Source: Candidatus Krumholzibacteriia bacterium (GTDB lineage: Bacteria; Krumholzibacteriota; Krumholzibacteriia; JAJRXK01). From it: a stretch of DNA of 64,000 nucleotides. Below, piece after piece: positions 1 through 64,000 of this stretch (its first letter is position 1; each line of letters opens with the position of its first letter). A model generated the notes under the pieces. The model did not search any database, was not told the origin of the DNA, and worked only from the letters and a program-made list of their open reading frames with translations. The stretch covers positions 1-64,000 of the forward strand of contig JBGPIA010000022.1 of the NCBI GenBank assembly GCA_041484665.1, written 5' to 3'. A program made the translations under genes and the position numbers.

Positions 1-420
1 GCCGAGGCAGATCTGGACGTTGGCGCCAGGCTGCGCCAGGAACAGGGCTCCGTTGTACTGGACCATGATCTGGGCGGCCACGCTCTCTTCGAGGCAGGTC
101 CCGCCCGTGCCCACGAGCCAGTTGTCATCGCCCGTGCCGACATCCAGCGCGCCGGCCGGGAAGAACTGCCGGCCACCGCTGACGATGGTGCCCGCAGGCA
201 TGCCGACGCTGAACTCGTAACCGAGCATTCCGCCCGGGACGCGGAACCCGATCACGTAGACGTTGAACAGAATGAACGGCGCTGGCACCGACGTGCTGGT
301 CATCGTTCCGGCCGCATCGAAGAACACTCCAATGCTCCCTGCCGGATGTTGCGCCGCCGCTGGTGCGACGAGACAGAGAATAGCAACGAACGCGAGTAGG
401 CACGTGCGCCTCGTGCTCAT
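1..420 (-). CDS. Secreted protein of unknown function, partial (runs off the window start; absent from the supplied ORF track)
   Basis: ATG at 420 preceded by GGAGG and open to position 1. It translates MSTRRTCLLAFVAILCLVAPAAAQHPAGSIGVFFDAAG...GGMLGYEFSV...DVGTGDDNWLVGTGGTCLE..., i.e. a signal peptide with an AAA-Q cleavage site and a domain matching one in the 60154-63741 protein. Confidence 0.85.
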   Translation of the reverse strand, partial: MSTRRTCLLAFVAILCLVAPAAAQHPAGSIGVFFDAAGTMTSTSVPAPFILFNVYVIGFRVPGGMLGYEFSVGMPAGTIVSGGRQFFPAGALDVGTGDDNWLVGTGGTCLEESVAAQIMVQYNGALFLAQPGANVQICLG

Positions 421-604
421 GGGGCCTCCGTTCTGAGTGCTGGACGAGAATGCGAGCAAGCCGGGTCGGGGATTCGGTCCCGGCTGCGAAGTCATGACGC
501 GCGTGGCATCGGGCGTGGGTGCCACCGCGATGTGCCTTGTCACTGTAGTACTGCGTAATACTGCATGCACCGGCGATTCACATCCACCGGCGCGAACGCG
601 CACG

Positions 605-634
605 ATTCAAGTACCGGCTCGATCTTTATGTCAA
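605..634 (-). promoter_or_regulatory. Candidate sigma70 promoter for the 1-420 gene
   Basis: Minus strand TTGACA-N18-TTGAAT in an AT-richer intergenic patch. The -10 element is weak. Confidence 0.35.
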
Positions 635-748
635 GCGGAAACTCGCACGGGCGGGGCGCGCCAGTGGCCGCGTGGCTGGCCGCGCGGGCAGGGCGCGTGG
701 GCGGCCGCGCGGATGTGGCGGGCGTTGCGCGCGGAGTGGAGGCGCGCC

Positions 749-3700
749 CTACTTCAGGAGGGTCATGTGGCGAGTCTGCGCAAACTCCCAACTGCGTAGC
801 TCGTACACGTAGGTCCCGCTGGCCACGGCCGCCCCGCGACCGTCGTGCCCGTTCCAGACTCGCTCGTAGTCGCCCGCCGCCAGCACCTCATCCACCAGCG
901 TGGCGACGAGCCGCCCGGCGAGATCGTAGATGCGAAGCGTGGTGCGCCCGGGCCTTGGCAGTGCGAACGCGATGCGAGTGACTGGGTTGAACGGATTGGG
1001 CGCGTTCTGCGCCAGCGAGTAGACACGCGGCAACGGCGGCGCGAAGGCAAGGCGGGCCTCGTCCTGCAAAGTCTCCACGGCGCCGCTGCGCCAGACGACT
1101 TGCAGGCGGTAGGCCAGCGCGGTGCCCGGCGCGACGCCCGCGGCGGGGTCGAGGAAGCTCATCACGCCCACGGTGGCAGGCAACAGATCGCCGGCCGGCG
1201 GCTGCCCGCCTGGAAGTGGCGAGCGCGGCGCAAGCGGCTCGAACGCCGATTCGCCGACCGAGCGCAGCAGCCGGAAGCCCACCGCACCCGACGGGTCCTG
1301 CACGGTCCACGACACGCGCACACCCTGACCCTCCTGCTCCGCCTGCAGACCGCTGGCCAGCACGGGTACGCGGTCGGGCTTGAGCACCCGGACCGTCACG
1401 CACCAGCTCAGCAGTTGGCCGGTGCCGCCGGTGATCGCATCGATGACGCGCAGCGTCCACGTGCCGTTCGCCGGCGCTCCGTAGAGGTCTGCAAGCGTCC
1501 CCGGTCCATCCGGAGGCAGCACATCTTCGTCGTCGTAGATCGCGATCAGATTGCTCACCCCCACGCCCGAGCGATCGTGCAGGCGGACCGTCTGCCCGGT
1601 GGGGCTCACGAGCTCCACGATCAGATCGCCCTGCGACGGGTGCGCGATATTCACGAAACAGTTCACATCGCCAACGTCCCCGACCTCGCTCACCACGACG
1701 TTGCTGGTCACGCCGGACGGGGCATTGTCGGGGATGCCGATCGCCGGGGCAACGCAGGGATTGAGCGCGACCTCCTGCCGCAAACGCAGCTGCAGGCCGA
1801 TGACGGCCTGGCCGGCCGACAGCGTGATCGTCTGCTGCTTCGTCTCCCAGCCCGCCGGTCCGGCAGCCACGATCCGGTAGGCGCCCGGATAGAGCCCCTG
1901 CAGCGCGAATGCCCCGTCGGTGCCGGTCACGAGCGATTGCCCGGTCGGCTCGAGGCGCACGCTGACGCCGGAGTGATCGGCCGCGCCGCTCAGATGGACG
2001 TTGCCGGCGACGGCCGCGGTCGCGGGCCCCTCGGGCGCGCGCAAATAGGTGATGATGTTCTCCATCAGATCGTCTGCGACCAGCGGGTCGGCGATCCGCG
2101 ACCATGCCGCCGCGAGCACGACGATCTGTGCCGTGGCTGGTGAGGCGTCGTTGTCGTAGACCAGCAGACCGGCGGCGCCGTGCTGCGTGTGCGTGCCGCA
2201 GACGACGTAGGCATCGCTGGCAGGCGCCAGCGCGTCCTGATCGCCAGCGCCGGCGGGCAGGCTGAGCGAAATGTGCGCCGGCAGCGCATGGGGCGTCGTG
2301 AGAATCGGGTGGTAATCGCGGTCGGGGCGGGCGACCAGCGGCCCCGAGTCATCGCCGAGCCAGCCCGTCACGTGGAGGACGTGCTGGACGACATCGGTGT
2401 ACCCCTGCGCGATGGCGCGGTGCCCCACTTCGCCGCCCTCCACGACCAGCTTGCCGCCCGCGTTCACATAGTCGACGACGGCCTGGCGGTAGGCCGCATC
2501 GGACAGCGGCGCGCTCGAGCTGCCCGAGCTGCTGACCAGGACATCGTACGCGGGCCAGGTGCTGGGAATGGACTGGGCAGCGTCCTCCACCAACGCAAGG
2601 AAGCCCGCGCCGTTCAGCGCCCCCGCGATATCCGCGGCCCCGGTCGCGAGCGTCTTGCCCGCGCCCCGCGCCGTGGCGGCGATCGCGTCATCATCGAGGA
2701 CGAGCACAGTCGCGGGCACCTGGACGATCTGCATCGTGTGCGGGCCGCTCAGGCGTTGATTGCCCGCGGCCGAGGAGTCCGTGGCGCGGATCGAGTACGC
2801 GATCACGTCGCCTACCGCGGCACTGACGGCCCCGCCCGGGAAGGTACCCTGGTAGAGGTCACCGGAGGCGTGCGCCAGGGCAAAGCCGCTCTGCGCATTG
2901 CCGTTGAAACTCCATTCCACCTGGACGCTTTGCACCCCGAAGTTGTCGGTGACCTGGGCGCGTAGCGTCGGAGGCCAGATCTGCGGCGACAGGCGCAGCA
3001 GCGGCGCGTGGACGATCGTGGGGGCCTGTGTGTCTGGGCCGACGGCGAAGCTGAGCACCTGCGCGGGGGCAAGGGCGGGCTCCGTGCGCGTCACGCCCGC
3101 GTCATCAGTGGCGACCAGGTAGTACTCGATGGTCGCCGGAGCGCCCGGACCGGGCAGCGCGCCCGTCCACAGGTCGCCCCCGGCAGTTCCCAACGTCACC
3201 GCACTGAAGTCCGGCGCCCCCTGCAGGTGGTAGAGCGCCTTGACGGCGGTGGCCTGGGAGATGGGGGAGGAGTGGCGGATGGTGACTGCGACGGGATAGG
3301 GGCCGGCCACGTTCTCGGTGAAGCCCAGCGGCGTGTGCTGGAGCGTCAGGTCATACGGCAGGCCGATGCCGTGCGCGCTGAAGGCGGCGTAGATGTCGGG
3401 CACGTGCGTTCCGCCATAGAGCTGCACGTCCGCCTGGACCGCCCCATCGCGGGCGTCGAGGAACTGCGGGTCGAAGGGCATGTAGAAGAACGACGAGACG
3501 ATGATCCGGTCGGCGATGGTCGCGTCGGTGCGCCCGCGCAGGTCCCAGAACGCGGCGCTCATGATCTCCCCGTCCGTATGGATCTCGTGGACGAGGTCGG
3601 CCGGGTAGACCTTGCTGGTGTCAGTGCGCCTCAAGAACGGGGGCGGGCCGGGGTTGTAGGAGGTGGCGTCCCACTCGGCGACCAGGGCGTTGTTCCCGAA

Positions 3701-5437
3701 GGAAGCGGCGTTGTAATCACCGAACGCTTCCCCGAGAGCGCCGGTCTCCCCGACGTGGTCCCAGCCCGGGATGATGTTGTCGTGGATCGCGTGCCCGTAC
3801 TCGTGGAGCACCACTTCGCCATCGTCGGAGTCGTCGACGCCGCCGTCACCGTAGGTGATCGACAGGGTCGCCTGGCTGTAGAAGCTGTTGTCGTCCTCGA
3901 TCCCGTGGACGATGCAGGTCGTGCGGCGGTTGTTCGCAGTCAGCAAGCCGAGCTGGCTCTGGAGGTAGTCCTGGCGGGTGTCGATGTGCCAGTAGACGTT
4001 GACCTCCTGGAAGTGTCCTTTCGCCACTTCGGCCGTGTACTCGAACGTCTGCGTCGGCTCCAGCGCGCGAGTGAGCGGTGCCGGGACCTGTGCGTCGACG
4101 TAGCTGCCGCGCAGCAGGCCCGTGCCGTCCAGCCGCGCCAGCGGCTTGCTCTCGCGGAATGCGTCCATGTTGGCGCCATCGCGCAGGAAATAGCGCTCAG
4201 GGTGCCCGTTGAGCGGATTGGCGGGGAAGACCATGCCGCTGCCGGTGACCTGGACCGCCTGCGGTACGGCGGTCATGCTGGGCGCGCCAGCTGCGCCCGC
4301 CGCCGCATCTGCAGCCGCGTCCGCCGACGCATCCGCATCCGCGTCCGCCGCGCTGGCCATGCCGAACAAAGCGCCGCGGGCGACGAGCTGTGCACCTGGC
4401 TCCGGGAGCACGACCAGCCCCGCCGGTCCTATCCGCTGCGCCGCCGCAGCCCCGGCCGGGGGTGCCATCTCGACGCGGGCCCGCGCGGGGAAGCCCCGGT
4501 CGCTACCGTCGCCCCGGTTGCCGCGATCGAGCTTGCTGCAGCGCAGCATCCGGTCCTCGGTGCGCAGGACCTGGCCGCTGCGCGCGTCTACGAAGCTCAC
4601 CCAGTCGCCGAGCGGGGCCCACAGCGGTACGGTCGTGCGGTACGCCAGACGCGCGGTCCCCGAGGTGGCGTCCACGATCAGCTCGGCGACGGGCATGGCG
4701 CGAGCGGCGCCCGGCCGGTCGATCGTGCGCAGCGCCGCGGCGATCGCCTGCGCGGGAGTGATGGCCGCAGCAGCGTCGGAGAGCAGCAGGTCGGGCCGCC
4801 AGCTGCTTCCGATCGACACCGGCTCGCCGCGCAGGTCCAGGTTGACCTGCACGTACGCCCCATCTACGGGGACGCCGCGCAGAAGCTGCTGCTTCCAGAC
4901 ATGCACGCCCGCCGCACTGTGGGCGATGCGCACCGTGCGCAGGGAGTGCACCGCGTTGGCGTTGGCGCCGGGGGCCGGCGCGGCGACCGTCGCGATCTCG
5001 ACCTCCTCGCCGCCGAACAGGATGTGGCTGCAGACGCCCAAGGCGGCGTTGGCCGCGGCCTCCTCGGCGGGGGCGCCGGCCGTGGTGTTGGCCATCGCTG
5101 CGGCCGCGGCGCTGGCCGAGGCGCTGGCCGAGGCGACGGGGAGGCCGGGGTAGGTGGGGAGCGCGGCACCGGCGGAACGGGCCGGCGAATAGTGCGCCAG
5201 CAGGCGAGGCAGGCCGCGCTTGTCATCCCAGCGGACGGTGTACCCGGCAGCGGCAACCTCTCGCTCGGCCGCAGCGCGGGGGGCAGGGCTCTCCGCGGCC
5301 CACGCACCAGCCGTGAGGAGCAGCAGCAGGGCCGCTCCCGCGCCCGACGCGGACACCAGGGTGGCCGCGAAGCGGCGCTGCGGGCGGTGGAGGGCACGGA
5401 GATGTCGTAGCACGGCGATGCGCGGCAATGCGTCCAC
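749..5437 (-). CDS. Large secreted zinc metallopeptidase (M4/M36 thermolysin/fungalysin-like) with propeptide, Ig-like modules, carboxypeptidase-regulatory-like domain, proprotein-convertase P domain and FlgD-Ig C-terminal domain
   Basis: HEYGH zinc motif followed by GALGEAFGD (third ligand Glu) and HEIHTDGEI. P-domain signature IAHPSQGDLIVELVSP...GTWTLRV. C-terminus QNAPNPFNPVTRI...IYDLAGRLV...WNG...VASGTY. N-terminal hydrophobic signal. Exact start uncertain. Confidence 0.85.
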   Translation of the reverse strand: MDALPRIAVLRHLRALHRPQRRFAATLVSASGAGAALLLLLTAGAWAAESPAPRAAAEREVAAAGYTVRWDDKRGLPRLLAHYSPARSAGAALPTYPGLPVASASASASAAAAAMANTTAGAPAEEAAANAALGVCSHILFGGEEVEIATVAAPAPGANANAVHSLRTVRIAHSAAGVHVWKQQLLRGVPVDGAYVQVNLDLRGEPVSIGSSWRPDLLLSDAAAAITPAQAIAAALRTIDRPGAARAMPVAELIVDATSGTARLAYRTTVPLWAPLGDWVSFVDARSGQVLRTEDRMLRCSKLDRGNRGDGSDRGFPARARVEMAPPAGAAAAQRIGPAGLVVLPEPGAQLVARGALFGMASAADADADASADAAADAAAGAAGAPSMTAVPQAVQVTGSGMVFPANPLNGHPERYFLRDGANMDAFRESKPLARLDGTGLLRGSYVDAQVPAPLTRALEPTQTFEYTAEVAKGHFQEVNVYWHIDTRQDYLQSQLGLLTANNRRTTCIVHGIEDDNSFYSQATLSITYGDGGVDDSDDGEVVLHEYGHAIHDNIIPGWDHVGETGALGEAFGDYNAASFGNNALVAEWDATSYNPGPPPFLRRTDTSKVYPADLVHEIHTDGEIMSAAFWDLRGRTDATIADRIIVSSFFYMPFDPQFLDARDGAVQADVQLYGGTHVPDIYAAFSAHGIGLPYDLTLQHTPLGFTENVAGPYPVAVTIRHSSPISQATAVKALYHLQGAPDFSAVTLGTAGGDLWTGALPGPGAPATIEYYLVATDDAGVTRTEPALAPAQVLSFAVGPDTQAPTIVHAPLLRLSPQIWPPTLRAQVTDNFGVQSVQVEWSFNGNAQSGFALAHASGDLYQGTFPGGAVSAAVGDVIAYSIRATDSSAAGNQRLSGPHTMQIVQVPATVLVLDDDAIAATARGAGKTLATGAADIAGALNGAGFLALVEDAAQSIPSTWPAYDVLVSSSGSSSAPLSDAAYRQAVVDYVNAGGKLVVEGGEVGHRAIAQGYTDVVQHVLHVTGWLGDDSGPLVARPDRDYHPILTTPHALPAHISLSLPAGAGDQDALAPASDAYVVCGTHTQHGAAGLLVYDNDASPATAQIVVLAAAWSRIADPLVADDLMENIITYLRAPEGPATAAVAGNVHLSGAADHSGVSVRLEPTGQSLVTGTDGAFALQGLYPGAYRIVAAGPAGWETKQQTITLSAGQAVIGLQLRLRQEVALNPCVAPAIGIPDNAPSGVTSNVVVSEVGDVGDVNCFVNIAHPSQGDLIVELVSPTGQTVRLHDRSGVGVSNLIAIYDDEDVLPPDGPGTLADLYGAPANGTWTLRVIDAITGGTGQLLSWCVTVRVLKPDRVPVLASGLQAEQEGQGVRVSWTVQDPSGAVGFRLLRSVGESAFEPLAPRSPLPGGQPPAGDLLPATVGVMSFLDPAAGVAPGTALAYRLQVVWRSGAVETLQDEARLAFAPPLPRVYSLAQNAPNPFNPVTRIAFALPRPGRTTLRIYDLAGRLVATLVDEVLAAGDYERVWNGHDGRGAAVASGTYVYELRSWEFAQTRHMTLLK

Positions 5438-5838
5438 CTAGCCGGGGAGCCACGGGCGGGGCCGCCGTGGACCACATCTCTCGCCCCAGATCACAGTTCC
5501 AGTATACACCACACTTCCGCCCGACCGGGCTCGCAGTCGTGGTGGAATCCGCAGCGTGGGCCCGTCGGCGGGACCGCCGTGCTGCGCACGGGGACTCACG
5601 GTGGTGTCCCGGTCTCCAGTGCGTAGCCGGCGTCTATAGTGCGTATTGGCAACAGTTGATGGGCCAGCGATCCCTGCCGACCCGGCACGGGGGCCCACCT
5701 GCAGGCCGCGGCGCACCGAGCGTCACGCAGACCTGCAGCCCACGTCGACCCTGCCCGGCCCGTGCGCTATCCTCGGGCAGCTTCCGACGGGCCCGGGCCG
5801 TGGACGGGCGCCCTCCCCGCAGCCGACAGGAGATCAGG

Positions 5839-6939
5839 ATGGCCCGCCACGATCGCCGCCAGCGCGCGCGGCAGCTCGGACGCACTCAGCAGAAGCGCAT
5901 GAAGCGGCCCGGTCTCTCGCCCGGAACGCTGGTCCATACCGGCGAGCAGCGGCTCCCGCAGCCACGCATCACGGTCATCGACTACGATGCCGGCCACGTG
6001 ACGGAGAAACAGCTCGGCAGCGCCGACGAGTGCGCGGCCTTCCAGGGGATGCGCGGCGTGAGCTGGATCAACGTCGACGGCTTGCACGACACCGATCTGC
6101 TGGCCCGCATCGGCGAGCGCTTCCACCTCCATCCGCTGGTGATGGAGGACGTCGCAAGCGTGGGCCAGCGCCCCAAGCTGGAGGCCTACGACGACTACCT
6201 GTTCGTCGTATTGCGCCAGCTCAGTTACGACGAAGAGAGCGGGCACGTGCAGCACGAGCAGTTCAGCATGGTGCTGGGGTCGGGCTGGGTGCTCTCGTTC
6301 CAGGAGAACGTGGGCGACGTCCTCGACCCGGTGCGCGAGCGCATCCGCGGGGGCAAGGGGCGCATCCGCAAGCTGGGCGCCGACTACCTCGCCTACGCGG
6401 TGATGGACGCCATCGTCGACCACTACTTCATCATCCTCGAGAAGGTCGGCGAGCGGATCCAGGAGTTGGAGGATGCGGTGGTCGCCGACCCGCGCCAGGA
6501 GATCGTCCAGAGCATCCACGCGCTGCGCCAGGAGGCGCTGTACCTGCGCAAGTCGGTGTGGCCGTTACGCGAGGTGCTCGCCTCGCTGCAGCGCGAGGAG
6601 TCGCGCCTGATCTCCCCGGAGTGCCGCGTGTTCCTCCGCGATGTCTACGACCACACCATCCAGGTCGTGGAGACGGTCGAGACCTATCGCGACCTGATCG
6701 CCGGCATGCTCGAGATCTATCTCTCCAGCGTCAACAACCGGCTCAACGAGGTGATGAAGGTCCTCACCATGGTCTCGACGATCTTCATTCCGCTCAGCTT
6801 CCTGGCCAGCATCTACGGCATGAACTTCCTGCACATGCCCGAGCTGCAGTGGCGGTACGGGTATTTCGCCATCCTCGCGTTGATGGCGGTGCTGGGTGTC
6901 GGGATGCTGTTCTTCTTCCGGCACAAGAAGTGGCTATGA
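5839..6939 (+). CDS. corA: Magnesium/cobalt transporter CorA
   Basis: PGTLVHTGE, HPLVMED, QRPKLE, and YGMNFxxMPEL signature followed by two TM helices. ATG at 5839 after AGGAG. Confidence 0.95.
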   Translation: MARHDRRQRARQLGRTQQKRMKRPGLSPGTLVHTGEQRLPQPRITVIDYDAGHVTEKQLGSADECAAFQGMRGVSWINVDGLHDTDLLARIGERFHLHPLVMEDVASVGQRPKLEAYDDYLFVVLRQLSYDEESGHVQHEQFSMVLGSGWVLSFQENVGDVLDPVRERIRGGKGRIRKLGADYLAYAVMDAIVDHYFIILEKVGERIQELEDAVVADPRQEIVQSIHALRQEALYLRKSVWPLREVLASLQREESRLISPECRVFLRDVYDHTIQVVETVETYRDLIAGMLEIYLSSVNNRLNEVMKVLTMVSTIFIPLSFLASIYGMNFLHMPELQWRYGYFAILALMAVLGVGMLFFFRHKKWL

Positions 6940-8354
6940 CGGGCAAGCAGACCCGGCGCGTCGCTGCGACTGGAGCTTGGGCGCAGGGCACGGGAGCCGC
7001 GGGCCCGGGGTCGGGCGGCGTGCAGACCGGGCGCGTCGCTGCGACCGGTGCGCAGGTCGGCAACGGTGCGCGGCCGCGGCGCATCGTCATCCTGGGCGGC
7101 GGTTACGGCGGCGCGTATTGCGCCCAGTCCCTGGAGAAGCGCCTGCGCCGGGCGGGCCTCACGCGCGCCACGGAGGTCCTGCTGCTGGACCGCAACAACT
7201 TCTTCGTCGCCTATCCGCTGCTGGTGGAGGCAGGCACCGGCAGCCTGGAGCCGCGTCACGCCGTGATCGCGTTGCGTGCGTTCCTGAAGACGACGCACTT
7301 CAAGCAGGCTGAGGCGACCGGCGTCGATCGCGCGGCGCGGCGCGTCACTTACCGCGTCGTCGGGTCGCAGCAGGAAGAGTCCGTGGAGTACGACCACCTG
7401 GTGGTCGCCGTCGGCAGCGTCACGCGCTGGCCGCCCGTCCCCGGGCTGGACCGCTTTGGTCTGGAGCTCAAGACCCTGGCCGACGCCGTTGCGTTGCGGG
7501 ATCGCGCCATCTGGATGCTGGAGCGCGCCGACGCGACCGCGGACTCGAGCGAGCGCGCGGGCCTGCTGCACTTCGTGGTCGTCGGCGGCAACTTCACCGG
7601 CGCCGAGGTCGCCGGAGAGTTCCACGTACTCCTGCGCGAGGCGGCACGACTGTATCCCAATCTGCGGCCCAGCGACTGCAAGGTGACGCTGGTCGAGATC
7701 GGCGACCGCATCCTGGGGGCGCTGGACGCCGACCTGGCCGAGTACGCGCGCCGGCAGATGGAGCGGCGTGGCATGAGCGTGCGCCTGAGGACGTCGGTGA
7801 GCGAGATCCGTGAACGGGAAGTCGTCCTCGACAACGGGGAGGTGCTACCCGCGCTGACGGTGATCTGGTGCGCGGGGATCGCCCCCAACCCGCTCATTGC
7901 CAAGCTGGGGCTGCCCGTCGACCGGCTCGGCTACATCGTGTGCGACCGCGAGCTGCGCGCGCAGGGGCACTCCGATGTCTGGGCGATCGGCGACTGCGCC
8001 ATCTGCCTCGACCGGGACGGCAAGCCGACCGCCGCCACCGCGCAGCGGGCCGTGCAGCAAGGCGAGCACCTCGGCCGCAGCCTCGCCCGCGTGTTGCAGG
8101 GAGAGCCTGCGCCGGTGTTCGTCTACGCGCCGGTCGGAGCCCTGGCGGCGCTGGGGTGCCGAACCGGCGTGGCCCGGCTGTTCGGCGTGAAGCTGTCGGG
8201 CTTCTGGGCGTGGGCGCTGTGGCGGACGGTCTACCTGTTGAAGATGCCCGGTTGGTCGCGGCGCGCGCGCATCGCGCTGGACTGGAGCATCGACCTGGTG
8301 TTCCGCCGCGAGTACGTGCAGCTGGGCGTGCATAAAGGCCGACACGGAGCGTAG
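6936..8354 (+). CDS. ndh: NAD(P)/FAD-dependent oxidoreductase, type II NADH dehydrogenase family
   Basis: [11 protein letters not shown] motif, [14 protein letters not shown] nucleotide motif, [17 protein letters not shown] overlap with the corA stop. Confidence 0.8.
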
Positions 8355-8440
8355 CCGGCGCGCCGCTTGATCGCGCAGCGGCGCGCGCGCAGGATACAGG
8401 GGCCGCTGCCGCCCCCGGCCGCTGCAAGAGGGAGCGGGCC

Positions 8441-11400
8441 GTGCTCGCAGGCCACGTCGGGGCCGCGCTGGGTCTGAGCCACCTCGAGCGCCGGCTGAGC
8501 CTGGGCGTGCTCCTGCTCGCCGCCTTGCTCCTGGATGTCCTGCTGTGGCTCTTCGTGCTGTTGGGCCTCGAGCGGGTGACCATCCCCGCCGATTACGCCG
8601 CGCGCCACTATCTCACCTTCGTGTTCCCGTGGTCGCACGGGCTGGTCGCCAGCGTTTTCTGGTCGGCGTTGGCGGGCGGGGCTGCATGGTTGCTTACGTC
8701 GCGCTGGCGCACGGGGCGCGGCCGCGCCGCGTTCGTGGTGGCGGCCGCGGTCTTCTCGCATTGGCTGCTCGACGCGCTCGTCCACCTCCCCGAGCTCCCC
8801 TTGGCCGGCGCGGACTCGCCGCGGCTCGGGCTGGCGCTGTGGAACGTCATGCCGGCCGCGCTGGGGTTGGAGGCGATCGTCACGTTTGCGGGCCTGGCAC
8901 TCTACCTGCGGCGCAGCACGATCGGCCGCGCGCGCGCTGGCTCGCTGTGCGTCTTGGTGCTGGTGGTGCTAGCGCTCACCATCGCCGGTGGCACCGTCGC
9001 TGCGCCGCCGCCCGGCCCGCGGCAGGTGGCGGCGAGCTCGTTGATGGCGCTCGTTCTCATCATCGCAATCGGGGCGTGGCTGGCCCGAGCACCGCGCGGC
9101 CGCGAGGCGCCGACCGCCGTGACGCTGCTGGTCGTGCTGGCAGTGCTTGCGCCCACGCTGGCGTGCTCTCGCGCGCGGCAGCTTCCCCCGTCGGCCGGCA
9201 GCGCGGCGGCGGGCGATGGCCGGGGCGGCCACCGCCCGCTTCCCGCTCTCGAAGAGCTGCGCGGCCTGCCATCGGACGGCGGTCCGGACTGGAACCGCCT
9301 GGTCTTCGAGCAGAGCCCCTACTTGCTTCAGCACGCCGGCAATCCCGTCGACTGGTATCCGTGGGGTGAGGAGGCATTTGCGACGGCCGCGGCGCAGGAC
9401 AAGCCCATCTTCCTCTCCATCGGCTACGCCACCTGCCACTGGTGCCACGTCATGGAGCGCGAGTGCTTCGAGGATCCAGAGGTCGCTGCACTGCTCAACG
9501 CTGAGTTCATCTGCATCAAGGTGGACCGCGAGGAGCGCCCCGACGTCGACCGGATCTACATCTCGGTCACCGAGGCGATGACCGGCGGGGCTGGATGGCC
9601 CATGACCATCGTGATGACGCCCGATCGCAAGCCGTTCTTCGCCGGCACGTACTTTCCCAAGCGTGGCAGCATGGGGCGCCCCGGGCTGATGGAGATCCTC
9701 CCGCAGCTGGCGACGGCCTGGAGAAGCGACCGCGCGGGCATTCTGCGCGCCGCGGATCAGTCGGTGGAGTTCCTGCGCCAGCAGGACGTGGCCGCTGCGG
9801 GCGGTGTGCCGGGCGGCGATGCTCTCGACCGCGCGTACGAGCAGCTGGCGCAGGCGTTCGATGCGAACCACGGAGGGTTCGGCCAGGCACCGAAGTTCCC
9901 GGTGCCCCACAACCTGCGCTTCCTGCTGCGCTACGCGCAGCGCAGCGAGCAGGCCCACGCGCAGGAGATGGTCGAAACGACGCTCGATGCGATGCGCCGC
10001 GGGGGGATCTGGGATCACCTCGGCTACGGATTCCACCGCTATTCCACGGATGACCGCTGGCTCGTGCCGCACTTCGAGAAGATGCTCTACGACCAGGCCC
10101 TGCTCGCGATGGCCTATCTGGAGTCCTACCAGGCTACCGGCAGGGTCGCCGACGCGCAGACGGCGCGAGAGATCTTCACCTACGTCCTGCGCGATATGAG
10201 CGTGCCCGAGGGGGGCTTCGCCTCCGCGGAGGACGCCGACAGCGAGGGCGAGGAGGGGAAGTTCTATCTGTGGACCCCCGCGCAAGTCGGCGCGGCGCTC
10301 GGGACGCAGGAGGGTGAGCTCTTCGACCGCGTGTACGACGTGCGGGCTTCGAGCAACTCCCCGCAGCGCGGTGGGGCTCCGGAACGCGGTGACTCAGAGG
10401 AACATGGCGTCGCGCGGGGACGCGGCGAGGTCCAGGAACGCGACGGCAACCTCGCGCCCAGCATCCTGCACCTGGCACGGCCGATCGGGGAGTGGGCCGA
10501 CACGCTGGGCGTGCCGACGACGCAGCTTCAGCAACGCCTGGAGCGCGCACGCCAGAAGCTGCTGCTTGCACGCCAGCGGCGGGTCCGGCCCCTGCGGGAC
10601 GATAAGGTTCTCGCGGATTGGAACGGGCTGATGATTGCTGCGCTCTCGATGGGCGCGCGGGTGCTTGACGAGCCGGAGTATGCGCAGGCCGCGCGCCGCG
10701 CCGCGGACTTCGTGTTCACGCACCTGCGTAACGAGCGGGGACAGCTACTCAAGCGCTACCGCGCCGGCGCCGCAGGCCTTGCGGCCACGCTGGACGACTA
10801 TGCGTTCATGCTGTGGGGCCTGCTGGAGCTGTACGAGGCCACCTTCGACCTACGCGACCTCGAGGCGGCGGTGGGCCTCGCCCACGACATGATCCGCGAC
10901 TACGGCGACCCGGCTGCGGGGGGCTTCTTCCTGTCGGGGGCCGCGCGGGAGGACTTGTTGGTGCGCTCGAAGGTGGGCGACGACGCGGCGATCCCGTCCG
11001 GCAATTCCGTGGCTGCGCTTGTGCTCCTGCGTCTTTCGCGCATGACCGGGGAGCCGGCCTTCGCGCGTGCCGCCGACGGGGTGTTCAAGGCGTTCGCCCC
11101 GAGCGTGCAGCGGAACCCGGCCGGGCACTCACAGATGCTCGTTGCGCTGGACTTCGCCCTGGGCCCGTCGTACGAGGTCGTGATTGCGGGAGCGCCCGGC
11201 GCCGCCGACGCGCGCGTCATGCTGCGCGCCCTGGAACAGCGCTTCCTGCCCAACAAGGTCGTGCTGCTGCGCCCAGATGGGCCGGACGCGGCGCGCCTCG
11301 CCACCCTCGCGGAGTTCACGCAGTCGCAATCTAGTCTGGGCGGGAGGGCCACGGCGTACGTCTGCAGGGACTTCGCCTGCCGGGCCCCCACCACGGATCC

Positions 11401-11476
11401 GCAGCAGATGCTCGCTGCATTGGCGCCGACCGCGGGGGGCCGTCCGGCCCCACGCTCCGCCGGCCCGCGGCGCTAG
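8441..11476 (+). CDS. Fusion of a membrane metal-dependent hydrolase-like domain (YdjM-like) with a thioredoxin-domain/six-hairpin protein (YyaL/DUF255/SPATA20 family)
   Basis: N-terminal GH..LLD..PWSHGL..SHWLLD in TM helices. Then [71 protein letters not shown]. Confidence 0.85.
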
Positions 11477-11479
11477 TCG

Positions 11480-11562
11480 GCGCCGCGCGAACCGACGCCG
11501 CGCCTCTCGAGGCCGCGCAAGCCACCGCAGCGCAAGCCACCGCCGCGCCTTCGGACGCCGTG
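11480..11562 (+). repeat. Imperfect ~15-bp tandem repeat in intergenic DNA
   Basis: Repeated cgccgcgc-N7 units, for example cgcaagccaccgc twice at a 15-bp period. Confidence 0.5.
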
Positions 11563-11583
11563 CTGTGCCTGGCCAGGGTCGTG

Positions 11584-11592
11584 TGCTAGTCT
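11584..11592 (+). promoter_or_regulatory. Candidate extended -10 promoter for the M16 peptidase
   Basis: TG-C-TAGTCT matches TGnTAnnnT, about 95 nt upstream of ATG 11688. Confidence 0.4.
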
Positions 11593-11687
11593 CTCCCTCC
11601 CCGATGGTGCTGCGCCCGCGGGCGGGAACGCCTCGCTCGGCGGCCGTCAGCCAGCTCGACCCCCTTTTTCGCCAGAAATATGAAGCC

Positions 11688-14762
<3,075 letters not shown>

Positions 14763-14792
14763 GGGCGGCCAAAGCCGCTACCGTAGCCGCGC

Positions 14793-14909
14793 GCTGCCCG
14801 GGACGGTGATCTCTCCGCCGATCTCGTCGTCACAGTGCGGGTCCGCGCACAGCGCCGAAGTAAGCACATTGTGATAACGGACCCGCCGGAGACATGGGGG
14901 TACGGCAGC
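14793..14909 (+). ncRNA. Candidate structured intergenic element carrying a 32-bp motif shared with 32914-33056
   Basis: Outer pairings GCTGCC/GGCAGC and TCTCCG/CGGAGA. Inner pairings GTCACAGTG/CATTGTGAT and GCGGGTCCG/CGGACCCGC. Motif at 14864-14895. Confidence 0.4.
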
Positions 14910-15011
14910 ATCAACCTCCCGCACGGCAGCTCCACCGCGCAGGATCCTGACCGGACGACCTGACGACAGCAGCAGGTTGAGCGCGCCCGCTACGACTCAA
15001 GGGGAAGTTCC

Positions 15012-17021
15012 ATGAAGCTCCTCAGCTGGACCCCCCCGTCCATTCTGCTGGCGGCCACCGCGATCGGCGCGCTGGCCGGCGCACCCGCACTCGCACCCGC
15101 GCCGGCGAGCGCGGAGCTTGCGGCGCTCATCCCGCGCGAGGCGCTGCTGGGCAATCCGGTGAAGACCAACCCACAGATCTCACCCGACGGCCAGACCCTC
15201 GCGTACCTGGCGCCTTCGCCCGACGGCGTCATGAACATCTGGGTGCAGACTCTGGGCAAGGACGACGCGAAGCTGGCCTCCCGCGACACCCATCGCGGGA
15301 TCGGCACCTACCAGTGGGCCCACGACGGCCGCCACATCCTCTACATCCAGGACAAGGACGGTGACGAGAACTGGCACCTGTATGCCACCGACTTGCACAG
15401 CGGGTCGACGCGGGACCTGACGCCGTACCCTGGCGCGGCGGCCGACGCCATCCTCACCGACCGCAACCACCCCGATGAGGTCCTGGTCAGCCTCAACAAG
15501 CGTGACCCCACCACGTTCGACATGTACAGGGTGAAGCTGAGTACCGGCGAGCTGACCCTCGAGGTGGAGAACCCCGGCGACGTGACCGAGTGGGCCACCG
15601 ACTCCGACTTCCATATCCGAGCGGCGGTGGCCCTCGACGGGCAGACCAGCGACACGATTCTGCGCGTCCGGGCGGGGCCCGGGCAGCCGTGGCGCGACCT
15701 GCTGCGCTGGGAGTTCTGGGAGGCCGGCGATGTCCTCTACAAGAAGATCCTCGGCTTCACGCGGGACGGAAAGCTGATTGTCCAGTCGCCCATGGGCTCG
15801 GACATGACGCGGCTCGTACTGCTGGACGCCCAGACCGGCGCTGAGATCCGCGAGATCGCAGCCGACCGGCGTAGCGACGTGTGGAATGTGTTCTGGGTGC
15901 CGCAAGTGGTGCAGGATCCGGTGACCTACGAGATCCAGGCCGTGGGATTCGACTATCTGGTGCCCGAGTGGCGGGTCGTCGATCCCAAGATCACGGCGGA
16001 CTTCGAGGCATTGCGCAAACTCACCCCTGGGATGTTCACCATCGACAGCCGCGACCACGCGGACCAACGCTGGATCGTTGGCACCTACACCGACACGCAG
16101 CCAGCGGTCTTCTACCTGTACGACCGCACGACCCGCAAAGCGGAGCTGCTCTTCGAGAGCATGCCGCAACTCTCTGGCTACGCGCTGGCGCCCACGCGGC
16201 AGGTGACGTACACGGCGCGCGACGGCCTGGCGATCCCGGCCTATCTCACCTTGCCCGTGGGGGTGGAGGGCAAAAACCTCCCGCTAATCATGCACCCGCA
16301 CGGCGGTCCCTGGCACCGGGACGATTGGGGCTTCGACGCATGGGTGCAGCTGTTTGCCAACCGCGGCTACGCCGTGCTGCAACCCAACTTCCGCGGCTCC
16401 GTTGGCTACGGCAAGACGTTCATCAACCGCTCCACGCGCGAGTGGGGCGTGGGCGCGATGCAGCACGATCTGACCGACGGCGTGAAATGGGCGGTGGACC
16501 AGGGGATCGCCGACCCCAAGCGCGTGGCCATCATGGGCGGCTCCTACGGAGGCTACGCCACGCTCGCCGGCGCCGCGTTCACGCCGGAGCTGTACGCTTG
16601 CGCGGTGGACCTGGTAGGCCCCTCGAACGTGGCTACGCTGTTCGCATCCATGCCGCCGTATTGGAAGGTGCGCAAGCTGCGCTGGATCAAGCGCGTCGGC
16701 GACGTGGAGAACGACGACGCGCTCAACCGGCGCATCTCGCCGCTGTTCCACGCCGACCAGATCCGCGCGCCGCTGTTGATCGGCCACGGCGCCAACGATC
16801 CGCGGGTGAAGCTGGCAGAGTCGGACGCCATCGTGGCAGCCGCGCGCAAGCACGGCCTGCCGGTGACGTTCGTCGTCTACCCCGACGAGGGGCACGGCTT
16901 CGCCCGGCCCGAGAACAACCTGGACTTCATGGGCCGCGTCGAGGAGTTTCTGGCGAAGTATCTGGGCGGGCGCTGCGAGCCGTGGCGGCCGGTGAAGGGG
17001 TCCACGGCGGAGGTGCGCTAG
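15012..17021 (+). CDS. S9 family peptidase (dipeptidyl aminopeptidase/acylaminoacyl peptidase)
   Basis: Signal peptide, beta-propeller, HGGPW, NFRGSVGYG, GGSYGG nucleophile, NDPRV, DEGHGF. Confidence 0.92.
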   Translation: MKLLSWTPPSILLAATAIGALAGAPALAPAPASAELAALIPREALLGNPVKTNPQISPDGQTLAYLAPSPDGVMNIWVQTLGKDDAKLASRDTHRGIGTYQWAHDGRHILYIQDKDGDENWHLYATDLHSGSTRDLTPYPGAAADAILTDRNHPDEVLVSLNKRDPTTFDMYRVKLSTGELTLEVENPGDVTEWATDSDFHIRAAVALDGQTSDTILRVRAGPGQPWRDLLRWEFWEAGDVLYKKILGFTRDGKLIVQSPMGSDMTRLVLLDAQTGAEIREIAADRRSDVWNVFWVPQVVQDPVTYEIQAVGFDYLVPEWRVVDPKITADFEALRKLTPGMFTIDSRDHADQRWIVGTYTDTQPAVFYLYDRTTRKAELLFESMPQLSGYALAPTRQVTYTARDGLAIPAYLTLPVGVEGKNLPLIMHPHGGPWHRDDWGFDAWVQLFANRGYAVLQPNFRGSVGYGKTFINRSTREWGVGAMQHDLTDGVKWAVDQGIADPKRVAIMGGSYGGYATLAGAAFTPELYACAVDLVGPSNVATLFASMPPYWKVRKLRWIKRVGDVENDDALNRRISPLFHADQIRAPLLIGHGANDPRVKLAESDAIVAAARKHGLPVTFVVYPDEGHGFARPENNLDFMGRVEEFLAKYLGGRCEPWRPVKGSTAEVR

Positions 17022-17025
17022 GCCA

Positions 17026-18450
17026 ATGGACATCGACGAGTTTCGCACACAGGGGCACCGCACCATCGACCGGCTCTGTGAGCTGCTCGCCCAGGTCGAG
17101 CAGCGACCGGTCTTCCCCGCCGTCGAGCCCCGCGCGCTGCACCGGCTGTTCGACGAGCCCCTACCGGACGGCCCGACGCCGTTGGCGGAGATCCTCCATC
17201 AGCTCGACGACAAGCTGCTGCCCTATTGCACCCAGGTGAACCATCCCGGCTACTTCGGCCTGATCACGCCGACGCCGCTGCCGGCCGGGATTCTGGGGGA
17301 TCTGATCGCCTCGGCGCTCAATCAGAACGTGGGCGCCTACTCGATCGGCCCCTCTGCGGTGGCTCTGGAGCGGCGGACCGTGCGCTGGCTGACGGATCTG
17401 GTCGGCTTCGACGCGCGCGCGGGTGGCAACCTCACCAGCGGCGGGACGATGGCGAACTTCATCGGGCTCAAGCTCGCGCGCGATTGGGCCTCCGGCGACC
17501 GGGCGCAGGACGAAGGCCTTGCGGGCCGCTGGGCCGCCTACACCTCGGAGGAGCGCCACGTCTCGGTGGACAAGGCCGCGGATGCGGTGGGCATCGGCCG
17601 CCAGGGCCTGCGGGTGCTGCCCACCGACGATCGGTTCCAGCTCCGTGTGGACGCTCTGGAGGCGGCGATCGCTGCGGACAAGGCGCAGGGGATCCGTCCC
17701 ATGTGCATCGTGGCGATGGGCGGCAGCACCAACACCGGTGCCGTGGACTCCCTGGCCGAGCTGCGCGGGATCGCCGACCGCGAGGGAGCCTGGCTCCATG
17801 TCGACGCCGCCTACGGTGGCGGCATGCTCCTGTCGCACCGCTCTGCGGGGATCCTGCGCGGCGTGGAGCTGGCGGACTCGGTGACCCTCGATCCGCACAA
17901 GTGGTTCTACGCTCCGCTCGACGCCGGCGCGATCCTGGTTCGGGACGGGTCGCGTCTGACGCGGTCGTTCGGCATGCAGCCGGCGTACCTCACCGATCCG
18001 CTGGACGCGGCCAACGAGCGCTACAACTACTTCGTGCACGGGTTCGAGCAGTCGCGGCGCTTCCGCGGGCTGAAGGTGTGGATGGGGCTGAAACGCTACG
18101 GCACGCGCCAGCTCGGCGAGTGGATCGACGCAAACGTCGAGCAGGCGAAACGCCTGTACGAGCGAGCGCGCGGGCATCCCGATTTCGAGCCGGCGACGCC
18201 GCCGCGCATGTCGGCGGTCTGTCTGCGCTACCGCCGCGCCGGGATGGACGAGGAGCGTCTGGCACGCCTGCATGCGCTGGTGGCACGCCGCGTGGAGGAG
18301 GACGGCCGCTTCTGGATCTCCACGACGGTGCTCAAGGGCCGCACCTGGTTCCGGATCAACCCGGTGAACTTCCGCACGCGCCCGGAGCACATGGACGCGC
18401 TGTTCGAGTTGCTCACCGCGGAGTGCGCGTCCGTCGCCGACGCGGCGTAG
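17026..18450 (+). CDS. Group II PLP-dependent decarboxylase (aromatic amino acid/glutamate decarboxylase family)
   Basis: HPGYFG, SGGTMAN, HVSVDKA, GSTNTGAVD, WLHVDAAYGG, DPHKW (PLP lysine), SRRFRGLKVW. Confidence 0.92.
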   Translation: MDIDEFRTQGHRTIDRLCELLAQVEQRPVFPAVEPRALHRLFDEPLPDGPTPLAEILHQLDDKLLPYCTQVNHPGYFGLITPTPLPAGILGDLIASALNQNVGAYSIGPSAVALERRTVRWLTDLVGFDARAGGNLTSGGTMANFIGLKLARDWASGDRAQDEGLAGRWAAYTSEERHVSVDKAADAVGIGRQGLRVLPTDDRFQLRVDALEAAIAADKAQGIRPMCIVAMGGSTNTGAVDSLAELRGIADREGAWLHVDAAYGGGMLLSHRSAGILRGVELADSVTLDPHKWFYAPLDAGAILVRDGSRLTRSFGMQPAYLTDPLDAANERYNYFVHGFEQSRRFRGLKVWMGLKRYGTRQLGEWIDANVEQAKRLYERARGHPDFEPATPPRMSAVCLRYRRAGMDEERLARLHALVARRVEEDGRFWISTTVLKGRTWFRINPVNFRTRPEHMDALFELLTAECASVADAA

Positions 18451-18488
18451 GAGAGCGCCCGCCGCCCGCCCCGCCCGCCCCGCCTCCT

Positions 18489-19871
18489 CTAGCTCGTGGC
18501 CAGGGTGCCGCAGCGCAGGAACTGCCCGCGGCCGGTCGTGCCCAGCCACTGCTCGCCGTCCACGACGAGCTCCCCTCGCGCCAGCACCTTCACGATCTTG
18601 CCCTGCAGTGTCCGGCCCTCGTACGGGTTGTAGTCGACGTTCATGTGGTGGGTCTTGACGCTGATCGTGTGCGAGCCATTGGGATCGAGCAGCACGAGGT
18701 CGGCGTCGCTGCCGACGGCGACGGTGCCCTTGCGCGGGAAGAGGCCGAAGATCTTGGCCGGAGCCGTCGCGGTGATCTCCACGAAGCGGTGCAAGTCGAA
18801 GCGGCGCTGCGCTGCCGCGGCGTGGTAGAGCAGCTGCATGCGCGTCTCCACGCCGGGAGCGCCGTTGGGGATCTTGGAGAAATCGTTGCGGCCCAGCTCC
18901 TTCTGCTCCTTCAGGCAGAATGGGCAGTGGTCGGTGGCCACCACCGACAGCTGGTCGGTCTTCAGCGCCCGCCACAGCCGCTCGCCGTGGTGCTTGTGCC
19001 GCAGCGGCGGCGACATGACGTACTTGGCACCGTCGAAGCCCTGCTCCTCGTAGTTCTCGTGGGAGAGGAACAGGTACTGCGGACACGTCTCGCCGAACAC
19101 CGGCAGCCCCATCGAGCGCGCGTTTGTGACCGCATCGGCCGCCTCGGCCGCGGTCATGTGGACGATGTAGATCGGCGCGCCGGCCATTTCGGCCAGCGCG
19201 ATGGCGCGGTGGGTCGCCTCTCCCTCGGCGATGCTGGGGCGGGTCAGCGCGTGGTAGACCGGCGCGGTCTTGCCCTCGGCGAGCGCCTGCTTCACCAGCA
19301 CGTCAATCACGCTGCCGTTCTCGGCGTGCATCTGGATCAGGGCATCGAGCCGCGCCGCCTGCTGCAGCGCCTGGAAGATCTCCCCATCGCTGGAGAGGAA
19401 TACGCCGGGGTAGGCCATGAACAGCTTGAAGCTGGTGATGCCGGACTGGACCACATCGCGCATCTCCGCCAACGACTGCTGGTTCACATCGCCCATGATC
19501 ATGTGGAAGGCATAGTCACCGCAGGCCTTGCCCTCGGCTTTGGCGAACCACGCGTCCAGCCCCTGCCGCAGCGTCTGCCCCTTGTACTGCACCGCGAAGT
19601 CGATGCAGGTCGTGGTGCCGCCGAACAGCGCCGCCCGGGTGCCGGTCTCGAAGTCATCGGCCGAGACGGTCCCTCCAAACGGCAGGGCGAAGTGGGTGTG
19701 GGCGTCGATCCCGCCGGGCAGGACCAGCAGGCCGCGGGCGTCGATCTTCTGCGGGCAGGTTTCGGCGACCTTCTCACCGATGGCGACGACCCGCTCGTGC
19801 TCGATGCGTACGTCCGCGACGTACTTGTCGGTGGCGGTGACGATCGTGCCGTTGAGGATTCCCAGGCTCAT
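18489..19871 (-). CDS. hydA: Dihydropyrimidinase (D-hydantoinase)
   Basis: PGGIDAHTH, DDFETGT, SFKLFMAY (carboxylated Lys), HAENG, VHMT, ATDHCPF, KIPNG, GSDAD. Confidence 0.92.
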   Translation of the reverse strand: MSLGILNGTIVTATDKYVADVRIEHERVVAIGEKVAETCPQKIDARGLLVLPGGIDAHTHFALPFGGTVSADDFETGTRAALFGGTTTCIDFAVQYKGQTLRQGLDAWFAKAEGKACGDYAFHMIMGDVNQQSLAEMRDVVQSGITSFKLFMAYPGVFLSSDGEIFQALQQAARLDALIQMHAENGSVIDVLVKQALAEGKTAPVYHALTRPSIAEGEATHRAIALAEMAGAPIYIVHMTAAEAADAVTNARSMGLPVFGETCPQYLFLSHENYEEQGFDGAKYVMSPPLRHKHHGERLWRALKTDQLSVVATDHCPFCLKEQKELGRNDFSKIPNGAPGVETRMQLLYHAAAAQRRFDLHRFVEITATAPAKIFGLFPRKGTVAVGSDADLVLLDPNGSHTISVKTHHMNVDYNPYEGRTLQGKIVKVLARGELVVDGEQWLGTTGRGQFLRCGTLATS

Positions 19872-20232
19872 GGGCAGCCTCCGCGCTGGGGTGAAGCCGG
19901 CCCGCCGCGGCGGGCTGGAGGAGCAGAGGAGTCGGTGTCGTGCGATCCTGTCGTCGGTCTCGCAGGAACCCGGCGCCGGTAGCGTACGATCCCATTGTCG
20001 GTCCGCCCTCCGCAGCCGCGCAAGCGAAGAGCGCCGGCGGCGCGCAAAGCTGCGGCCAGGGTACCCTGCGGGTGGGCGCTGCTTCGGCCCGGCAGGGTGG
20101 TGGTGCGGCGCTCCGGGGAACCACCGCGCGGACTGGGTCGCGGACTGGATCTTGCATCGCGCGCCCGCGGGCCTGATCTTCACACAGAGGGGCGTGTCGG
20201 AGCGCCCCGTCCTCGCATGTGGAAGACCGCTG

Positions 20233-21417
20233 ATGTGGAAGACCACTGAAGGCAGCACCGGCCGCTTGCTCCAGCTCTGCGCTGGGTACTTCGTCTCGTA
20301 CACGCTGACGGGGGTGGCGGTGAAGTACTTCCTGGGCAGCCCGGACAAGGGCTTCCCGGGGATGAACGGCGTCGAGTATCTGGTGTGGAACACCCTCGGT
20401 AGCAGCGCGGTCGTGCTGTTCTGGGTGCTGTTGCGCCGCTGGTACCGCATCGACTCTGTGCGGCCGATGCAGTGGGGCCCCCTGCGCTTCCCGGGGGAAG
20501 TGCTCTACATCGTTCCATCGGGCATCTGCACCGCGGTGGTCATCCCGACCACTACCCTCATGTACACGCTGCCGATCTCGGTGCTGGTCGCCATGGTGAT
20601 CATGCGTGGTTCGATCATCGTGGTGAGTCGCGTCGTGGATGAGGTGCAGATCCGCCAGGGCATCCTCAGGAAGCGGGTCTACCGCGAGGAGAACATCGCG
20701 GTGGTGTTCGCGCTGCTGGCGGTGGGGGTGACCCTGCTGTGGACGCCCGCAATGCTCGAGCGCACCGCCGGGCTGCTGGAGCGGCTCGGGCTACGCGCGC
20801 ACGCACTGGCGCCGACCGGCTCCGCTCCCGGAAAGGGCAACTTCGAGTTCCTCTCATCGCCCGGCGCGCGATGGATCCTGGCCAGCTACATCGTCGCCTA
20901 TGCCCTGCGCATCTACGTCATGAACTTCTACAAGAACACCCGCCCCAAGGGCGCGCCCCTGAACAACGCCGCGTACCTGGGCATCGAGCAGATCTCGGCC
21001 GGCGTGACCCTGGTGCTGGTGTCGGTGCTGCTCTTCCACAGTCCCGAGCTGTTCGGCTGGCACGTTGCCCAGATCGAGGCCTTCCGTCACACGCTGCGAC
21101 AACCGCACGCGCAGTGGGCATTCGCCATCGTGGTCGGCGTCCCCTACGGGGTGCTGGCCTTCTTCTCGCTGTTCATCTTCATGTTCAAGGGCCGGACCGC
21201 GACCTTCGCGGGGCTGGTCAACCGCCTCACCTCGTTGGTGGCCGGCACCACCTCGACGTTGGTCTTCCACTACGCCTTCAGCGGCCCGCTCCCCTCGCCG
21301 GAGGACTGGCTCTCGCTGGTGTTCATCTTGATCGCGGTGGGCTTCCTGACCGTGGCCGAGCGCAGGCGGATGGCAGACCTGATCGCCAGCCAGGAGCTGC
21401 AGCTCAAGCCAACCTGA
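20233..21417 (+). CDS. Polytopic membrane protein of unknown function (possibly DMT-like transporter)
   Basis: About 9-10 hydrophobic segments and typical codon bias from ATG 20233. No family motif recognised. Confidence 0.7.
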   Translation: MWKTTEGSTGRLLQLCAGYFVSYTLTGVAVKYFLGSPDKGFPGMNGVEYLVWNTLGSSAVVLFWVLLRRWYRIDSVRPMQWGPLRFPGEVLYIVPSGICTAVVIPTTTLMYTLPISVLVAMVIMRGSIIVVSRVVDEVQIRQGILRKRVYREENIAVVFALLAVGVTLLWTPAMLERTAGLLERLGLRAHALAPTGSAPGKGNFEFLSSPGARWILASYIVAYALRIYVMNFYKNTRPKGAPLNNAAYLGIEQISAGVTLVLVSVLLFHSPELFGWHVAQIEAFRHTLRQPHAQWAFAIVVGVPYGVLAFFSLFIFMFKGRTATFAGLVNRLTSLVAGTTSTLVFHYAFSGPLPSPEDWLSLVFILIAVGFLTVAERRRMADLIASQELQLKPT

Positions 21418-22135
21418 GCGCAGCGAGCACGCTCGCAGTATCGGCGAGGTCCGTCAGAACCACGTCGGCTCCGCTGGCGCGCAGCTCGGTGAGCGGAGTG
21501 AATCCGCTGCCGACCGCCAGCGCGCGCGTGCCGGCCGCGCGTGCAGCCGCGACGTCGTTGCGCGTGTCACCGATCACCCAAGCCGCGTCCGGCGCTCCAT
21601 CGATGCCGTAGTGGTGGCGCGCCTGGTGCAACGCAGCGCGGATGACGTCGGCGCGCTGCTCGTGATCCCCGCCGAATCCCCCGACGGGGAAGTGCGGCTC
21701 CAGCCCGAAGCGGCGCAGTTTGATATAGGCTGTCTCGCGGATATTGCCGGTCCCCAGCGCCAACGCTACGTCCGCGCGCCGGGTGAGCGTCTGCACCAGG
21801 GTGAGGACCCCGGGTAGCAGGTAAGGCCCCTCCGCGGTCGGGTAGACCTCCGCCAGGATGTCGGCGAAACGCCGCGCGAAGCGTGTGAAGAGCGCGTCGA
21901 ACGCCGAGCCGGCCCCGCCCGCGCCGTCGCCATCGGGGTCCTGCCCCGCACGGCGCAGCAGCGCGCGGAAGATGCCGCGGTCCGTCATCCCGGCGAACGG
22001 TAGTGCGTCCGGTTGCGCCGGCACGCCGCAGACGTCCTGGAAGGCGGCCGCGAACGCGTCGCGCGTCACGCGCCCGTTGAGCAGCAGCGTGCCGTCGACG
22101 TCGAAGATGAGCAGATGACGTCCAGCGTCGGGCAT
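21404..22135 (-). CDS. HAD-superfamily hydrolase (phosphoglycolate phosphatase-like)
   Basis: Motif I FDVDGTL, motif II LGTGN, motif IV IGDTRND. The 3' end overlaps the convergent gene by 14 nt. Confidence 0.88.
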   Translation of the reverse strand: MPDAGRHLLIFDVDGTLLLNGRVTRDAFAAAFQDVCGVPAQPDALPFAGMTDRGIFRALLRRAGQDPDGDGAGGAGSAFDALFTRFARRFADILAEVYPTAEGPYLLPGVLTLVQTLTRRADVALALGTGNIRETAYIKLRRFGLEPHFPVGGFGGDHEQRADVIRAALHQARHHYGIDGAPDAAWVIGDTRNDVAAARAAGTRALAVGSGFTPLTELRASGADVVLTDLADTASVLAALRLA

Positions 22136-22191
22136 GGCCGGGTCTCGGCGGAGCCGTCGGGCTAAGGCGAGCAGCGCCAGTGCGGGCCCGC

Positions 22192-24345
22192 TCAGCGCCC
22201 GGCCGCCGCCGTTTCCTGCGGCTTGGTGTGGCGCCCGAACCAGCTCACGAGGTACAGCTGCGTGCGCATGAAGTTCGAGGGCTTTGAGCCCGTTCCGTGG
22301 TATTCGCCGTTGAAACGCAGCATGACGGTCTCCACGCCGACCGCCTTGAGCGCCTGATAGTACTCCTCGGTCTGGCCCATCGGCGTGCGCAGGTCCAGCT
22401 CGCCGGTCATGAGCAGCGTGGGGGTCTTCACCGTCGCCACGTGCATGACGGGAGAGTGCTGCAGCCACTTCGCCGGATCTTCCCAGAACGGCTTGCGGTA
22501 GCGCGTGTAGCCCCAGCTGGTGATGTCCGTGGTGCCGGCGAAGCTGATCCAGTCGGTCACCGGGGACCGTACGGCCGCCGCCGCGAAGCGGTTGGTGTGG
22601 GAGGTCAGCCAGGCCGACAGCACGCCACCCCCGCTGACGCCGGTTACGTACATTCGCCGGACATCCACGCAGCCCCTGGCGACCGTGGCGTCGACGGCCG
22701 CCATCAGGTCGTCGTAGTCGACGCCCGGATAGGAGTCGTCGATGGCGTTGCCAAAGGCGGTGCCGTAGCCGGTGCTGCCACGCGGGTTGGTGTAGAGGAC
22801 CAGGTAGCCGTTTGCCGCGAGATTCCGGAACGCGTAGTTGAACGCCGCGCTGTACATGGCGTGCGGACCGCCATGGATGTGCAGGATGAGCGGATACTTC
22901 TTCGCGGGGTCGAAGCCCGGCGGCTCCACCAGCCAGCCCTGCACCTTCGTGCCGTCGGGCGAGGTGGCCCAGATCTCCTCGAACGCGCCCAGTGTGATCG
23001 CCTGGAGCACATCCGCGTTGACGCGAGTGAGCTGGACGATCTCCTTGGCGGCGGGCAGGGAGTAGCGCACGACGTCGCCGGGCTCGCCCGGAGAGGACCG
23101 CACGCCGACCGCCACGCCCTTGGGGCTGACCGAGCTCAGGCCGAGCATCTGCACGCCTGCGGTCAGCTGGCGGGCGCCCCCCTTGATCGCTGCGAACCAC
23201 ACGTTGCTGCTGCCGCGGTCGTCGGCGGTGAAGTAGACGCCGCTGTCGTCCTGCGCCCAGCGCAGATTGTCGGGATCGCGGTCGAGGTCGCCGCTGAGCT
23301 TGCGCATGCCGCTGCCGTCACGGCCGATCACGTAGAGCTCGGCGGCCCGGTAGGTCTGCGGGCTCCACTCGTAGCCGGTGAAGGCGATGGTGCGGCCATC
23401 GTGGGAGACGGCGGGAGCCGTCCAGGGACCCTTGACCGTGGTGATCTGCCGCACGGCGCGCGTGGCGACGTCCACGCTGTAGATGTGCGACTCCATGTAG
23501 CGCCGGTCGGCATCCTTCTCCTTCAGCCCGTCGAAGACGAGCTCGCGGCCATCGGGGGTCCACTCCACGCCAACAGCCTCGGGAATGCCCACCGTACGGC
23601 CGCCCACGTTCCAGTCGCCCTCGGTGAGTTGGCGCGGCGTGCCACTGTCGGCGTCCACGACGTAGATGTGGGTGTAGGCCTCCTTCAGGAATCCCTCGCG
23701 GTCCGCGCGATAGGCCGTGCTCTCGATCAGGCGCGGGCCCTCGGTCCATTTGGCGCCCTCGGGCGCGGCCGGCAGGTCGATCTTCCACTCCGTCTTCTTG
23801 GCCGTGAGCATCGTGAACGCGATGCTGCGTCCGTCGGGCGACCAGCGGAGGTTGGCCGGCGCCTCGTTCACGCGGGTTAGCTGCGATGCAGCTCCGCTGC
23901 CGTCCATCCAGCGCGCGAAGATCTGCGTGTGGTCGTCGCCATCGGAAGCAAGGTAGGCGATGCGCGTCCCGTCGGGCGACCAGCGCGCCTGCGAGCCCTC
24001 CACCAAGAAGCGGTTGCGCGACCCATCGGCGCCCATGATCCACAGGGCGGAGGCCCAGCGGTCCTTCAGCTGGTCGACCCATTGGCGCGTGTAGACCACC
24101 TGCGTGCCATCGGGCGAGATCTGCGGATCGGCCACCCGCTCCCAATCGAGGTAGTGGCTGGCGGTGAGCAGGCTGTCCGAGGGCGTCTCCTGCGCGAGCG
24201 CGAGACCCGCCCCCAGGGGGGCAAGCGCGGCGGCGAACGCGGTTGCGAGCGCCATGGCAAGCGCGATGGCAAGCGCGGTTGCGAGCGCGGCGGTGCGCGT
24301 CAGGCGCAAGCCGACCCGACGGGTGTGGTGGTCGAGGCAGGACAT
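22192..24345 (-). CDS. Secreted S9 family peptidase (acylaminoacyl-peptidase-like)
   Basis: GGAGG before ATG 24345, PD40-type WSPDG repeats, IHGGPH, NPRGSTGYG, GVSGGG, ELDLRTP, EYHG. Confidence 0.9.
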   Translation of the reverse strand: MSCLDHHTRRVGLRLTRTAALATALAIALAMALATAFAAALAPLGAGLALAQETPSDSLLTASHYLDWERVADPQISPDGTQVVYTRQWVDQLKDRWASALWIMGADGSRNRFLVEGSQARWSPDGTRIAYLASDGDDHTQIFARWMDGSGAASQLTRVNEAPANLRWSPDGRSIAFTMLTAKKTEWKIDLPAAPEGAKWTEGPRLIESTAYRADREGFLKEAYTHIYVVDADSGTPRQLTEGDWNVGGRTVGIPEAVGVEWTPDGRELVFDGLKEKDADRRYMESHIYSVDVATRAVRQITTVKGPWTAPAVSHDGRTIAFTGYEWSPQTYRAAELYVIGRDGSGMRKLSGDLDRDPDNLRWAQDDSGVYFTADDRGSSNVWFAAIKGGARQLTAGVQMLGLSSVSPKGVAVGVRSSPGEPGDVVRYSLPAAKEIVQLTRVNADVLQAITLGAFEEIWATSPDGTKVQGWLVEPPGFDPAKKYPLILHIHGGPHAMYSAAFNYAFRNLAANGYLVLYTNPRGSTGYGTAFGNAIDDSYPGVDYDDLMAAVDATVARGCVDVRRMYVTGVSGGGVLSAWLTSHTNRFAAAAVRSPVTDWISFAGTTDITSWGYTRYRKPFWEDPAKWLQHSPVMHVATVKTPTLLMTGELDLRTPMGQTEEYYQALKAVGVETVMLRFNGEYHGTGSKPSNFMRTQLYLVSWFGRHTKPQETAAAGR

Positions 24346-24513
24346 GGCTCCTCCAGGGCTGAGCGCGCCTTGGGAATCGAAGTGCCGGGCGGGACCGCAG
24401 CAGGGTACCACCAACGGGAGCCCTTGCTCCACCGGCGTGCGCTGGCGCCACCGCAGCGGACCGGACCGTCCCAGCGGCGGGGGCGCCACCATCGCGACCC
24501 CGCGCGCGGCCGA

Positions 24514-24593
24514 GCCATGGCGCCGCGGCTGCGCGCGTGCCCCCGGCCGCGCCATGGCGCCGCGGCTGCGCGCGGGGCCCCGGCCGCGCCATG
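24514..24593 (+). repeat. 37-bp tandem repeat (2 copies plus a partial) between the divergent S9 and CHAT genes
   Basis: GCCATGGCGCCGCGGCTGCGCGCG(TGC/GGG)CCCCGGCCGC at 24514 and 24551, then GCCATG at 24588. Confidence 0.8.
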
Positions 24594-24667
24594 ACATCGA
24601 CGCCTGCCTTGCCCTAGACTGACCCGCGCCGGGCACACTTCCCTCAGGCCATCCAGGAGAGCCCTCG

Positions 24668-27631
24668 TTGCGCATTGCGTTGCGTCTGGTCCTCGGCGCC
24701 GCGGTCGTGTTGGCTGCGGTTCCCGTTGGCTGCCCCTTCGCGCAGACGCCGGCTGGCGAGCGGCCACCTGAGGAGCGCTCCTCGCTGGAGGAGCGGCTGC
24801 AGGCCCTGCGCGAGCACGGAAACTATGCGCAAGCCGTAGCGCTCGCAGAGCGCATCGCGACTCTGGTGCAGGCCGATCCCGCCGCGCGCCCCTACGAGCG
24901 CGCCGACGCGCGCGCCCGCGTGGAGGGCCTGCGGCGCATCGCCGCGCTTACGGCCGCCGCGCAACAGGAGCTTGCGCAGGCCGATCGCGCTACCGCGCAA
25001 CTGGATGCGGGCTTCGCGGCGGGGAACTACGCCGACGTGAGCGACGGAGCGCGGCGTCAGCTGGAGACGCGCCGCCGCCATCTGGGGGAGGCCCACCCCG
25101 ACCTCGCTCAGAGCCTGGGATACCTCGGGGTGGCGCTGCAGAGCGCGGGCGACCACGCCGGCGCCGACCAATGCTACCGCGACCTGCTCGTCGTGCTCCA
25201 CGCGCTCCACGGTGACGAGCATCCTGACGTCGCCACGACCCTGAACAACCTGGCCTCGCTCGCACAGGAGCGGGGCGACTGGCTCACGGCCGAGGCGCTG
25301 TATCGCACGGCGCTCGCCATGCGCCGCAGCCTGCTGGGCCCCGGCAATCCGGAGGTGGCCGGGAGCCTCAACAACCTCGCCACGCTGCTGCAACAGCAGG
25401 GAGACTTTGCCGAGGCGGAGCCGCTGCTGCGCGAGGCGCTGGGCATCGCGCGCCAGGTGGACGGCGAGGGGAGCATGGCCGCAGCGCTGGCGCTCTCCAA
25501 CCTGGCCGATGTGCTGCAGTCCCGCGCCGAGCTGGAGAGCGACCGCAGTACGGCGCTGTTGACCGAGGCGGAGCAGAGCTGCCGGCGGTCGCTGGAGCTG
25601 CACCGGCAGCTCCTGGGAAAGGCGCATCCCGACGTCGCCGCGGCGCAGTTCGATCTGGCCGGCGTGCTTGTCGCGCAAGGCAAGCTGGACGGCGCGGAGC
25701 CGCTGCTGCGCGAGGCGCTGGCCGCGCGCCGCAAGCTGCTGGGGGCCGGGCATCCGGACGTGGCGCGGACGCTAGCGGCGCTCGGCGCGCTGGAGCGGCG
25801 CCGCGGCCAGGTGCCCGCGGCGATCGACCTGATCACGCAGGCGCTGGCGCTGGACCGCGCAGCGTACGGCAATCAGCACTGGCGCGTGGTGGAGGACCTC
25901 ACGGCGCTGGGGGCACTGCACCTGCAACGCGGTGAGCCGGCGCTCGCCCGGCCGCTGCTGACCCAGGCGTGCGACGCCTACGAGGCCGCACGCCTGCGCG
26001 TGGGCAGTGGGAGCAAGCAGGCGACCGCGCGCATCGTCTCGCCCTACGCTCTGCTGGCGTCCACGCAGCTCGCCCTCGGCGAGCACGAGGCGGCTTGGGC
26101 CTCAGTCGAGAAGGGCCAGGGACGCCTGCTGAGCCAGCTGCTGCAGGTGGCGGGGGCGCGCTCGCTCACGGCGACGGAGGCGGCGCGCGAGGACTCGCTG
26201 CAGCACCTCCTCACGCAGCTCGAGAGCCAGGTCGCGGCGCTGCAGCACGGGGCGCAGCCCGCAGAGGGAGCGCCGGGCACGCCCGGCATCGCGCAGGATG
26301 CGCGGTTGGAGCGCGTGCGCCAACAGCTCCTGGAGGCCGAGGCGGCTTGGAGCGCGCTGCAGCTCTCGATCGCCGGCCACACCCAAGGTGGCACGACGGG
26401 CGCCGCAGCGCTGGCCCGCGTGCAGGCGGCCCTGCGGGACGGCGAGGCGCTGCTGGGGTGGCTCGAGCTGGACGCCAGCGCACTCTCCGTGGGGACCCAG
26501 CCCGCGGCCTGGGGATACGTCGTTCGCCACCAGGGTGGCGTCCGATGGGTGCGACTGGAGGCGGCGACAGCGGGCGCCGCCTCGGCCGCGCTGCGCGGCG
26601 AGCTGAGCGCTGGCGGTGCCGCCGCGCTGGGCGTGACGTTGACGGCTCGCCTGCTGCAGCTTGCCGGCGTGCTCTACCAGCAGTGCGTGGAGCCATTGCT
26701 GCTCGCCGCGCAGGACCAGGGTTCACTGCACGAGCTGGTGGTCATTCCGTCGGGAGTGATGCTGGGAGTCCCCGTTGAGGCGCTGGTGGAGAGCGAGGGG
26801 AGCTTCCTCGTCGACCGCTTCGCCGTGAGCTACGTTCCCTCTGCCGCCGTGCTTACGCTGCAGCGGGAGCGGCACGCGCAGCAAGCGCTGCGCCGGGACA
26901 CTACCGCCGCGGTTGCGAGCGGCGGCCGTCGTGCACTGATCGTCGGCGATCCCGTGGGTGGGGATGTCCAGCGCCTCGACTGGAGCGCGCGCGAGGCCGC
27001 CGGGGTGGAGCGCTCGCTGGGCGCGGCGACCCGGCTGGAGGGGCGCGACGCGAGCGAGTCCCGGCTCGCCGGGTTGGCGGCGAGCGGCGAGCTGGCCCGC
27101 TACGACGTCCTCCACTTCGCGACTCACGCCGTGGTCGATGACGCCAGCCCGGAGCGCTCGGCACTCCTTTTGTCGCAGGTGGATCTCTCCGACCCCTACC
27201 AGGCGATCGTGGCGCGGCGCCCCTACTACGACGGCCGGCTGACCGCCCGGGAGATCGTGCAAACCTGGAAGCTCGACACCGACCTGGTCGCCCTCAGTGC
27301 GTGCGAGACCGGGCTCGGAAGGCGCACGAGCGGCGAGGGATACCTCGGTCTCGCGCACGCGCTCTTCCAGGTGGGCGCACGCAGTCTGCTGGTGAGCCTG
27401 TGGAAGGTGGACGACGAGGCGACCGCCAGCCTGATGCAGCGCTTCTACGCTGCATGGCGCGGTGGTGGCGCCCGCCGCGCGCCCACCGGGAAGGTAGCCG
27501 CGACCGCGAAGGTCGAGGCCTTGCGCCAGGCCAAACGCGCGCTGCGCGACTTCCGCGACGCATCCGGCGCCCAGCCGTTCGCGCATCCCTACTACTGGGC
27601 TGGCTTCGTGCTGATCGGTGAGGGGGACTAG
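24668..27631 (+). CDS. TPR-repeat CHAT (caspase-like) protease with predicted signal peptide
   Basis: TTG start after AGGAGA and hydrophobic N-terminus. Multiple HPDVA..LNNLA TPR repeats, catalytic HFATHA and LSACETG, SLWKVDD, HPYYWAGFVLIG. Confidence 0.92.
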   Translation: MRIALRLVLGAAVVLAAVPVGCPFAQTPAGERPPEERSSLEERLQALREHGNYAQAVALAERIATLVQADPAARPYERADARARVEGLRRIAALTAAAQQELAQADRATAQLDAGFAAGNYADVSDGARRQLETRRRHLGEAHPDLAQSLGYLGVALQSAGDHAGADQCYRDLLVVLHALHGDEHPDVATTLNNLASLAQERGDWLTAEALYRTALAMRRSLLGPGNPEVAGSLNNLATLLQQQGDFAEAEPLLREALGIARQVDGEGSMAAALALSNLADVLQSRAELESDRSTALLTEAEQSCRRSLELHRQLLGKAHPDVAAAQFDLAGVLVAQGKLDGAEPLLREALAARRKLLGAGHPDVARTLAALGALERRRGQVPAAIDLITQALALDRAAYGNQHWRVVEDLTALGALHLQRGEPALARPLLTQACDAYEAARLRVGSGSKQATARIVSPYALLASTQLALGEHEAAWASVEKGQGRLLSQLLQVAGARSLTATEAAREDSLQHLLTQLESQVAALQHGAQPAEGAPGTPGIAQDARLERVRQQLLEAEAAWSALQLSIAGHTQGGTTGAAALARVQAALRDGEALLGWLELDASALSVGTQPAAWGYVVRHQGGVRWVRLEAATAGAASAALRGELSAGGAAALGVTLTARLLQLAGVLYQQCVEPLLLAAQDQGSLHELVVIPSGVMLGVPVEALVESEGSFLVDRFAVSYVPSAAVLTLQRERHAQQALRRDTTAAVASGGRRALIVGDPVGGDVQRLDWSAREAAGVERSLGAATRLEGRDASESRLAGLAASGELARYDVLHFATHAVVDDASPERSALLLSQVDLSDPYQAIVARRPYYDGRLTAREIVQTWKLDTDLVALSACETGLGRRTSGEGYLGLAHALFQVGARSLLVSLWKVDDEATASLMQRFYAAWRGGGARRAPTGKVAATAKVEALRQAKRALRDFRDASGAQPFAHPYYWAGFVLIGEGD

Positions 27632-27645
27632 CCGGCGCGCTTGTT

Positions 27646-29607
27646 TCAGCGCGCCAGCGACACACAGACCGAGGCGACCTCGCCCGCGCTGACCGCCCGG
27701 ACCACGTACACGCCGCTGGCGACGGCGCTACCCGCGGCGTCCTGCCCTCTCCAGAGCACGCTGTGCGCCCCGGCCGGCAGCGTCGCGTCCAGCAGGGTCG
27801 CGATCCGCTGGCCGCGCAGGTTGTACACGCGCACGGTCACGCGCCCGGGCTCCGGTAGGGCGAAGGGGATCGTGCTCGACGGGTTGAATGGGTTGGGGTG
27901 CACCGGCCCGATCGTCAAGCGCCGCGGCCGCGCAGCGGGCGTGTCGAGGGTCTCCTCGGGGACGTGCACCCCGAACTGGCCCAGGATCTCCCCGAGCAGA
28001 TGTGCGCGCGCCGGCCGGCCATCGGAGGGAGGCGCTCCGGCCAGGTTGAGGATGGCGTGGAGATCGTACGGGAAGAACGCGGTCGCCTTGCGGTCGCCCG
28101 CCTCGAGCCGGTCCCACCACACGCTCGCCGGCTCGATGCCGGCCAGCGGCAGGTACTTGTGCGCTGCCACCGCGCCCGGCGCCGACGGGGACGGCACAAT
28201 GCGGTCGAAGTCGCGGGTGGGAATCCCTGCGCTGTTGACGACGAAGTTGGTCGTGAAGACGCCAGGTGCCAGTCCCGTGGGCGCCACCTGGGGAGCGCTC
28301 TGATTCAGGATGAATGGGCGCACGTTCACGCTGACGAAGCGGGTGCCCAGCACCGAGTCCAAGAACGCGCTGGTCGTCGCCCCCTGGGCGGCCATCGCCT
28401 CGGCCACGTTGTCGCCGAAGTAGGCCGAGAGCCGGGCGCCGCCATGCCGGTGCCACGCGGTCAGCACGCCCACGTCATGGCTCTTGTCGTTGCCCGAGAC
28501 GTTGGAGCCATCGCAGAGCACGAACTGACGCTGGTTGCCTGCGTCGTAGAGGATGCAGCTGTATCCGGCCAGCTGCTCGGACGAGGCGCCGTGGGCCCCC
28601 GTGGCGCCCAGGCCGTTGCTGAGCCCGGACCCCGGCCCCAGCGTCGTGTAGACGTCGAAGTCGCGTCCGCGCCAGAAGCCGTTCTGGAACAACGAAAGCT
28701 CGTAGAGCAGGTCACCGGGCGCGACGCCGCCGTCATTCCACAGCAGAAGGTCCGGCTGGACCACCGTCGTCTCCGCGACCGCCGCAACGCCCAGGTTCCC
28801 GCCGCCGGCTGCTATGGATACGCGCACCCAGATTCCCGGTAGCCCGTAGACGGTGAAGTAAACGTAGATGCCCGCGCCGTAGCGCGGGCAGACCGTGCTC
28901 GATTTGGGCAACACGGGCGGCCCGAATGTGTATCCCGTCGTGTCCGATGGCAGCGTTGTGACGTTGCCGTGATTGTCGTGGGCGCGGAGGTAGTAGTGCA
29001 GCGCGTCGCCTGGGAAGAAGAACGCTGCCTCCGCATCCTGGTGCACAGCGATGGGCGGCCCGTCGGGAAGGTCGAAGAAGAAACGGTTGGGCACCGGCAC
29101 ACCGCCCGGACCGCGCGCCGTATCGCCGAGGACGGTGCCCATCCAGAGTCCCGGCCCCACGGGGATCGACCCCGGGGGAAGGAAGCGCACGCCGTCGAAC
29201 GCAGGGTTGGCGCGCAAGAGCCAGCGCAGCTCGGGATTCCCCACGAGGAACGTCCCCGCCAGCGGTACCACGTCGGCCACCAGCGAGTCGCCGGGAACGA
29301 TGCTCGAATTACCCGGCGGGTTGATGTCCGCGGCCATGTCCAGCCGGATCGCCAAGTCCACCGGGTTGCTCGAGTAACGCCGCCGCCCGGAGCTGGGGAA
29401 GCCGTCATTGAACAGGTGGGACTCCAGCGCGCTGATGAGCGGCCCGCTGGCGGCCGAGCCGGCGGTGCCCGAGCTCTCCAGCAGCCGATCGGAGGCGGAC
29501 ACGTATTGTGCCGCCAGCACCAGCGCTGCCGTCCACAGCAGCGGCGCCGCTGCGCACCACGGACGGATCGGTGGAGTGCCGGGGCGCCGGCGTCTCGGAC
29601 CGAGCAT
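27646..29607 (-). CDS. Secreted protein with FlgD-Ig C-terminal domain, function unknown
   Basis: Hydrophobic N-terminal segment. C-terminus HPNPFNPSSTI...VYNLRGQRI...WRGQD...VASGVY. No catalytic motif recognised. Confidence 0.75.
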   Translation of the reverse strand: MLGPRRRRPGTPPIRPWCAAAPLLWTAALVLAAQYVSASDRLLESSGTAGSAASGPLISALESHLFNDGFPSSGRRRYSSNPVDLAIRLDMAADINPPGNSSIVPGDSLVADVVPLAGTFLVGNPELRWLLRANPAFDGVRFLPPGSIPVGPGLWMGTVLGDTARGPGGVPVPNRFFFDLPDGPPIAVHQDAEAAFFFPGDALHYYLRAHDNHGNVTTLPSDTTGYTFGPPVLPKSSTVCPRYGAGIYVYFTVYGLPGIWVRVSIAAGGGNLGVAAVAETTVVQPDLLLWNDGGVAPGDLLYELSLFQNGFWRGRDFDVYTTLGPGSGLSNGLGATGAHGASSEQLAGYSCILYDAGNQRQFVLCDGSNVSGNDKSHDVGVLTAWHRHGGARLSAYFGDNVAEAMAAQGATTSAFLDSVLGTRFVSVNVRPFILNQSAPQVAPTGLAPGVFTTNFVVNSAGIPTRDFDRIVPSPSAPGAVAAHKYLPLAGIEPASVWWDRLEAGDRKATAFFPYDLHAILNLAGAPPSDGRPARAHLLGEILGQFGVHVPEETLDTPAARPRRLTIGPVHPNPFNPSSTIPFALPEPGRVTVRVYNLRGQRIATLLDATLPAGAHSVLWRGQDAAGSAVASGVYVVRAVSAGEVASVCVSLAR

Positions 29608-29689
29608 GGGCGTGACCTCGCAATGGCGGGACCCAGCGCCATCATCGCATAGTTCGGGAACCGAAACGATCCCCACGACGCGGGGCGAT

Positions 29690-29775
29690 CGCGGCGCCCG
29701 CAGCGGCGCCCGCAGCGGTGCCTGCGGTGGCGCCTGCGGCGCCTGCGGCGACTGCGGCGGCAGCAGCAGCGGCGC
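29690..29775 (+). repeat. Low-complexity 9-12 bp GC-rich tandem repeats in the divergent promoter region
   Basis: GCGGCGCCCGCA twice, followed by several GCGCCTGCG-type units. Confidence 0.55.
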
Positions 29776-29922
29776 GTGCAGCGCTAGCGGCTCCGGCGGC
29801 AACCGCCTGATCAGGAAGCGGGGCTGTCCCCGTCCGCGCCCCTCAGCATGAGCGCGCCGGGCAGATGGCCCAACGACCGCGCACGGAGCGGAGATGGGGC
29901 GCTTGGAGCTCCTCGGGGAGGC

Positions 29923-29931
29923 TGTTATGCT
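29923..29931 (+). promoter_or_regulatory. Extended -10 sigma70 promoter of the ECF sigma gene
   Basis: TG-T-TATGCT, followed by GGAGG (29940) and ATG 29952. Confidence 0.55.
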
Positions 29932-29951
29932 GCCGCGCTGGAGGCGTTTGG

Positions 29952-30488
29952 ATGTCGCAAGCCACCGAACCTGGCCGGGCTCCGCTGATCGAAGCGGCCC
30001 GCCGCGGGGAGCGCTGGGCGCAGGACGAGGTCGTCCACATGCTCCAGGGCTTCGCCCGCCACGTCCTGCGCTGGGGCGGCTCGGGTCTGGCGTCGGAGCT
30101 GGACTCCGAGGACCTCGCGCAGGAGGCGAGTCGCCGCTTCTTCGGCTCGGCCATGGACACCTACCGGGGCCAGGGCAGCGAGCGCAGCTTCCTGTATTCC
30201 ATCGTCAAGGCGACCTACCTCCAGATCTGGCGCAGCTACGACCGTCGCAAGCGCCGCGAGCAGATCTCCGCCCCACAGGACGTGGCCGTGGAGGCCAATC
30301 CCACCGCGCGGCTGGACGTTCTGTTGATCTTCCGGCGTCTCGGCTCTCCCTGCAGGGAGCTGCTGGAGCGCCTCTACCTCGATGGCGCGACGCACGGCGA
30401 GCTGGCGGCGGAGCTGGACCTGGAGGAGTCCTCCGTGCGTGCCAAGGTCAGCCGCTGCTTGAGGAGGGCCCGTGAAGTTGCCGCGTGA
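29952..30488 (+). CDS. ECF sigma-70 family RNA polymerase sigma factor
   Basis: Region 2 SEDLAQEA..YRGQGSERSFLYSI. Region 4 CRELLERLYLDGATHGELAAELDLEESSVRAKVSRCL. Confidence 0.88.
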   Translation: MSQATEPGRAPLIEAARRGERWAQDEVVHMLQGFARHVLRWGGSGLASELDSEDLAQEASRRFFGSAMDTYRGQGSERSFLYSIVKATYLQIWRSYDRRKRREQISAPQDVAVEANPTARLDVLLIFRRLGSPCRELLERLYLDGATHGELAAELDLEESSVRAKVSRCLRRAREVAA

Positions 30489-31596
30489 TCCCCGTCCCGA
30501 CGACGCCAGCGGCTCCACCGGCGGCCCGGCTGGTGGCTCGGCGGGCGGCCCGGCCAGCGGCTCCACCGGCGGCCCGGCTGGCGATGACCACGTCGCTGAC
30601 CTGGCCGCGGACTACGTGGAGCAACGCCTGGACGCAGCTGCCGCCGAGCGTGTCCGCGCCCACCTGTCCCGGTGCGGCGACTGTCGCACGCAGCTGGAGT
30701 TCGCCGCATCCCTGCGTGAACAGGCACACGACCTGGGCCTGCGCCACGTCGCGGCCGACCGCCTGGTTGCGCTGGCCGACGAGCCCGGGTTCGCTCTCGC
30801 CGGTACCGAGCAACGCCATCTGGAGGGTTGCACGTTCTGCCAGGAGCAGCTGCGCTGGGCGCGTGACGTCCCCATGCCCGAGACGGTCGCCGCCGAGCGC
30901 GCCGGCGAGCGGCTTGCCGAACGCCCGGCCGAGCGAGCCCCCCATGGCCCGCGGGCGCGGGAACAGGCCGTGCGCCGGGCCGCCGCGGGAACGCCGTTGC
31001 ATAGCGCGCGCCGCCGCTCGGTCGCCGACCGCTGGAAGGCGCGCCCCAGCCGTGCACGGCGAGCCGGGGGCGGCCCCGCGCTCTCGTTGCGCTGGCTGGC
31101 GCTGGCGGCGGCGGCGGCGGCGGTGCTGCTGGTGATGTATCCGCGACTGGAGCAGGATGTGCGCGATCTCCCCTCGCTCGCGCACATCGAGCCTCTGCCC
31201 GTGCGCGCCCAGCGCTCCGCGGGCGATCCCGAGAGCTTCGACGGTTGCCTCGCGCGTGGTCTGTCTGCCTATCAAACCGGCAACTACGCCAGCGCCGTCG
31301 AGGCTCTCGGGCGTGCGGTGGAGCTCAATGCGCATGACGCCACCGCGTACCTCTACCTGGGCAGCGCCCAACTGCAGCTCCACCGCATCGATGACGGCAG
31401 CGAAAGTCTGCAGCATGCGGTCGATCTGAGCGACACGCCGACCGTCGATGACGCCGCTCTCTGGCTGCTGGTCAACGGTTGCTTCGCCGCGGACAACCTC
31501 ACCTGCGCACTGCAGCGCCTCAACCAGGTGATCGAGGTCGGAGGTGCGCACCACGCCCAGGCCGCGCACATCCTGGAGCGGCTGAAGAAACTCTAA
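30472..31596 (+). CDS. Anti-sigma factor with two zf-HC2 (ZAS) motifs, one TM helix and a C-terminal TPR domain
   Basis: HLSRCGDC and HLEGCTFC (HxxxCxxC), TM segment WLALAAAAAAVLLVMY, TPR-like helices. Overlaps the ECF gene and follows GAGGAGG. Confidence 0.85.
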   Translation: MKLPRDPRPDDASGSTGGPAGGSAGGPASGSTGGPAGDDHVADLAADYVEQRLDAAAAERVRAHLSRCGDCRTQLEFAASLREQAHDLGLRHVAADRLVALADEPGFALAGTEQRHLEGCTFCQEQLRWARDVPMPETVAAERAGERLAERPAERAPHGPRAREQAVRRAAAGTPLHSARRRSVADRWKARPSRARRAGGGPALSLRWLALAAAAAAVLLVMYPRLEQDVRDLPSLAHIEPLPVRAQRSAGDPESFDGCLARGLSAYQTGNYASAVEALGRAVELNAHDATAYLYLGSAQLQLHRIDDGSESLQHAVDLSDTPTVDDAALWLLVNGCFAADNLTCALQRLNQVIEVGGAHHAQAAHILERLKKL

Positions 31597-31800
31597 GCGG
31601 CCCGCCCTTTCCCAGCCCACTTCCAGCAGCCGATCGGCTGCAGCGCTTCGTCTCCCGGCGGCAACTGCTTGGATGGAAGGGCGGCCCGGCGCCGCACGCG
31701 GCGAGCCGCTCGTCCGGTCATCAGCAAGATGTGTTGTGTCTGCGGTCGAGGCGGGCGCGGCGTTCCGGGGAGGAGCGTCCCGGGGCTGCCCGTAACCGCC

Positions 31801-32724
31801 TCATGAGGGCCGGGGGCTCGCGCCTCCGGCCCTCTCTTCGAGCTCCTCCAGCGTCCTGGGCCAGTCTGCGCGCAGCAACCGCGATAGCGAACGGTCGGCC
31901 AACAGCTTTCCGCCAGTTTGGCAGCGCGCGCAATAGTTGGTCTCGTTGTCGGCGTAGCGGATGCGCTGCACCGCGGCGCCGCACGCGGGGCATGGCTGGC
32001 CATAGCGACCGTGCACCGCCATCCCCGGACGGAACGCCGTCACCTTCTCGGGGAAGCCGTTGCCCACGTCGGCGCGCAGCCGGTCGGTCCATTCGATCAG
32101 CGTCGCGCGCGTTGCCTCCAGCAAGCGGGCGATCTCGGCGTCGTCGAGCTGCTGCGTGAGCTTCACCGGCGACAGGCGCGCGCGGTGGAGGATCTCGTCG
32201 GAATAGGCGTTGCCGATGCCGCTGAACAAGCGCGGGTCGGTGAGCGCCCGTTTGAGGGTGTGGTTCTCACGGCGCAGAGCTTCGGCGAAGCCCCGCGGCG
32301 CGCAGTCCAACACCTCGAGGCCACCTGGATCGTGCTCGCGTAGGGCGGCCTCACCCTCCACCAGATGGATCCCGGCGCGCTTGCGAGTGCTGGCCTCGGT
32401 CAGCTGCAGCGTGCCGGTGGGGAAGTGGAAGGCGGCGAGCCCGATCTTGCCCGGGAGCTTGGCCGGCGATGCGCCCGCCCTCCAGTGGAAACGGCCCGCG
32501 ATCATCAGGTGAACGACCAGGAAGAGCTCGCCCTCCAGCTCGAAGACGATTCGCTTGCCCAGCCGGCGCAAGCCGGTGACGCACCGCCCCTGGGCTTGCT
32601 GGATCGGCGGCCGCACCGAGCGCAGCACGAAGGGGCTGCGTAGATCGACGCGCACCAGCGGCTGGCCCACCACGCGCGGGTACAGTCGTTCGAGGTAGAC
32701 GACGATGTCGGGGAGCTCGGGCAT
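31801..32724 (-). CDS. Fpg/Nei family DNA glycosylase/AP lyase
   Basis: N-terminal MPELPD, RLGKR, HLMIAG, H2TH motif GIGNAYSDEIL, zinc finger CPAC...CARCQ, C-terminal TGGKLLADRSLSRLL extension. Confidence 0.9.
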   Translation of the reverse strand: MPELPDIVVYLERLYPRVVGQPLVRVDLRSPFVLRSVRPPIQQAQGRCVTGLRRLGKRIVFELEGELFLVVHLMIAGRFHWRAGASPAKLPGKIGLAAFHFPTGTLQLTEASTRKRAGIHLVEGEAALREHDPGGLEVLDCAPRGFAEALRRENHTLKRALTDPRLFSGIGNAYSDEILHRARLSPVKLTQQLDDAEIARLLEATRATLIEWTDRLRADVGNGFPEKVTAFRPGMAVHGRYGQPCPACGAAVQRIRYADNETNYCARCQTGGKLLADRSLSRLLRADWPRTLEELEERAGGASPRPS

Positions 32725-32821
32725 GGCCCGAGAAGTCTACCGGCCGGGTGGAGGCGGCGCCAAGCGGCAGGCGCCAGGCAGTCGGCGGAACGTGGGGCGG
32801 CAGGTGGTCGCCGGCGTACGG

Positions 32822-32849
32822 TTCGCGGCAGGTACTTCGCGGCAGGTAC
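32822..32849 (+). repeat. 14-bp perfect tandem duplication
   Basis: TTCGCGGCAGGTAC twice, followed by a degenerate third copy. Confidence 0.75.
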
Positions 32850-32913
32850 TTGGCAGCAGGTGGCGCATCGCGGGCGCGGTCAATCCGCTGGACCGCGCTG
32901 GACCACCTCGGAC

Positions 32914-33056
32914 CGCACCCCTGCATACATCTCCGGTGGGGAGGTGAATACAATGTGCATACCGCGCGGTCCCCGCGGCAGTTTTCCGACCGTTCCGAGT
33001 ATGCACAATGTGACTACGGTCCCGCCGGAGATATCATGATGAGCGGGTACGGTGCG
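32914..33056 (+). ncRNA. Candidate ~143-nt rod-like structured RNA or palindromic element
   Basis: CGCACC/GGTGCG, ATCTCCGGTGGG (32929-40)/CCCGCCGGAGAT (33021-32) and TGTGCATAC (32954-62)/GTATGCACA (32999-33007). Several mismatches read as G-U on the + strand. Confidence 0.5.
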
Positions 33057-33143
33057 CCCGCTGCGGCACGACACGCTCGCTGCACCACGACACACCCGCC
33101 GCAGCACGGCACGCCCGTTTCTGCCCGCGCGCTCTCTCCCCGT

Positions 33144-34439
33144 TCAGGGCGCCAGCAAGAACCTGTGCTCGGCCCCCTGGAAGTCCACGAACACGCACTC
33201 CACAGGGCCGGGCGTGCCGAAACGCCGCTCGCGCGCCCGTAGGATCGGCCGCAGGTCGAAGCCGAGCTCCTTCTCCCAATAGGCAAGGCACGGCTGGCCC
33301 AGGGCATCGTGCGACAGGATCAGTTTGGCCTTCACCGCGGTCGTCCCCACCGGATCCGCCGCGAAGCCACCCGCCATGTACAGGCTCAGCGGGTGGTTGC
33401 TATCGCAGCCGCTGAAGCCCACGCGCAGGCGGAGCACCCTCAGCTCGGGGCGGAACGCGAGCAGGGAGTAGAAGGCGTGGGGAAGCGAGTCGGGCGCATC
33501 GGTGAACTGTACGGGCGGGTAGATGCCAGGTGGCGGCCCGTTGGCCATGCCGAAATCGGCGTGCAGGAAGCTGTGCGGTGAGCCATCGGCGCCCGGCAGC
33601 AGCAACACCTGCAGCGGGTTGGGTGTCGTGAAGTGCACCTCGGCAAACGTCGGCGGCGGCACGGCGATCAGCGTGAACAGCCCGGACTGCTGTACGCGCA
33701 ACGCCCAACGGCCGTCCTCGCCGACGCTGACGGTGGTTCCGTCCAGGCCAGGGCCCACGATCTGAACCGAACCTCCCCCTACGGCCCCCTCGTCAGGATC
33801 GACGTGTCCATTCTCGTTGGGGTCGTTGAAGAACAGCCCGGCGATGCGCGGCAGATCCGGATTCAGTCCGATGTCGACGCGCGCGGCGAAGGCGAACGAC
33901 GTCAGTGCGGGCGCGTGGAACCGCCACTGCCTGGCGCCGCTGAGCTCACCTGGGCTCAGAATCCCGTCGTCGCCCAGCCGCTGCGAGTAGTCCCAGCCGT
34001 ACCAGCAGTCGACGGGCCGCGTCGAGTCGGGGCATTGCAGGATGTCGTATCCCCTCGGCACGACCGTTTCGGGCACGAGCGCGCTGATCCAGGCGCGCAC
34101 CATCGGGTACAACGCGCGCATGTCGGCATTGCGCAGGGCGACATCCAGCGTGACCGAATCCCCCGTGGCGTCGACCTGCAGGTTGCTTCCCACCAGCTCG
34201 ACCCGCACGGGTACGCCGTCGGGTACGGGGATGTCGACGGACTCGAGCACGAAGCTCTGAGTACCGGGATCGATCGAGCCCGTGAAGTGCGCGCCACCGC
34301 TGGACGGTGGGCGGTTTTCCGGATCGGTCGATTTGCTGCAAGCCGCCAGTGCCAGCACACAGAGCGCCAGCACGGGCGATGACAACTTCCTTGGAAAGAC
34401 AGGGAGGGAGCAACGCAAGGAGAGGAAAACGCGATGCAT
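33144..34439 (-). CDS. Putative lipoprotein with an SdrD-B/Cna-like Ig domain
   Basis: GGAGG RBS, lipobox LAAC, and [17 protein letters not shown] motif typical of SdrD-B repeats. Confidence 0.7.
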
Positions 34440-34713
34440 GCCAGGCCTCCCGGGAGAACGTGGGACTGTGACCCAGGCGCACGGCAGCTCGACGAGGTGG
34501 CGGCTGGACGCCCGAGGCGATGGGAAGGACAGGCCGACTCATCCAATGTATCGGTTCCGTGGGCGGCAGTCCAGGCCGGCCGGCGACCCGCGCCCGCCAG
34601 GGAGCGCCGCAGGCCCGCCGCCGCTCGCTCGTCGTCCGCCCCCCGTCACCCGTCGCCGCCGCGACTCTCCACCATGAGAAACTTGCGCGGCTGGCTCCCG
34701 CCCGGGGGCCCGG

Positions 34714-34742
34714 TTGACACGCCCGTCAGGCCTACCTATAGT
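34714..34742 (+). promoter_or_regulatory. Near-consensus sigma70 promoter of guaB
   Basis: TTGACA (34714-19), 17-nt spacer, TATAGT (34737-42). Confidence 0.85.
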
Positions 34743-34862
34743 GCTGTCACTCTTGAAGCTACGCCCTTCCGCCGATCGCCGCGCGACCAATCGATTCGCG
34801 TTCCGCGCGCCGAACGGGGCGCCGATCTCTCCCAGGCCGCGCACGCTCTCGGGGGTTTCACC

Positions 34863-36326
34863 ATGACGGATAAGATCCGGGGGGAGGGGCTCACCTTCGA
34901 TGATGTTCTGCTGCTCCCGCGCTTCAGCGACGTCGTGCCCCGTGACGTCCACGTGGGCACGCGTCTGACGCGCCGGATTCGCATGAACATCCCCATCGTG
35001 AGCGCCGCCATGGACTCGGTCACCGAGGCCGAGCTCGCCATCGCGATGGCCCGCGCGGGCGGCATCGGATTCATCCACAAGAACATGTCCCCGCGCGACC
35101 AGGCCACCCACGTCGATCTGGTCAAACGCAGCGAGAGCGGGATGATCACCCAGCCGATCACGTTGTCTCCGCAGGATAAGGTGCGCGACGCCCTGGCGTT
35201 GATGGCCAAGTTCCGCATCAGCGGCATCCCCATCACCCGCGACCGGAAGCTGGTGGGCATCCTCACCAACCGCGACCTGCGCTTCATGGGCGATCCGCAG
35301 CGCGACATCGCCGACGTGATGACCAGCGAGAACCTGATCACCGCGCCCGAGGGGACGACGCTGGAGGAGGCGGCCAAGATCCTCCACCGCAATCGCATCG
35401 AGAAGCTGCCGGTCGTGGCTCCCGACGGCACGCTCAAAGGGCTGATCACGGTCAAGGACATCCAGAAGAAGCTGGATTACCCCAGCAGCTGTAAGGACGA
35501 TCAGGGCCGCCTGCGCGTCGGCGCAGCCGTCGGCGTGGGGACCGATTTGCTGGAGCGGGTCGCGATGCTGGTGGAGCACGGCGTGGACGTGATCGTGCTG
35601 GACTCCGCCCACGGCCACAGCGCGAACATCCTCGATGCCGCGCGCCGCGTGCGCAAGGAGTACAGCGAGCTGCCCATGGTGGTCGGCAACATCGCCACCG
35701 CCGAAGGGGCGCGCGCGCTGATCGACGCCGGCGCTGACGCGATCAAGGTCGGCATGGGGCCCGGGAGCATCTGCACCACGCGCGTGGTGGCCGGGATCGG
35801 TGTGCCGCAGATCACGGCCATCCTCGACACCGTGGAGGTCGCGGCGAAGTCCGACCTGCCCGTGATCGCCGACGGCGGGATCCGCTACAGCGGCGACGTC
35901 GTGAAGGCGCTGGCGGCCGGCGCCGAGAGCGTCATGATCGGCAGCCTGTTCGCCGGCACCGAGGAGTCGCCTGGAGAGAAGTTGCTCTACGAAGGACGAG
36001 CGTACAAGGTCTACCGCGGCATGGGCTCCATCTCTGCGATGGAGGAGGGGAGCAAGGATCGTTACTTCCAGGCCGAGGAGGAGGCAGCCACCAAGCTCGT
36101 TCCGGAGGGCATCGAGGGCCGCGTCCCCTACAAGGGTCACCTCACCGACAGCATTCACCAGCTCGTGGGAGGCTTGCGCGCGGGCATGGGCTACTGCGGC
36201 GTACGCAACCTGCAGGAGCTGCGCACCCACGGACGCTTCATCCAGGTGACTTCCGCGGGCATGCGCGAGAGCCACCCGCACGACGTGCAGATCACGAAGG
36301 AAGCTCCCAACTACCCCATGCGCTGA
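34863..36326 (+). CDS. guaB: IMP dehydrogenase
   Basis: [21 protein letters not shown] pair, [15 protein letters not shown] (catalytic Cys), IADGGI, YRGMGS, VPEGIEG, ESHPHDV. Confidence 0.98.
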
Positions 36327-36361
36327 CCGCTGCGCTGGCGCGATCCGAGGCCGCATCCCCG

Positions 36362-37075
36362 ATGGCCCGCTCTGCCCCCGCCCCGCGGCGCCGGCGGCCC
36401 ACCCGCCGGGCGGCCTCCTCACCGGCGGCTGTTCCGCCCACGTCCAGTTCACCGCCCACCGATCCACGTCCGGCCGCCTGTCCCGCGGCTTCCACCTCCT
36501 CCTACGACGAGAAGGCGCGGCGCCTGCTCGGTGGCGCTGCTGCGGTGTTCGCGGCCAAGGGCTACCACAACGCTACCATGCGCGACATCGCTCGCGAGAC
36601 CGGCGTGAGCCTCTCGGGCATCTACTACTACTTTTCCGGCAAGGAGGAGCTGCTCTACTCGATCCAGCGCTTCTGCTTCCGCCGCGTGCTGGACAGCCTG
36701 GCCGCTCGCCTGGCGCAGACCACCGATCCCACGGAAAAGCTGCGGGCGTTCCTGGCGAACCATCTGGAGTTCTTCACGCAGAACGTGCGCGAGATGAAGG
36801 TGCTCAGCCACGAGTCGGAGTCGCTCAGCGGGCGCTACTACGCGGAGATCGCGGACATGAAGCGCGAGTATTTCAAGGCGCTCTCGCTGATCCTCGTCGA
36901 GCTGGATCCGGGACGCTTCACCGACGCGCAGCGGCGGCGCGCGACGCTGTCGGTCTTCGGTATGGTGAACTGGATCTACACGTGGTATGACCCGGCGCGC
37001 GACGGCTCGGCGGAGCAGGTAGCTGCGACCATGTTCCAGCTGCTGTCGGAGGGCGTGGTCGGACGGCAGCCGTGA
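36362..37075 (+). CDS. TetR/AcrR family transcriptional regulator (KstR2/PaaR-like C-terminus)
   Basis: AVFAAKGYHNATMRDIARETGVSLSGIYYYFSGKEEL HTH and GMVNWIYTWYDP. Start uncertain. Confidence 0.88.
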   Translation: MARSAPAPRRRRPTRRAASSPAAVPPTSSSPPTDPRPAACPAASTSSYDEKARRLLGGAAAVFAAKGYHNATMRDIARETGVSLSGIYYYFSGKEELLYSIQRFCFRRVLDSLAARLAQTTDPTEKLRAFLANHLEFFTQNVREMKVLSHESESLSGRYYAEIADMKREYFKALSLILVELDPGRFTDAQRRRATLSVFGMVNWIYTWYDPARDGSAEQVAATMFQLLSEGVVGRQP

Positions 37076-38286
37076 CCGCCCTCGACGGTCCGGCGCCGCC
37101 TGCTGGCCCAGCACCGCCGCTCCCTCCCGATGCGCCCCGACGCATCTTTGTGCTGGCGCGCGCGGAGGGGTTCGACGCGGCCGGCATCGCTCCGCCCGAT
37201 CTTCCACAGGAAGCCGTCCATCTGGACGCTTGGCTCAACGCTGGCCATGCCGCGGGCATGGACTGGATCGGGCGCGAGCGCGCCACCCGTCTGGACCTGC
37301 GCCGCCGCCTGCCGTGGGCGCGCTCGGTGGTCGTGGTCGCCAAGCGCTACTACCCGCCGGAACTGGACGGCACGCCGGCAGGGGGTTTGGCGCGCTACGT
37401 CTCCGTCTACGCCCGGGGCCGCGACTACCACGACGTGCTGAGGCCGCGCCTGCAACGGCTGGGGGAGCGCATCGCGCAGGAGATCGCTGGCGGTGGCATG
37501 CGCTGGCGTCTCTACGTCGACACGGGGCCCTTGCTCGAGCGCCAGCTCGCTGCCGCTGCGGGCATCGGCTGGCTGGGGAAGAACACCTTGCTGCTCCTGC
37601 CGCGCGGCGGGAGCTGGTTCTTCCTCGGGACGCTCGTCACCGATCTCGCTCTGGAGCGCGCAAACGCTTCGCCGGGCGCGATGCCGCCCTCGCTGGGAAG
37701 CTGCGGCCGCTGCGTCGCCTGCCAGCCGGCGTGCCCGACGGACGCCTTGGTGGAGCCCGGTGTGCTCGACGCACGTCGCTGCATCAGCTATCTCACCATC
37801 GAGCACCGCGGCCCCATCGAACGCTCGTTGCGGCGTGCCATGGGCGGCTGGCTGTTCGGCTGCGACCTCTGCCAGTCCGCCTGCCCATTCAACTTCAAGG
37901 CGCGCAGCTTGCCTGCGCCCGATGTCCAGGAATTCGCGCCGCACCCGGCGCTGACCGGAATCGATCTGCCAGAGCTCTTGCGCATGGACAAGGCGGCCTT
38001 CACCGCGCGCTTCCGCGGCACCGCGCTGACCCGCCCGCGGCGCGAGGGGCTTCTGCGCAACGCCCTGATCGTGGCGGCCAATCTCGGCCGCACCGACTGC
38101 CTGCCCGCCGCCCGCACGCTGCTGGGGGATCGATCGCCCACGCTGCGCGAAGCCGCCAGCTGGTGCCTGGCGGAGCTGGGCGACCGGGCCGCAGCCCCGC
38201 AGCTTGCCCGCACCCGGGACGGCGAAGCGGTCGAGTGGGTGCGCGCGGCAATGGAGTCGGACTTGGCGCGCATCGTTGCTCTCTGA
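37072..38286 (+). CDS. queG: Epoxyqueuosine reductase QueG
   Basis: YARGRDYH, VDTGPLLER, GKNTLL, GSWFFLG, CGRCVACQPACPT, CISYLTIE, GCDLCQSACP. GTGA overlap with the TetR gene. Confidence 0.95.
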   Translation: MTALDGPAPPAGPAPPLPPDAPRRIFVLARAEGFDAAGIAPPDLPQEAVHLDAWLNAGHAAGMDWIGRERATRLDLRRRLPWARSVVVVAKRYYPPELDGTPAGGLARYVSVYARGRDYHDVLRPRLQRLGERIAQEIAGGGMRWRLYVDTGPLLERQLAAAAGIGWLGKNTLLLLPRGGSWFFLGTLVTDLALERANASPGAMPPSLGSCGRCVACQPACPTDALVEPGVLDARRCISYLTIEHRGPIERSLRRAMGGWLFGCDLCQSACPFNFKARSLPAPDVQEFAPHPALTGIDLPELLRMDKAAFTARFRGTALTRPRREGLLRNALIVAANLGRTDCLPAARTLLGDRSPTLREAASWCLAELGDRAAAPQLARTRDGEAVEWVRAAMESDLARIVAL

Positions 38287-38553
38287 CGTTTCGCCGCTGC
38301 GGATGCCGGCCGCTCGCCTGCCCTGGCGCAGATCGCTCACCCCCGCGCAGGCCGGCCACTCGCCGGCGCGGATGCCCGCCACCCTCGGGCGCGGGCGTTC
38401 TGGACCCCGCGCGCCCCGGCTCTCCACCCTGCGATCAAGTCGCTGCCGCCGGTGCCGATCACAGCAGATGGCTGCGATTCCCCGGGCGGAGCCCGGCTGG
38501 TGGCGGGTCGAGCAACACCCAGGGTGAGCGGGCGCGCATCCGGAGGGGAGACC

Positions 38554-41130
38554 ATGGACGTGGCGGGGAACCGGCCAAGGACCCTGGTCGTCGAGGACGA
38601 TGCGGGGACACTGCTGCTCCTGATGAAATTCCTGGCCAAGCGCGGATTCGACGTGCAGGCGTTCGACCGGGGCGAGCCCGCATGGGATGCGTTCCAGGCG
38701 CAGCCATTCCCGATCGTCGTGTTGGACTGGATGCTCCCCGGCATGTCCGGTCTCGAGCTGTGCCGTAAGATCCGCGCGAGCGAGCACGGCGAGGCCTGCG
38801 AGATCATGATCCTGACCGGTCTGGAAGGGCTGGAGCAGCTCGAGGAGGCGCTGGAAGCGGGCGCGGACGACTATCTCGTCAAACCCGTCGATCCCAAGTT
38901 CCTCAGCGTGCGCATGCAGATCGCGGCGCGCCACGTCCGCCTGCGCGAAGAGCGCCGGCGCGCCATCGAGGAGCTGAAAGTCTCCCTGGACCGGTTCGAT
39001 CTAGCCGTGCGGGCCTCCGCCGACGGCCTGTGGGATGTAGCCCTCGCCGAGCCGGGAAACCTGGGCGCAGCGCGCATCTGGTACTCGCAACTGTTCAAGA
39101 GCATGCTCGGCTACTCCCCCGACGAGTTCGCCGACACCTTCGATGCGTGGTTCTCCTGCATCCACCCCGCGGACCGCGAGCGGATGCAGACCGCGATGGT
39201 CACCCACCGCAACGACGCGACCCGCTTCGACGTCGACTACCGTCTGCGCGTGAAGAGCGGGGAGTACCGCTGGTTCCGCACCCACGGGCAAGGGATCTGG
39301 GATGAGCAGGGCCGGCTGACGCGCATCTCGGGTTGCCTGCGCGACGTGACCGCGGAGCGCCAGCACAAGGAGGAGCTGGCCACAAGGCACCGCGAGCTCA
39401 CCAGCCTCCACCAGCTCTCCCAAGTGCTGATGAAGGAGCAACCGCTGCGCGAGACCTGCGACGCCCTGGCGGCCGAGATCAGCGCGGCGACCGGCTTTCC
39501 CATCGTCGCGATCGCCCTGCGCGGGCAGAACGCGAAGGCGCCGCAGACCACGAGGACGCTGACGATCCAGATCCTGCGCGGCCATCCGGCTGGGCTCCCG
39601 GACGAGCAGCTCCAGCTGAGCGCCGATCTGGCGCTGGGCGATCCGCTGCTGCTGGCGCAGGGCGACGACGGTCCGTCCACGCCGGATGCTGGGGTACGGC
39701 AGCTCCAGCAGCTGCGCGCGAGCCTGGGGCTGCAGACGATCGTCAGCATTCCGATGAAGGTGGACGACGAGCTGATCGGCCTGCTCGTCGTCGGGCATCC
39801 GCAAGCGCACACGGCCGACGCCCAGCTGGTGCGCTGGCTGAGCACCATGGCCAGCCATATCGCCTCCTTCGTAAGGCGACGTTTGGTCGAAGAGGCGTAT
39901 CGCGAGAGCGAGGAGCGTTTCTCGCAGTTCGCCGCGAACGTGAGCCATGTCTTCTGGATGTGCGACGCGGACGTCACGCGCGTGCTCTACGTCAGCCAGG
40001 CCTACGAGCGGGTCTGGGGGCGTCCGGCCGCCGACCTGTACGCGAGCTCCTCCGGCATGTTCGACGGCATCCATCCCGACGATCTGCCCCGCGTGCGCGA
40101 GAGCGTCGGCCGGCTCAAGGCGGAGCCCGGGGAGTTCGAGTTCCGTCTCCTGCGCACTCCGACCGACCTACGCTGGATCCACACCCGGGCGTTCCCGATC
40201 AGCGATGCAAAGGGTAAGGTCTACCGCGTCGTCGGCATCTCGGAAGACGTCACCGAGCGGCGGGCGCTCGAGACTCAGCTGCTGCATTCGCAGAAGCTCG
40301 AATCGATCGGTCAGCTCGCCGCTGGGATCGCCCACGAGATCAACACGCCCACCCAGTATGTAGGCGACAACGTCCTCTTTCTGGAGAGCTCGTTCACCTC
40401 GATCATGGCGGTGCTGCAGGCCTGCGCGAACCTGGCCGAGGCGACGGGCGAAGGGCCCGTCCCACCGGAGCGACTGCAGGAGCTGCGCGGCGCGATCGAT
40501 CCCGAGGAGCTGGCGTTCCTCTTTGAGGAGATTCCCAAGGCGATCCGCCAGTCCCGCGAGGGGCTGCAGCGCGTGACCGAGATCGTGCGGGCGATGAAGG
40601 AGTTCTCCCATCCTGGCAGCAAGGAGAAGACCCCCGTCAACATCAACAACGCTCTGCGCAGCTCCATAACCGTGTGCCGCAACGAGTGGAAGTACGTGGC
40701 CGACGTCGAGACCGACTTCGACGACGCCATTCCGCCCGTCGAGTGCCTGCCCAACGAGATGAATCAGGTTTACCTGAACATCCTCGTCAACGCCGCGCAC
40801 GCCATCGCCGACGTGGTGGGGGAGGCGCGGGCCACCAAGGGCAAGATCACGGTCTCGACGCGCCTGGAGGAGGAGCAGGCGGTGATCCGCATCGCCGACA
40901 CCGGCGCCGGGATCCCCGAGGGGATCCTCCCGCGGATCTTCGAGCCGTTTTTCACGACCAAGACGGTCGGCAAGGGCACCGGCCAGGGATTGCCCATCGC
41001 GCGCTCGGTCGTGGTGGGCAAGCACGGGGGCACGCTGACCTGCGAGACGGAGGTGGGCCGCGGGACGACGTTCGTCATCCGGCTTCCGCTCTCCAGCTCG
41101 CCCCTGGAGCTGGCAGGTGCGCGGCCGTGA
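38554..41130 (+). CDS. Hybrid sensor histidine kinase (REC-PAS-GAF-PAS-HisKA-HATPase)
   Basis: VVEDD/LDWMLP/KP receiver, two IHPxD PAS/PAC domains, GIAHEINTP H-box, NAAHA, DTGAG, FEPFFTTK, GTGQGL. Confidence 0.93.
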   Translation: MDVAGNRPRTLVVEDDAGTLLLLMKFLAKRGFDVQAFDRGEPAWDAFQAQPFPIVVLDWMLPGMSGLELCRKIRASEHGEACEIMILTGLEGLEQLEEALEAGADDYLVKPVDPKFLSVRMQIAARHVRLREERRRAIEELKVSLDRFDLAVRASADGLWDVALAEPGNLGAARIWYSQLFKSMLGYSPDEFADTFDAWFSCIHPADRERMQTAMVTHRNDATRFDVDYRLRVKSGEYRWFRTHGQGIWDEQGRLTRISGCLRDVTAERQHKEELATRHRELTSLHQLSQVLMKEQPLRETCDALAAEISAATGFPIVAIALRGQNAKAPQTTRTLTIQILRGHPAGLPDEQLQLSADLALGDPLLLAQGDDGPSTPDAGVRQLQQLRASLGLQTIVSIPMKVDDELIGLLVVGHPQAHTADAQLVRWLSTMASHIASFVRRRLVEEAYRESEERFSQFAANVSHVFWMCDADVTRVLYVSQAYERVWGRPAADLYASSSGMFDGIHPDDLPRVRESVGRLKAEPGEFEFRLLRTPTDLRWIHTRAFPISDAKGKVYRVVGISEDVTERRALETQLLHSQKLESIGQLAAGIAHEINTPTQYVGDNVLFLESSFTSIMAVLQACANLAEATGEGPVPPERLQELRGAIDPEELAFLFEEIPKAIRQSREGLQRVTEIVRAMKEFSHPGSKEKTPVNINNALRSSITVCRNEWKYVADVETDFDDAIPPVECLPNEMNQVYLNILVNAAHAIADVVGEARATKGKITVSTRLEEEQAVIRIADTGAGIPEGILPRIFEPFFTTKTVGKGTGQGLPIARSVVVGKHGGTLTCETEVGRGTTFVIRLPLSSSPLELAGARP

Positions 41131-42341
41131 GACGCATCCTCATCGTGGACGATGAGCCTCGCGTGCTGGATGGGCTGCGCCGGATGCTCTTTCCCAAGCG
41201 CCGCGAGTGGGAGACCGAGTACGCCGAGAGCGGTGACGCCGCGCTGCAGCGCTGCGCGGAGGCCGCCTACGACGTCGTCATCACCGATATGCGCATGCCC
41301 GGCATGGACGGCGCGACACTACTGACCCGCGTCAAGGAGCTCCATCCGGACACGGTGCGCATCGTCTTCTCCGGGCAGTCCAGCCCCGAGGCGGCGCTGC
41401 GCGCAGTCCCGGTGGCGCACCAGTTCCTCAACAAGCCCTGCGACGCCGTGTCGGTGGTCGAGGTGATCACGCGGGCGTGCAATCTGCGCGATATGCTCAC
41501 CGGCGAGAACCTTCGCCGGATGGTCGGGCGGCTCGACTCGCTCCCCACCGTTCCGAGGGTCTACTCCGCCATCCGGCAGCGCCTGGCCACGTCCGAATGG
41601 TCCATCGGCGATGTGGTGGCCGTGATCGAGCAGGATCCGGCCATGGTGGCCAAGCTGCTCCAGCTCTCCAACTCGGGCTTCTTCGGGTTGCCGCGCCAGG
41701 TCAGCTCGCTGGGCGACGCGATCATCTACCTAGGCGCAGGTGTGATCGAGAAGCTCGTGCTCTCCATCGAAGTGATGCGGCAGTTCTCGGGATGCGGCTC
41801 GCTCGATGCGGCAGACCTGGAGCAGGAGCACCGTCACGCCCACCTCGTGGCGCGCATCGCCCGCGCGCTGCACACGGACCGCTTCCTGGCCGACGCGTCG
41901 TTCACGGCGGCGCTGCTCCACGACATCGGCGTGCTGGTGCTGGTCGCCAACACGCCGGACGCGTACGCAGAGGTGCTGGCGACCGCCCGCGGGCAGCGAC
42001 GGCCCCTCCATGAGGTCGAGCGGCAGATCCAGGGCGTCACCCACGCCGAGGTGGGGGCATACCTGCTAGGCATCTGGGGCTTGCCGTATCCCATCGTGGA
42101 GGCTGTGGCCCATCACCACGACCCCTCTGCGGCGGGCCCGTCGAAAATGGACGTGATGTGTGCCGTGTACATCGCCGACTGTTTGGCCAACGAGGTGATG
42201 TCGCCCTGCGACGGCACCCTCGACGCGCACCACGAGGGGATCTGCGAAGGACTCCTGGCGAGCATGGGCGTCGCGGACCGCTTGGGGGACTGGCGCAAGC
42301 TGGCGGCCGAGCTGGCCGCCGTCCCCGAAGGAGCGATCTGA
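41127..42341 (+). CDS. Response regulator with HDOD output domain
   Basis: IVDDE, TDMRMP, then LPTVP..IEQDPAMVAKLLQLSNS..ALLHDIG..THAEVGAYLLGIWGLP. GTGA overlap with the kinase gene. Confidence 0.92.
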   Translation: MRRILIVDDEPRVLDGLRRMLFPKRREWETEYAESGDAALQRCAEAAYDVVITDMRMPGMDGATLLTRVKELHPDTVRIVFSGQSSPEAALRAVPVAHQFLNKPCDAVSVVEVITRACNLRDMLTGENLRRMVGRLDSLPTVPRVYSAIRQRLATSEWSIGDVVAVIEQDPAMVAKLLQLSNSGFFGLPRQVSSLGDAIIYLGAGVIEKLVLSIEVMRQFSGCGSLDAADLEQEHRHAHLVARIARALHTDRFLADASFTAALLHDIGVLVLVANTPDAYAEVLATARGQRRPLHEVERQIQGVTHAEVGAYLLGIWGLPYPIVEAVAHHHDPSAAGPSKMDVMCAVYIADCLANEVMSPCDGTLDAHHEGICEGLLASMGVADRLGDWRKLAAELAAVPEGAI

Positions 42342-42342
42342 G

Positions 42343-43548
42343 ATGACGCACGGCACGCTACCGCGGATCCTCTGCGTCGACGATGAGCCGAACGTGCTGG
42401 AGAGCCTCGGACGCAACCTGCGGCGCTCCTTTACGGTGTTCAAGGCCAACGGCGGGGCTCAAGCCCTGGAGCTGCTGGCGCACTCCGGACCCTTCGCCGC
42501 GGTCGTCTCGGATCTCAGCATGCCGTTCATGGATGGCACGACGCTGCTCCGGCGGATCCGCGGGGAGTGCCCGGATACGATCCGCATCCTGCTCACGGGC
42601 CACTCCGACATCGACGCCGCCATCGCCGCCGTGAACGAGGGGGCGATCTTCCGTTTCCTGCGCAAGCCGTGCCCACCCGAGGAGCTGACCCGCACGCTCG
42701 AAGCGGCTGCGAAGCAATACAAGCTCATCACAGCCGAGCGCGTGCTGCTGGAGCAGACGCTCCACGGGAGCATCAAGACCCTCACCGACGTGCTGTCGCT
42801 GGTGAACCCCATGGCCTTCGGCCGCGCCAACCGCGTGAAGGCCGAGGTCAGCGCGGTCGCCAAGCGTATGCAGGTCAGCGACCTCTGGCAGATCGAGGTC
42901 GCCGCCATGCTCTCGCAGATCGGCGCGGTGACGCTGCCGGCCGAGATCACCGAGAAGATCTACCGCCGCCAGCCGTTGACGCCCGCCCAGCAGGCGATGG
43001 CCGACCGGCTGCCGCTGGTCTCCGAGCAGCTGATCGCGAACATCCCCCGCCTGGAGCCGGTGCGCGAGATCCTCAAGTATCAGGACAAGCACTTCGATGG
43101 CAGCGGGCTGCCGGCAGACCGCATCCGCGGCGCGGAGATCCCGCTGGGGGCGCGCCTGCTCAAGGTCGTGCTGGACTTCGACGCGCTCGAGACGGACCTG
43201 GGGTCCAGCCGCCTCGCGCTGGAGACCATGCACGGGCGCCACGGCTGGTACGACGGGGAGGTGGTGCGCGCCTTCGACGCGGTCCACGGCGGTCGCGACG
43301 CGCGGCCTCGCGTGCACGAGCTCGCGCTGGAGGAGCTGGTCGAGGGCATGATCTTCGTGGAGGACCTGGTCAGCCTCAGCGGGATCGTACTGGTCGCTCG
43401 CGGCCAGGAAGTCACGCGCAGTCTGCTGGAGCGGATCCACAACTTCGCCCAGAACACCGGCGTCCAGGAGCCGCTGCGCGTGGTGCTCCCGACCCCTGCG
43501 CCGGCGTGCGCCGACGAGGCGGTCAGAGCAACGACCCGCTCAGCATGA
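42343..43548 (+). CDS. Response regulator with degenerate HD-GYP-like domain
   Basis: CVDDE, SDLSMP, RKP receiver. Output domain has LSQIG in place of LHDIG and HFDGSGLP in place of HE..G.GYP. Confidence 0.85.
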   Translation: MTHGTLPRILCVDDEPNVLESLGRNLRRSFTVFKANGGAQALELLAHSGPFAAVVSDLSMPFMDGTTLLRRIRGECPDTIRILLTGHSDIDAAIAAVNEGAIFRFLRKPCPPEELTRTLEAAAKQYKLITAERVLLEQTLHGSIKTLTDVLSLVNPMAFGRANRVKAEVSAVAKRMQVSDLWQIEVAAMLSQIGAVTLPAEITEKIYRRQPLTPAQQAMADRLPLVSEQLIANIPRLEPVREILKYQDKHFDGSGLPADRIRGAEIPLGARLLKVVLDFDALETDLGSSRLALETMHGRHGWYDGEVVRAFDAVHGGRDARPRVHELALEELVEGMIFVEDLVSLSGIVLVARGQEVTRSLLERIHNFAQNTGVQEPLRVVLPTPAPACADEAVRATTRSA

Positions 43549-44854
43549 TGCTGGCGACCGTGAAGTAGATGATCAGCCCACTCACGTCCACCAGTGTCGC
43601 CACGAAGGGGGCCGAGGCGCTAGCCGGGTCGAAGCCCAGGCGCCGGAGCAGGAACGGCAGCATCGAGCCCGCGATCGTACCCCACATCACAACCCCGATG
43701 AGGCTGAAGGCCACGGTGAGCGCTATTGCGATATAGTGCGGCCCGTAACGGTGGAAGAGAGTCTGCCAGAGCATGATCCGCGTGAAGCCGATCGCGCCCA
43801 GGATGCCACCCAGCCCCAGTCCGGCCAGTACCTCGGTACGGACCACGCGCCACCAGTCGCGCAGCGAAACCTCGCCCAGCGCCATCGCACGGATCACCAG
43901 GGTGGAGGCCTGCGAGCCCGAATTGCCGCCGCTGGAGATGATCAGAGGGATGAACAGCGCCAGCACCACCGCGCGGGCGATCTCGGCCTCGAAGTGGCCC
44001 ATGGCGGTGGCCGTGAGCATCTCGCCCAGGAACAGTGCCGCCAGCCACCCCGCGCGCTTGCGGATCATGCGCAGCACGCCCACCTCCAGGTAGGGCGCGC
44101 CCAGGGCGGCGGTGCCGCCCACTTTCTGCATGTCCTCGGTGGCCTCCTCCTGCACCACGTCGACGATGTCGTCGACGGTGACGATCCCCTTCATGCGTCC
44201 TTGCGCGTCCACGACGGGGATCGCCACCAGGTCATGCTCGGCGAAGATGCGGCCGACCGCCTCCTGGTCCGTGTCCTCCAGCACGCTCACCACGTCGGTC
44301 TGCATGATCTCGCGGACGTGCTTGCCGGCGCTGGACGTGAGCACGTCGCGGAATGAAACCACGCCCAGCAATCGCTGCTGCTCGTCGAGGGCGTAGACGT
44401 AGGAAACGGTCTCGGCCCGGTCGCGCGTCTGCTTGCGCAGGTAGCTGATCGCCTCGTCCACGCTCATCTCGGGGCGGACGCGGGCGAAGCGGGGGTTCAT
44501 CAGCCCGCCCGCGTCGTCCTCCGCGTAGGCGAGCAGCGCCTGCACCTCGCGCCGCGTCGAGTCGTCCAGCAGCGCCATGAGGCCCTCGCGCTGGTCCTCG
44601 GGGGCCTCCTGGGTAACGTCCGCCGCATCGTCGGGGGCCAGCAGGCGCATCCAGGAGCGCCGCTGGCTGGGCGGAAGCTCCAGGATCACGTCGGCCTGGT
44701 CGCGGGCGCTCAAGCCGAAGAAGAAATCCTCGGCAAACGCGCGGTCGACCAACAGCAGACTCTCCGCCCGTTCGTCCCGGGAGAGGATCGGCCAGACGCT
44801 GCGCAGCTCCTCGGGCGTGAGCGCCTCGCTCTGGGCCTCGTCCTGCAGGCTCAT
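43523..44854 (-). CDS. mgtE: Magnesium transporter MgtE
   Basis: APDDAAD, AGGLM, CBS pair, TVDDIVD, RAGWL, FIPLIISSGGNSGSQ, DPASASAPFVATLVD. Alternative GTG start at 44860. Confidence 0.95.
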   Translation of the reverse strand: MSLQDEAQSEALTPEELRSVWPILSRDERAESLLLVDRAFAEDFFFGLSARDQADVILELPPSQRRSWMRLLAPDDAADVTQEAPEDQREGLMALLDDSTRREVQALLAYAEDDAGGLMNPRFARVRPEMSVDEAISYLRKQTRDRAETVSYVYALDEQQRLLGVVSFRDVLTSSAGKHVREIMQTDVVSVLEDTDQEAVGRIFAEHDLVAIPVVDAQGRMKGIVTVDDIVDVVQEEATEDMQKVGGTAALGAPYLEVGVLRMIRKRAGWLAALFLGEMLTATAMGHFEAEIARAVVLALFIPLIISSGGNSGSQASTLVIRAMALGEVSLRDWWRVVRTEVLAGLGLGGILGAIGFTRIMLWQTLFHRYGPHYIAIALTVAFSLIGVVMWGTIAGSMLPFLLRRLGFDPASASAPFVATLVDVSGLIIYFTVASIMLSGSLL

Positions 44855-44892
44855 CGTCACCTCTCCCTGCCCCGCAACGCGCGCCCGGACGG

Positions 44893-47800
44893 TCAGCGCA
44901 GCAGGCCCATCTTGCGCACGATGCGCTGGGCGCCGCCGTCGACCGCGTAGAAGTAGGCTCCGCTCGCTACGACGCGTCCCTGGTCGTCCCGGCCGTCCCA
45001 GGTCACGTCGTGGCTGCCCGCGGGCAGCGTGGCCGCCACGAGCACACGCAGCAGCCGGCCACGCAGGTCGTAGACAGCTACGCGCACCGGCCCGGCCTCG
45101 GGCAGGCTGAACCGGATGGTCGTGCGGGGGTTGAATGGATTCGGCACATTCTGGCCCACCACCAGCTGGGCCGGCTGCCCGCTAGGATGATCTTCCACGG
45201 CCACGCTGCCGCAGTCGGCGTTGCGGGCCCCGATGAGCCCGCAGCCCCCGCTCTGCGCCGGCGCCGCCGGCGAAGTGCTCGCCACGCGGTAGTCGCCACC
45301 GGCCAGGTTGCAGAATGCTGGATCCCCGGCGGCGTTGCCGTTGCTGCCGGTGGGGTCGGGGCAGCCGCCGTAGTTGCCGGCAGTATTGGAGAAGACCAGG
45401 TTGCACGCGAAGCTCGCACTGGCAGACTGGCACTGGACGCCATCGGCGAGGGTGGAGCCCCCGCCGCCGTTGAAGGCCAGGATGCTGTGCGTGACGATGG
45501 CGCTGCCCCCCGACAGGTAGACACCATTGGCGCCCGCCAGCGCCCCTGTGTTGGAGACGACGGTGCAATTGGACACGGTGAGCCCGGTGCATGCGTTGGC
45601 GTAGAGCGCTCCCCCGAACAAGCCCGCGTTGTTGCCCGCGAGCGCCACGCGCGTAAGGCTGGCGTTGATGCAGGAGTCCAGGTAGATGCCGGCGCCACCC
45701 AACCCAGAGGCGTTCTGCTTCACCAGGTCGCCATCGAGCGTGACGGCCGCGCCGTTCGCGAACAGTCCGCCGCCCACCGTGCTCCCCGTGCCCTGGCGCG
45801 TATTGCTCTGGAGCGTGTCATCCTTGGCGTCGAGGCTTCCGGTGCTGACGTAGAGGCCTGCTCCGTTGCCGGTGGCGGTGTTGTCCTCCACCGTGACGCC
45901 TCGCAACAGCACATTGCTGTTGGACGCGAAGATCGCGCCGCCGCGCCCGGACACTGCGTGGCCCGCGATACGGCCCCCGTAGAAACTGACCAGCTCGGGC
46001 AGCTTGGGGCTGCTCGTATTGATGACGTAGACGCCGCCTCCGTCGGGTACGACGCTGAAACCATCGCCCGCGTACGACGTGTTGGCGTGGAGGTTGATCC
46101 TGCGGAAGACGGGCGAGCCGTGGTGGACGTACATTCCCGCGCCCAGCAGCGCGGAATTCGCCGTGACCTCCACGTCCTGAAAGATCGGCATCCCGCCCAG
46201 CACGGCGATCCCACCGCCCCCGCCCCCGCCGCTGCCCAGCGCCGCGTTGGTGCCGCCGATGTTGTCGTGGACGTAGAGGTTTCGCAGCTTCGGCGAGGCG
46301 CCCTTCACCAACACGCCGCCACCGTACTTACCCGTGACCGGCTCGAACGGCTGGTCGCTGGCGACCCCGCCGCGCAGCTCGAAACCGTCGACCACGACGT
46401 TGCTGTCCACCGGCGACGCCGCCCGCAGTACGGCGCCGTCGCCGGCGGTCGGGCTCAGCACGGCCTTGTTGTTCACCGGATCGCGGCTGGTGTAACCGGC
46501 ATTCCAGCCGCCCAGCACCTGCATCGGCTTGCCCTGCAACTGCACGCTCTCGTCAAGCACCACCCCGCCGCGCACGGCCACGGTATCATGCAGGTCGGCG
46601 GTGTTGAGCGCGTCCAGCATCGTCGGGCACTGGTCGGGCACCTGGAAGAAGTGATCGCTGGAGATCTTGGCCATGCTCACGCGGCCGGAGCCCAGCAGCC
46701 CATCGAAGCCCGGGTTGCGGCTGTCCACCTCGTCCACCGAGGCGATCAGCCGGGCTCGCGCTTGCGCTCCGGTGAAGCCCGGAAACCTGCTGAAGATGAT
46801 CCCGACGACCGAGCAGGTGATCGGTGACGCGAAGCTCGTCCCGCTGGGCGTGCCGTAGGTGTGTTGCGATCCCCCGCTGGCGAAGCGGTTGTAGGCCGTG
46901 GTGAGGATGCCAGTCCCCGGCGCGCACACCTCCACCCAGGCGCCGTAGCTGCTGAAGCTCGCCCGCGTGTCCGACGTGGTGACCGCCGCAGCGGCGATCA
47001 CGTCGCTGCGGTTTCCCAGATAGCTGGGCAGGTCGGCGTTGTCGTTGCCCGCGGCGGTGACCACGACCACATTGTTCAGCACGGCGTTGGTCACCGCAGC
47101 GCCCAGCCCGCCGCTGTCGCTGCTCCCCCAGCTCGCATTGAAGACCCGCGCGCCATTCACGACGGCGTAGTCGATGGCCTGGGCGGCGAAGTCCATCCGC
47201 ACCACACCGATGCCCGCGCCCGGCGGCAGCCACCCGATGCGCATGGGCATCACCTTGCAATGCCAGGCGCCGCCCACCACGCCGACGCCGTTGTCGCCGA
47301 TGGCCGCAATGCACCCGGCAACCGACGTTCCGTGGCCTTCGTAGTCCATCGGATCGTTGTCCGCGCCGCTGACATCCTGGGGCGGGTTCTGCTCGCCGGT
47401 GACGCCCGTTATGAAGTCCCAGCCGCGGATGTCGTCGATCTTCCCGTTATGGTCGTCATCGAAGCCAGGGACGCCGTTGTACTCGTCCCAGTTGATCCAG
47501 ATGTTGCCGCGGGCGTAGTTGGGGCCCGATCCACCCAGATCTGGGTGCTGCCAGTCGACACCGCTGTCGCCGACGGCCAGGACGACGCTGCTGTCCCCTG
47601 CGGAGTAGAACCACCCCGCGATGGCCCGGATGTCTCGCGCCCCCGGCGTGGTGGCGCGCAGCCAAGCTTGCGCGTTGAGCTGGGGGTCGTTGGGTACGAC
47701 GGCGTCCAAGCTGTGGATCCCCACCGGCTCGACGCGGGTCACGCCGGGCAGGGCCCGGTAGCGCGCCACGACCTCCGCCAGCGGATGGCTCGCGTCGAAG

Positions 47801-48147
47801 TCCACGGCGTAGATGCGCGCCAGCACGTCTTGGCCCTTGAGCCCGCGCGCCCGCGCGGTGGCCGGCGTCTCCCCGAAGAGCTTGTCGAAGCCGTGGACGC
47901 CGTACGCCGCGTCGAGCGCGTCCACGTCGGCGCGGCCCGTGACGATGCGTCCATCCTTGCCGAGCGTGGGCTGCGGCGTGGATCCCTCGGCGAAGTGGAC
48001 GATGATGCGGTCGGCCACCAGCATACCGTCGCGTGGGACTCCGCCGTGATAGACGTTGGTCAGATCGAGCTCGTCTGCCGTGGCCGCGGATGCCCCGCCC
48101 AAGACGAACAGAGCCGCTGCCCAGGCCGCAAGGGCCGCACGACGCAT
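44893..48147 (-). CDS. Secreted S8 subtilisin-like serine peptidase with right-handed beta-helix region and FlgD-Ig C-terminal domain
   Basis: Catalytic triad VGDSGVD / GHGTSVAG / SGTSFASP, oxyanion AAGND, repeated N.A..GGG/GAG.Y beta-helix coils, C-terminal QNVPNPFNPRTTI. Confidence 0.9.
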   Translation of the reverse strand: MRRAALAAWAAALFVLGGASAATADELDLTNVYHGGVPRDGMLVADRIIVHFAEGSTPQPTLGKDGRIVTGRADVDALDAAYGVHGFDKLFGETPATARARGLKGQDVLARIYAVDFDASHPLAEVVARYRALPGVTRVEPVGIHSLDAVVPNDPQLNAQAWLRATTPGARDIRAIAGWFYSAGDSSVVLAVGDSGVDWQHPDLGGSGPNYARGNIWINWDEYNGVPGFDDDHNGKIDDIRGWDFITGVTGEQNPPQDVSGADNDPMDYEGHGTSVAGCIAAIGDNGVGVVGGAWHCKVMPMRIGWLPPGAGIGVVRMDFAAQAIDYAVVNGARVFNASWGSSDSGGLGAAVTNAVLNNVVVVTAAGNDNADLPSYLGNRSDVIAAAAVTTSDTRASFSSYGAWVEVCAPGTGILTTAYNRFASGGSQHTYGTPSGTSFASPITCSVVGIIFSRFPGFTGAQARARLIASVDEVDSRNPGFDGLLGSGRVSMAKISSDHFFQVPDQCPTMLDALNTADLHDTVAVRGGVVLDESVQLQGKPMQVLGGWNAGYTSRDPVNNKAVLSPTAGDGAVLRAASPVDSNVVVDGFELRGGVASDQPFEPVTGKYGGGVLVKGASPKLRNLYVHDNIGGTNAALGSGGGGGGGIAVLGGMPIFQDVEVTANSALLGAGMYVHHGSPVFRRINLHANTSYAGDGFSVVPDGGGVYVINTSSPKLPELVSFYGGRIAGHAVSGRGGAIFASNSNVLLRGVTVEDNTATGNGAGLYVSTGSLDAKDDTLQSNTRQGTGSTVGGGLFANGAAVTLDGDLVKQNASGLGGAGIYLDSCINASLTRVALAGNNAGLFGGALYANACTGLTVSNCTVVSNTGALAGANGVYLSGGSAIVTHSILAFNGGGGSTLADGVQCQSASASFACNLVFSNTAGNYGGCPDPTGSNGNAAGDPAFCNLAGGDYRVASTSPAAPAQSGGCGLIGARNADCGSVAVEDHPSGQPAQLVVGQNVPNPFNPRTTIRFSLPEAGPVRVAVYDLRGRLLRVLVAATLPAGSHDVTWDGRDDQGRVVASGAYFYAVDGGAQRIVRKMGLLR

Positions 48148-48416
48148 GGTCTACCTCCCTCGAAGGTGCGCGAGAACGATGTTGGCCAGGAGTCGATGGT
48201 AGCGCGGTGGCGCCCCGGAGGGAGTCCTGGGAAGCCGATGCCGGTGCCCGTCACCGCAGACGGGCTTTGCACCGCCGCACTAGGATAGCCACGGGCCACG
48301 GGCGCGGGCAACGGTAGAACGCCTGAACCTACGCCCAGGGGGCGCTGAGCGCGATCCTGTGCTACAGTTTGCCGCCGGTCCGCACCGCCGCACCCCATTT
48401 CCCCGGGAGCCGGACT

Positions 48417-49262
48417 TTGGAAGCCGAGCGCAGCGATTCCGCGCAGCAGGTCCTCACCAAGAACATCTGGGAGCTGGAGCAGCGCATCCAGCAGGGCAAG
48501 GGCGATCCCCTCACCCGCGTGGTGCTGATGCGCGCCTATGCCCGCCAGGTGGAGGCGGTGGAGGAGTCCCTGGGGATCCCGCTGGAGCAGCGCAGCTATC
48601 TCAAGGTCAATGAGCGCACGCGCGACGGCGTGCTGCTCATCCACGGCGCCGCGGGAAGCCCGGCGCAGTTGCGGCCCCTGGCGGACAACCTCTTCACGGC
48701 CGGGTTCACCGTCTACGGCATGCGCCTGCCGGGGCACGGCATGCCCCAGAGCGCCCTGGGCGGCACTCCCTGGCAGGCAGCCATCACCGATGCGGAGAGC
48801 CGCTACCGCATCTTGTCCACCTATTGCCAGAAGCTCTACGTCGTCGGATTCAGCTTCGGGGCTGCCGTCGCGCTGCACCTGGAGGCCACCCCCCGCCCGC
48901 GCGCCCTTGTGCTGCTCGCACCGGCGCTCTTCGTGCGCACCAGCCCGGTGATCGGCTGGCTAGTGCGGCTGGGCCTGACCCGCAGCCCTTGGGTTCGCCA
49001 CAAGCTGGGCTGGAGCGCCGAGCTGACCGGGGCGATGGAGTCGGCGCGCAAACAGACCTGGTGGTACGGGCTCCCTGTCCTGGCGGTGATCGCCGAGGAC
49101 GACCCCCGCATCTCCCCGCGCAGCGTCTCGTTCATCCGTGGCCACGCCACGCACACCGGGACCGAAATCGTCCGGTACAAGGACGGCGGGCACGAGTGCT
49201 TCGACGGGTCGCACCGGGAAGAGCTCGAGGCGGCCGCGCTGGCGTTCCTCAAGCGCAACTGA
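48417..49262 (+). CDS. Alpha/beta hydrolase (carboxylesterase-like) with N-terminal helical extension
   Basis: LLIHG, RLPGHG, GFSFG nucleophile, EDD, GGHE. TTG 48417 follows GGGAG, and an extended -10 (TGCTACAGT, 48360-68) argues against the ORF-track start at 48369. Confidence 0.8.
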   Translation: MEAERSDSAQQVLTKNIWELEQRIQQGKGDPLTRVVLMRAYARQVEAVEESLGIPLEQRSYLKVNERTRDGVLLIHGAAGSPAQLRPLADNLFTAGFTVYGMRLPGHGMPQSALGGTPWQAAITDAESRYRILSTYCQKLYVVGFSFGAAVALHLEATPRPRALVLLAPALFVRTSPVIGWLVRLGLTRSPWVRHKLGWSAELTGAMESARKQTWWYGLPVLAVIAEDDPRISPRSVSFIRGHATHTGTEIVRYKDGGHECFDGSHREELEAAALAFLKRN

Positions 49263-49346
49263 TCCGCGGCCGCGTTCCGATCACCGGCTGCCAACTCGTG
49301 CGCCACAGCTCAGCTGTCGGCCCGCGCTCCCACCCAACCTCCACCC

Positions 49347-49735
49347 GCCCCCGCCCCAATCTCCTCAGCTCCGCCACCACGGTCACGCAGCAGCAAAGTG
49401 CTCACAGCCCCCGGCCCCCCGCAATCTCCCCCGCGACACTCCGCAGCCCCGCGGCCAACCACCCGTACCAGCACGCCGTGCACAGGCCCCGGGCTCCGCA
49501 CGGTCCGCTCGCGACGGTCCTCGCCCGCCGGCCGATGAATCCAGGAATCGGCTGGCGGGCTGCGGAGTGTCACTCGCAGACCGTGCGGAGCCCGGGGCCG
49601 TCAGCGTTGTGCTGCTACCAGCAAGTCGCCGCGGGGCGAGGACGTCACGGGGGAGATTGCGGGGGGCCGGGGGCCTGCGGGCGGTCTGCTGCGGCGAGAC
49701 GATGACAGTGGAGCGCAGGAGATTGGGGCGGGGGC
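49347..49735. ncRNA. ~390-nt imperfect inverted repeat (rod-like hairpin); candidate large structured RNA or MITE-like element
   Basis: Perfect stems 49347-365/49717-735 (19 bp), 49407-433/49648-674 (27 bp) and 49485-505/49579-599 (21 bp). Apical stem 49523-536/49547-560 with a 10-nt loop. Confidence 0.6.
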
Positions 49736-49766
49736 CGGACGCTGGGCGGGCAGGGGAGAGGGGCGA

Positions 49767-50570
49767 TCAGTTCTCGCTGCCCTCGGGCAGTGCGAAGGTG
49801 AAGTCGGGGTCGGCTTCGCGCAGGCGCTGGGCCGCCGCCCGCACCGCCGCGAGCGCCGCGGGTGAGGGCTCGTGCTTCCACGCCGAGAATGCATCCAGGA
49901 AGCCGTCGTAGAGCCCCTGCAGGTCCTGCGAGCTGATCGTCACCAGCGCGGGATCGGGCGGCCGTCGCGAGAGGTGGTACAGGGTGCCCTCGCCGATGCT
50001 CTCAGTGAGGTGGAAGTACGAGGAGCGCACCCGGCGCAGGATCGTCACGTAATCGCCAAAGCCGTCTCCCAGCTTGCGCATGGCGATCTCGGGCGCGGTT
50101 GGGCGGCGGCGGAGGCGGCGCAGATTCGAGGACGCGATCAGGTAGTAGACCCCGCCGCGGTGGATGAACTGCTCAGGCTCGTGGTGCGTCAGCGCGTTGC
50201 CGGGGTGGTGCATCCCCTCGACGTGCCGGAAGAGCCCGATCGCCAGCAGCAGGTGGTCGGCGTTGGTCTGGTAGAGGCGGAAACGGAGCCGGTCGTCGTG
50301 GGTGAGCGACGCTTCCCGCGAGAGATCCAAGTCGCTCGTGTGCAGGTAGCGCCGCGCCTCGGCATGGTAGTCGGGCGTGAGGAAACGCGTCAGGAGCCCG
50401 ACCAGGTACACGTTGACGTCCTCATCGTACCCACTCTCGTTGCTGGGTAGCGCCGCCTCCTTGCGCGCCCCCAACAGGCAACGCATCAGGAACTCGGCGG
50501 TCGGGCGCACCGCGGAAGGGCCGGGCTGCGGCCGGTCGGCTTCGAGCGGGTAGTAGCCGTCGAAGAGCAT
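49767..50570 (-). CDS. Conserved-looking hypothetical all-helical protein
   Basis: GGGAGG RBS before ATG 50570, typical codon usage, motifs DEDVNVYLVGLL, ADHLLLAIGLF, GGVYY, KLGDGFGDYVTIL. Confidence 0.75.
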   Translation of the reverse strand: MLFDGYYPLEADRPQPGPSAVRPTAEFLMRCLLGARKEAALPSNESGYDEDVNVYLVGLLTRFLTPDYHAEARRYLHTSDLDLSREASLTHDDRLRFRLYQTNADHLLLAIGLFRHVEGMHHPGNALTHHEPEQFIHRGGVYYLIASSNLRRLRRRPTAPEIAMRKLGDGFGDYVTILRRVRSSYFHLTESIGEGTLYHLSRRPPDPALVTISSQDLQGLYDGFLDAFSAWKHEPSPAALAAVRAAAQRLREADPDFTFALPEGSEN

Positions 50571-50639
50571 CGCCGCACCCCTCCCCAGGCGCCGCGCTCC
50601 GCTTGAGCCAGGTTCGCGAGCCACGTAGCCCACCGGAAC

Positions 50640-50654
50640 GCAGAACCCATGCCA
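50640..50654 (-). promoter_or_regulatory. Candidate sigma54 (-24/-12) promoter for 49767-50570
   Basis: Minus strand TGGCATGGGTTCTGC (GG-N10-GC), about 70 nt upstream of the ATG. Confidence 0.55.
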
Positions 50655-50834
50655 AGCAACGACGACCGACCGGGCGGGAGGGCCCGGGGGCGCTTTGCAA
50701 CGGGGGAGAGCGTGTGGCTGCAATCCGCCCGCCGGAGGCACGCCAGGCTCCGCCCCGGGGCGCCCCGCACCCCCTCGCTCCATTGAAGTTCCGTGGGTTC
50801 CGGCCAGTTCCGCTTCAGGGCGGACTCGTCCCTA

Positions 50835-50849
50835 TGGCACACGATTTGC
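50835..50849 (+). promoter_or_regulatory. sigma54 (-24/-12) promoter for the MCP-like/CheA-like genes
   Basis: TGGCACACGATTTGC matches TGGCAC-N5-TTGC, about 55 nt upstream of GTG 50904. Confidence 0.75.
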
Positions 50850-50903
50850 CCGCTCCCCGCTCGGCGGAAACCGCCGCCATCCCCTTTCAGCAGGAGACTT
50901 CGC

Positions 50904-52499
50904 GTGGGATCCCAGCGCATCGTCCTCACATCGCCCTGGAGACTCGGCCTCTTCGTCTTCATTCTCGTGGTCGGCTGCGGGTTCGGGCTCATCTACGCCT
51001 ACCTGCAGTTTTTCGGCGGGACCTTGCAGTTCACCGACCAACGATCGGTGACCGCCTTCTACGGCGTCGCAGGCGGAGTCGCATTGCTGGGCCTGCTCGG
51101 CTATCTCGCGGTGGTCAGCGCGGCACAGCCGCTCGACAAGGTGGTGTCCGGAGGCAAGCGCCGGCAGACTCTCCTGAAGGACCTGGCACGGGTCGAGGAT
51201 CCCCGGGAGCTGGACGGGCCTGCCTATGAGGCGGACCCCGACCTGGCCGCGATCGTCGAGCGGTGGCGCGCGCACCGGGTCTCCGGTTGCGAGGCCGAGG
51301 AAGCGCTGTCGCGCCAACGCGAGGCGCTGTCGGCTCTGGTCACGCAGTTGCGCCAAGCCGCCGAGACCGGCACGCCGATCGCCGCGGAGGGCGCAGAGGG
51401 CGCCATGGCAGCGCTGGCGGGCACGGCCAATCGGTTGATCACCGAGATCGGCGAGCTGCGCGCGGCCCATGGCCATGCGGGCAGCGCGGTGACCGCGATG
51501 CGAGAGGCGTGGCACGAGGGCAGCGCGCGGCTGCACCGCCACTACCGCGACCTCCAGCGCTTCGCCGCCACGATCGCCAGCAACAGCCAGCAGCTCTCCC
51601 AGGTGAGCGCGGCTGGCCCGGCGAGCACGGCATCGGGGCCGCGCTTGGCGGTCCCCAGCGCCGAGGATCTGCTGCTCGACTCCAATCTCGGCACCACGTG
51701 CCAGCGCAACCGCGATCGCATCGCGGCGCTGCGCGGTCAGCTCGAGGCTCTCTCGGAGGAGGCCAACGGCCTGGCCATCAATGCCGCCCTGCAGGTCAGC
51801 CGCATGGGCGACCACGGAGCCCACCTGCTACCGGTCACCGAGCAGGTTCGCGCGGTCTCGACGCGCTTCCAGAAGGCTGCCGCCGATCTGCGCGTCTGCG
51901 AGTACGACCAGGAGGCGACCTCGACCCAGATCCAGGGCCTGCTCGCGCGCGTGGCCCGGGATTGGAGTCGGCTGGCTGCCGGAACGCCGTCCGCCAGCGG
52001 ACCAGCGCCGGCGGGTGGAGCGGAGCTCGCGCACCTGGTGAATTCCATTGGACATGCCGCCGCCGGACTCGATCAATTGGCCCAGATCCTCAGCAGCGAA
52101 CTGCACGCCCTGGATACCCGGCTGGGCGAGCCCAAGGCATCCGGCGCCATGCTCGAGGTGGGGCTGGAGCCGCACGAGGTGCCGGGGGCGCGGGAGCTCG
52201 GCTCGGCGTCGGTCCGCGCGGCCACCCTCGATCCCTCCATGGCGGCCGGGCGCCCTGCGAGCCCCGAGCTCACTCCCGAGGAGCAGCTCGCGCGCATCCA
52301 CCAGGAGCTGTTCGCCAGCGGCAGCGCCGTCGACGAGCCAGCGCGCCCGCCCCAGACGCCGGCGGCCCACGGGGAGGCAAAGGCGCACGAACGGGTCTAT
52401 GATCTGAGCGAGTTCGGCGCCGTCCAGCTCGAAGACGAGCTCGACGACGGGGATAGCCGCGTCTTCGACCTCTCGGAGCTGGGGGCGGTGCAGGTGTAG
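50904..52499 (+). CDS. Degenerate methyl-accepting chemotaxis-like membrane protein
   Basis: Two TM helices with a short loop, coiled-coil body, and hairpin-tip homology LSEEANGLAINAALQVSRMGDHGAHLLPVTEQVR. AGGAG RBS before GTG 50904. Confidence 0.75.
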   Translation: MGSQRIVLTSPWRLGLFVFILVVGCGFGLIYAYLQFFGGTLQFTDQRSVTAFYGVAGGVALLGLLGYLAVVSAAQPLDKVVSGGKRRQTLLKDLARVEDPRELDGPAYEADPDLAAIVERWRAHRVSGCEAEEALSRQREALSALVTQLRQAAETGTPIAAEGAEGAMAALAGTANRLITEIGELRAAHGHAGSAVTAMREAWHEGSARLHRHYRDLQRFAATIASNSQQLSQVSAAGPASTASGPRLAVPSAEDLLLDSNLGTTCQRNRDRIAALRGQLEALSEEANGLAINAALQVSRMGDHGAHLLPVTEQVRAVSTRFQKAAADLRVCEYDQEATSTQIQGLLARVARDWSRLAAGTPSASGPAPAGGAELAHLVNSIGHAAAGLDQLAQILSSELHALDTRLGEPKASGAMLEVGLEPHEVPGARELGSASVRAATLDPSMAAGRPASPELTPEEQLARIHQELFASGSAVDEPARPPQTPAAHGEAKAHERVYDLSEFGAVQLEDELDDGDSRVFDLSELGAVQV

Positions 52500-52550
52500 A
52501 GCGCCGCGATCGTTTCGCCAGCGTCCTTCGGCCACTCGCGCAGGGGATCC

Positions 52551-54707
52551 ATGGGCAGCCGTGCCGCACAGCCTTCGCAGGTCAGTCTGTTCTCCGCGCA
52601 GGTCGCAGAGCAGATCCAGCGGCTGCGGACGCTGACCGGCGCAGGCGAGACGCCCACGGGCAATGAGCTCGTCGATCTCAAGCGCGCGATCATGGCCACC
52701 CGGCTGCTGGCAGGCAGCGCCCGCATCCTGCAGCTGGAGCCCCTTCAGGTGTTCCTCGACCGGCTATTGGATTGGCTGCAGGGGATCGAGTCCGCGCGCC
52801 ATCCGCTGAGCACGACGCAAACGCTGCTGCTGGAGAGCGTGATCGAGGTGGAGGAGCGCCTCATGCTCCATCTCGAGAGCAACGGCAGCACGATCGATCT
52901 CGTTCCCTTCCGCGATGAGCTGGCGGAGATGCTCCGCCTCATCGATCGCCACGCCGCCGCCGGCCCGCCACCACAACCGGAGCCCCTGCCCGCCGCGGCG
53001 GAGGACGCCGCGCAGTCGGCCCCGCTCGAGGCTGCGAGCGGGACGATGCCGGCCCCAGAGGAGCAATCGGCGGCCGCGGCCGGACGCGCGCGTGCGACAG
53101 CGCAGGCTCCACCCCCGCATTCCGCAGCCAACGATCCGCTGGTCGACGCGCTGGGCGCGGTAACGATCCACCTGGAAGGGATCATCCACGAGGGCAGCGC
53201 CTCCCTTTCGGACGAGGCGATCAATCGCCTGCGCGCCTTCTTGCAGCGCATGGACGGCGCCCTGCGGTGCGTGGAGCCCAGCGCTGCGCAGGCCGCCGGC
53301 GCGCCCGCCGCGGCGGCGGCCTCGGCAGCGCTGGCATCGGCGTCACCGGCTGCCGGAGGCGTCGCCACATCCGACGTGGGATGGGACCACCCGCTCATCG
53401 CTCCGCTGCGGCCGTTGTTGCAGCAGCAGCGCAAGGCGCTGCAGGTGCCGATCTCGATTGCGATCCGCGAGACGGGCGCCGCGCCCTCGCCAGGCATCCG
53501 CGACATCGTCACGCAGGTCATCGGGCACCTGCTGGAGGACGTATGCGTGAACTTCGGGCAGTCGCGTCGCGAGGGCGCGCTGCCCGACGCCAGTCTGAGC
53601 GTCACGCTCCAGCTAGCGGCCGATCACGGGCGGCTGCTGCTCTCCATTGGCGACAATGCGCCCGCCCACGTCGAGGCCAGCGGGATCGACGAGGCCGACC
53701 ACTTGGCGCTCTACCGTGGTCTGCGCCAGGTGAAGGCGCTGGTGGAGCAGCTCAACGGCCTCATCTGGGTCGAGCCCTCGGCCGACGCCGGGCCGCGCTT
53801 CGTGCTGTCGTTGCCCGCCCATCTGCGCGATCAGATCTACCGCGTGATCGATCTCGGCCAGGTGCAAGTGGCCGTGCCGTGGGTGCTCGTGGACGACATC
53901 ACCACCACCGCGGGTCTGCTCTTCCACGCCGACTCCACCGGTGAGTCGTTCCACCACCATGGCCGTCCCATTGCGCTCGCCGACCTGGCCGAATACGTCG
54001 CATCCTTGATCCCCCGCGAAGATCCCGCGGAGCAGATCGCCATCGTGGGCTCCGTCGAGAAGCGGCTGGGGCTGTTCTGTGAGGGTGTGGGGGACTTCGT
54101 GGAGGCCTCCGAGATCACGGCGGCGCCCAAGGGGTGGGAGCGCGTGGCCTACGGAGGCCTGGACCTGGGGGGCCATTGCGTCCCGTTGCTGGATATCGGG
54201 CGCCTGCTGCGCCTGCGCTATAGCTCGCAGGACGGCATGGGCGACGAGGCCGGATCGCTGCCCGACGTCGAGGTGGAGACGTACGTGCCCGTGGAGCAAG
54301 CCACCGGTCCCGCGGGGGGCGCCGCCCAGCCGCCCAACGCCGAGCAACCGGCGGTTCAGCGCTGCCTGTTGATCAACCAATCGGAGTTCCGCCGACGCGA
54401 CTTGGCGCGCACGCTGGAGTCCATGGGTTACGACGTGATGGCCGTGGCGGACCTCGTGCGCGGCCTGCACTACCTGGAAGGCCGGCACGTGGAGTTGATC
54501 GTGACCGACCTGCGGCTGGGCGAGCGCGGCGCGGAAAACCTCGCCCGCCTGCGCGACGGTCAGATCGATACCCCGGTGGTCCTCACCAGCTCCGTGGCCC
54601 GCGAGTTCGCCCTGGAGCTCGCCCGCAAGACCGGCGCTGACGCGTGCTGGCTCGACCCGTTCCATCCCACCGACCTGCAGGCCGCGCTCGCCTCACTGGC
54701 CTCGTGA
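52551..54707 (+). CDS. CheA-like protein (Hpt-HATPase-CheW-REC) with degenerate catalytic motifs
   Basis: Hpt-like ATRLLAGSARIL, HATPase-like HLLEDV/SIGDNAP/VEQLNGLIWVE..GPRFVLSLP, CheW-like VAVPWVLVDDI..RLGLFCEGVGD..LLDI, and a C-terminal receiver fold. Confidence 0.8.
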   Translation: MGSRAAQPSQVSLFSAQVAEQIQRLRTLTGAGETPTGNELVDLKRAIMATRLLAGSARILQLEPLQVFLDRLLDWLQGIESARHPLSTTQTLLLESVIEVEERLMLHLESNGSTIDLVPFRDELAEMLRLIDRHAAAGPPPQPEPLPAAAEDAAQSAPLEAASGTMPAPEEQSAAAAGRARATAQAPPPHSAANDPLVDALGAVTIHLEGIIHEGSASLSDEAINRLRAFLQRMDGALRCVEPSAAQAAGAPAAAAASAALASASPAAGGVATSDVGWDHPLIAPLRPLLQQQRKALQVPISIAIRETGAAPSPGIRDIVTQVIGHLLEDVCVNFGQSRREGALPDASLSVTLQLAADHGRLLLSIGDNAPAHVEASGIDEADHLALYRGLRQVKALVEQLNGLIWVEPSADAGPRFVLSLPAHLRDQIYRVIDLGQVQVAVPWVLVDDITTTAGLLFHADSTGESFHHHGRPIALADLAEYVASLIPREDPAEQIAIVGSVEKRLGLFCEGVGDFVEASEITAAPKGWERVAYGGLDLGGHCVPLLDIGRLLRLRYSSQDGMGDEAGSLPDVEVETYVPVEQATGPAGGAAQPPNAEQPAVQRCLLINQSEFRRRDLARTLESMGYDVMAVADLVRGLHYLEGRHVELIVTDLRLGERGAENLARLRDGQIDTPVVLTSSVAREFALELARKTGADACWLDPFHPTDLQAALASLAS

Positions 54708-54912
54708 GCGCCCTGCGCAGGGGCCTGCACAGAGGCGTGCGCGGCAGACCGCAGCAGGGTGGAACTGGACCCCAACGGCCGCCCGCGCACGTTGCAACGG
54801 CCGCTACCGGCCGCTTGCCGCGAAAGGGCTGCCGCCCAGCGGGGGCGTGCCGCGCGAGGCCGCAACCGTACCATTTCTAACCAGTTGCGCCGCACCTGGG
54901 ACCGGGGAGCCT

Positions 54913-54928
54913 TGGCATACGGGTTGCT
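54913..54928 (+). promoter_or_regulatory. sigma54 (-24/-12) promoter for the HTH gene
   Basis: TGGCATACGGGTTGCT (GG-N10-GC with TTGC), about 58 nt upstream of ATG 54987. Confidence 0.7.
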
Positions 54929-54986
54929 GCCCGCAAGCGGTACGACACCCTGGGTTTCACACCTCAAAGCGGCTAAGGGGACCGGA

Positions 54987-55211
54987 ATGAGCGACAAGCG
55001 GTTTGGCGAATACGCGAACATCTACATCGGAGGGGAAGATCCGGCTTCGCCCGTCATGACCTCCGTAGAGGCAGCGGAGTACCTAAAGATGCATGTGAAG
55101 ACCGTCTGCCGCCTGGCGAAGGAGGGGAAGATCCCCGCCAAGAAGGTGGGGAGCGAGTGGCGCTTCCTCAAGAGCGTGCTCGATCGCTGGCTGACCAAGG
55201 AGCTCGTGTAG
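54987..55211 (+). CDS. Excisionase-family (HTH_17/MerR-like) DNA-binding protein, 74 aa
   Basis: MTSVEAAEYLKMHVKTVCRLAKEGKIPAKKVGSEWRF..LDRWL is the typical HTH_17 pattern. Confidence 0.9.
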   Translation: MSDKRFGEYANIYIGGEDPASPVMTSVEAAEYLKMHVKTVCRLAKEGKIPAKKVGSEWRFLKSVLDRWLTKELV

Positions 55212-55316
55212 GAGCGGTCGCTGGGATTCCGCAGAGGGATCCGAGTCCCTTGATGATCCTCTTGTCGCGGCGGCCGTCTCCATGAGCGGACCGCCGCGAT
55301 TTTTCTTGGGGAGCCG

Positions 55317-58016
55317 ATGACACGCGCCTCCTTCACGAGCCTCAAGCTGGGCGACCCCGACGTCTTTGCCGTCAAGATCGAGGGCCATCTGGGCGCTCGG
55401 GAACGTGCGAGGGTCGAGGAGCTCGTCCGCAAGTGCCGGGAGAAACAGAAGACCCAGGTGGTTCTCGATCTCTCGGGATTGGAGAGCATGGGCGGCGGCG
55501 TGGCGGCCGTGCTCGGGGAGTTCGCCGCCGAGATGGCCCATGCGGGCCATACCCTGCTGCTCGCCGGCGCCTCGGACGTCGTCCAGGGATTCCTGACCGC
55601 GCGTTTCACAGCGGCGCCTCCCGTGTTCGTCGATTCCCTCCCGCTTGCCGAAGCGGTATGCGTGCAGCGTCGCAGTGGCGCGCCCACGCCGGCGTCCCCG
55701 CCGCCCGCGTCAGCGCCCACACCCACGCCGCAAGCGCCGCGACCGACCGCCACCACGCCACTGCAGCCTGAGCCGGCGCTCGCGGGACAGCCCGTCCGCC
55801 GTGCGCCGCAGCCTGAGCCGGCGCTCTCCGGACAGCCAGCAGCCGGCGCGCCGCAGCCGGCCACTCGCGCTTCGCGCCCCCCCGCGGGAGCCGCCCAGTC
55901 CGCCACCGCGCAGACAGGGTCGCGACCTGCCGGCCGTAGCGTCGCCGAACCCGCGTCGCCACCGCCGTCGGGCGAGCGCTCCGCCGCTGCTCCTCCATCG
56001 CGCACGGACGCCAAGCCAGCCGCCAGGCCCGCGTCCGAGCGCAAGGGCAGCGGGGGCAGCGCGAGCGGTGCCGGCGGCGCGGGACGATCGGCCGCCGCAA
56101 AGGCGGCGGGCAGGGGCACGGGCAAGGCCGAGACTCCGTCGCCGCCCATCATCCTGCTCCCCGACCAGACGCAGGAGGAGGCCGCGGCCCCCTCCCAGCC
56201 ACCCCCCAAGGATCCCGCCGGCAGGCCTGCCGCCGCGCTGCCCACAGCGGGCGCGCCCGCGTCGAACCGCGCCCCCGCCGGGCCAGGCCCCACCACGGCT
56301 GCGACGCCCGCTTTGGACGTGGCGCCACGTTCCGCCCCGGGGGCCACCCCGGGCGCCGGACAGGGCCAAGTCCCGCCGGCACGGTACGTCTCGCTGGAAG
56401 AGGCCCTGCGGATGTGCGCGAAGTCCGGCAGCCTTCCCGCAATGCGTCAGCCGATCGCCGACATGCTCCACGGCGCCGACCTCGCGAGCGTCTGCCTGCT
56501 GTTCGGCCGCGAGCGCGACCGCCTGATCGAGACCCAGGAGCGCAAGCTGTCATTCCCGGCCGACGGAGCGATCGCCGCCACCCTCATCGCGCAGGGCGGG
56601 CCGGTCGCGATGATCGATCTGGGCGGCGACGACCTGGGCGACGCCGAAGCCGACCTGCTGACCGCGCTCAATTGCCAGATCGCCGTCCCGCTGTTCGGCG
56701 GCGGCGCGCTGCGGGGCGCGCTGTTCCTGCGCAAGGACATGCCCGGCAGCGAATACGGACCGGGCGAGATGCTCGCTCTGGACCTGCTGGCGCAGCGAAT
56801 CGGAGGCGTGCTCGGGGGCGAGGCCGGCCGTGCGCCGGCCCCACATGCGAGCGGGCCGCGCTCCCGCGGTCCGGGGAGCGAGCGGCGCGCCGAGGGTGGC
56901 GAGCCCCACGGCGAGCTCGAAGCGCACCTGCGCCGCAAGATCTACCAGCAGAAGGCCCTGCTGGGGATCAGCCGCGACTTCAACTCCACGCAGGATGAGG
57001 AGCGCCTGATCAACCTGCTGCTGCTCACGGCGATCGGGCAGGTGGGATCGGGATCGGTGGCCTACTTCGAGATCGACGGCAAGGGCCTGCGTCCGCGCGC
57101 CTCGCGCGGGCTGGAGGGGATCGAGCTCCCGTGCCTGCCCGCTCCCAGCCCCGACGCCCTGGGCGCCTGGAACGAGCCTGCCACGGCGAGCCCTCCGCCG
57201 GCCGGCGCGCTCAAGGATCTCATGCAGAAGCTGGCGGCGTTGGGCCTGCAGGTTGCCGCACCGGTGCGCAGCAAGCTGCGCACGTTCGGCATCCTCGCGC
57301 TGGGGCCCCGCATCGCCGGCTCGGCCGCCGAGTACGACGCGGAGTTCCTGTCGATCCTGCTCAACCAGACCGGGATCGCGCTGGAGAACGCGCGGCTGTT
57401 CCACGAGCTGGAGGACCGCACGCTGGGCGTGGCGCGCACGTTCGTGTCGCTCATCGAGAAGCGCAACGGCCAGATCGACCGCGCCAGCACCGAGCTGGTG
57501 ACCTACTACGTCGGCAAGATCGCGCAAGCCATGTCCTTCCCGCCGGAGAGATACCGCGACCTGCTCTACGGCGCGGTGTTGCGCGACATCGGAATGATCG
57601 AGATCAGCGACCTGGTGCTGCGCAGCCCGCGCAGCCTCACCCACGAGGAATGGCGACTGATCAAGCAGCATCCGGCCAGCGGCATGGAGATCCTCGGCTC
57701 CATGGGGTTCAACATCGACATCACCGGCATCGTGCTCCACCACCACGAGCGCTTCAACGGCGAGGGCTACCCGCACGGACTGCGCGGCGCAGCCATCCCA
57801 CAGGGGGCCCGCATCGTCTCGGTGGCCGAGTCGTTCGTGGCGATGACGCGCAACCTGCCCTATCGCGCGGCTCTGGGATGGGGCGAGTCGCTGGAGGTCA
57901 TGCGGGAGAACTGGGGCATGCGCTACGACCCGGCGGTGCTGGAGGCCTTCCTCTCGATCGTGGAGACCGAGGGGGAGCGCAAGGCGATGACGCCCGAGGT
58001 CGTGCACGGAAGGTGA
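55317..58016 (+). CDS. STAS - Pro/Ala linker - GAF - GAF - degenerate HD-GYP protein
   Basis: STAS VVLDLSGLESMGGG, ~240-aa Pro/Ala linker, two GAF-like segments. HD-GYP has LRDIG (HD lost) but keeps HHERFNGEGYP. Confidence 0.85.
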   Translation: MTRASFTSLKLGDPDVFAVKIEGHLGARERARVEELVRKCREKQKTQVVLDLSGLESMGGGVAAVLGEFAAEMAHAGHTLLLAGASDVVQGFLTARFTAAPPVFVDSLPLAEAVCVQRRSGAPTPASPPPASAPTPTPQAPRPTATTPLQPEPALAGQPVRRAPQPEPALSGQPAAGAPQPATRASRPPAGAAQSATAQTGSRPAGRSVAEPASPPPSGERSAAAPPSRTDAKPAARPASERKGSGGSASGAGGAGRSAAAKAAGRGTGKAETPSPPIILLPDQTQEEAAAPSQPPPKDPAGRPAAALPTAGAPASNRAPAGPGPTTAATPALDVAPRSAPGATPGAGQGQVPPARYVSLEEALRMCAKSGSLPAMRQPIADMLHGADLASVCLLFGRERDRLIETQERKLSFPADGAIAATLIAQGGPVAMIDLGGDDLGDAEADLLTALNCQIAVPLFGGGALRGALFLRKDMPGSEYGPGEMLALDLLAQRIGGVLGGEAGRAPAPHASGPRSRGPGSERRAEGGEPHGELEAHLRRKIYQQKALLGISRDFNSTQDEERLINLLLLTAIGQVGSGSVAYFEIDGKGLRPRASRGLEGIELPCLPAPSPDALGAWNEPATASPPPAGALKDLMQKLAALGLQVAAPVRSKLRTFGILALGPRIAGSAAEYDAEFLSILLNQTGIALENARLFHELEDRTLGVARTFVSLIEKRNGQIDRASTELVTYYVGKIAQAMSFPPERYRDLLYGAVLRDIGMIEISDLVLRSPRSLTHEEWRLIKQHPASGMEILGSMGFNIDITGIVLHHHERFNGEGYPHGLRGAAIPQGARIVSVAESFVAMTRNLPYRAALGWGESLEVMRENWGMRYDPAVLEAFLSIVETEGERKAMTPEVVHGR

Positions 58017-58068
58017 GCCGTCCGGCGGATGGCTGGCGCCCAGCGCCGCGGCGCACAATACCGCGAGG

Positions 58069-59664
58069 ATGACGGCTGTGGATGTGGCCCCGGACGAACT
58101 GACCGCGACGCGCAGGCGGGTGCTTCTCGCCGAGTCGGACCCGGGGGTGCGCGCGACGCTGAGCCGGTGGCTCTCCGAGCACGGCTACGACGTCATCGAG
58201 GCGCGCGACGGCACGCAGGTCATCGATCTCTACCAGGCCACCGCGCCCGACGTGGTGGTGCTCGACCGCCAGCTCGACGGGCGTGACGGCTACAGCGTCT
58301 GCCAGGAGATCCAGCGCCTGGAGGAGGCCGGGCTGGTGCCGGTGCTGCTGACCGGCGCCTCGGCCACCGAGGACGAGCTGGAAGCGGCATTCCGCGCCGG
58401 CGCCCAGGATTTCCTCAAGAAGCCGCTGATGGCCGACGAGCTGTGCGCGCGCGTGGAGCACGCCCTGCACAGCAGCTCGCTGCGGCGCGAGCTCTGGCAG
58501 CAGAACATGGCCCTGGAGAGCGAGGTGGACGAGCGCCAGCGTGAGCTGCAGCGCACCAACCGCCAGCTCAAGATCCAGCTGCTCAGCCAGCAGACCCTGT
58601 TCGATCTCAGCCAGCAGCTCAACTCCTCGATCGACATCGACGAGCAGATCAACATGCTGCTGCTGACCGTCATGGGGCAGCTCGGCGTGGACATGGCCGC
58701 GCTGTTCACCATGGGCAGCGACGAGTCCAACATCGCGCTGCACGCCGCCAAGGGCGTCCATCCCGAGGGGATCTCGAAGGTTCTGCTCCACGAGGAGCGG
58801 CCGTTCCTGCACTACATCGAGGCTCACCGCGAGCCGACCATGCTGCGCGACCTGCCGCTGGGGGTGAGCACCGGTCCCCATCTGACGCGCCTGATCGAGC
58901 TGGGATTGGTCTGCGGTTGTCCCATCCAGGCCACCGGCTCCCTGAGCGGGCTGTTGGTCTTGGGAGCAAAGATCAACGGCCGCCCCATGACCTCCCAGGA
59001 CTTCGCCATGCTGGCGTCGCTGGCCACCTCCGCCGGCATCGCCATGGAAAAGGCCGACCTCTTTCGCAAGCTGCAGGAGACCTACCTCGCCACGATCCAG
59101 AGCCTGATGGCCGCAATGGAGGCGCGCGACACCTACACCCGCGGCCACACCGCGCGCGTGGCGCGCTACTCGCTGGCGATCGGCCGCGAGATGCACTTCA
59201 GCAAGGAGGCGCTGCAGGACCTCAAGTTCGGCAGCACACTCCACGACATTGGGAAGATCGGGATCCTCGACCAGATCCTCAACAAGCCGTCGCAGCTCAC
59301 CGAGCACGAGACCGAGGTCATGCGCCAGCACCCGGAGCTGGGCGACCGCATCCTGCGCAAGATCGAGTTCCTGCGCAACGCGCGCACCATTGTGCGCCAT
59401 CACCACGAGCGCATCGACGGGAAGGGCTATCCCGATGGATTGCGCGGCGAAGAGATCTCGCTGGGCGCCCGCATCGTCGCCGTTGCCGACAGCTTCGATG
59501 CCATGACCAGCAAGCGCACCTACAGCGAGGGGATGGGGCTGGAGGATGCGATCGTCAACCTTGCCGACAAGATCAACGCCCAGTTCGATCCCGACGTCGT
59601 CGAGGTGTTCACGCGTCTGCTGCGCACCGGCGGCGTGCCGGTCCCTACCTGGATGAAGCCCTAG
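58069..59664 (+). CDS. REC-GAF-HD-GYP cyclic di-nucleotide phosphodiesterase (intact motifs)
   Basis: Receiver VVLD..KKP, then EARDTYTRGH, LHDIGKIG, QHP, HHERIDGKGYPDGL, VADSFDAMTSKR. Confidence 0.92.
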   Translation: MTAVDVAPDELTATRRRVLLAESDPGVRATLSRWLSEHGYDVIEARDGTQVIDLYQATAPDVVVLDRQLDGRDGYSVCQEIQRLEEAGLVPVLLTGASATEDELEAAFRAGAQDFLKKPLMADELCARVEHALHSSSLRRELWQQNMALESEVDERQRELQRTNRQLKIQLLSQQTLFDLSQQLNSSIDIDEQINMLLLTVMGQLGVDMAALFTMGSDESNIALHAAKGVHPEGISKVLLHEERPFLHYIEAHREPTMLRDLPLGVSTGPHLTRLIELGLVCGCPIQATGSLSGLLVLGAKINGRPMTSQDFAMLASLATSAGIAMEKADLFRKLQETYLATIQSLMAAMEARDTYTRGHTARVARYSLAIGREMHFSKEALQDLKFGSTLHDIGKIGILDQILNKPSQLTEHETEVMRQHPELGDRILRKIEFLRNARTIVRHHHERIDGKGYPDGLRGEEISLGARIVAVADSFDAMTSKRTYSEGMGLEDAIVNLADKINAQFDPDVVEVFTRLLRTGGVPVPTWMKP

Positions 59665-60054
59665 CGATCGCCGTGGAGCGCTGGTGGGCGCCGTGGGGCG
59701 TTGAGGGGCGCTGGGGGGGCCGGGGAGCACCGGGTGGGCCGACCCCGGCGCTCGGACGCCCGGGCGCCGCACGCCGCGCCGCACGCCCGGCGTCACCCAC
59801 GGATCACGTTGCGGGCGCGGGCGGCCCGGTCCGCGCAGTATCCAACACCCATGCGACCAGTGACTTCTCCGGACGCGAAGCCCTGCGGCGCGCGTCCTGC
59901 TCTTTGGTGCGGGTGCAGGCTCCCGGCGCTGCGGCGCCTGGGGCCTGCGGGCCGCCTGCCGCCCAGGGCCGGGGAACGGGCCGGAGCGGCCCGCGAGGCG
60001 AGTACGTTGGGCCACCGGGGTGCACCGACACACCCTCAACCGAGGTGGCCCCGG

Positions 60055-60109
60055 GGAGCGGAGCGCCGTGGCGCCCGGGACGCCGCGGGCTGAGCCGGCG
60101 CTCCGCTCC
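60055..60109. terminator. Strong GC hairpin between convergent genes (terminator/REP-like)
   Basis: GGAGCGGAGCGCCG (60055-68) and CGGCGCTCCGCTCC (60096-109) form a perfect 14-bp inverted repeat. There is no long U tract. Confidence 0.45.
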
Positions 60110-60153
60110 TTCGTCTCGCGCTCAGCGCGCGGGCCTGCGTCGAGCGCTGCCTC

Positions 60154-63100
60154 TCACCGCACGAGCGTGATGCTGCGCGCGTCGGCCGCGCCCGCAGCGC
60201 CGCCGCCGTCGGCCGTCAGCCGTACGCGATAGACGCCGCTGCCCACCGGGTTGCCCGCGTCATCCTCGCCCCGCCACGTCCAGGTGTGGGTGCCGGTGGA
60301 CTGCGCCGGCAGCTCCACGCGACGCACGAGGCGTCCGGCGGCATCGAACAGCTCCAGCCGGACGGTGCCCGGCCGCGCCAGCTCGAAGCGGATCTCCGTG
60401 CGCGGGTTGAAAGGGTTGGGGACGTTGGGCAGCAAGCGCGTTTGGTGAGCGATGGCTGAGCCAGGGGCGTCGCGGACGGCCTCGACCTCCAGCGACGCCA
60501 CGGCGGTGCCGTTCACCTGCGCGACGGCCGAGTAGCGGTACGCTACCTGCGGCAGGGCGGTCGCGTCGATCCAGACTCCCGATGCCTGGGAGTTGGCGCC
60601 GGAGAAGGTCGCCACCGCAACGGGCGGCTCGCCTGGCGCGCGCCGCAGGAGCTTCACCGACTGGGGCACGGCTGCCCCCGTCGCGGGTCCCGCGACGCGC
60701 AGCTCCCAGCGCAGCCGGATTCCACCGTCGGCCGCCTCGGCCGCCAGCGCGAGCGTAAGTGCCGGCGTCGGGGGGTTCGACTCGCCGATCGGCAGGCCCG
60801 GCCCCGGAATGAAGGGACGCAAATCGCCCGCCGCCAGGCAGCTCAAGTATCCGGGCCGTCCCGGGAGGCCCGGCTCGGAGAAGCTCGACGGGGTGGACGG
60901 CCCCAGCGCGATCTGCGCGCCGGCAGGCACGGGTCCAATGAAGAGACATGCCGCGTAGCGGATCAGCGGGACGATCGCTCCCTCCAGACAGACGCCGCCC
61001 GTGCCGACGATCCAGTTGTCGTCGCCGCTCCCCACGTCCAGCCCTCCATTGGGGAAGAAGGTCCGGCCTCCCGCTACGATCAGCTCCTGCGGCACGTGCA
61101 CGGAGCATTCGTAGCCCAGCATGCCGCCGGGGGGATCGAGCGCCACGACATAGAAGTCGAACGCGATGAACGGCTCGATGACGGGAGCCTGACCCGGGTA
61201 CTCCGTGCCGGACCAGCTGGGGGCCAGGAAACCCGAGACGGTCCCGCCCGCCCTGACGATGACGCTGGTGATTGCCGTGCGCACCGTGCTCCCGTACTGG
61301 GCGCGCAGGGTATAGACCTCGCTGACGTCGGGATGGAGCACCATGCTGCCCGCCATGGGCTGGGGCCCGTACCCGTCGATGGACACGTTGGCAGTTCCGA
61401 TGACCTGCCAGGAGAGCGTGATCGACTCGCCCGGGGCGATGATGCCTGGCGTGGCCGCGAAGCTCAGGATCGAGAACGGCGCGCGCTCGACCGTCGTCGT
61501 CGCGGTGCTGGTGCCGGCAGTGTTCATCGCAGTCAGCGTGTAGGTGGTGGTCTGCGGCGGATCGATGGCGACCGAGCCGGACGCCGCCAGTCCGCTGAAG
61601 CCCCCCGGCTCGACCTGGACGGTGACGGCGTGCTCCACCGTCCACATCAGCGAGCCGGGCTGCCCGACGGTGAGCTGTTGCGGGTTCCCCCTGAAGCTGA
61701 CGATGCGCGGCGGCTGCGGGGTGACCGTCACCTGCTGGACGGTCGCTCCGGCGCCATTCACCGCGGTCAGGGCGAAGTTCGTCGGCGTGGTCACGGTCGT
61801 GGTGAACACGCCGCCCGCGGGTGGAATCAAGCCGAAGCCCGGCTCGAGCGTCACGCTCGCTGCCCCCTGCACGGCCGCCGTGAGCGTGATGGGCTCGTCG
61901 GGGAACGGCGTCGTCTTCGACGCCTGGAGGGTGGCCGTCGGCGTGCGCGGCGTGACGCTCACCTGACGCGTCGTCGCGCCCGCAGCGTTGCTGGCAGTCA
62001 GCACGAAAACCGTCGGCTGCTCGACCAGCAGCTGGAACTGCCCGCCGGCAGGCGGAATGGGCCCGATGCCTGGCTCGAGGGCAGCCTGCGTGGCCCCGCG
62101 GATCTGCGCGATGAGCGTGACCGGATCGATGGCGTAGGGAGCGCCGCTGCTGACGGCCAGCGTGGCCTCGGGCGGCTTCCACGTCACCAGTGCCTCGGCC
62201 GCGACCGTGCCCGAGGGGTTGGTCGCCGTCAGGACGTAGATCGTGCTCGGCTGCGTCGGGGTGACGACGACGGCGCCGCTCGTGCCGGTCACGGGGCCGA
62301 CAGCGGGGTCGATGCGCAGCGTCGATCCGGCCTCGGCCGCCCAGTGCAGCGTCGTGGGATCGCCGGGGAAAACCGCTGCCGGCTCGGCCAGGAAGAGGCC
62401 GATCCCTGGTGGGAGGAGCTGCACGAGCACGCTCGCGGAGCTTGTTCCGTTGGCATTGCTCGCGGTCAACGAGTAGGTGACGGATCCCTGCGGCTGCACT
62501 GCGTGCGCGCCGCCTTGCGGGTCGACTACGCCGATCCCCTGGTCGATGGAAGCCGACTCGGCGCCAAAGACTGCCCAGTGCAGCGTGACCGTGTCGCCGA
62601 CACGGAACGGGTTGGGGGTCGCGGTGAGCTGCAGGATCACAGGTGGCAGGTTGACCACATCGAGCGCCGCGGTGCGCGAGGTCATCCCCCACTCGTTGGT
62701 CGCCGAGAGCAGCCACACGGCGGGGCTCTTCAGCGGGACGAGCTGGCCCGAGAGCGCGCGTACGGACTGGGTCCCGTCCAGCAGGATCTCATTGGCGCCC
62801 TGCACGTCCCAGCTCAAGCGCGCCATGGTCTGATCGCCCGATACGAATGGCTCGACGGTGAAGCGATCGATGCGCGGCTCACGAATGACCTGCACGCTCC
62901 ACGCGCTGCTGACGCTGAGCGGGCCCGCCGAGGCCGCGAGCGTCCAGGTCTTGTCCGCGGTCGGCGCGAGCGTCTCGGTGAGCGCGACAGCGACTTGAGC
63001 GCCGTCGAGCGTGACGCCCTGCGCCCCGAAGGTCTCCCAGGACAAGGCCAGCGGACGCCCCTCGACCAGCACGGCGGGCGAGCCCGCGAAGCGAACGATC

Positions 63101-63741
63101 GAAGGCGGGCTGGGATTGAGCACCGCGCCGCCCGCGGGCTGGAAGCGCCGCAGGTCTGCGGCGTCGTAGCACGGGCTGAACAGCATCTCGCGGCCGTCCG
63201 TGAGCGGCCGTACGTCGACCCGCAGATCGGTCGCGCCGGCCTGGGAGGGGGGAAGGACGACGTGCGCGGTCAGGAGCACCGGGTGACCGCCGGACGCGCC
63301 GAGGCAGGTGCCCAGTCCCAGAACGTAATCGCGCGGCGCGGGAAAGTCCGGGAACACCACTTCCGGCGGCAATGTCACGCCCAGGAACGTCAGCCGAGGA
63401 TCGATCTCCAGTCCGAACTGGTAGGCACGCAACGAGATGGCAGCGGAAGGTGGGGCATCGTCGTCGGCCACGACGTACACGTCCACGACCTGGCCGGCCG
63501 CAATCGAGCCGACGCGTGTCATGCTCGCTCGATCCAGCACAACGCCCAGGCCGTTGGGCAGCTGCGCGGACGAAGCGTGCGCCTGATCCGTGAAGGCGGT
63601 CAGACAGAGTGTGAGGAGGGTAGTCAGCAGGCGGGCAGAGGGACGCGCAGGCAGGGGGAAGACGTGCGGTAGGCAGGTCGTCGTCGCTGGGCGGCCGCCC
63701 ACGGCCGTTCCCCGAGCGCACGCGCGAGCGCGTGAACGCAT
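60154..63741 (-). CDS. Large secreted multi-Ig protein (two copies of an uncharacterised domain, ~8 Ig/PKD-like repeats, FlgD-Ig CTD)
   Basis: GGAGG before ATG 63741, hydrophobic signal ending AHA-S, eight ~80-aa repeats P.I..F...P....G....L.W...GA...ID...Y.LTA.N..G, and C-terminal PNVPNPFNPRTEI. Confidence 0.85.
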   Translation of the reverse strand: MRSRARACARGTAVGGRPATTTCLPHVFPLPARPSARLLTTLLTLCLTAFTDQAHASSAQLPNGLGVVLDRASMTRVGSIAAGQVVDVYVVADDDAPPSAAISLRAYQFGLEIDPRLTFLGVTLPPEVVFPDFPAPRDYVLGLGTCLGASGGHPVLLTAHVVLPPSQAGATDLRVDVRPLTDGREMLFSPCYDAADLRRFQPAGGAVLNPSPPSIVRFAGSPAVLVEGRPLALSWETFGAQGVTLDGAQVAVALTETLAPTADKTWTLAASAGPLSVSSAWSVQVIREPRIDRFTVEPFVSGDQTMARLSWDVQGANEILLDGTQSVRALSGQLVPLKSPAVWLLSATNEWGMTSRTAALDVVNLPPVILQLTATPNPFRVGDTVTLHWAVFGAESASIDQGIGVVDPQGGAHAVQPQGSVTYSLTASNANGTSSASVLVQLLPPGIGLFLAEPAAVFPGDPTTLHWAAEAGSTLRIDPAVGPVTGTSGAVVVTPTQPSTIYVLTATNPSGTVAAEALVTWKPPEATLAVSSGAPYAIDPVTLIAQIRGATQAALEPGIGPIPPAGGQFQLLVEQPTVFVLTASNAAGATTRQVSVTPRTPTATLQASKTTPFPDEPITLTAAVQGAASVTLEPGFGLIPPAGGVFTTTVTTPTNFALTAVNGAGATVQQVTVTPQPPRIVSFRGNPQQLTVGQPGSLMWTVEHAVTVQVEPGGFSGLAASGSVAIDPPQTTTYTLTAMNTAGTSTATTTVERAPFSILSFAATPGIIAPGESITLSWQVIGTANVSIDGYGPQPMAGSMVLHPDVSEVYTLRAQYGSTVRTAITSVIVRAGGTVSGFLAPSWSGTEYPGQAPVIEPFIAFDFYVVALDPPGGMLGYECSVHVPQELIVAGGRTFFPNGGLDVGSGDDNWIVGTGGVCLEGAIVPLIRYAACLFIGPVPAGAQIALGPSTPSSFSEPGLPGRPGYLSCLAAGDLRPFIPGPGLPIGESNPPTPALTLALAAEAADGGIRLRWELRVAGPATGAAVPQSVKLLRRAPGEPPVAVATFSGANSQASGVWIDATALPQVAYRYSAVAQVNGTAVASLEVEAVRDAPGSAIAHQTRLLPNVPNPFNPRTEIRFELARPGTVRLELFDAAGRLVRRVELPAQSTGTHTWTWRGEDDAGNPVGSGVYRVRLTADGGGAAGAADARSITLVR

Positions 63742-63966
63742 GAGCCACCTCCAGACAGGCAGCGGGGTGAATCGGCCAGGCATGTGCGGAGCCGCCGGCA
63801 ATCGTAGGCTGCACAGCGCCAGAAAGCGACTTCGAAAATGTGATGCACAAGTGCTAGGGGGGAAGGGGCCGCGCCGCAGCGGCCCCCCAACGATGTCGCA
63901 GCCACCGCTCGGCTTAGCTTCGCACGGCCGCGGCTGCCCCTTGCACCCTCCGCCCGGGACGCCGCA

Positions 63967-64000
63967 CGCCGTGGCGCCCGGGACACCGCGGGCTGAGCCG
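63967..64000 (+). repeat. 34-bp direct repeat, second copy of 60064-60097
   Basis: CGCCGTGGCGCCCGGGAC(G/A)CCGCGGGCTGAGCCG, 33/34 identical. Truncated by the window end. Confidence 0.85.

Follow-up and report, generated by a model that had tools for sequence, protein, structure and literature searches.

About 420 nt of the 504-nt spacer between the stop codons of two convergent genes fold into one rod, and this hairpin is probably a composite palindromic repeat of REP/BIME or REPIN type, non-autonomous and present in six copies. The rod lies in a 64,000-nt stretch of Candidatus Krumholzibacteriia DNA (hereafter the window; source genome G000). It belongs to a repeat family, consists of units nested in flipped orientation, occupies intergenic DNA past gene 3′ ends, is missing from the corresponding site in relatives and combines a core of wide range with locus-specific stems. 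The original prediction had proposed a selected RNA tertiary structure and had given a MITE- or BIME-type repeat as the alternative; the evidence favours the latter. The parts of the rod and its flanking genes are as follows.

48369–49262, + strand: upstream convergent gene, an alpha/beta hydrolase (Pfam Hydrolase_4 and Abhydrolase_6), syntenic in relatives.
49330–49750, no strand assigned: whole rod-like palindrome (composite element), from RNAfold on both strands and from relatives' spacers without the element.
49344–49420, no strand assigned: 5′ arm of the outermost degenerate layer, pairing with 49662–49738 and carrying the first CAATCTCC word.
49407–49437, no strand assigned: 5′ side of the copy-specific stem and foot (..CAATCTCCCCCGCGAC) of the outer unit, pairing with 49644–49674.
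49439–49643, − strand: outer unit (loop A of the original prediction), 205 nt, GTCCTCGCCC...GGGCTGCGGAG, with the inner hairpin at its apex; from the exact-motif census.
49466–49473 and again 49616–49623, + strand: direct repeat TACCAGCA, bracketing the insert within the apex of the outer unit.
49485–49599, no strand assigned: stem of the inner unit, 21 bp perfect (49485–49505 with 49579–49599), enclosing the inner core.
49517–49567, + strand: core of the inner unit (loop B of the original prediction), GTCCTC-GCCCGCCGGCCGAT-loop-ATCGGCTGGCGGGC-TGCGGAG, 51 nt; from the exact-motif census.
49537–49546, + strand: apical loop GAATCCAGGA, 10 nt; from inverted-repeat search and folds.
49662–49738, no strand assigned: 3′ arm of the outermost degenerate layer, a 77-nt, 75% inverted repeat; D2 repeat.
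49767–50783, − strand: downstream convergent gene, 338 amino acids, no Pfam family.

Folding of positions 49330–49750 with RNAfold gave −330.8 kcal/mol on the + strand, compared with a shuffle mean of −211.4 (z −20.1), and −358.4 kcal/mol on the − strand (z −21.7); on either strand, none of 100 shuffles equalled the native fold. The predicted hairpin of ~390 nt was recovered with its stems, 10-nt apical loop and loop motifs (ACTCCGCA at 49438–45, GAGGAC at 49638–43, GGTCCTC at 49516–22 and TGCGGAGT at 49561–68), as were the words CAATCTCC and GGAGATTG, which occur twice per arm and form the direct repeats D1 and D2. From the outside inwards, the arms pair at 49344–49420/49662–49738 (77 nt, 75% complementary), 49407–49437/49644–49674 (31 nt, 97%), 49485–49520/49564–49599 (36 nt, 83%) and 49523–49536/49547–49560 (14 nt, closing the 10-nt loop). 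By eye, the outermost 5′ layer resembles both the stretch between the units and the outer arm of copy C5. The better folding of the minus strand, also predicted, holds in this copy; among the six full copies, the reverse strand folds better in four and the forward strand in two, so that the bias is not a family trait. The adjoining minus-strand reading frame, first given as 49767–50570, extends to 50783. The sole match of the window in Rfam 15 was MIR1151, at 34 bits compared with a gathering score of 90. Neither terminator-like sites (scanned on both strands) nor promoter-like sites were found in 49150–49900, and no T-run follows the hairpin.

The reciprocal complementarity between the two internal loops is real (49435–49456/49550–49571, 22 nt, 86%; 49517–49532/49628–49643, 16 nt, 88%). 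Read with its flanks, loop A is CGCGAC-ACTCCGCA-GCCCCGCGGCC ... GCCGCGGGGC-GAGGAC-GTCGCG and loop B is CGCGAC-GGTCCTC-GCCCGCCGGCC ... GGCCGGCGGGC-TGCGGAGT-GTCGCG; the 5′ half of each loop is the reverse complement of the 3′ half of the other, and the flanks of A and B align. Loops A and B are copies of a single asymmetric unit, GTCCTC-GC stem...GC stem-TGCGGAG, that face in opposite directions, one nested in the other: the inner unit spans 51 nt on the + strand (49517–49567), and the outer unit spans 205 nt on the − strand (49439–49643) and carries the first copy in its apex. The complementarity of A5′ to B3′ and of B5′ to A3′ is automatic, because the two are flipped and nested copies of one unit. 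As read from the sequence, the "loop" of the unit is almost helical, with three pairs in UCC/GGA, flanking G·G and U·C mismatches and a bulged U.

According to the original prediction, the cross-complementary loops would pair with each other, in a paranemic or double-kissing arrangement, a conformational switch or a multimer, within a large non-coding RNA. We regard such docking as very improbable. The cross-complementarity is kept in all six composites of the source genome, where 98% of the cells of the 25 proposed cross pairs are paired, but nested flipped units necessarily produce it; 22 of the 25 pairs are invariant, compensatory changes number zero, and among the three varying pairs one cell is a wobble and three are unpaired (C2a and C10 account for two of these, and the third is at a neighbouring pair). 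The changes in C2a and C10 break a cross pair instead of keeping the pairing. Docking is further contradicted by single units, which have no partner, occur in the source genome and predominate in the other genomes that were compared, and by genus g58, in which the second unit lies beside the first and is not nested. Reciprocal loop complementarity in a long hairpin need not mean a tertiary RNA structure, given that two flipped lopsided hairpins yield the same pattern.

The direct repeat TACCAGCA around the inner insert, a candidate target-site duplication, is, by eye, clear in three of the six composites (C22, C5 and C3) and weak in C6, C2a and C10, and nothing comparable was resolved at the outer ends. 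Contigs from all four sediment DNA runs (X1, X2, X5 and X8) join position 49457 to position 49617 (one contig per run, with a shorter side of only 25 nt), which hints at an outer unit that has a short loop and lacks the 159-nt insert. These contigs have a depth similar to that of the genome. The joined form is absent from the G000 assembly and would therefore be an unassembled locus or come from a related strain. The whole hairpin was spanned by no contig from the four runs; the contigs break inside the repeat.

The source genome (5.45 Mb, 69.5% G+C, 54 contigs, 93.65% complete) contains, by BLAST of the 421-nt stretch, five further full copies that are 83–90% identical over 222–296 nt, together with two partial copies. 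All of these fold into long hairpins.

C5, 112058–112381: full copy (BLAST).
C3, 109399–109753: full copy (BLAST).
C6, 57919–58194: full copy (BLAST).
C2, 305586–305825: full copy (BLAST).
C10, 52789–53010: full copy (BLAST).

A census of exact motifs counted 15 units at nine loci, comprising six composites, each with an inner unit of 50–51 nt and an outer unit of 204–206 nt, and three single units.

C5, 78581–78631: single unit (exact-motif census).
C5, 95013–95083: single unit (exact-motif census).
C2, 732647–732805: single unit with an unrelated hairpin inside (exact-motif census).

The consensus fold of the six composites has 102 pairs, 18 of which show compensatory changes. The columns of the copy-specific stem are strongly divergent among the six copies yet remain paired, with compensatory changes at columns 32–53, and in the stem of the inner unit, C2a and C10 show such changes at columns 121, 123, 126 and 130. 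The loci lie just past gene 3′ ends, five of the nine between convergent and four between co-directional genes; none is inside a gene or between divergent genes.

The site in the window is empty in relatives. The 338-aa gene has a single-copy orthologue in nine of nine family relatives, and in all eight that entered the synteny comparison (G009 was left out) it is the convergent neighbour of the hydrolase gene, with no core motif in between. The distance from stop to stop ranges from 3 nt in G005 and G007 to ~110 nt in G008. Given these short spacers without the element, the whole palindrome, including its outer layers, is an insertion in the lineage of the source genome.

The core motif of the inner unit is also present in other genomes. 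BLAST of the 272-nt core in 40 relatives returned three weak matches only (E 5e-4 to 9e-4). When 185,579 species genomes were scanned for the exact 21-base core, 105 loci matched; 20 of these, in hairpin context, were kept by eye, and the rest, mostly coding DNA, were dropped as chance matches. The kept loci comprise 15 in Gemmatimonadaceae-type metagenome-assembled genomes (MAGs), four in Candidatus Eisenbacteria and one in a Bacteroidota-labelled genome, all of which appear to lie outside the phylum of the source genome. Most of the Gemmatimonadaceae loci represent three orthologous sites that recur across MAGs, each just downstream of housekeeping genes unrelated to those of the other sites.

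First Gemmatimonadaceae site: genes for a TPR protein and a polysaccharide deacetylase.
Second Gemmatimonadaceae site: genes for FtsW/RodA and AccD.
Third Gemmatimonadaceae site: genes for 4HBT and DUF2203 proteins.

Within the phylum of the source genome, we searched 208 genomes with a relaxed core pattern (GTCCTCGC, 20–62 nt, GCTGCGGA) and used the reversed pattern as control. Matches of the pattern and of the control numbered 15 and 2 in G000, 21 and 1 in G124, 25 and 0 in G200, 21 and 0 in G207, 19 and 2 in G191, 18 and 0 in G182, and 15 and 0 in G028, and there were 0–2 matches in many other genomes of the phylum; this range of the family comes from exact patterns only and is therefore an undercount. 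Each lineage has its own stems and apical loops (the apex word GATGAATC recurs in cores of G028), and in genus g10, where G018, G183 and G194 each have at least 20 copies, only ~58 nt are common to the copies. Cores of the G000 type were found in neither of two metagenome scans. Eight loci of other phyla had MIR3444 as their sole match in Rfam 15 (29.8 bits, gathering score 80). A targeted literature search, which covered such repeats in Gemmatimonad* only, found no description of this repeat family. An upstream CUCCG word, which would pair with GCGGAG as a switch, was considered as a universal trait of the family and rejected, as it is present patchily: in five of eight G000 cores, 4 of 19 in g58, 19 of 30 in families f5 and f8, 3 of 17 in Gemmatimonadaceae and five of eight in Eisenbacteria. 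At L099:2417-2478, in a Candidatus Eisenbacteria MAG, a copy of the core apparently lies in frame in the CoaC–CoaB linker of a CoaBC gene and is translated as ~34 extra residues; a frameshift just downstream of this copy, which may be an assembly error, splits the gene.

Comparison of orthologous loci revealed gain and loss of the core and arms that belong to the locus. Locus L140 of G124 is empty in all seven congeners in which both flanks were found. (A 78-nt block that adjoins the element there, L140:1298-1375 on G124:C69, is 93–96% identical across the genus, recurs elsewhere in those genomes and resembles a tRNA gene.) At locus L204, the core is enclosed by a 21-bp stem in G191 and by a different, 19-bp stem in G194; the core-less G182 shows, in the same place, a plain hairpin of 13 bp with a loop of 5 nt, and G183 has another hairpin. 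Locus L209 holds the core in two of nine genomes (G191 and G023), in opposite orientations and with different arms. The other seven have no core, with stop codons 3 to ~60 nt apart, and one of them, G194, matches G191 at 21 of 22 nt across the junction of the right arm. Perfect outer stems of 21–33 bp, which are copy-specific, are found in 14 of 19 cores of genus g58; they contain zero G–U pairs, which points to symmetry at the level of DNA and not to selection at the level of RNA. The G116 copy has a 57-bp stem whose left arm coincides with the final 57 nt of the coding sequence of a 430-aa HDOD-type protein. Alignments with homologues of this protein reach residues 416–426, so that the right arm is native coding DNA copied in inverted form. 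That one arm reproduces a coding end suggests that the palindromes grow outwards from a conserved seed.

The idea that the core always lands in a pre-existing long perfect palindrome was rejected, as perfect hairpins (stem of 14 bp or more, loop of 14 nt or less) number only 27 in the source genome, four of them being the element's own apex; this scarcity makes long ready-made palindromes implausible as a general target. Nor is a pre-existing hairpin required, given that the relatives' spacers at the window locus and at L209 are 3–60 nt long and some are free of hairpins.

The position of the element relative to genes was counted for 30 cores in five genomes, using reading frames of at least 100 codons that end within 100 nt. 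Such an end lay upstream in the sense orientation only at 11 cores, on the convergent side only at five, on both sides at nine and on neither at five. The element thus favours gene ends, with a weak sense bias, and a strict sense orientation of the units was not upheld by this count. Where units lie side by side (four g58 loci, L032 and L033), their order is (+,−) in six of six, each being sense to the nearer gene; all three single units of the source genome are sense to the adjoining upstream gene. Hairpins begin a few to a few tens of nucleotides past the stop codons, and no T-run was seen by eye after the 3′ arms of the 30 cores.

These positions bear on a reading in which the unit works first of all as RNA, in a strand-specific manner and at gene 3′ ends, whether by binding a protein, as a non-canonical terminator or by stabilising mRNA; the composite would then be a two-way version that offers the sense unit to the transcripts of both convergent genes. 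It carries on the lesser part of the original proposal of a non-coding RNA or 3′-untranslated-region element, and is compatible with a REP-type repeat; we consider it possible, with the odds against it as the primary explanation. At least three phyla retain the GUCCUC/UGCGGAG loop, with stems and apical loops that vary, and the orthologous Gemmatimonadaceae sites keep the element beside housekeeping genes whose neighbouring proteins are 77–100% identical. The short distance from stop codons, the (+,−) order of side-by-side units and the sense orientation of the three single units are also in its favour. However, the orientation bias is weak in the unbiased count (11/5/9/5, n = 30), the window has neither a T-run after the hairpin nor a terminator-like site, the 14 perfect g58 outer stems (21–33 bp) are devoid of G–U pairs, one Eisenbacteria copy appears to be in frame within the CoaBC linker, folding energy shows no consistent difference between strands, and no Rfam family matches. 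An old insertion and a functional element that has been retained account equally well for the orthologous Gemmatimonadaceae sites.

With a REP-type repeat as the preferred reading, we compared the element with known families. REPs and REPINs have a conserved GTAG-type tetranucleotide at the foot; by eye, none was seen at either foot of the element in the six-copy alignment or in the 30 cores. The element shares with REPs, BIMEs and REPINs the form of short, imperfect, GC-rich and extragenic palindromes with a conserved asymmetry, the location at gene 3′ ends and between convergent genes in either orientation, the assembly of inverted pairs into larger hairpins and the long retention at some orthologous sites. 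Those of enterobacteria and pseudomonads are described as mobilised by RAYT (Y1 HUH) transposases (PMC3116915, PMC3337134, PMC3333891, PMC3479197). In a transposase search that covered Pfam Y1_Tnp (PF01797, the RAYT/IS200 fold) only and gave matches in control genomes, five of six genomes that bear the element (G000, G124, G208, G209 and G210; draft genomes or MAGs) had zero matches and the sixth, G116, had two weak ones (29–31 bits) on short contigs; completeness is 93.65% for G000, 92% for G124 and 86% for G116. The element differs from the REP-type families in this apparent lack of a RAYT/Y1 gene in five of six bearers and in the unseen GTAG-type foot, and also in pairing that is nested in the source genome and not side by side, in a conserved part that is central with outer stems that are locus-specific, in a core motif common to several phyla and in its low copy number in the source genome (nine loci).

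MITEs have conserved terminal inverted repeats at their ends, flanked by target duplications, and derive from insertion sequences. The element resembles MITEs such as Correia elements, ERIC/IRU and RUP (general reviews are PMC3184786 and PMC2267715) in being small, non-coding, repeated, hairpin-forming and intergenic, with filled and empty sites among relatives and occasional nesting. It is the reverse of a MITE in that the ends vary and the centre is conserved: terminal inverted repeats conserved between copies were not found, as the outer stems vary, and no clear target duplication was seen. Rickettsia palindromic elements, for their part, insert in frame inside coding regions; here this appears to apply to one Eisenbacteria copy (L099, CoaBC linker), and all nine loci of the source genome are intergenic. 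Template-switch mutation at quasipalindromes, or fold-back inverted duplication, gives perfect and locus-specific arms and is a mutational process and not an element family. The perfect locus-specific arms and the arm that copies a coding end resemble its products; here, it would act around a conserved mobile core.

The unit could instead be a folded single-stranded DNA site for a recombinase or nuclease, with its lopsided unpaired centre setting the choice of strand, by analogy with integron attC sites, the attachment hairpin of phage CTX and the ends of IS200/IS605. We consider this improbable. A conserved asymmetric loop between two stems, the occurrence in both orientations, the gain and loss of sites, and AT-rich apical loops in GC stems in several lineages are all in line with such a site. 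On the other side are the missing Y1 transposase in five of six bearers and the all-versus-all BLASTP comparison of reading frames from 30 loci, which found no cassette arrays and no recurring neighbour gene (only orthologous flanks and translations of the element recurred); the R and L box consensus of attC is also absent from the alignments.

On the explanation that we prefer, the composite REP-type repeat, the building block is a short imperfect hairpin in which a GC-rich stem closes an asymmetric internal loop, whose 5′ side reads GUCCUC and whose 3′ side reads UGCGGAG. The ~58-nt core would be the part that is copied from place to place; its targets would be hairpins at gene ends or the DNA next to them, another unit's apex among them. 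Local sequence would supply the outer arms, through an existing small hairpin, inverted copying of one flank or arm-to-arm correction, which would explain why they stay paired yet differ between copies; this origin of the perfect arms is the weakest step, drawn from three or four loci. The conserved lopsided loop may serve as the recognition site of a putative trans-acting protein, and the hairpin, once in place, probably acts as other REP-type 3′ hairpins do, as a barrier to exonucleases or read-through. The missing Y1 gene in five of six bearers, the lack of conserved terminal inverted repeats and of a clear duplication, the low copy number in the source genome, the retention of three Gemmatimonadaceae sites across MAGs, the relatives' spacers without a hairpin and the lack of a contig that spans the whole rod count against this explanation.

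A more far-reaching version, which we put forward as a speculation and think rather unlikely, is that the GUCCUC/UGCGGAG hairpin is the recognition module of a putative, RAYT-independent trans-acting protein common to the phylum of the source genome, Gemmatimonadota and Eisenbacteria, which copies a ~58-nt cassette into or beside 3′-end hairpins and prompts inverted copying of the flank. If so, genes would come to end in long 3′ hairpins tailored to each locus, some of them built from the gene's own coding end, and this would be a new way to make and spread REP-like elements, possibly coupled to RNA 3′-end function. The family places REP-like elements, with neither an Rfam match nor a RAYT partner, in uncultured sediment and soil phyla, where its asymmetric cross-phylum core, its perfect locus-specific stems and the arm that copies a coding end stand out. 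It offers new lineages for testing how REP-type elements spread and what binds them.

Other small palindromes came to light in the same genomes. At L227 (G183:C16, ~17592–17710), the site of a core in G191, a 14-bp outer stem surrounds a CCCCGCGGG...CCCGCGGGG hairpin, and this hairpin within a hairpin may represent another family of apex-nested palindromes in the phylum of the source genome. The L209-site spacer of G194 (L245, G194:C63) contains a small hairpin, AGAGCGAGCC-ATCGCC-GGCTCGCTCT, whose 3′ arm consists of 12 nt absent from G191 and which looks as if made by local inverted duplication. In the source genome, C12:2583-2626 and C1:936784-936827 share a perfect palindrome of 18–20 bp, TGTCGAGTAGCCCCGGCC...; the two are the longest perfect hairpins in the genome and resemble a second small repeat, or else a site of operator or terminator type.
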